The position numbers and the translations under genes were made by a program. Source: Candidatus Udaeobacter sp. (GTDB lineage: Bacteria > Verrucomicrobiota > Verrucomicrobiia > Chthoniobacterales > UBA10450). From it: a stretch of DNA of 39,515 nt. The notes under the pieces were generated by a model. The model had not been told where the DNA came from, did no database searches, and worked only from the letters and a program-made list of their open reading frames with translations. The stretch's first letter is position 1; each line of letters starts with the position of its first letter. This document shows positions 1 through 39,515 of this stretch, piece after piece. The stretch spans positions 1 through 39,515 of the forward strand of contig JBEDUS010000200.1 in NCBI GenBank assembly GCA_040414975.1, in the 5' to 3' direction.

Positions 1-793
1 TGAAGAAACTGTTTGGCGGGACAAAGAAGAGTCCATGAGTCACGCCTGCGCTGTCCGTATATCTGCCCACCACCCAGTTAAAATCGTTAAGTCCAAACAG
101 GATTGTTCCAGTGGAGCCCGGAGGATCGATCGGGAAGTGCAGCGCCCCATTGGCGTCCCGGTAGACGCCATGAGTGATTCCTGAGGGTTCTACATAGTAT
201 CCCACCGTCAAGCTCTTTGGATCATTGATCTGGTAAACAACGGTCACGGCAGCTCCCGGGACGCTAAACAACGTTAAGGTTCCACCAATGTTGACGAACG
301 CCTGCTGGATCGAGGTTTGTATCGGGGGAAAAATAAACGTGCCGGCAAAGTCGCCGGAATTGTTTATCCCAAGCACAACGGTAAAGACCGCGCCGGGAAC
401 ATCGTACGTTGTGAAGGTGCCACCCGACAGGAAAAACCCGTGCTCGCTGCCATCGCTGGTGCCGTAGCCACCGCCGACTGTGCCTGGGTTATTGATGGCT
501 CGTGCGTCAGTAAAACCCACGGTATCGTTAGGGTCGACGATCGGCGCGCTAAAGCTACCATCTTTGAACCTGACAAAACCGCGCACCACCCCGAGCGAGT
601 CGACGAACTCGCCAACGATGTCGCCTCTTTCGTTAATCTTTTGCGGCGCGGTCGCATTTCCGGTCCCGGGATAATCAAAAGTCGTGATCACTTCAATAGA
701 GCCTGAGTTCGCTGCTTGCTGAGCGAACGTCCCCATCAATCGGAACAAGAACAGAACTGCCAGAATGCTGATAAATATCTGTTTTGGTTTCAT
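1..793 (-). CDS. Secreted HAF-like repeat protein (N-terminal ~264 codons; C-terminus lies beyond the left window edge)
   Basis: Minus-strand frame is open from ATG 793-791 to the window edge. I checked every in-frame triplet and found no stop. It is absent from the ORF track because it has no stop in the window. AAGGAGG lies 11 nt upstream. MKPKQIFISILAVLFLFRLMGTFAQQ is a signal peptide. It is followed by repeats of the form GINN.G..(V)G.Y....G..HGF(F/L), reminiscent of the HAF-family extracellular repeat. Confidence 0.6.
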   Translation of the reverse strand, partial: MKPKQIFISILAVLFLFRLMGTFAQQAANSGSIEVITTFDYPGTGNATAPQKINERGDIVGEFVDSLGVVRGFVRFKDGSFSAPIVDPNDTVGFTDARAINNPGTVGGGYGTSDGSEHGFFLSGGTFTTYDVPGAVFTVVLGINNSGDFAGTFIFPPIQTSIQQAFVNIGGTLTLFSVPGAAVTVVYQINDPKSLTVGYYVEPSGITHGVYRDANGALHFPIDPPGSTGTILFGLNDFNWVVGRYTDSAGVTHGLFFVPPNSFF

Positions 794-1086
794 GATGCTT
801 ATTGCCTCCTTAATTTTTGGTTTAAATTTGTTGCAGAAGTAGTTCGAGATTTTGTGTGCTCGCTTCTTTCTAAGAATTCGGTTCGTTTCCCATTCCTCTA
901 CGAAAATTCTACGCTGCGTTGCAGAAAAAATGCGGCGGCTTTTCCGTGCTCGCATGGCGCGCAATGGGCACACCCATCTGTAGCGCGTTGGTTTCGTAGT
1001 AGTGCCAGCGTCTGTCCCCCTCGAGTCGGCCATCGGCGGACTGAAGTTGGACGCTTCCGGCAGGCGGTTTGGTGCGTTTTAGGCCG

Positions 1087-3930
1087 CTATTGGTGCGCTA
1101 TTAACCGTTGGAAGCGCGGATCATTCCGCAGCGGATCGAACATCGGATCGAGCCGGAGCAGCGCAGGGGTGAGCGGCACATTGTTAGCCAGTGGGCTCAT
1201 GTATGGTATGGACATCAGTTTCTGTAAAGCGGCGATGGCGCGGTCGGGCTCTCTCATGCGTGCCGCCACTCGAGAGAGGATCTCGGTCGGGCCGGGACCA
1301 TTAAAGGCGTCCTTCTCGGTCGGGATCACTCCTGCGGCCCGCTCCGACAGAGACAACGCGGCGGCTTTGTCACCAAGTCCCATACAGGTCAGCGCGAGGT
1401 TTCCAATAAGGATATAATTTTGCGGTTGTTCTTTAAGAAAAGGTTCCAGTTCGCTACGCGCTTGTCGCCAAGTTGCTTGGGCCGCGGAATGGTCGCCAGC
1501 GAGTTCTTGCGCCCAGCCTAACCAAAAGCGTAGTTCGCTATTGTAAAAACCCAACGCTGGATCAGGGTTTGCCAATATTTCCTTTAGCCGAGGGATAATT
1601 TGTTCAGGACGACGCTCCAACATCGCTTGGTAAATTTGTGTCTCCAACGCAGCGCTGTCGCTAGCAGCCGGACGGAGCGGAGCGAGAAGTGCCGACGCGC
1701 GCGGCAGGTCGCCCTCGGCTTGCGCAATACTCGCCTTTTGCGCGAGGGTATCTACGTCGTCCGGCACAATATCGAGAATCTGATCAAGTTTTCTCAATGC
1801 TTCGGGGAAACGCCGAAGGTTGATATAGGAAAGTGCATGCTGACCGAGTAGCGAAACGTTGCGTGGATCGAGCCGCTCCGCCTGGTTAAAGTAGGATTCG
1901 CTCTGATCCCACTGACCTCGCCTCCGCTCGACATACGCTAGAAACTCAAAAATCCGGCAGCTATTCGGCAGGAACTGACGTGCCTGCTCAAAGTAACGCA
2001 CTGCGGCGTTATAATCCCTCAGGCAGGCGTAATGGTATTCGCCCTTGGCCAACACTGCCTCGCCTAGATTGGGCTGAAGAGTCAGGGCAGTTTGGGCTGC
2101 CTGTCGCGCTTCGTCCCGGAGGGCGAGCGTTGGTTGAAGACTTTGTGTGATGTAGCCGCGCGAATCGACCAGTGACAGCAGGGCCCAGCTAAGGGCGAAC
2201 TTTGGGTCCAACCGCACCGCCTCTTTGAGATATTGTTGTGCGCTAAGAGAGTTGCCGGCTGTGATTGCAGTTTTCATCATATAAGCGAGACCACGCAGGT
2301 AGGCGTCGTATGCTTCGGTACTGTCAGTCGGTTTGGCGGAGATTGCTTGCTCTTCCTGACCGGTGAGTTTCGCTTGTAACTGGTCGGCGACGGCTTTGGC
2401 TACTTCAGTTTCGGCGGAGAAGATGTCGGTGAGCTTGCGATCAAAAGTGTCGGCCCAGAGATGGGAATCATTCGCCGCTTTGATTAGCTGCACATTCACG
2501 CGCACGGTATCACGGCTCTTCTGCACGCTTCCTTCCAGGATGTAGGTGACGCCAAGTTGCCTGGCGACCTCCGGCAGGTTTTTCGGAGAGCTTTTGTAAC
2601 GTTCAGTCGAAGTCTGCGAGATCACCTTCAGGTCGGCGATCTTAGACAAGCGCGTCAGAATCTCGCCCTCAATACCGCTGGCGATATACGCGTTGGAATT
2701 ATCGTCGCTTAGGTTTTGAAACGGGAGAACAGCAACGCTTTTTTCGGGAATGCTCGAGGCCGAGCTTACGTTTTTCGGGTGAGGCGAACGAACAGCGAAT
2801 AGCAAAACCGCAGCAAACAGAACTCCGGCAAGCATAAACAACCAAGCCTGGCGGCGGTGTGTTACCTGTGCTCTACAGCGCTGAAGTTTTAGCGCCAGAT
2901 CTCGCGGGCTCGGACGCGCCGCGGGCTCGATGGCGAGCATCGATTTAAGCAAGGCTATCAGCCGAGACGGAGTCCGTGCCGCTTTTAACTGCTGCAACGG
3001 CAGGAGCGCGGAAAGTTGTTTCCCGCGAATGTCTTGAGCTGTTCGGCCGGGGAAGACGGTGCGCCCGGTTAGGAGATACCAGATTGTCGCGCCTAACGAA
3101 TAAATATCGGACCGAACATCCACCATTCTATTGACAAATTGCTCCGGACTCGAGAACGCCGGCGTGCCGATGAATCTATTGTGAGTCAATGTCGTCGCAT
3201 CTGCCTTCTCGGTGAGCGCCTTTGCCACACCGAAGTCGATCACCTTCACGATAGGGAGCGACGGTTTGGCGACGTTGCGGCATTTGCCGAGGTGCTGTTT
3301 CTCTGAATTTTGAAGCAAATCGGCTGGATCATCCCTCTCCTCGCCAGCGACAATCATGATGTTGGCCGGTTTTAAATCACGATGGACCAGACCGCGCGTT
3401 TCGGCTGCAGCCAGCGCATCCGCAATCTGTCGAGCGATATCGATGACCTCGAGCGGATCCATCGGACCGGTTCGCTTCACCCGCATATCCAGCGTTTCTC
3501 CTTCCACGAGCTCCATCGCGTAAAAGCATTGGCCGGTTTCCTCGCGAATCCCGAAGTGATAAACGGTCGCGATGTTTGGGTGTCGCAAAGCGGCGGCGGC
3601 TCGTGCTTCACGCAAAAATCGCTCGCGCGCAGTAGTCCCCCAAGCGACCGTGGTCTGAATGATTTTCAGTGCCACCACCCGATCCAGGGATGTATCGAGC
3701 GCGCGAAAGGTGATACCCATCGCCCCGCGACCAAGTTCCCATGGAGTGCCATCATTGCGTCGCACAATTGCATATGTCCCAAATTGATCGCCTGGAGGAA
3801 TCGGATCCGCCACATCGCTTAGTCCGACACGAAGGAGGCATACCATGCAGCCAATATCGCCAGCCGATGTCCTTTCTCTGCGCGTCCCGCATGTCGGACA
3901 AACTGCTGCGCTCTGTTGTTGAAGTTCCAT
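1087..3930 (-). CDS. Membrane-spanning Ser/Thr protein kinase with N-terminal zinc-ribbon-like motif and periplasmic TolB-N-like + TPR region
   Basis: 947-aa ORF. It has CPTC...CMVC near the N-terminus and Hanks kinase motifs GRGAMGITF, VALKII, HRDLKPANIM, DFGVAK and GTPAFSSPEQ. One TM helix (AWLFMLAGVLFAAVLLFAV) is followed by VAVLPFQNLS...YILEGSV and about 400 aa of TPR-like repeats. Confidence 0.85.
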   Translation of the reverse strand: MELQQQSAAVCPTCGTRRERTSAGDIGCMVCLLRVGLSDVADPIPPGDQFGTYAIVRRNDGTPWELGRGAMGITFRALDTSLDRVVALKIIQTTVAWGTTARERFLREARAAAALRHPNIATVYHFGIREETGQCFYAMELVEGETLDMRVKRTGPMDPLEVIDIARQIADALAAAETRGLVHRDLKPANIMIVAGEERDDPADLLQNSEKQHLGKCRNVAKPSLPIVKVIDFGVAKALTEKADATTLTHNRFIGTPAFSSPEQFVNRMVDVRSDIYSLGATIWYLLTGRTVFPGRTAQDIRGKQLSALLPLQQLKAARTPSRLIALLKSMLAIEPAARPSPRDLALKLQRCRAQVTHRRQAWLFMLAGVLFAAVLLFAVRSPHPKNVSSASSIPEKSVAVLPFQNLSDDNSNAYIASGIEGEILTRLSKIADLKVISQTSTERYKSSPKNLPEVARQLGVTYILEGSVQKSRDTVRVNVQLIKAANDSHLWADTFDRKLTDIFSAETEVAKAVADQLQAKLTGQEEQAISAKPTDSTEAYDAYLRGLAYMMKTAITAGNSLSAQQYLKEAVRLDPKFALSWALLSLVDSRGYITQSLQPTLALRDEARQAAQTALTLQPNLGEAVLAKGEYHYACLRDYNAAVRYFEQARQFLPNSCRIFEFLAYVERRRGQWDQSESYFNQAERLDPRNVSLLGQHALSYINLRRFPEALRKLDQILDIVPDDVDTLAQKASIAQAEGDLPRASALLAPLRPAASDSAALETQIYQAMLERRPEQIIPRLKEILANPDPALGFYNSELRFWLGWAQELAGDHSAAQATWRQARSELEPFLKEQPQNYILIGNLALTCMGLGDKAAALSLSERAAGVIPTEKDAFNGPGPTEILSRVAARMREPDRAIAALQKLMSIPYMSPLANNVPLTPALLRLDPMFDPLRNDPRFQRLIAHQ

Positions 3931-3953
3931 CGATTACAAAGCGAGGACTGAAA

Positions 3954-4793
3954 TTAGTTCGCAACCTCCTCTGTGGCACTAATCCGCGCTATGACTTGGC
4001 AAAGATATCGCAATTCGTCATCCACTTGCGATGGTTCTTCCACGGTAACACGCACCTCTTCTCGCAAGATCGCCCGATAGCGCGCACGGAGTCGTGCCAC
4101 GTCGCTTCGCAGAGTTACCGTCGGCCGACCGAGTCGATGTGACAGCTCCTCATAGGCAACTGCGGTCTCGACTGTGCCGGACAAGTAACACTTCAAACAA
4201 TCAAATAAGGCGCTTTTTCCCGCCATCGCGCATTCTTGCCCAAGGCGGTCGAGCGCACGACATAGCAGTGCAGCGGCCCATTCACGCTCGTAAACTTGGT
4301 CACAACTCCATGAGTCTTGGTAATTGGCTTGGGCCTCCACCTCAGCCATCGTCGCATCGGTAATCGGTACGTACGTCGCACCGCCGCCGCGTTTCTTCGC
4401 CCGATCCCGCTTGTGTGTTTTTACTACAAAACGCTTTAGCGCACCGAGGAGAAACGAACGGAAGCGCCCCTTCGCAGGTTGCGCCCGGGCATAAGCACGA
4501 TTCTGGATTAGATCGGCGAAAAAACCTTGCGTCACATCCTGGGCGGCATCGGGATTAAATCCCTCTCTGCGGAGAAACAAATAGAGCGGCCGCCAATAAA
4601 GCTCACAGAGTTCTGACAGCGCGTTCAGTGCTTGGCTGGATGAAGCCTGGAGCTGGGCTGCTTCGAACACGAGGGTCCAACTGGTGGACGCAAACAATCC
4701 GTCACGGCTCGTAACCTCAGTCTTTTGACTCCGGAGCTGCCCCTGAATCTCCTGATTGAGCCGAGGAAGATCCGTTGGCATATGCTTCTTCAT
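3954..4793 (-). CDS. ECF-type RNA polymerase sigma factor (extended N-terminus and long sigma2-sigma4 linker)
   Basis: The sigma2-like region is LYWRPLYLFLRREGFNPDAAQDVTQGFF. The sigma4 HTH-like region is YEELSHRLGRPTVTLRSDVARLRARYRAILREEV. The gene ends 23 nt upstream of the kinase start, so co-transcription is likely. Confidence 0.75.
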   Translation of the reverse strand: MKKHMPTDLPRLNQEIQGQLRSQKTEVTSRDGLFASTSWTLVFEAAQLQASSSQALNALSELCELYWRPLYLFLRREGFNPDAAQDVTQGFFADLIQNRAYARAQPAKGRFRSFLLGALKRFVVKTHKRDRAKKRGGGATYVPITDATMAEVEAQANYQDSWSCDQVYEREWAAALLCRALDRLGQECAMAGKSALFDCLKCYLSGTVETAVAYEELSHRLGRPTVTLRSDVARLRARYRAILREEVRVTVEEPSQVDDELRYLCQVIARISATEEVAN

Positions 4794-5390
4794 AAACTAC
4801 GAAGAAAAGGCAATAGTCAGTTTTACAAAAGTGGCACTAGGGGGTCCGCGTTCGAGTTCTGAAATCACTTGGTCCATAACATCGTTCCTGTTACAACGAA
4901 TGAAATTGCAGCGGTAAGAGACATTGAAGATCCAACAAGGCCGCCACCTTTGCGTGCCAGTCAACAAAATTACGAACCATTGCGAACGATTCGAAATCTT
5001 CGTACGGTCGTAATTTGCGCAGCACTTTCAGACACGTCGTATTATTCACAGCGCTGCATGTCATCCAGTGCTAAGCAGAGCACATTTTCACCATTCCAAC
5101 ACCCAAAATTTCGAATTAAGAACGAACAAGGGACCCACACGTTACTGTTTTGTATCAAGCCTTCTCGTCTAGTCCCGTGACGTTAACAAGGAACAAGTAC
5201 CTCATGCGACGGGTAAGGACACATCTAAACGTACGACTAAGTTCAATAGGCCAGTAAGGTGTGAACTTACCTCGCTAACACGATTGGCTTAGGCCTTGAG
5301 TCTTACTTGGGCTTGATGAGGCAAATGTGCACACCGACGTTTGGTAGGTCAGCGAGCAGTTTTATGAGGTGCGCTTCGCCGCTGCGATCC

Positions 5391-6578
5391 TTACATGGTC
5401 GGCCGAGGTAATGGCGTTGGACGCTGCCTGGGCGTGGGTATAGGCCTGGGCGTGACAGTAGCGGTCGCTGTTACTGTAGCGGTTGGAGTTGGAGTCGCAG
5501 TCGGTGTAACAGTTGGCGTCGGTGTCGGCGTGGCGCAGCCGATTTCGGTGTACTGCTGGTTATCATTGGTAGGAGTCCCGACGCCAGAGTTGCCGGCGAT
5601 CGCGTAGAAGGATTGGCCCGCCGTCGCCCCTTCGAGATAATCCCTGGGCTGCACCATATTTGGCAGGTTGTCCCATGTGTTCGAGGCGGGGTCCCAAGCG
5701 ATTACGCTGTTGCTTGTGGCAAAATTGACGTCCCCTCCTGCAAGCACCCACCTGCCGTTGTAGACACCGGAGGCGGCAGCCGAGCGGCCCGCAGGCAGAT
5801 CAGCGATTGCAGCATCGTCCCAAGTATTGGTGTTTGGATCGTAGCGATAAGTCTTGTCAGGAAAGGCGTTGCCGCCGGCTCCGTAGACGTAGCCGCCCAA
5901 GGCAGCCGCCATCAGTGTGTGATTGGCAACCGGATAATTGGCGGCCATCGACCAGCTATTTGTGGCGATATCATATACCTCCACGTGAAAATCGGTGCCG
6001 ACAGCGGCACCTGCGATCCGGTAGATTTTGCCGTTGAGGTAAGCAGACGCGTGGAAGTAGGTAGGAATGGTGTAAGAGGGCAGGCTGGTGTCATAGGTAT
6101 TGGAGGCTGGGTCGTAACGCCAGAGCGTTGCCGTTGTATTGAAGTTTTGGTCTACGCCGCCGAGCAGATAGATATAGGTGCCGTCGCTTGCGCCACTGAA
6201 CCAGGCTCGCGGTGCAGGAAGCGAGGCGATGGCCGTCCAAGTATTGGTCGCGGGGCTGTACACATATGCGTTTGCGATAGCGACATTGTTGACGATTCCA
6301 CCGAAGCTATAAACGTTGCCACCTTGCGAAACCACGGCGTGTCCGGAAAGAGCGATGGGATAGGGAGCCTGCTCGGTCCAGGAGCCAACCGAAGCGCAAG
6401 GCGTCGCGGTGGGGCTTGGGGTGGCTCCGGGGAGATAAACACTAGCCGTCACATAGTCGTTCTGGTTGCCGCCCGATCTGATGTCGTGTGTTTCTGTACC
6501 TGTTATGGTGGTTGTAAGCGCGGTAATTCCCATTGCGCAAAAAAATAGCGCGCAAATTGCAGCGAAACGTATTCGCAT
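5391..6578 (-). CDS. Secreted Kelch-repeat (beta-propeller) protein with Pro/Thr-rich C-terminal tail
   Basis: I prefer the internal ATG at 6578 because it gives a signal peptide (MRIRFAAICALFFCAMGITALT). There are repeated Y.(F/L)GG....T.W..(Y)D..TN(T/S)W blades. The last ~50 aa are TPTPTPTVTPTATPTPTATVTATATVTPRPIPTPRQRPTPLPRPT. Confidence 0.7.
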   Translation of the reverse strand: MRIRFAAICALFFCAMGITALTTTITGTETHDIRSGGNQNDYVTASVYLPGATPSPTATPCASVGSWTEQAPYPIALSGHAVVSQGGNVYSFGGIVNNVAIANAYVYSPATNTWTAIASLPAPRAWFSGASDGTYIYLLGGVDQNFNTTATLWRYDPASNTYDTSLPSYTIPTYFHASAYLNGKIYRIAGAAVGTDFHVEVYDIATNSWSMAANYPVANHTLMAAALGGYVYGAGGNAFPDKTYRYDPNTNTWDDAAIADLPAGRSAAASGVYNGRWVLAGGDVNFATSNSVIAWDPASNTWDNLPNMVQPRDYLEGATAGQSFYAIAGNSGVGTPTNDNQQYTEIGCATPTPTPTVTPTATPTPTATVTATATVTPRPIPTPRQRPTPLPRPTM

Positions 6579-6767
6579 GATGCGGTTTTTCACGCGAGCT
6601 CCCTGAGAAACTGGAGTATAAAAAATGCGTCGAAACAAGTCGAGGAAAATCTTGCTCTGATTGTATTTTGAAACCGAAGTGCGCCGCGATGATCTTTGCG
6701 CAGTCGAGCGTGCTTTTCTTGTATTACATCGCAATCGGCGCAAAATTCGGAACACTAGATTTTTGGG

Positions 6768-7442
6768 ATGCGAAGCTTTTTAACTTACCTCTCAGAAAGA
6801 TGTAAATGGGCATCAAAAGGGACTGGCGCCGTTTGTGGGTGGGTATCTCTGATTATTGGAACCACACTGGCTGCTCTTCTGTGGTTTTCTCCCCGGTGGT
6901 TTCACGAACACATCTCGGATCGGACGACCGCGTTTATGCTAGTGATAGTTCCGTTACTGGCTGGAGCCAGCGTATTTCTGATTCGGTGGTTCGTTTCTTC
7001 CTACCCAGTTTATATGCAGGTGCGAAGGACGCTGGACACGCTGACCGACACGAAGAAGGAGGAACGCGTCAAAGCGGTCCACGGCTGTTTTGAGCGAAGC
7101 GCCGCCCTCCTAAAACAACATCCTTCGGTCTTACTGCCTTTTCACGCGCTATCGCGGGCGGAGGGACACAGATTGGAATCTAATGAGGAAATTGTCGAGG
7201 TTTGCGAACTAATTCGTGGGGCGGGATACGCTCATCCATTTGAGGGAATATCGCCGGCATATGTACCGGAAAAAGATTGGCTGCCTTTTTTGAAGCACGT
7301 CAAACACGCTCCCAACATCAACCCAGAAGAGGGTAAGAATTATATTGACGCTGCCGAGCGCTGGCGAGTTGACCACGGTTATCCTTTGCCACCTGAGGAC
7401 GCTGATCTCACATTACTGGTCGAAAAGACGTTGCTTCGATGA
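6768..7442 (+). CDS. Hypothetical membrane protein (two N-terminal TM helices, soluble C-terminal half)
   Basis: 224-aa ORF with two hydrophobic segments (VCGWVSLIIGTTLAALLWF and AFMLVIVPLLAGASVFLIRWF). I recognised no family motif. Confidence 0.45.
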   Translation: MRSFLTYLSERCKWASKGTGAVCGWVSLIIGTTLAALLWFSPRWFHEHISDRTTAFMLVIVPLLAGASVFLIRWFVSSYPVYMQVRRTLDTLTDTKKEERVKAVHGCFERSAALLKQHPSVLLPFHALSRAEGHRLESNEEIVEVCELIRGAGYAHPFEGISPAYVPEKDWLPFLKHVKHAPNINPEEGKNYIDAAERWRVDHGYPLPPEDADLTLLVEKTLLR

Positions 7443-7649
7443 GGTAGCAACCATGGTCGTATTTCTTGTTCAGTGTTGTACGCGAGGAAAAGCTGACTGC
7501 GTTTTGCCAAATCGCATCCGTTGCTCGCAGCTCTCCAAGCAAAATTTCCTCTTTAGTCTTACGTGTGAAGTGATATTCTACACCGCGAAACGCGAAGTAA
7601 GGTCTTCGCGGATCCACGCAGTGTTTGAAGGGGAACCGATTCGAAAACG

Positions 7650-8465
7650 ATGGGGAAACGCTGTTCACTTCGCCTTTTTTACTTCGCGCTCTTCATCGCC
7701 GTTGACCTGGCGGCCGCAGCTCGAATCGAAGCATTTACTTTACGAGAGAAGTCCCTCACCAGAAAATCCTCGGCCTCTCGGCCTGTGCAGCCTGTGCGGC
7801 CTGTGCCGCGGTATCCCTGGAAAATAAGTATTGTCACAACAGTCTTTTGGATTGGTGAACAGCCAGGTGGACATAATCTCGTGCCGAATCGCACAAGTGC
7901 CTGGGACAAGCAATGGACCAAAAACTATGGCGGTTTTGACGACCCGAACCCAACCCATCGAAGTAATTATATCCCGGTAAAATTTACGCCGCGGCAGAAC
8001 CCATTTTACTGCGCACTCCCCTACAACGACAAAGCACACACTGGCCACCGGACGGAAGCGCCTCGCGTTGTTCCCTGGTTTCAAGAGGCATATCGGGGAC
8101 CGGCTGTTTCAACTTGCAAGGATCGATGGGTCGCGATCCGCAAAGGCAATCGAATCGCTTATGCGCAGTGGGAAGACGCAGGACCATTCCGAACGGATCA
8201 TTGGCAGTACGTGTTTGGCAATGAACGTCCAAAGCCCAGCCTGAATAAAGGTGCAGGCCTCGATGTCTCCCCTGCCGTGCGAGACTATCTCGGGCTCAAG
8301 GAAACTGACGTTACCGATTGGCGATTTGTGGACTTTAGTGAAGTGCCGCGTGGACCGTGGTCAACCTTGGGAGAAAACAACACGTTCGTCATCAATGGCC
8401 GCAAAAAGCGCGTGAAACTCGCTGAACGATCAAAACCGAACGAAGTAGGTGCGATTGCTCGATAA
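7650..8465 (+). CDS. Secreted protein, possibly with an RlpA/3D-like double-psi beta-barrel domain
   Basis: Signal peptide MGKRCSLRLFYFALFIAVDLAAAA. The C-terminal half (RWVAIRKGNRIAYAQWEDAGPF....GAGLDVSPAVRDYLGL) resembles the V.V.D.GP...(I)D(L/V)S.AA...LG signature of DPBB-fold wall-binding or lytic domains. The family call is tentative. Confidence 0.45.
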   Translation: MGKRCSLRLFYFALFIAVDLAAAARIEAFTLREKSLTRKSSASRPVQPVRPVPRYPWKISIVTTVFWIGEQPGGHNLVPNRTSAWDKQWTKNYGGFDDPNPTHRSNYIPVKFTPRQNPFYCALPYNDKAHTGHRTEAPRVVPWFQEAYRGPAVSTCKDRWVAIRKGNRIAYAQWEDAGPFRTDHWQYVFGNERPKPSLNKGAGLDVSPAVRDYLGLKETDVTDWRFVDFSEVPRGPWSTLGENNTFVINGRKKRVKLAERSKPNEVGAIAR

Positions 8466-8592
8466 TCGTCGGAGACACGAGTCGATAAGCACGCACGTGT
8501 GTAGCAGCGCATGATCCAAACCTAAGAAAAAAACGGCTCCTTTCACCGAAATCGTGATCCCTTACAAACTTCACACATATTTGGCTGAGCGA

Positions 8593-9126
8593 ATGATGAA
8601 TCGACTTTCACAATTTTGTGCGCTCTCCGTGACCCTTATATTTTTGAACAGTTGCAGCACGATGACCGATCTGCTCACGTCTCATCTACCGGAGAGTCAT
8701 TCTGGCCGGCCGACGATTGTCGTGAGCTTGCGGAACCAGCAAGCCTATCTCTATCGTGCGGGGTATATCACCGCGTCGTCCCGCATATCCAGCGGCCGCG
8801 AAGGATACCGCACTCCGATTGGTCGCTTTGAAGTTACTCGTAAGGACCTGGATCATCGCTCCAGTGTCTATGGTGACTACGTTGATGACTCAGGCCATGT
8901 CGTGAAAGCCAATGTCGATAATAGGCGTGACGCCAAACCACTACATAGCCACTTCGTCGGCGCTCCAATGCCATACTTTCTGGAGTTCTCGCCAGGGTAC
9001 GGATTGCACCAAGGCTACCTCCCGGGGGTGGCCGCGTCACACGGCTGTATTAGGATGCCTTATTGGAAAGCGCGTCAATTTTATGACGCCGCCCACGTTG
9101 GGACACCGGTATTGGTAAAGCCTTAG
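8593..9126 (+). CDS. Lipoprotein L,D-transpeptidase (YkuD family)
   Basis: The internal ATG at 8593 gives MMNRLSQFCALSVTLIFLNSC, a lipobox-type signal. The catalytic motif is HGCIRM, preceded by HQGYLPG. Confidence 0.8.
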   Translation: MMNRLSQFCALSVTLIFLNSCSTMTDLLTSHLPESHSGRPTIVVSLRNQQAYLYRAGYITASSRISSGREGYRTPIGRFEVTRKDLDHRSSVYGDYVDDSGHVVKANVDNRRDAKPLHSHFVGAPMPYFLEFSPGYGLHQGYLPGVAASHGCIRMPYWKARQFYDAAHVGTPVLVKP

Positions 9127-9183
9127 GGAAAACGGGCGCCGGTCGCGTTCAGGCGGGTAATAACCGCGATTTCACGGTGCCGC

Positions 9184-17874: not shown

Positions 17875-19592
17875 CGTTTCCGTTTTCCGGCGGGCGCAAC
17901 TTTTTCGAGGGTTGGCATGGGTTGTCGTTTATTCTGATAGAATTGCAAGATACTGAAAAGGTTTTGTGCGGTGTAATACAATGCCAGAGCTGCAGCAAAA
18001 TTGTAGCAGATAAATAAAAAGATCAGCGGCATGAACATCATGACGCGACGCTGAGTGGGATCGCCCGACTTTGGCGTCATTGCCATGAGCCAAATCTGCG
18101 TCGCAGCCATGCATAGCGGAATGATATTGACCGGCCAGCCGAGCAGCGGCAGATGCGCAACAGTGTCAGGCTGCGAAAGATCTTTTACCCAGAGAAATCT
18201 TGCGTTTCGCAATTCCACCGCTTGCCCCAGCATTTTGAAGAGCCCGAAAAAGATCGGAATTTGAATCATCATGGGCAAACAGCCGCCGACGGGATTGATG
18301 CCATACTGTTTGTAAAGCTTCATCAACTCCTGGTTCATCCGCGTCGGATCATCTTTGTACTTGTCCCTCAGTTCCTGCATTTTTGGGGAAAGCGCAGCCA
18401 TCTGGCGCATGGAGCGATTCGCCCGGTTTTGGATTGGCCAGAGCGTGAGCTTGATAATCGTGGTGAGAGCGAGAATGGCGAGGCCATAGTCATGCAGCCA
18501 GCTGTGAAGCAGGTTCATGAAGTTGAGCAAAAACTGGCAGACGATCTTGAATATCCCGAAGTCCATTACCTCCGCTTCATTATGCGAAAGCCGGGCGAGG
18601 CGATGGTAAAGTTTCGGACCGGCATAGATTTCGAAGCGCGTGGCATACGTTTGCCCGGGTTGCAACTGAAATCCCGGCATGCCAAGCGCTCCCTCGATAG
18701 CCGGCAGTTTTTGCTCCGGCGAATATTCGACATCGAAACGGCGTCCCCAAACGCCGGTGGCTTTGGCGGTGAGCGGTGCCAGCAGAGTGGTGAAAAATTG
18801 ATTGCTCACAGCAACCCATTCCGCGCCGTGAATACTCTCCTCGAAATAGGGTCGCGCCGCGCGTTGGCCCAAACCCAGAAAACCACCACTGCTGGCAAAC
18901 CAGCCAACATCAATTCCTTTTGCCTTTCCATCGATGCTCCAGGCGAGCCGTGTGTAGGAAGGATAATCCTTGGGATGAATAGGCGCCGCCGATCCGAGCG
19001 CCACAAAATAGCCGGCGCTTTGATATGCCTTGGCTCCTCGATTTTCGAGATCGACTTCCATGTCAATCACGTAGTTCTCCTTGTTCTCCGGTGATTTTTC
19101 GAAGGAGAACTTTTTTCGAATGACGATTTGCTCGGCTGTTGTTCGCTCAAATTGCACGACTGAATTTGGTTCGGTCGATGCCGTAAACTCAGGAAGCACT
19201 ACCATTGACGGCTGCTCAATGATTGCGCCAATCGGCGCGCTTTGCCCTGAATTCAGGGTAACGGGCTGCCCTTTCTCGGCTACCTGATTGAGGAGGATCG
19301 CCTCCTTAATACCGCCTCCGCGATTCGTTAGGCGCAGCTCAACATCCGAATTTCGCAATGTTTCTATTTTCTCGGCAAAGGCGGGGGCAGACTCGGCGCT
19401 CTTCGGTGTGGCTTCAGGGATAGCGGGTGACGGAGACGCTTCAGAAACTTTCGGCGTTGCCGTAGGTGACACTTGCCCTGGCACGACATTGATCGGCGCA
19501 GGACGCTGCGGCATCTGTTTCGCTACGTAAATCTGCCACAATACGAGTCCGACTACGCAAAGACCAACGACAATCCATGCAGTTCGATCCAT
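17871..19592 (-). CDS. yidC: Membrane protein insertase YidC
   Basis: 573 aa with an N-terminal TM, a large periplasmic P1 domain, and the C-terminal 60-kDa IMP core (LWPIQ..., KLYKQYGINPVGGCLPMMIQIPIFFGLF). Confidence 0.95.
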   Translation of the reverse strand: MDRTAWIVVGLCVVGLVLWQIYVAKQMPQRPAPINVVPGQVSPTATPKVSEASPSPAIPEATPKSAESAPAFAEKIETLRNSDVELRLTNRGGGIKEAILLNQVAEKGQPVTLNSGQSAPIGAIIEQPSMVVLPEFTASTEPNSVVQFERTTAEQIVIRKKFSFEKSPENKENYVIDMEVDLENRGAKAYQSAGYFVALGSAAPIHPKDYPSYTRLAWSIDGKAKGIDVGWFASSGGFLGLGQRAARPYFEESIHGAEWVAVSNQFFTTLLAPLTAKATGVWGRRFDVEYSPEQKLPAIEGALGMPGFQLQPGQTYATRFEIYAGPKLYHRLARLSHNEAEVMDFGIFKIVCQFLLNFMNLLHSWLHDYGLAILALTTIIKLTLWPIQNRANRSMRQMAALSPKMQELRDKYKDDPTRMNQELMKLYKQYGINPVGGCLPMMIQIPIFFGLFKMLGQAVELRNARFLWVKDLSQPDTVAHLPLLGWPVNIIPLCMAATQIWLMAMTPKSGDPTQRRVMMFMPLIFLFICYNFAAALALYYTAQNLFSILQFYQNKRQPMPTLEKVAPAGKRKR

Positions 19593-19620
19593 AAACGGTA
19601 AGTCGTCTTTGGGCGGCTAC

Positions 19621-19935
19621 TCAGCAGCGCCGCGCCGAACGGTCAAACTGGATTCGAGTTGTTCCATGCCCCACGGCCGCAGGTAAGTCCGACGCTGAAT
19701 TCTTGCCGCTCGGGACCGGATCGTACCCGCATCCGCCCCAGGGTTGACATCGCGCCAGGCGTTTCAATCCCAGCCAGCTTCCGCGTCCGACGCCGTGCGT
19801 CTCCACCGCTTCCAGAAAATATTCCGAGCATGTCGGTGTAAATCGGCAGCCGGAATCAGGTCCGCACAGCAAACGCAGGAGCGGCGACAGGGTGCATTGA
19901 TAAACGCGAATAACAGAACGAACCAGCCAGAGCAT
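19621..19935 (-). CDS. yidD: Membrane protein insertion efficiency factor YidD (with ~35-aa C-terminal extension)
   Basis: YQCTLSPLL...[19 protein letters not shown]...[23 protein letters not shown] is the YidD signature. I prefer ATG 19935, which overlaps the rnpA TGA by 1 nt (TGATG). Confidence 0.85.
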
Positions 19936-20297
19936 CAAAGCAGGATAGAAGCGCGTCTCGCGAGACGCAACCACTCATCTTCCAAGTCGTGGTAGCTCGT
20001 GCTGGCAGCCTCGCGTCTGGCAATAAGCACGACCCAAAAATCCTGTCGCAAATGGTGCTGGTGCTTGCGCACGATCTCCCGCAAACGGCGCCGGACCCGA
20101 TTACGAACTACCGCGCTTCCGAGGCGACGAGAAGTTATGAAGCCGGCACGGAACGGGCCCGAATTCTCTGCCGGCATCACGCTAAGATTCAATAATCGGC
20201 CGCGTCGCACAGACCCGTCTCGCCTAATGCGTTCGAACTCCGAAGCGCGGGTCAATCGGCGCCGTTTTGGGAACGAGAGCGAATCGGAGAGGACCAT
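19935..20297 (-). CDS. rnpA: RNase P protein component
   Basis: [16 protein letters not shown]...[26 protein letters not shown] is the conserved RNR motif region. Synteny with yidD-yidC-jag supports the call. Confidence 0.85.
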
Positions 20298-20374
20298 GTT
20301 TGTGTTCGACTGCGGGGCCTAGCTTATAACGTGGTCCGCGTAAAAGTTCATTATAGCGGCACAGGTACAAAGCA

Positions 20375-20410
20375 GAGAAGTCTTCCCCCGTTTCTGGGAG
20401 AAGACTTCTC
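20375..20410 (-). terminator. Probable intrinsic terminator of the small lipoprotein gene
   Basis: An 11-bp perfect stem GAGAAGTCTTC/GAAGACTTCTC, plus 3 more GC pairs past a 1-nt bulge, with a 7-nt loop. It starts 22 nt after the stop at 20433. On the minus strand it is followed by UGCUUUGU, a weak U-tract. Confidence 0.5.
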
Positions 20411-20432
20411 AAAAGAATTTCAAACTCCGGAA

Positions 20433-20660
20433 TTATGAACCTGGTGGCGGTGGCGTCGTTTCGGCAGCGGCAGGAGATTCTGCCGTGGCCGGAGACTCTG
20501 ACACCGCCGCGGGAGATTCGGTCGTCGAAGCCGGGCTGGTTGCTTCAGTTGTTGGCGGACTCGTGGCCGCTGGGCTTGCCGCGGGTTCAGTTGTCTCGGT
20601 CTTTTGCTCGCACGCCGCCAGAAGCGCGGCACTCGCCAGAATACAAATGTATTTTTTCAT
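20433..20660 (-). CDS. Small lipoprotein with Pro/Ala/Ser/Thr/Glu-rich low-complexity body
   Basis: MKKYICILASAALLAAC carries a lipobox (LAAC). The remaining ~58 aa are PAST/E-rich. The start is set at ATG 20660 rather than the track start. Confidence 0.55.
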   Translation of the reverse strand: MKKYICILASAALLAACEQKTETTEPAASPAATSPPTTEATSPASTTESPAAVSESPATAESPAAAETTPPPPGS

Positions 20661-20766
20661 AGTGTTAATTGGAAGAGCCATATTGCTTTAACAGATTAAT
20701 CGGAGCAAGGCAGTTTTTGACCGCATCTGATTCCTTCTTTTTAACAGCAAATGCCTGGTGCACCGA

Positions 20767-21864
20767 TTAAAGCGGAGCCTCGTATTTGAGGCCGTGCGCC
20801 TCCGCCACCGCCTTACAAGTAAGCCGTCCGTCGCGGGTGTTGATGCCACCAATGAGCGCCGGTTGTTTCTTACATGCGCCTTCGAGCCCTAAATCGGCAA
20901 GCAGTTCTACGTAACGAAACGTGACATTGGTAAGGGCCTGAGTGGCGGTACGTGCGTAGGCCGCGGGCATGTTCGCGACGCAATAATGAGTAACGCGTTC
21001 CTCGACGTAAACTGGATCAAGGTGAGTGGTGGGTCGTGACGTTTCCGCGCAACCGCCTTGATCAATGGAAATATCTACCAGCACGCTGCCCGGCTTCATT
21101 TTTCGCAGCATCTGACGCGTGATTATCTTCGGCGCTTTCGCTCCCGGCACGAGCACGGCGCCAATCAGCAGATCGCAATCCGCCATCAAATCCTGCAAGT
21201 TTGCTTCGCTTGAATACAGGGTATTGGTGTTTTCCATCGCGAGATCGAGGTCACGCAGCCGTTCCAGATCAACATCGAGTATCGTTACCTCTGCGCCCAG
21301 ACCGGTTGCCATGCGCGCCGCATTCATACCCGACGTCCCACCGCCCACAACGACGACGCGTCCAGGCAAAACACCCGGGACGCCGCCCAATAGGACTCCG
21401 CTGCCGCCATTGTACTTGGCGAGGAAATTTGCGCCCATCACCGCCGACATGCGTCCTGCGATCTCGCTCATCGGTTCGAGCAGCGGCAGACGATGATTGA
21501 TCTGAATCGTCTCATACGCCACTGCGGTCACGCCCGATTTCAGCAGCGCCTCAGTGAGCGATTTACTCGCAGCCAGATGCAGATAGGTGAACAGGATTTG
21601 ACCCTTGCGTAAGAATGGAAACTCAGCCTCAAGCGGCTCCTTCACTTTCACGACCATGTCACTTCCCGCGAAAACGTCGTTCGCCTGATCGATAATTTCA
21701 GCACCCGCTTTGACGTACTCGTCGTCCGGATAACCCGATCCAATTCCGGCGTTCTTTTGTACTACGACTGAATGACCGCGCCGGGTGAGCTGACTGGCCG
21801 CCGATGGCAACAGGGCGACGCGTTGCTCCTGCTCTTTAATTTCTTTCGGGACACCAATGATCAT
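20767..21864 (-). CDS. ald: Alanine dehydrogenase
   Basis: MIIGVPKEIKEQEQRVALLPS..., KVKEP, ILFTYLHLAA, the VVVVGGGTSGMNAA NAD fold, GAVLVPGAKAPK, VDISIDQGGC and HYCVANMP are colinear with bacterial Ald (365 aa). Confidence 0.9.
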   Translation of the reverse strand: MIIGVPKEIKEQEQRVALLPSAASQLTRRGHSVVVQKNAGIGSGYPDDEYVKAGAEIIDQANDVFAGSDMVVKVKEPLEAEFPFLRKGQILFTYLHLAASKSLTEALLKSGVTAVAYETIQINHRLPLLEPMSEIAGRMSAVMGANFLAKYNGGSGVLLGGVPGVLPGRVVVVGGGTSGMNAARMATGLGAEVTILDVDLERLRDLDLAMENTNTLYSSEANLQDLMADCDLLIGAVLVPGAKAPKIITRQMLRKMKPGSVLVDISIDQGGCAETSRPTTHLDPVYVEERVTHYCVANMPAAYARTATQALTNVTFRYVELLADLGLEGACKKQPALIGGINTRDGRLTCKAVAEAHGLKYEAPL

Positions 21865-21899
21865 GTGAGAAGTGAGAAGTGATTAGTGATTAGTGAGAA
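21865..21899. repeat. Five tandem heptanucleotides (GTGAGAA x2, GTGATTA x2, GTGAGAA) abutting the ald start codon
   Basis: Read directly: gtgagaa gtgagaa gtgatta gtgatta gtgagaa. The last unit can pair with cttctcac at 21920-21927. Confidence 0.9.
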
Positions 21900-21945
21900 G
21901 AAGGAATCAAGCCAAATTACTTCTCACGTCACCTCTCATGCTTCA

Positions 21946-22512
21946 TTAGTTCAGCGACGGATCATCGGGCGCCGCAGCCAGCATCTTGTACCACGGCCCC
22001 AGCCCCCGCATAATGTCGAACCACAGGTTCGGAAGGCGGTCGAGCTTGAGTGCCGAGCGATTGGCTTTTTGAAGAAGCCAGGCTTTCTGCTTCATCTCGC
22101 TCTCCAACTGTCCCGCTCCCCAGCCCGCATAGCCTACGAATGCGCAAACTGTAATTATTTTTTTCTGATCAGCCGTCTCGATCGTTTCCTTTAAACCGAC
22201 ATCATGATTGAGCTTGAGCCCTCCCCTCGGGTGCCATTCAAACGCCGCAAACATCAGTTGATTTTTCCCAACAGGTCCACCGAGAAAAACCGGCACCTCC
22301 GCAAGGCCTGCTGGTGGTTCCCCCGTCACCAGATCCGCTACCTGTCTGTCCAGCGGTCGATTGATGATGACGCCGAGCGCGCCCTCGCCTGGATCATGCT
22401 CGGAAATGAAAAGCACCGTGCGGCGGAAATTCGGGTCCAGCATATTGGGATGAGCGACGAGTAATGAACCAGCAAGGCTCCGCGACGCCGGCCCATCATC
22501 CAAATTTCCCAT
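21946..22512 (-). CDS. yqgE: YqgE/AlgH family protein (UPF0301)
   Basis: GSLLVAHPNMLDPNFRRTVLFISEHDPGEGALGVIINRPL and GGPV...L...H are family signatures. I prefer ATG 22512 over the TTG at 22545. Confidence 0.8.
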   Translation of the reverse strand: MGNLDDGPASRSLAGSLLVAHPNMLDPNFRRTVLFISEHDPGEGALGVIINRPLDRQVADLVTGEPPAGLAEVPVFLGGPVGKNQLMFAAFEWHPRGGLKLNHDVGLKETIETADQKKIITVCAFVGYAGWGAGQLESEMKQKAWLLQKANRSALKLDRLPNLWFDIMRGLGPWYKMLAAAPDDPSLN

Positions 22513-22674
22513 ACGAACTAGAAACTGCTGCACGCCCTTAGGCAAGCACGCTTACCAACAATGTCTCGCGCTGCTTTGAAAAACAGTGCAGTCGCCGTTT
22601 CGTGATTGCTTTTGTTTCTGATTTTACGTCATCCCACACGAGCGAATTTTTCAGATAAAATTTGTTGCGATCTG

Positions 22675-22773
22675 ATGGAAGCTCGTTTAGTAGCCTCCAA
22701 GTTTTTCACGATTGTTCTGGGGGGAACAGCCGCCCTTCACGCCTATCGGGCGTGGGGGGCGGTAATTTTTTAG
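22675..22773 (+). CDS. Candidate 32-aa hydrophobic small protein (very tentative)
   Basis: ATG...TAG frame encoding MEARLVASKFFTIVLGGTAALHAYRAWGAVIF. The stop codon sits in the U-tract of the terminator below. There is no obvious Shine-Dalgarno sequence. Confidence 0.25.
   Translation: MEARLVASKFFTIVLGGTAALHAYRAWGAVIF
22730..22771 (+). terminator. Strong rho-independent terminator, plus-strand specific
   Basis: CCGCCCTTCACGCC / GGCGTGGGGGGCGG forms a 14-bp stem (12 Watson-Crick and 2 G-U pairs) with a 5-nt loop, followed by TAATTTTTT. No T-run follows on the opposite strand. Confidence 0.75.
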
Positions 22774-22823
22774 AATGAAGTCCGACGACGACGGAGAATG
22801 ACCGAATAAAACCCGGTGCTCAC

Positions 22824-22876
22824 TCGTCATTTGTCATTGGTCATTAATTCGGCATTCGTCATTCGTGCTTTGTCAT
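22824..22876. repeat. Two blocks of three heptanucleotides T(C/T/G)GTCAT
   Basis: tcgtcat ttgtcat tggtcat (22824-22844) and tcgtcat tcgtgct ttgtcat (22856-22876). They lie just upstream of, or overlapping, the predicted DUF4230 start. Confidence 0.8.
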
Positions 22877-23557
22877 TCTGTTTCACGATCAGGAGGCATC
22901 TCCTGGCGGATCACATTACTCTTGGTCGCGCTTCTTTTCGCCGCTGTGGCCGTGATCATTTTTTGGCGGATCGAAACCTGGCCAGCCCGTACGGCACGGC
23001 AGAGCACCGCCGAGCTCGAGAAGTTAGGTAAGGATTTACGTGCGGCTTTTATCGATATCGCGCATTTGCAGCCGCGGATCACGATCAACAACCGCGTCTA
23101 TATGGAACAGACGACGCCTGTCAGCGAACTGGTTGTCTTGTCACGAAGGATCGAAGTGGAACACGAATTTCTCCATACCTGGGTGGGCAGTTCGAAGCGT
23201 GTAAAGCTGCATGGCACATTCACTGTCAAAGCCGGTTTGGATCTCGAGAACAACCTCTCGATCGATATTCGCCCGAATGAAATCACCGTCCAGCTGCCGC
23301 ACGCCCGTATCCTTGGTATCGAGCAGGACCAGGTGGACGTCCTCGCGTTTGAAAATGGACTGTGGAACCACATTTCGGGACAGGACATGCAAAGCGAATT
23401 ATCGATTCTGCCTCAGCTTGCACGGGAAAAAGCAGCAGAAAGCGACTTGCTGGCTGAAGCAGAGCGCTCGTTGCAGCAGCAAATCGAGCAACGCGTGCAC
23501 ACGCCGCAACCACTGCATTTGATTTTTAAAGGTGGCGCTACAAGTGAAGCCGAATGA
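22865..23557 (+). CDS. DUF4230 family membrane-anchored protein
   Basis: An N-terminal TM (ITLLLVALLFAAVAVIIFW) is followed by L.GTFTVKAGLDL...I.V.LPHA.ILG.E.D and a C-terminal helical region (AEAERSLQQQIEQ), the DUF4230 layout as I recall it. The start codon is uncertain (GTG 22865). Confidence 0.65.
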   Translation: MLCHSVSRSGGISWRITLLLVALLFAAVAVIIFWRIETWPARTARQSTAELEKLGKDLRAAFIDIAHLQPRITINNRVYMEQTTPVSELVVLSRRIEVEHEFLHTWVGSSKRVKLHGTFTVKAGLDLENNLSIDIRPNEITVQLPHARILGIEQDQVDVLAFENGLWNHISGQDMQSELSILPQLAREKAAESDLLAEAERSLQQQIEQRVHTPQPLHLIFKGGATSEAE

Positions 23558-23592
23558 ATGACGAAGCCCGAATCACGACAAGTGCAGTATAA

Positions 23593-25905
23593 ATGCCTCT
23601 GAAAAATCGATTTCTCTTCGCCAGCGGGTTTCTCCTGCTCGCGGCGTTGCTGGCAGTTTGGTTTACGCCATTCACGGTTGCTCATGGCGTTCGCTGGTGG
23701 ATTTGGTGGAGAGCCCGGCAGGAGGGATTCACTGTAAACATCGACAGGATCGATGCACCGTTTCTGCGTCCGGTTGTGATCCATGAGCTTCGCCTCAGAA
23801 ACGCCCACGATGACGCGCTCCAGGTCGATCTCACGATCACCGATGCGATGTTCGACTTGAATTTCAAACATATCCTCCTGCACAGAGGAGGTCGCGCTCT
23901 CCGCAGTCTGTCGATTCGGGAATTGCATGGCCAACTGCGCCGAAGCAACCCAGCCGTGCGAGCAATAACCCGGCGTGGCTGGGCAACATTGCACCGAATG
24001 CTTCCAGAGAATCTGACCGTCGCCGACTCGGATTTACGGATCGAAAACGGGCCGACGCTTGTTTTGCTGCGAAACGGATTTCTATCCGCGTATCAAACCG
24101 AAGCGGGGCGTTTTACTGCTGCTGAGATCATGATTGCCTCACCCTGGTTCCATCAGACGTTTTCGCAATTGCGAGGAGCAACGCATTGGGAAAGTGATCA
24201 TCTGACAATCGCCGGCGTCACTTTAACACACGGTCTCGACCTGCAGTCCGCTACGGCCGACTTGTCACGCCTGGGGAACCAACGTGTGGGATTACAGTTC
24301 GACCTGGACGCGTTCGGCGGAAAAATCCGCGGAACGATGTCACACGAATGGCGCTCTCAACATTCCAACTGGAAAATTGCCGGCGGAGCTACGGACATCT
24401 CTCTCGAGCAAACATCGGAAGCATTCGGATTCGCCGATCGTGTTAGTGGCTTGCTGCACGCTGGGAACTTCACTTTTCGCGGGAATCTTTCCGACCCAGC
24501 CCGCTTGACCGCATCGCTCTGGACCGAACTCACCGGCCTTACGTGGCGCAATCGCACCGCCGAAGCGATCATGATCGGCGTGGCGCTGTACAATCGGCGG
24601 ATACAACTGCAGCAGCTCTATATAAAACAACAAGCAAACCAGTTCACTTTAAGCGGTGAAGCTGCATTCCCCTCAAGCGCTTCCGGCTGGCTCAGTCCGG
24701 ATTTTCGCGGGAACATATCGGCATCGATCGATCAGCTGGGTGATTTCGCGGCCTTGTTTGGCGCGAACGCTGGTGATTTTGCGGGTAAAATCACGATTGA
24801 CGGAGCGATGGACACCCGCGATCGCAAAGTTGGCGGCCATCTCATGGTCGAGGGCACTTCGCTCACATTTTTCAAGACTGCGATCGACAACCTGAGCGCG
24901 AAGCTAAATTTGAAAGCGACCGAGCTGGAGATCGAACAATTGGCGATGACCCGCAAAAATGATTCTCTCAGTGGGCAGGGTAAAATTGATCTGTCACGCG
25001 GGCACAACTATTCAGGGACGCTCGAAGCCAGATTGACGAACCTGCTCGATTACCTGTCGACTCCGCGTGGAGCTGCAGAAAAAGCAAATCCAATCCCGGC
25101 TGATGTTCAGGCAACCATCGATTCCAGCAAATGGGACGTGCGCGGCGTGATCCACATGCCCAATAATTCAAGCCCGATAAGCTTCACGGCCAATTTCCCT
25201 TTGCGAATCGGGGCAGGCTGGAACGCTTTTCTGGCGTCTCCACTGAATATCACTCTCAACGTTCCATCAATCTTTCTCGCAAACGCACCTCAGCTCTTTC
25301 ACCCGCAAATGTTCTACGACGGCATTCTGAGTGGAAACATTTCGCTTTCCCAAACGTTGCAAAATCCCCACATCGAGGGTGACATCCAGCTCGTGAACGG
25401 AAAGCTGTCCTCCGACGGGGGAGGCCTTATCAATCTCACCGAGGCAAGCGGCCGCATTGTTTTTGGAGGGAATCGTGCGTCGATAGAGTTTCTCAATGTT
25501 GCGACTAGAGACACCGATCTTTCACTTGGTGGGGAAATCGATTTTCAGGACACAAGCAATGTGAAAATCAGCCTCAGTGGAGCAACGCCGATCTTCGATC
25601 TAACGCCGCACCCAATTGATTGCATGAACAAGATCGAATTTGCGTCCGTACCGTTCACTCTCGCGCCGGCTATCGCAGAGTTGCAGTTCGGAGGCAGCCT
25701 CTTTCAACATAACTGGACGATCGGTTTAAAAGAGCGGACGATCGCAGAATCCTCCGACGTTGCAGACCCGGGCGGCGTCACCCGGCAATTTCCTTTCTGT
25801 TCCTCCAGTGCTTCCCTGGAAAGAGCAGCACTATTACTGGGAACACTTCCCCGACCCGAAGCGCACCCCTCCGCAACGCCTCGCCCAAGAAAACGGCGCC
25901 AGTAA
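23593..25905 (+). CDS. Large N-terminally anchored beta-rich envelope protein, AsmA/TamB-like (tentative)
   Basis: 770 aa with one N-terminal TM (FLFASGFLLLAALLAVWF), then long runs of alternating hydrophobic/polar beta-like segments (L.G.I.L...). I recognised no enzymatic motif. The CDS is solid; the family call is a guess. Confidence 0.4.
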   Translation: MPLKNRFLFASGFLLLAALLAVWFTPFTVAHGVRWWIWWRARQEGFTVNIDRIDAPFLRPVVIHELRLRNAHDDALQVDLTITDAMFDLNFKHILLHRGGRALRSLSIRELHGQLRRSNPAVRAITRRGWATLHRMLPENLTVADSDLRIENGPTLVLLRNGFLSAYQTEAGRFTAAEIMIASPWFHQTFSQLRGATHWESDHLTIAGVTLTHGLDLQSATADLSRLGNQRVGLQFDLDAFGGKIRGTMSHEWRSQHSNWKIAGGATDISLEQTSEAFGFADRVSGLLHAGNFTFRGNLSDPARLTASLWTELTGLTWRNRTAEAIMIGVALYNRRIQLQQLYIKQQANQFTLSGEAAFPSSASGWLSPDFRGNISASIDQLGDFAALFGANAGDFAGKITIDGAMDTRDRKVGGHLMVEGTSLTFFKTAIDNLSAKLNLKATELEIEQLAMTRKNDSLSGQGKIDLSRGHNYSGTLEARLTNLLDYLSTPRGAAEKANPIPADVQATIDSSKWDVRGVIHMPNNSSPISFTANFPLRIGAGWNAFLASPLNITLNVPSIFLANAPQLFHPQMFYDGILSGNISLSQTLQNPHIEGDIQLVNGKLSSDGGGLINLTEASGRIVFGGNRASIEFLNVATRDTDLSLGGEIDFQDTSNVKISLSGATPIFDLTPHPIDCMNKIEFASVPFTLAPAIAELQFGGSLFQHNWTIGLKERTIAESSDVADPGGVTRQFPFCSSSASLERAALLLGTLPRPEAHPSATPRPRKRRQ

Positions 25906-25937
25906 GACCGACTTGAAGGGAAGGCGCAAAAACGCAG

Positions 25938-28900
25938 CTACGATTGCGTCGTCACCAACCAACGCGAAAGTTTTTCCTCGAGCTCGCGTGTGAGGTTCAC
26001 ACTAAACTCTGCGCCTGCGTTCAGACGCAGGGCGTTGCCATTTGCGCGATCAAATAGCAACTGAACCGGACGCCGGCCCGGCGAGCTGGCAAGAATTTTG
26101 CGCACTTCTCGTAATTCGTCACCCGTTGTAGCGGACGAGAATTGCAACAGCACCGCGGACTCCTGAGTTGAGTCCGTCGATTCTTCGGTCGCTCCATTGG
26201 GCTTTCGAGGCGAAAGCGTCTTGATTTCCTGTGCAACGGCGCGAGGGATCTCCTCGCGTTTGTCCAGTGTTCCTTTGATTTCGATAACGCGTCCCGGCAC
26301 AAGCGCGCTTGAAACTTTCAGGTAAACCTCGTTCCACACGACCACTTCGAGCATGTCTGCCCGGTCTTCGATCCAAATTACGGCGAATGGTTTACCCTCT
26401 TTTCTTGTAAACTTTTTTTCAACCTCGACAATCGCCCCGGCAATCTTGAGCGGTGCGCGATCATCGAGCCCACCTAATGAAGCAATCGATCGATAATTTT
26501 TTGCCGCGAAAACATCCGCATACGCGTCGAGCGGATGGCCACTGACGTAGAAACCAAGCAGTTCCTTCTCGTAAGAAAGTTTTTGATGCTCGCTCCAAGG
26601 CGAGGCAGGCCTTTTCCTCGATCCGGTTGGAGCGGTTGTTTCATCAAACAGTGAAACTTGGCCGGCGATCCTGTCACGTTGCGCTGCGGCGGAAGCCATG
26701 ACCGCGTCATCAATACAGCTAAAAAGTTCCGAACGATCTCGGCCAACAAAATCAAATGCGCCAGCCTTGATGAGGCTCTCGAGCATCTTTCGGTTGGCGA
26801 CGCGCGAGTCTAGCCGCGTGCAGAAATCTTCCAGCGAACTGAACGGCCCTCGCTGTTCGCGTTCGCGGATTGCCGCTTCCATGGCCGTTTCGCCGACGTG
26901 TTTGATAGCAGCAAGGCCGTAACGAATGGCGTTGTAGCCGAGGTCGCTGACCCCAGTTTGTAATTCTCGCGCGCGCCCTCCGGCATCAGCAAGGCCAGCT
27001 GCAGCTTTGCTACCGCGCTCGGCGCCCGCGGCTACAGTCTCTGGAACAAACTCCAAGCCGCTCTTGTTGATGTCTGGCGGCAGGATGGAAATTCCCATTC
27101 TTCTGCATTCGCCGACGAAAATGGAAATTTTTTCCGTGTTGTTGATCTCGTTGCTCAGCAAACCCGCCATGAATTCCACCGGGTAATGCGCTTTGAGATA
27201 CGCGGTTTGATAACTGATCACGCCATAGGCTGCGCTGTGGCTCTTGTTGAATCCGTAACCCGCGAATTTCTCCAGCAAATCGAAGATGGCATTCGCTTTC
27301 TTCTCAGGAATCTTGTTTGCGCGGGCGCAGCCTTCGATGAAATTTCTCCTCTCTTTCGCCATTTTTTCCTTGTCTTTCTTGCCCATGGCGCGCCGGAGAA
27401 GATCAGCTTGCGCAAGTGAGTAGCCGGCAAGTTTGCTCGCTGCAGCCATCACCTGTTCCTGGTAAATCATGACGCCATACGTGTCGGCGCAGATATCTTC
27501 GAGCAGCGGATGCAGATATTTGATCGGTGTGATCCCCTTTTTCGCTTTCACGTACTCAGGGATGAGTTCCATTGGGCCGGGCCGGTAAAGGGCGATCAAT
27601 GCGATGATGTCGTCGAGCTTCTTTACGTCGAACTGCTTGGACAAACTGGTCATCCCGCCGGATTCCATCTGGAAAAGACCGATGGTTTCACCGCGGTTAA
27701 AAAGGACAAACGCGGCGGCGTCATCGAGTGGAATCTCCTTCTGAGAAAAGTTTGGATCACGCTTGTGAATTAAGGCCAAAGTATCCTCAATGACTGTCAG
27801 CGTTTTTAATCCGAGGAAATCCATCTTCAAAAGGCCGAGGTCATTGAGTGGGCCCATCGCGTACTGGCTGATCACGTCGTTGCCTTTCACGTCGCGGCAA
27901 AGAGGGATGTAATCAGACAGATCCCGATCGGCCATCACGACTCCCGCGGCGTGCACGCCTGCATTGCGCGACAACCCTTCAAGGACTTTTGCGTAGTCGA
28001 AAAGCTGCTTCGTCGTCGCCTCGGTAGCCACTGCGCGCTTCAGTTCCGGATTTTTTTCCACGGCTGAATCGAGCGTGATGTTCAGCTCGTTGGGGATCAT
28101 TTTTGCAATGCGATCCGCATCGCGATAGCTCCACCCCATCACTCGTCCGACGTCGCGAACAACGCTTTTCGCCTTCAGTTTCCCAAACGTGATGATTTGT
28201 GCAACGCGCCGCTCGCCATATTTCTGTCGCACGTATTCGAGCACCTCACCGCGCCGGGCTTCGCAAAAATCGATGTCGATATCCGGTGGCGAAACACGGT
28301 CGGGATTTAAGAATCGCTCGAAAAGTAATCCGTACTGGAGCGGGTCGATATCAGTGATTCCGAGAACGTAAGTGACCATCGAACCGGCGGCGGAGCCGCG
28401 TCCGGGTCCCACAGGAATACCTTTTCCTTTGGCAAAGTGAATGAAATCCCAAACAATGAGCAAATAACTGACGAACCCCGTTTTTTCGAAAACGCTCAGT
28501 TCGTAATCGAGCCGTCGGATCAGCTCTGGATCGTCCGCCGCGCGTTCGCCGTAGCGTTGCCCCAAACCCTCGTAACAAAGCTCGCGTAAATATTCTTCCC
28601 GGGTTTTTCCCGGCGGCGACGGATACTCCGGATACTTGGAACGCCCAAACTCGAGATCGAGATGACAGCGTTCACCAATCTTAAGTGTGTTCGCAATCGC
28701 TTCGGGAAAATCGCGGAACAGCTCGCGCATTTCGGCCGGTGATTTGAAATACAATTCCGGCACGTAGCGCATCCGGGTTTCGTCCTGCACCATTTTTCCC
28801 GTGCCGATGCAAAGCATTACGTCGTGCGCCTGGTGGTCGCTGCGGCGCAGAAAATGAACATCGTTGGCCGCGACCAGCCCGACCCCAATGTCCCGCGCAA

Positions 28901-29483
28901 TTTGCGGCAGCGCTGTCATGCATTTGCGTTGTTCTTCTATCCCGTGATCGTGCAATTCGATGAAGAAATTTTTCGCACCGAGAATGTCCCGATATTCGCC
29001 TGCGCTCTGTCTTGCCTTCTCGATGTTGTTCGCCTGAATTGCGGTGTTGATTTCGCCTGCGAGACAGCCGCTGAGCCCAATCAGGCCCTCCGACCGCGCT
29101 GCGAGGAGTTCCTTATCAATCCTGGGCGCGTAATGAAAACCATCCAGATGCGCCGCGGTCACCAACTTGACCAGATTTTGGTAGCCAGTCTCGTTTTCCG
29201 CCAACAAAGTGAAGTGATACGCTGCATCACGACGCGATCCCGGCCGGTCCTTATGCGATCCCGGGGCGATATATGCCTCGCAACCGATGATCGGTTTGAC
29301 CCCGGCACGCTGCGCTTCCTGGTAAAATTCAATCGCCCCGAACAAATTGCCGTGATCCGTGATCGCGACCGCCGGCATTTTGAATTCAGCTGCTTTTCTC
29401 ATCAGCTCTTTCATCCGGATAGCGCCGTCCAACAGCGAATATTCTGTATGCAGATGCAGATGAACAAAGGAGTCGCGAGCCAT
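25938..29483 (-). CDS. dnaE: DNA polymerase III alpha subunit
   Basis: PHP domain (FVHLHLHTEYSLLDG, ITDHGNLFG), palm (GPGRGSAAGS, PDIDIDF), GYGFNKSHSAAY, HhH (IRYGLAAIKHVG) and a C-terminal OB fold. 1181 aa. Confidence 0.97.
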   Translation of the reverse strand: MARDSFVHLHLHTEYSLLDGAIRMKELMRKAAEFKMPAVAITDHGNLFGAIEFYQEAQRAGVKPIIGCEAYIAPGSHKDRPGSRRDAAYHFTLLAENETGYQNLVKLVTAAHLDGFHYAPRIDKELLAARSEGLIGLSGCLAGEINTAIQANNIEKARQSAGEYRDILGAKNFFIELHDHGIEEQRKCMTALPQIARDIGVGLVAANDVHFLRRSDHQAHDVMLCIGTGKMVQDETRMRYVPELYFKSPAEMRELFRDFPEAIANTLKIGERCHLDLEFGRSKYPEYPSPPGKTREEYLRELCYEGLGQRYGERAADDPELIRRLDYELSVFEKTGFVSYLLIVWDFIHFAKGKGIPVGPGRGSAAGSMVTYVLGITDIDPLQYGLLFERFLNPDRVSPPDIDIDFCEARRGEVLEYVRQKYGERRVAQIITFGKLKAKSVVRDVGRVMGWSYRDADRIAKMIPNELNITLDSAVEKNPELKRAVATEATTKQLFDYAKVLEGLSRNAGVHAAGVVMADRDLSDYIPLCRDVKGNDVISQYAMGPLNDLGLLKMDFLGLKTLTVIEDTLALIHKRDPNFSQKEIPLDDAAAFVLFNRGETIGLFQMESGGMTSLSKQFDVKKLDDIIALIALYRPGPMELIPEYVKAKKGITPIKYLHPLLEDICADTYGVMIYQEQVMAAASKLAGYSLAQADLLRRAMGKKDKEKMAKERRNFIEGCARANKIPEKKANAIFDLLEKFAGYGFNKSHSAAYGVISYQTAYLKAHYPVEFMAGLLSNEINNTEKISIFVGECRRMGISILPPDINKSGLEFVPETVAAGAERGSKAAAGLADAGGRARELQTGVSDLGYNAIRYGLAAIKHVGETAMEAAIREREQRGPFSSLEDFCTRLDSRVANRKMLESLIKAGAFDFVGRDRSELFSCIDDAVMASAAAQRDRIAGQVSLFDETTAPTGSRKRPASPWSEHQKLSYEKELLGFYVSGHPLDAYADVFAAKNYRSIASLGGLDDRAPLKIAGAIVEVEKKFTRKEGKPFAVIWIEDRADMLEVVVWNEVYLKVSSALVPGRVIEIKGTLDKREEIPRAVAQEIKTLSPRKPNGATEESTDSTQESAVLLQFSSATTGDELREVRKILASSPGRRPVQLLFDRANGNALRLNAGAEFSVNLTRELEEKLSRWLVTTQS

Positions 29484-29593
29484 TTAGTTCAGTATAACCG
29501 TCAAAGAAAATTTTGTGCAAATCTGCCAAGCATGACGGCGCGATTGAAGTCATAAAAACGGGCCGACTCATTCTTGCGACCGTTGTTTCCTCG

Positions 29594-29704
29594 CCTCTCC
29601 CCTTGGCCAAGGGGAGAGGATTAAGATGAGGGGTTCGTGCCGATTTACTCGCAGTCGCTCTGAATGAACCCTCACCGTCCCCCTCTCCCTTCGCAAGGGA
29701 GAGG
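29594..29704. repeat. Composite palindromic (REP/MITE-like) element in the dnaE-glnB divergent spacer
   Basis: A perfect 26-nt palindrome CCTCTCCCCTTGGCCAAGGGGAGAGG (29594-29619). A related hairpin CCTCTCCCTT-CGC-AAGGGAGAGG (29682-29704). Inner inverted arms TGAGGGGTTC (29627-29636) and GAACCCTCA (29666-29674). Confidence 0.8.
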
Positions 29705-29817
29705 CGACCTCACAGTCACAGGTCTGATCCAACCAAACGCAATTGAGAATCAGCCATTCCTCTCACATTTTGCTGCCCAAAAAATTCGTGATTGCATTCG
29801 CATCGCGGCATTGCTAA

Positions 29818-30218
<401 letters not shown>

Positions 30219-30219
<1 letters not shown>

Positions 30220-30941
30220 TGGTACCCGGTGCAGCCTCCGACATTTTGCCGGAGCGGGTGTCGCCTGCATTCATTAAGGTCGCGAGCATCTGTGCGATTT
30301 TGACGGCGCTCTCAACCGTCGCGGTCCATTGGCTGCCTGATCTATGGAGCAACGCGACGACGTTTGAATCGCAAATACAGCTTCGGCACAACGCCATTTA
30401 CATGGGTCGCCTCTGGGTGGTGCTGATCCATTGCGTGCTTGTGGTCATTTCAATGGCCGCAATTCCTATCCTTCTGAGCGGCACGTCGCGAGTGATCGGA
30501 ATATTCGGGTTTGGCAGTTACGTTCTGTTTGCCTTTGTGGAAATGCTCAGGACGTCATTGTTCATCTTCGCGGTGAATCGTGCGTGGCGGACCGGTTATG
30601 AAACGAGTGCCGATGAGATGCAGCGCCGCGCGTTTCGCTCGGCGCTCGACACTTTTGGAGGCGTTAACGACGCGCTCTTCTTTCTTTTTTTCCTGGCGTT
30701 TACAGCCGGCCTTTTCTGTTACGGAATCGCGCTGCTTTCGAATAGCGGAACGGACCGCGGCGTCGCATATTTATTTCTACTTTGGGGCATTCTTAATCTT
30801 CCCGGCTTGATCGGAGCGTTGCTCGCAAACGAGTCTCTTGGTGCCTATTTCGACTGGGTTGGCCGCTATTTTCAACCGATCGCCAGATTATTGATCGGCC
30901 TCTGGCTCTGGAACATCGCTAAGCGACGCTGCGCCACATGA
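30219..30941 (+). CDS. Uncharacterised ~6-TM membrane protein, translationally coupled to glnB
   Basis: The ATG at 30219 overlaps the glnB TGA by 1 nt (TGATG). There are six hydrophobic segments. It is far too short for AmtB and I recognised no family motif. Confidence 0.6.
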
Positions 30942-30982
30942 TTTTCCATCAACTCTCAACTAACAATTAACAACTCCAACAT

Positions 30983-32404
30983 ATGGCTAAAGACAAAACT
31001 CCATCCGACGTCAGCAAAATGATCAAAGAGGGCAACGTGAAGTTGATCGATTTCAAGTTCACGGATTTGCTCGGCACCTGGCAGCATTTCACGACCACGC
31101 TCACCGAGTACAATGAGGAGATCTTCACCGATGGCCTCGGGTTTGACGGATCAAGCATTCGCGGCTGGCGCGTGATCAACGCCTCAGACATGCTCGTCAT
31201 TCCCGATGCGACGACCGCGTGGATCGATGTCTTCAACGCTGAACCGACGCTGAGTTTAATTTGCACCATCGTCGATCCGATCACTCGCCAACCGTACGAT
31301 CGCGACCCGCGCGGTGTTGCCGAAAAAGCGGAGGCTTATCTCAAATCGACCGGCATCGCGGACACCGCGTTCTTTGGGCCCGAGGCGGAGTTTTTCATTT
31401 TCGACGATGTGCGATTTGCGAATACCGGCAACGCCGCGTCATACATGGTCGATAGCGTCGAAGGACATTGGAATAGCGCGCGCGAAGAATTTCCAAATCT
31501 AGGTTACAAGATTCGGCCCAAAGAAGGTTATTTTCCGGTCTCGCCGATGGATTCGTTGCAAGACATTCGCAACGAAATGTGTTTGGAGCTGGAAAACGCA
31601 GGCGTCGCGATCGAGCGCCAGCATCATGAAGTCGCAACCGCTGGCCAGGCGGAGATCGACATCCGGTTCGCGCCTCTCAAACGCATGGGCGACAACATGC
31701 AGTATTACAAATACATCCTGCGCAACGTCGCCAAACGGCATAACAAAACGGTCACGTTCATGCCGAAACCGATCTTCGCCGATAACGGGTCGGGGATGCA
31801 TACGCACATGTCGCTGTGGAATGCCGATAAGCCGCTGTTTGCCGGGAACGGTTACGCAGGCTTGAGTGAGGCCGCGCTCTTTTTCATTGGCGGAATTTTG
31901 AAACACGCGCCGGCGCTCACCTGCCTGACGAACCCGACTACGAATAGCTACAAGCGACTCGTTCCCGGGTTCGAAGCACCGGTCAATCTCGCCTACTCCG
32001 CGCGCAATCGCTCCGCGGCCATTCGAATTCCGACCTATTCGCCGAGTCCGAAAGCAAAGCGCATCGAATTCCGGACGCCGGATGCCGCCGCAAATCCATA
32101 TCTCGCCTTCTCGGCGATGCTTCTAGCCGGTCTCGATGGAATCCAAAACCGCATGGATCCCGGCGATCCTCTCGACAAAAACCTCTACGAACTACCACCC
32201 GAGGAACTCGCACAGGTCGCCAGTGTGCCCGATTCATTGCGGGGGGCAATCGAAGCGCTCCAGGCAGATCATTCCTTCCTGTTACGCGGCGACGTGTTCA
32301 ACGAAGACTTCATCGCCAACTGGATCGACATGAAACAAAAAGAATACGACGCGCTGCGTTTAAGGCCCCACCCCTATGAATTTGCGATGTATTATGATGT
32401 TTGA
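30983..32404 (+). CDS. glnA: Glutamine synthetase, type I
   Basis: 473 aa. [29 protein letters not shown]...[23 protein letters not shown], and the adenylylation-loop motif [10 protein letters not shown]. Confidence 0.95.
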
Positions 32405-32462
32405 TCGTCGCGTGTCGTTGCGAGCGAAGTCGAGAAATCTCTGATTGCCTTCCGCCCTTGGA

Positions 32463-33450
32463 TTAATCCAAAGGGCTCTTCACTCCGATCCCCGGCTTGT
32501 TAAGCACGTTCGTGTAAATCATTGTCGTGGACACGTCTTTGTGACCGAGCAGTTCCTGCACAGTTCGAATGTCGTAACCTTTAGATAGCAAATGCGTCGC
32601 GAATGAGTGCCGTAAACTGTGACAATTGGCGCGCTTCACAATCCCAGCGGCGTCCACAGCTCGTTTGAGCGCGCTTTGCAACACCCCCTCGGCAATATGG
32701 TGCCGCTGTTTCCGGCCGGTGCGCGGATCGATGGAGAGACGAGACGAAGGAAAAACGTATTGCCAGGCCCACTGACGCGCCGCATTAGGAAGCTTGCGCG
32801 CGAGGGCGAATGGAAGATGAACACTGCCGAATCCGTCTTCGAGATCCTGCTCATGTTGTGCTTTGGCTCGCGATAAGTGACGGCGCCGGGGTTCACTTAG
32901 ATTCAACGGCAGCATCGTAACGCGATCCTTTCCGCCTTTTGCATCATGCACAGTGATTTGGGCGAGCTCAAAATCCACGTCTTTTATTCGCAACCGAACG
33001 CATTCCATCAAGCGCAACCCGCTGCCATACAGCAAGCCGGCCATCAGTTTGGGCATGCCATGAAGATGCGCGAAAATTTGTTTCACCTCGCGCCGCGATA
33101 AAACGACCGGCATCTTCGGCGGCTTTTTGGCTCGCTCGACCTTTTCGAGCCAGCCCATCTCATGGTTTGAGCACCTCTTTGTAGAGAAAAAGCAACGCGC
33201 TCAGCGCCTGGTTTTGAGTCGAAGCCGCCACGTTGAGATCGCGTGCAAGATAAGTCAGAAATTCGGCGACTTCCTCTTCGGCCATCTCTCCAGGGTGCCG
33301 TTTGCCGTGATAGATGATGAACCGCTTAATCCAGTCGATATAAGCCTGCTCGGTGCGCATGGAATAATGCTTGCGTCGGATAATGTTCCGCACCTGGTCG
33401 AGCAGTTTTGGTTTGTCCGCGACCGGCCTTCTGGCTACTCTGTCCGACAT
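32463..33450 (-). pseudogene. intI: Integron integrase IntI interrupted by a 1-nt frameshift
   Basis: The N-terminal 96 codons ([49 protein letters not shown]) end at TGA 33162-33160. The rest continues in another frame from ~33161: [34 protein letters not shown], the IntI-specific [45 protein letters not shown] and [16 protein letters not shown]. Confidence 0.85.
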
Positions 33451-33495
33451 GCGAATGAGTTTGTCCTCCCAACTCTCAAACTCAAGCCGGATTAG

Positions 33496-33555
33496 ACCCA
33501 AAAACTGGGTATTTCTCTTGAAATGCCCAAAAATTGGGTCGAATTCTCGTTAGAT
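33496..33555 (+). promoter_or_regulatory. Putative attI: two direct repeats plus core site GTTAGAT
   Basis: ACCCAAAAACTGGGT (33496-33510) and GCCCAAAAATTGGGT (33525-33539) are followed by ...TTCTCGTTAGATG. The core is at 33549-33555. Its context is identical to the R' end of attC 1 (TTCTCGTTAGATG). Confidence 0.55.
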
Positions 33556-33566
33556 GGTGAAGCGCG

Positions 33567-33890
33567 ATGATTATCGCAGCCTGCGTCGGAGCGTTAGCGG
33601 TCCTTGGAATTGCATTACACATGTTTTTCATGCGGAAGCTGCAGCTCCAGTGTCCCGATGAGTGGGAGCGCCTCGGGGCGCCTAATCCTTTTCTGCCGAA
33701 CGACCCTCAAACAAGCTGGCGTCTCACGAAATATGTAATGGGCGGAGCATTCAAGGCACTTCCAGACAAACGAGTAGTGCGACTCGGCCGCATTCTCCGG
33801 GTATTCGAATGGTTGTGGGTCTGCGGTTGGACATTTTACATCCTGCTCGTCGCATTCGTCCTGATTCCATTATGGCTCCGTGGCAAGTAA
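33567..33890 (+). CDS. Cassette 1 ORF: 107-aa membrane protein of unknown function
   Basis: It starts 12 nt after the attI core, and its stop lies 2 nt before the R'' of attC 1. It has an N-terminal TM (IIAACVGALAVLGIALHMFF) and C-terminal hydrophobic helices. Confidence 0.5.
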   Translation: MIIAACVGALAVLGIALHMFFMRKLQLQCPDEWERLGAPNPFLPNDPQTSWRLTKYVMGGAFKALPDKRVVRLGRILRVFEWLWVCGWTFYILLVAFVLIPLWLRGK

Positions 33891-33892
33891 CC

Positions 33893-33988
33893 ACCTAACC
33901 AATCGATGAAGCCAACGTCCCCATTGCGAAACAAATCCAGCGTGTTTGCCACGACACCCTGCCGTGGCTTATCTCTTTCTCGTTAGAT
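33893..33988 (+). repeat. attC site 1 (complete, 96 nt)
   Basis: R''=ACCTAAC (33893-99), L''=GATGAAGC (33905-12), L'=GCTTATCT (33967-74), R'=GTTAGAT (33982-88). R''/R' pair at 6 of 7 positions. L''/L' pair over 7 bp with one bulged G. The central region contains further stems. The architecture parallels the aadA 59-base element. Confidence 0.8.
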
Positions 33989-34418
33989 GCTAGTGCCGCG
34001 CTCGGTCAAGCTCCTGCCGGTCGCACTACTGATTGCTGGGTGTGCAACAAATGAATCTCGCGAGACGATCTTGGTTGACTCCTACACGTACCACGAGATG
34101 AAGACACTGCAGTCCTCGGCATATGAGATTCAGACTTGGGCTTGGTTACGTGGCATCTCCCGAGCAGAAATCCACGCGATTGAGGCGTTCGTAGCGTGAC
34201 ACCGGGAGATACGCAAACCGATTCTCCGCATGATGGCCGTGAAGAATGATCGCGTACAGGTACTCACGGGGAGCGATGAACATCGCGGCGACATTTATAA
34301 TTCCTTTCATGTCGTTAAACGCGATGGAAAGTGGCGCCTCGAAGAATCCCAAATCGAGGACATTCGTGTCACAGAGGATCGTGCCGAGCTTCTTCGGCGT
34401 GGTGGTTCCGGCATCTAA
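33987..34418 (+). pseudogene. Cassette 2: lipoprotein reading frame split by an in-frame TGA (70 + 62 codons plus linker)
   Basis: The ATG overlaps the R' of attC 1. The signal/lipobox is LLPVALLIAGC. TGA at 34197-34199 is followed in the same frame by HREIRKPILRMMAVKNDRVQ...KRDGKWRLEE. The terminal TAA lies inside the R'' of attC 2. Confidence 0.5.
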
Positions 34419-34484
34419 CCAGCCGATGAAGCCAACGCGCCCTTTGCGGTATAAGCTCCGCGTGATTGCCACGTCACCCTGCCG
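34413..34484 (+). repeat. attC copy 2: R''/L'' and central part retained, L'/R' missing
   Basis: ATCTAACCAGCCGATGAAGCCAACG...GTGATTGCCACGTCACCCTGCCG aligns with attC 1 up to 34484 and then diverges. I found no GCTTATCT / GTTRRRY downstream. Confidence 0.6.
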
Positions 34485-34589
34485 GAGGCTGAACCGGCAA
34501 GTAATTCGACAATTGTCGGTTGTGCTTACGATTTCGGCGACTTTTCCTTCCGTAACCGTCTAAATCCGCATCCCATCCGGGGCCGAGCG

Positions 34590-35738
34590 TTAACCATACG
34601 TGAATTCCGGCTTGCTCTGTCCAACCTCGATAATATAACCGTCAGGATCGCGGATGTAGCAGCGCGTCTCGCCGTACTTGTCCTTCGGCTCCGTGATGAA
34701 CTCGGCTCCTCGACTTCTCCATAATTCATAGCACGCTTGAATATCCGCAACGCGGATATTCATAAAGCCGCTGATCTTATCCGGGTCGGCGAGGACGCTG
34801 AGCGTTACCGACGGCTTGTCGGGGGTCGGGCCGCCCCCGACGTTGACAATGAGCCACGTATTCGCGATCTGAATGTACCCAGGCGCGCCTTTGCTGTCGC
34901 CTCTGCTCAGAATGCGACCGCCGAAGACCGTTTCATAGAAGCGAGCCGATCGGTCGATGTCGGCGACGGTGAGAAAATGTGCGACGGTAAACCCGTCCCG
35001 CGGGGGCATCTCGTAGCTCTTCTGTTCGATTTGTACGCTGTTCATTGAAGACTCCAATTCCGATCCAGTCATGAGTTTCAGAAGCGCCTGAGCTGCCGAG
35101 GTCGACGACGCAGGATTCTGGCCAGTAATGAGACGGCCGTCAGTGAAGGAAAAAGGCTGCCAGTTCGCCTTCTTCTCAAACATGGCACCGAGCCGCAGCA
35201 GTTCATCTTCGACCAGGAACGGCACAACGCTCGTGAGCTTCATCTCTTCCTCTTCGCCGTTAGTAAAGCCGGTTACGTGCTTCCCCTTTACCAGAGGTTC
35301 GCCTTTGTAAGTGACATGGCGAAGCACACCAGGCGAATGGCAGACCAGCGCAATTGGCTTGCCGGAGTTGTAAAACGATTCGAGCAGAGCAATGGAAACG
35401 GGGTCTTCGGCAAGATCCCACATCGGACCGTGTCCACCCGGATAGAACACGGTGTCGAAATCTTCTGATTTCACGCTCGAAAGCTTTGCCGTGTTGGCGA
35501 GAGCTTCCTGAGCCGTCTTATCTTTCTTAAAGCGCGTCATGGCCGGCGTTTGATTTTCCGGCAGATCGCTCTTTGGATCTAGCGGTGGCAGCCCGCCTTT
35601 GGGAGATGCCAGTGTTAGTTCGACTCCGGCATCTCTGAAAACAAAGTAGGGCGCTGCAAACTCCTCCAGCCAGAAACCCGTCTTGCGGCCAGTGTTGCCG
35701 AGTTGATCGTGCGAAGTTAATACCATCAGTATTCTCAT
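34590..35738 (-). CDS. Fusion protein: DJ-1/PfpI (class I glutamine amidotransferase-like) domain + VOC/glyoxalase-fold domain
   Basis: The N-terminal ~230 aa (MRILMVLTSHDQLG...TGFWLEEFA.PY..F, nucleophile-elbow ALVCHSPGVL) are DJ-1/PfpI-like. The C-terminal ~130 aa (VAHFLTVADIDRSARFYETVFG...YIRDPDGYIIEVGQ) are VOC-like. It is oriented opposite to the cassettes. Confidence 0.75.
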   Translation of the reverse strand: MRILMVLTSHDQLGNTGRKTGFWLEEFAAPYFVFRDAGVELTLASPKGGLPPLDPKSDLPENQTPAMTRFKKDKTAQEALANTAKLSSVKSEDFDTVFYPGGHGPMWDLAEDPVSIALLESFYNSGKPIALVCHSPGVLRHVTYKGEPLVKGKHVTGFTNGEEEEMKLTSVVPFLVEDELLRLGAMFEKKANWQPFSFTDGRLITGQNPASSTSAAQALLKLMTGSELESSMNSVQIEQKSYEMPPRDGFTVAHFLTVADIDRSARFYETVFGGRILSRGDSKGAPGYIQIANTWLIVNVGGGPTPDKPSVTLSVLADPDKISGFMNIRVADIQACYELWRSRGAEFITEPKDKYGETRCYIRDPDGYIIEVGQSKPEFTYG

Positions 35739-35965
35739 ATTCTATCTCCTTCTTTTCTCGACTTTCATTGGTTTAGCTGACTTTCAATAATGCCCGCCAC
35801 ATTGTGTCCTAGCACACGGGGATACTGAATCATTGCGCTCAAAAAAGCAGATTGTCCGTTTGCACCGCTTCCACGTAAGTGCCGAACGACTCAGGCGGCG
35901 CCGGGAGCTTGACGCCAGCTCTTTCAACCGCTGCTCGGCGCTGGCCGACTGAGAGTCTTCGCAGG

Positions 35966-36689
35966 TTACCATTTGCCCACGTGCGCACCGCCGTCCACGT
36001 GCAGCACCTCCCCGGTTACCTGATGAGCTTCCGTGAGATAAACAATCGCATCCACGATGTCTTTCACATCGGAAATCTGTCCCATCGGTTGGAGCGTCTT
36101 AAGAAAATCTTTCGAGTCATTCTTGTGCATAGGCGTATCGACCTCGCCCGGCGCGACCGCGTTCACGCGTATGCCTTGTTTCGCGTATTCCATTGCCAGG
36201 CTACGAGTGGCGGCCTCAAGGCCGCCTTTTGTGATCATCGCAACGGCAACGTTTATTCCGGCGATCGGGTGATCCACCAACGTCGACGTAATGTTGATGA
36301 TGCTTCCGCCGGTCTTCTGAGCCAACATCTGCTTGATCGCGAGCTGGGTCATGAAGAAAAAGCCTTCGATGTTCACGGAAGAGAGAGACCGCAGATCGTC
36401 GAGTGTGTAATCGGTGAAGTGCTTCGAGAAGAATATACCGGCGTTGTTCACGAGCGCGTCGATCCGGCCGAATCGCGACACGGCACTGTTCACGATCTTT
36501 GGGGCCGTGTTCGGGTCACTGATGTCACCGTCGACCAATGCAAAGATTCGGAGACGCCGGGAACGGGTTTGTTTTGGTAATGTTTCGCGAGTTCGCAACT
36601 ACCGTATAACCACGTTTCAAAAACGCTTCCACGGTTGCCACGCCGATCGCCTGTGAGGCGCCGGTAACGATGGCGTTTTTCGTATTCAT
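35966..36689 (-). pseudogene. Short-chain dehydrogenase/reductase (SDR) with a 1-nt frameshift
   Basis: ATG 36689 opens MNTKNAIVTGASQAIGVATVEAFLKRGYTVVANSRN...SPNL, the TGxxxGIG-type Rossmann N-terminus, which hits a stop at 36527-36525. The remainder (ALVDGDISDP...NNAG...Y..TKGGL..., track ORF 35966-36598) is in another frame. The switch maps to the A-run at 36542-36544. Confidence 0.75.
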
Positions 36690-36698
36690 TTATGCTCT

Positions 36699-36906
36699 CT
36701 ATATATAAGGACCATTCTCTTTATTTGGCCACCGCGTCGCCACCACCCGGTCGGCGGAGATCGGCGATTGCCTCTTCCGGAACGTTGACGTGGAAGGGGC
36801 GGATTGCCTTGTCGTCGGCAGCAGCGGCCCGCAACCCCCTGCGGACTAATTGGAGCGGCGAGCAGGAAAAACAGGAAACTTTAAGCAAACAGGCTTTTAT
36901 TTTCAT
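36699..36906 (-). pseudogene. Remnant of an epoxide hydrolase N-terminal (EHN) region
   Basis: IRPFHVNVPEEAIADLRR is followed, after a frame change, by RVVATRWPNKE. This matches the EHN signature (IRPF.V.VP...L.DLR.RL..TRWP..E). The reading then stops after ~7 more codons, directly abutting the SDR start. Confidence 0.4.
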
Positions 36907-37156
36907 AGGATTCTGCTTGCCGCGTCCGAGAGAACTCACCCACCTCTTTCACGATCCCCTTCGGCACTCCCTCGGATGCGAGAGCCTCACGCCGGCGCTC
37001 AATGTATCGCTCGGCGCAGAAGCATCGGAGGTGCGCGAAAAACCAATTTGCGCGTCCGTTCTTGTATTACAAACGGACATGATGGGTGATTAATGTTCTC
37101 TCTCTTGCGGTAAACTCCGAAAACTCCTGCCGCGGATGCACGATGCTGGCGGGAAT

Positions 37157-37249
37157 CTTCAGACTATCGAAGCCAGCGGCCCCATTGTGGAGGAGCTTCA
37201 ATGTGATTGCCACGACACCCTGCCGTGGCTTATCTCTTTCTCGTTAGGC
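37157..37249 (+). repeat. attC copy 3: degenerate R'' and shortened L'', intact L'/R'
   Basis: The 3' 47 nt (TGATTGCCACGACACCCTGCCGTGGCTTATCTCTTTCTCGTTAGGC) are near-identical to attC 1, and R'=GTTAGGC (37243-49). The 5' end reads CTTCAGA-CTATC-GA---AGCC instead of RYYYAAC-N5-GATGAAGC. Confidence 0.65.
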
Positions 37250-37293
37250 TGCCCCGGGCGTCACCCTGGCCAACCCGCTTGGATCCAATACTC

Positions 37294-37863
37294 ATGACCA
37301 AAATCGACATTGCGGCCTCAGACCAGCATTTCGAGCAGATCCTCACTCTCCAGCGACGCTATCACACCCGATCCCTCTCAGCCGAGGCACAGGCGCAGGA
37401 GGGCTTCGTCTTCGCGCAGCATTCTGTACCCCTGCTGCGCCGCATGGCCGCCGAACTACCACAAGCGGTCGCACTGGTAGACAACGTCGTCGTTGGTTAC
37501 TGCCTTTCCCTACCGCTGTCCCTACGCAACGAACTCCCGAGCCTCGCACCCATGTTCGACCAGTTCAGCCGTTGCGTATACCGGGGGCGCCCACTCTCCG
37601 ATCTCAGGTTCTTCGTAGGTGGCCAGGTTTGCGTTGATAGGGCACATCGGGGGCGGAGGCTTCTGGCCCGTCTCTACGACCGCGTCCGGGAATCCCTGCA
37701 TACCGAGTACGAACTGTGCGTCACGGAGATCGCCACTCGAAACCAGGTCTCGGTTCGAGCTCACAAAAAGATGGGTTTCGAGGTGATTTCCACGTACTCA
37801 GACGACCGCGAGGAATGGGTCATAGTCACTTGGGATCTTTCTCGACCCGCGATAATCGCCTGA
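37294..37863 (+). CDS. GNAT family N-acetyltransferase (cassette-orientation ORF after attC 3)
   Basis: The ATG at 37294 lies 45 nt after R'. VGGQVCVDRAHRGRRLLARLY is the acetyl-CoA-binding R/Q-x-x-G-x-G/A-type motif, and ATRNQVSVRAHKKMGFEV is the C-terminal motif. Confidence 0.75.
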   Translation: MTKIDIAASDQHFEQILTLQRRYHTRSLSAEAQAQEGFVFAQHSVPLLRRMAAELPQAVALVDNVVVGYCLSLPLSLRNELPSLAPMFDQFSRCVYRGRPLSDLRFFVGGQVCVDRAHRGRRLLARLYDRVRESLHTEYELCVTEIATRNQVSVRAHKKMGFEVISTYSDDREEWVIVTWDLSRPAIIA

Positions 37864-38796
37864 ATAATCATTAGGTGCATCCTCATGCGGAGAGTTTCGC
37901 AAAGGTCTTCACACGCGCACGAGGATCCCGAAGACTTTGATCACCGCGACCCCGCTGGCGATCGGAATAATTGGCGGTGGTCGTGCTGCTGCTTGCTTCT
38001 CCCAAAGTGACCGGAGCGCGAGAAGCATGTTCTACCTCCTCTCTTTGAGAATTGCCGCAAATCCGACCGGATTTCGGCGATAAGGCGGTCCAGAATCTTT
38101 CTGAACCAGCGCGAGCAATTTTCTCGCGTCTTCAGAATCGGCGGCACGCGCTTGTCGAATGTCTTTCGCGGTTGCACGATCAATAGTTACTTCGACGTTG
38201 CCGCAATCTTCGGACTTATCGATTGTCCGTGTGGACAGGAAGTGAAATGGCCGTCTGGGCGGACGACAACTTTCTCAACACCGGCGGCAGGATACAATCC
38301 GGGGCGATGGTGCTGGTTTCTTGCGGGAGTTACCCCGGCGGGTCGCCGCGTCGCGACGGCGCTTGGCCCACCAGCCCGATCTTGTGCGTCGCGATCTGCT
38401 TCTGTTTCATGACGCCGCCAAGTCACGATAGAGCGGTGCTGGACTTTTGCGAGCCAATCTGTTGTGCGGCATCCGGAAAAGCGCGTGGCGATGCGGAAAG
38501 CTGTTCGGGAGAAGCGACTGCGCGGGGCCCCACGGTGCGCAGAGGCGAATTATGCAGTTTGGGGATCGTGCTTATTTAAACTGCATCACTTTCGGGATGT
38601 GAGCCGTCGCGACCCGAAAATAGTCGTGATCGGCGCGCCTACCGGCATCTCATTCGATCTGCCTAAGCACCACCGATATTTGATGTTTCTCGTGCGAGAA
38701 GCGGGCGATCGGTTCGCTCCTTTCGCTGGTCAAACGGATGTGGAACTTGTCTCAGTGCGGGAGCTAGTTGGCACGTCAGTGGATTAACGTGATTTC

Positions 38797-38859
38797 ATCT
38801 AACCATTCGATGAAGCCAATGGCCCCTCAGCGTTTCGCGGTGAAGGCGGTTGCTGCCGC
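38797..38859 (+). repeat. attC copy 4: 5' half only (R''=ATCTAAC, L''=GATGAAGC), embedded in a coding frame
   Basis: ATCTAACCATTCGATGAAGCCAATGGCCCCTCAGCG aligns with the 5' halves of attC 1 and 2. I found no L'/R' partner within 200 nt. Confidence 0.5.
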
Positions 38860-39190
38860 TACTGCGCTGATCCTGGCGATGACTGACCGCGCTCTTCCGC
38901 TCCGCTTCCTGATTGAGGAGCAGCGGGCGAAGATCGAGCCCGCCGTCAAAAAGTTCCAGCAGGAATGCAGCGGCCACACCGACAGCCAAGCGTGCAAGGA
39001 AAAGCGCGACGCGCTGGTGGAGGCGCTCGACGACTTCCTCAGCTTGGTGCAGAACGGGCTCAAGGTCATTGACGCCCACGCCGGTGACGCGAGTGACGCC
39101 GATTACCAGAAGAAAATAGAGGCGCTCCGGGCACGAGCGCAGCAGCATCTCCAGTGGGGGCAAGAGCAGCGGAAGGCGCTAGGGCAATGA
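38810..39190 (+). CDS. 126-aa secreted, predicted all-helical protein of unknown function
   Basis: The ATG at 38810 lies inside the L'' box. MKPMAPQRFAVKAVAAATALILAM looks like a signal peptide. The remainder is charged and helical (EEQRAKIEPAVKKFQQE...KKIEALRARAQQHLQWGQEQRKALGQ). Confidence 0.5.
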   Translation: MKPMAPQRFAVKAVAAATALILAMTDRALPLRFLIEEQRAKIEPAVKKFQQECSGHTDSQACKEKRDALVEALDDFLSLVQNGLKVIDAHAGDASDADYQKKIEALRARAQQHLQWGQEQRKALGQ

Positions 39191-39515
39191 CTAGGGCCCA
39201 TCGTATCGGCTGAGCGTGGTAGCGCCTTCCTCACGATACTGATGATCGCACTTTGGGAAAAACGTTTTGCGTAACCAAAGTTCAATCTTGTCGCGGACTG
39301 CGGGCATCAGTCTTATTCAATCACAACGCGCCGGGATCGTGAAGGGCAATCGTGACCCCGCAATTAACGGTCGATGGGCGCGTTATCGACTCGCGGTGCG
39401 CCCTGTTGCTCATCGCGAAAGTTATGGCGATCTCTGACTTCGGACAGTCTGGTCGGGCGTGTTGTTTGCGCGGTGCATGACGTGAGAATTCCCAGCGCCA
39501 TAATCGCGCCCCCGA

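Follow-up and report, generated by a model that had tools for sequence, protein, structure and literature searches.

The locus at 32463-39190 is best explained as a sedentary chromosomal integron of Candidatus Udaeobacter that has been caught in decay, a reading to which we give a probability of about 0.8. The window, which is the whole stretch of 39,515 nucleotides analyzed here, carries an integrase gene (intI), an attI site and attC sites, and all three are of one Udaeobacter-wide integron family. The original prediction was right in every claim about the class of the element; what it missed was the state of decay of the locus.

Host and Chromosomal Position

The host is Candidatus Udaeobacter (Verrucomicrobiota, Chthoniobacterales), as the earlier guess of a Verrucomicrobiota-like soil organism had anticipated. 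This lineage ranks among the most abundant of the bacteria in soil, and our literature search found no paper connecting it with integrons.

The conserved chromosomal neighbour of the integron is the ORF of glnA (glutamine synthetase; 30983-32404, plus strand), which is convergent with intI. Upstream of glnA lie the PII gene (29881-30219) and also an ORF for a 241-aa membrane protein. The gene order polIII-alpha, PII, glnA, intI is common to the window and to two intI-bearing loci of related genomes, L051 and L023, with GlnA identities to the window of 97.7% and 88.8%, respectively. None of the cassettes of these two loci is shared with the window. The same position next to glnA, occupied by different cassettes in two related genomes, is what characterizes a sedentary integron, and it sustains the claim of a chromosomal integron directly downstream of glnA. 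The integron is placed between glnA and a variable region. Since the contig stops 325 bp past the last ORF, intact cassettes may lie further on.

The Integrase Gene and the attI Site

The intI gene lies on the minus strand in two pieces. Its C-terminal catalytic part (32463-33158, 231 codons, frame B) matches PF00589, can be aligned to VchIntIA (PDB 2A3V) and scores 342.8 bits against TIGR02249, "integron integrase", at profile positions 83-313, where the cutoff is 265 bits. The N-terminal SAM-like part (33160-33450, frame A; PF13495) ends at a TGA at 33160-33162, and the ORF that holds it (33160-33501) matches positions 1-80 of TIGR02249. Deletion of one base yields a protein of 328 aa, the same length as its homologues, which aligns end to end with VchIntIA (E 1.7e-89, residues 17-327), including the stretch ending in RHH that had been called the IntI-specific insertion. 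The catalytic residues R, HxxR, H and Y (the last in TTMIYTNV) can be read off the translation of the C-terminal part, where the IntI-specific insertion is also located. Among more than 8000 homologues, the best have 328 aa, share 90% identity and carry the JGI name integron integrase. The gene product is a tyrosine recombinase of the IntI clade with the IntI-specific additional domain. The call of an IntI-type integrase at 32463-33450 is thus upheld by the TIGR02249 matches in both halves and by the 2A3V alignment, but not the assumption of a single ORF, since a +1 insertion splits the frame.

The insertion consists of one extra base within about 33163-33168. More than 30 related intI genes read CTCAAGCATGAG here and none of them has the extra base, whereas the window reads CTCAAACCATGAG, and the assembled sequence holds no uninterrupted intI reading frame. 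The exact allele is absent from the other metagenome contigs searched. A frameshift disrupts intI in each of the three glnA-linked copies, always at a different codon: ~95 in the window, ~255 in L023 and ~123 in L051. After repair, the protein has all its catalytic residues and an identity of 90-94% to intact homologues, so the frameshift, if real, is recent. An intact gene would read CTCAAACATGAG at 33163-33168. The window contig comes from a metagenome assembly, and the inserted base, in its CC/AAA context, could be an assembly error.

A putative attI site (33482-33555, plus strand) adjoins intI and diverges from it. It contains a conserved block (CAAGCCGGATTAG) and two direct repeats, one at 33496-33510 (ACCCAAAAACTGGGT) and the other at 33526-33540 (GCCCAAAAATTGGGT). 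Its core, GTTAGAT at 33549-33555, has the form GTTRRRY and appears to mark the start of the cassettes. Two 15-nt repeats and this core had been proposed as attI from the window itself, and their conservation lends weight to the proposal: repeats and core are kept in 11 related integrons (12 loci), where similarity ends directly past GTTAG. The homology of the syntenic loci L023 and L051 to the window likewise breaks off at 33556, i.e., at the attI core. A consensus scan of 33000-34000 detected no Pc or PintI promoter of the sigma-70 type, a consensus that may not suit Verrucomicrobiota.

The attC Sites

Only one attC site of the window is complete. This site, attC1 (33893-33988, plus strand, 96 nt), has the boxes R'' ACCTAAC, L'' GATGAAGCC, L' GGCTTATC and R' GTTAGAT, with unpaired bases at 33908 and 33915, and the fold of its bottom strand shows the R box, the spacer and the bulged L box. 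It was scored with the covariance model R1, a clade model made from other genomes only, without window sequences, and reached 63.3 bits (E 5e-14); the 96-nt sites of other genomes score 53-71 bits. The only other R1 match in the window below E 1 is at 37155-37249 (23.1 bits). The same R''/R' and L''/L' structure with two bulges is shared by 82 attC sites from other genomes. Pairing holds for 94.8% of cells in the alignment of this family, compared with 20-45% in the slid controls; covariation is seen in 13 of the 22 pairs, and compensatory changes in 301 cells. The predicted 96-nt element with R''-L''...L'-R' pairing and an extrahelical base in the L box has therefore been confirmed as an attC site by its score, its bottom-strand fold and the covariation in the family.

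The three more copies of the same element that had been reported (34413, 37157 and 38797) are all partial, and those at 34413 (attC2) and 38797 (attC4) have no R1 match. The attC2 remnant (34413-34484, plus strand) retains positions 1-72 and is without L' and R'. The attC3 remnant (37169-37249, plus strand) retains positions 16-96; its R' GTTAGGC (37243-37249) is intact, while R'' and half of L'' are replaced, and its R1 match (E 5e-4) has broken R-box pairs. The homology of attC3 to nine other 96-nt sites begins at 37169; the breakpoints in attC sequence are at 34484 and 37169. The attC4 fragment (38797-38832, plus strand), recognized by pattern match and alignment, includes only the first ~36 nt, which cover R'' (ATCTAAC), L'' (GATGAAGCC) and little more.

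All four copies belong to the 96-nt subtype; in ungapped register their identity to the reference copy is 61-85%. In related Udaeobacter arrays the attC sites number 5-13 or more per 10 kb and are of no fewer than two subtypes (~123 nt and 96 nt), the latter with a central part that shows unusual conservation from genome to genome. With its one intact site, the window shows neither several consecutive cassettes each closed by a complete attC nor a long array of homogeneous sites.

Cassettes and Inserted DNA

Cassette 1 (33550-33982, plus strand, 433 bp) extends from the attI core to R' of attC1. Its ORF (33567-33890, plus strand) encodes a 107-aa predicted membrane protein without a Pfam match. 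Cassette 2 (33983-34484, plus strand) consists of a lipoprotein pseudogene (33987-34418) and the attC2 remnant. The pseudogene is interrupted by an in-frame TGA at 34197-34199, and 143-aa homologues (92% identity) run across this stop with Arg at that position. To judge from this Arg, the nonsense codon probably arose from CGA, and an intact cassette 2 would read CGA at 34197. The DNA of cassette 2 is 83% identical to a cassette in the rpsD-linked arrays L086-L089, where its gene comes with a complete 96-nt attC; the complete attC sites that flank this cassette there score 109.9 and 63.4 bits. The same unit of gene plus attC, as expected of a mobile cassette, is therefore present in another array. 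This homology stops at 34484, 24 nt before the end of the L086 attC.

Further along, a cassette-like segment (37250-38796, plus strand) begins with a GNAT acetyltransferase ORF (37294-37863; PF00583, 21.8 bits, cutoff 20.7), followed by ~930 bp without a recognizable gene, where the ORFs in 37864-38796 have no Pfam match. The last ORF (38810-39190, plus strand, 126 aa) starts at an ATG inside L'' of attC4, so that the attC4 fragment runs into it, and it has no match to a Pfam family. Cassettes 1 and 2 share their orientation with the GNAT ORF, and all three begin directly after a GTTRRRY core. The description of same-orientation, cassette-like ORFs does not fit the genes at 34590-36689, which are on the opposite strand.

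These genes belong to a non-cassette block (34485-37168), ~2.7 kb of ordinary Udaeobacter DNA between two broken attC sites. According to Pfam, its minus strand carries a DJ-1/PfpI-glyoxalase fusion gene (34590-35738) and an SDR pseudogene split across two frames (35966-36598 and 36525-36689); 36690-37168 has no recognizable gene. Homologues of the DJ-1 block number in the thousands, with 87-98% identity. The DJ-1 gene was found in five other contexts (L090-L094), none of them with attC sites, and it is not a cassette there. In strain L094 the identity of 96.7% extends across 36137-34542 only.

Alternative Explanations

If the frameshifts in intI and SDR and the TGA in cassette 2 were sequencing or assembly errors of a metagenome contig, the integron could be fully functional. 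We consider this unlikely. It is true that the insertion in intI is one base only, that its allele has not been met elsewhere, that the repaired 328-aa protein is well conserved with all its catalytic residues, and that long-read MAGs are the source of several of the frameshifted intI copies (L023, L064, L075). However, the L051 copy, from a different MAG assembly whose platform is not established, is frameshifted too. There are three disruptions in 6.7 kb, whereas an unsystematic inspection of the ORF list and part of the Pfam results revealed no gene that was split or shifted in frame among the large ORFs in the 31 kb next to them. One of the three is a base substitution (CGA to TGA, as inferred) rather than an indel. 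Truncated attC sites and an inserted block cannot stem from base-calling errors, and even with intI repaired only one attC would be intact. The frameshift might instead be programmed, with a +1 ribosomal slip at AAA-C and regulated synthesis of the integrase: if tRNA-Lys shifted from AAA to AAC and CAT GAG ATG were read next, LKHEMGW and hence the consensus LKHE(I/M)GW would be restored. This is very improbable, as the extra base occurs in 0 of more than 30 relatives, there is neither a stimulatory element nor a stop in the A site after the slip codon, and the other disrupted intI copies are broken at unrelated positions.

That the block at 34485-37168 is an assembly chimera, and that in the true array attC2 leads straight to attC3 or to other cassettes, is likewise improbable. 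Metagenome assemblers classically break and join sequences at repeats such as attC sites, the two junctions are each within an attC copy, and the 57 nt at 34485-34541 match nothing. Against this, the native DJ-1 flank in L090-L094 has no attC sequence to seed a false join, and the GC content is even over both junctions. The attC remnants moreover overlap (positions 1-72 and 16-96), so that they represent two different truncated sites and not one site split by a join. The 96-nt repeat itself might be a generic REP-type element, spread genome-wide and unrelated to the integrase, as its four copies with long identical stretches and the conservation of its central part between genomes could suggest. 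This last idea can be set aside for the window and the related loci: no copy occurs elsewhere in the 39.5 kb on either strand, all 105 R1 matches in 444 kb of related loci lie in arrays upstream of intI, on the strand opposite to it and in one orientation, and the pairing is backed by covariation.

Possible Behaviour of the Integron

IntI, a tyrosine recombinase, recombines the folded bottom-strand hairpin of attC with double-stranded attI, and new cassettes enter between G and TT of the attI core; IntI also excises cassettes through recombination of attC with attC. In a decaying integron of the kind we propose, the attI core at 33549-33555 would be the entry point for cassettes, and this copy would have lost the ability to produce IntI itself. 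Of the cassettes, no more than cassette 1 (attI x attC1) might still be movable, and new cassettes could enter at attI. Either movement would need IntI in trans, from paralogous integrons such as related genomes carry. The genomes of these relatives each contain 2-3 intI genes, which lie at several conserved sites; for the genome that the window belongs to, no second intI came to light. What remains of the array would be fixed and eroding through point mutation and illegitimate rearrangement.

Comparison with Known Integrons

The locus resembles the Vibrio cholerae superintegron in its IntI, which has the IntI-specific extra domain and can be aligned end to end with VchIntIA, in its attI divergent from intI with a GTTRRRY core, in its attC with R''-L''/L'-R' boxes and two extrahelical positions, in its short, same-strand and mostly unannotatable cassettes, and in a chromosomal position fixed within the lineage. 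It differs from the superintegron, which has ~180 attC sites, in its single visible intact attC and its frameshifted intI. In addition, Udaeobacter arrays mix at least two attC subtypes instead of having one homogeneous type, and Udaeobacter relatives have several integrons per genome at different conserved sites.

In Xanthomonas, chromosomal integrons lie next to ilvD, and in many strains intI is inactivated and the arrays are fixed (PMC8618304). The window shares with them the housekeeping-gene neighbour and an intI that is broken in all three glnA-linked copies. The phylum and the anchor gene are different, the lesions are independent single frameshifts, and the array of the window is also eroded, with truncated attC sites and inserted non-cassette DNA. 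Clusters of attC sites without an integrase have been named CALIN (Cury et al. 2016, PMC4889954). The distal part of the window (37169-38832), where attC remnants and a cassette are parted from intI by non-cassette DNA, is similar to them, and the related rpsD-linked arrays L086-L089 have lost intI entirely. In contrast to CALIN, the window still has the adjacent intI pseudogene and attI, and its distal remnants give one weak 23-bit match where two detectable attC sites are required. As earlier work has already recorded integrons from Verrucomicrobiota (PMC4889954, PMC8618304), the kind of element is not new.

Significance

The integron of the window is an ordinary, eroding example of a well-known kind, and its cassette content is small and mostly unannotatable. 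Its value is descriptive: it adds an integron family from a soil genus that is uncultured and abundant worldwide, and it provides an attI and attC consensus, backed by covariation, for the Udaeobacter integrons. It also gives an example of the death of a chromosomal integron through independent intI frameshifts at one anchor, truncated attC sites, cassette nonsense mutations and the intrusion of ordinary DNA. Arrays of this type had been put forward as reservoirs of novel functions. This copy, with its frameshifted intI, one intact attC and interrupted array, is small and partly pseudogenised and hence offers little prospect of new functions; related genomes, with their intact arrays, would be better targets.

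We tentatively suggest that Udaeobacter may possess an integron system spread over several loci. In each genome, several integrons would occupy conserved housekeeping anchors (glnA, rpsD, jag-yidC and others), with a single IntI family (80-94% identical) and a single attC family between them, and individual loci such as the one at glnA would repeatedly lose their integrase and yet remain in a common cassette pool serviced in trans by surviving paralogues. If this is true, the window would be one snapshot of that turnover.

Integrase gene and its anchor site

The integrase is coded by two neighbouring minus-strand ORFs lying in different frames, 33160-33501 and 32463-33158 in the ORF list, and in three-frame translation the integrase peptide passes from one frame into the next at the break. 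The N-terminal ORF covers positions 1-80 of the NCBIfam model TIGR02249 ("integron integrase") and also hits Pfam PF13495. The C-terminal ORF matches TIGR02249 positions 83-313 with 342.8 bits, which alone exceeds the curated cutoff of 265, and also Pfam PF00589. Deletion of one base gives an IntI of 328 aa, the length also found in database homologues; these number thousands, and the best are 90% identical and bear the JGI name integron integrase. Residues 17-327 of the repaired protein align with the crystallised Vibrio cholerae VchIntIA (2A3V, E 1.7e-89) across the stretch that the original prediction had called an IntI-specific insertion. In a DNA alignment of the site, the related intI genes, over 30 in number, are all one base shorter (CTCAAGCATGAG; window, CTCAAACCATGAG; intact state CTCAAACATGAG). 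From these matches and the extra base, the gene is that of an integron integrase, yet interrupted by a +1 insertion in the sequence as given. The integrase proposed at 32463-33450 was therefore correctly recognised, but the insertion that splits the gene had been missed. Exact-product look-ups found no other contigs with the same GlnA product or the same 231-aa IntI fragment.

Among species-representative genomes, the repaired IntI has matches of 79-93% identity in MAGs of Candidatus Udaeobacter and other Chthoniobacterales, which bears out the suggested soil Verrucomicrobiota host. The window takes up one entire contig of 39,515 bp. The gene order DNA polymerase III alpha, PII, glnA, intI is common to the window and two syntenic loci, L023 and L051, whose DNA homology to the window ends at 33556, the end of the GTTAGAT core (33549-33555). 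Such a break, which separates a conserved platform from lineage-specific cassettes, is the signature of attI, and it also supports the term "sedentary" for the glnA anchor site. The attI direct repeats lie at 33496-33510 and 33526-33540, and the core is at the position proposed for it. In 12 aligned integrons from different anchor sites the attI block CAAGCCGGATTAGACCCAAAAAnTGGGTATTTCTCTTGAAATGCCCAAAAATTGGGTCGAATTCTCGTTAG is strongly conserved, and beyond it similarity is wholly lost. A sigma-70 promoter scan gave no match near attI, and the window has no tRNA genes. When the DNA downstream of intI was clustered, five or more chromosomal anchor sites proved to recur in the clade, and intI is present two or three times in several MAGs.

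Between glnB (PII) and glnA, a 241-aa multi-pass membrane ORF (30216-30941, plus strand) overlaps the PII stop codon. It belongs to no Pfam family, is conserved in L051 (80% identity) and was not detected in L023. Elsewhere, a 12-nt R''-like motif, ATCTAACCAGGC, at 17258-17269 comes immediately after the stop codon that ends a PG_binding_1 ORF (16779-17258) in the neighbourhood of jag (17389-17874) and yidC-yidD-rnpA; another locus, L004, has intI at the jag anchor. The motif reached 9.1 bits (E 1.7) in the covariance model described below, and no homology was found to back it as an attC relic. It may have been left by a second integron, or may be there by chance.

attC sites

Rfam has no attC family, and a scan of 32300-39515 returned only two sub-threshold chance matches, so we built a new covariance model. 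An Rfam match to nhaA-I RNA at 34783-34839 (plus strand; 27.4 bits, gathering score 37), within the DJ-1/glyoxalase coding region, is most likely also due to chance. Minimum-free-energy folds of single attC copies were statistically uninformative (z-scores -1.3 to +0.2), and for this reason we relied on the model and on covariation counts. A motif scan of Udaeobacter-clade loci, run on their cassette sides, found 85 paired sites, of which 82 were aligned, window sites excluded. RNAalifold recovered the R''/R' helix, a spacer, the L''/L' helix with an unpaired base, then a second unpaired base followed by a further stem. On this consensus 94.8% of cells pair, compared with 20-45% when partners are slid; changes on both sides occur in 13 of 22 pairs (301 cells), and no shuffle reached the observed covariation. 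The R and L boxes are partly fixed by the selection motif; the inner stem is free of it and covaries strongly.

With filters off, the model found 33893-33988 (63.3 bits, E 5e-14) and 37155-37249 (23.1 bits, E 5e-4), and no further match below E 1 on either strand of the window. The score of the first site and the R''/R' and L''/L' architecture of the clade alignment confirm it as attC. In 444 kb of related loci all 105 model sites lie upstream of intI and on the opposite strand, which rules out a REP-type element.

Two main attC subtypes, of about 123 nt and 96 nt, occur in the clade. Every window copy is of the 96-nt subtype, whose sites elsewhere score 53-71 bits. This subtype is nearly invariant between genomes (33893-33988 in the window and sites in eight other loci, L010, L013, L020, L022, L023, L075, L080 and L086), unlike the ~123-nt subtype, the stems of which covary freely. 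Its central part, TTGCCACGACACCCTGCCGTGGCTTATC, is also near-invariant and can form its own local hairpin, and several copies share similar sequence just past R'.

The limits of the four copies were taken from an alignment with nine 96-nt sites and from BLAST breakpoints. The proposal of four such elements holds in full for attC1 (33893-33988), which is complete, but the other three are truncated. attC2 (34413-34484) is homologous from R'' to ...CCCTGCCG, then diverges, lacking L' and R'; attC3 (37169-37249) is homologous only from GAAGCC onward, lacking R'' and half of L''; and attC4 (38797-38832) retains about 36 nt and runs into an ORF starting at an ATG inside L''. A divergent R' downstream of attC2 was rejected, as the candidates GTTGTGC and GTTAACC fit neither GTTRRRY nor pairing with R''.

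Cassettes and the block at 34485-37168

Cassette 1 (33550-33982) has an ORF of 107 aa that is membrane-like and matches no family. Cassette 2 appears in the ORF list as two same-frame ORFs parted by a TGA (34197-34199). Its homologues, of 141-143 aa, align over their full length with up to 92% identity, and the closest have Arg at the TGA position, from which we infer a CGA-to-TGA nonsense mutation (intact state CGA). Cassette 2 also occurs between complete attC sites in four rpsD-linked arrays (L086-L089), so it is a mobile cassette, and by comparison with them attC2 of the window has lost its last 24 nt. These arrays (e.g. L086:2675-9562) have at least 10 attC sites and no intI, retaining only an attI-like remnant ...CCGAATTCTCGTTAGGC after rpsD; they are CALIN that arose when the integrase gene was lost. 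L005 has its intI intact at the rpsD anchor. After attC3 there is a weak GNAT acetyltransferase ORF (37294-37863), and the ~930 bp past it hold no recognisable gene. Small ORFs in 36690-37168 and 37864-38796 had no Pfam match.

The block 34485-37168 carries a DJ-1/PfpI-glyoxalase fusion gene (34590-35738, minus strand) and, on the strand opposite to the cassettes, an SDR gene split over two frames. Homologues of the fusion gene at 87-98% identity run to thousands in soil metagenomes, and NCBI names some of them Candidatus Udaeobacter. The neighbours of the gene differ in each context examined (L090, L091/L092, L093), and L094 has the SDR neighbour of the window; it is a widespread Udaeobacter gene with a flexible neighbourhood. 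None of five other contexts has attC sites, and in a strain that matches the window at 96.7% identity over 36137-34542 the similarity breaks off at 34542. The block is thus ordinary Udaeobacter DNA, and a truncated attC abuts it at either end. In attC coordinates the remnants extend over 1-72 and 16-96; given this overlap they represent two different sites, each damaged. Inversion of the block was rejected, its junctions, by inspection, being unlike reverse-complemented attC ends. We read the block as an illegitimate rearrangement of an array no longer maintained. A chimeric assembly is less probable, since the block's native flanks have no attC-like sequence from which a false join could start.

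Decay or sequence error

Three disruptions (intI, cassette 2 and SDR) fall inside 6.7 kb. A non-systematic survey of the ORF list and partial Pfam results revealed no broken gene among the large ORFs in the neighbouring 31 kb, one of which codes the 1181-aa polymerase. One of the three lesions is a substitution and the attC truncations are structural, and both count for decay. Both syntenic glnA-linked copies of intI are frameshifted too, at other codons (~123 in L051, ~255 in L023), and further broken copies exist in the clade: intI is split in L064, L075 and L077 and bears a 289-nt insert in L095. On the other side, the repaired IntI is pristine, the exact intI frameshift allele was not found in metagenome contigs, and the closest intact relative (L096, 93.9%) sits at a different site. 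Weighing these, we consider it probable (about 0.8) that the whole locus is genuinely decaying, and unlikely that sequence error is the source of the intI, cassette 2 and SDR lesions.

The insert of L095 (606-894) codes a small GIY-YIG-like protein (MPRYCYVYVLRS...) and may be a small mobile element targeting intI; over its first 566 nt this intI is 94.7% identical in DNA to that of the window.

Comparison with known integrons

Integrons of Verrucomicrobia(ota) are already on record (PMC4889954, PMC8618304). Genomes with several integrons, attC clusters with an intI pseudogene nearby, and CALINs have been described (PMC4889954), as have fixed arrays with inactivated intI in Xanthomonas (PMC8618304). 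The window integron is therefore of a kind already known; in the literature searched no paper linked Udaeobacter with integrons. For Udaeobacter, a multi-locus integron system serviced in trans is tentatively suggested, short of being established.
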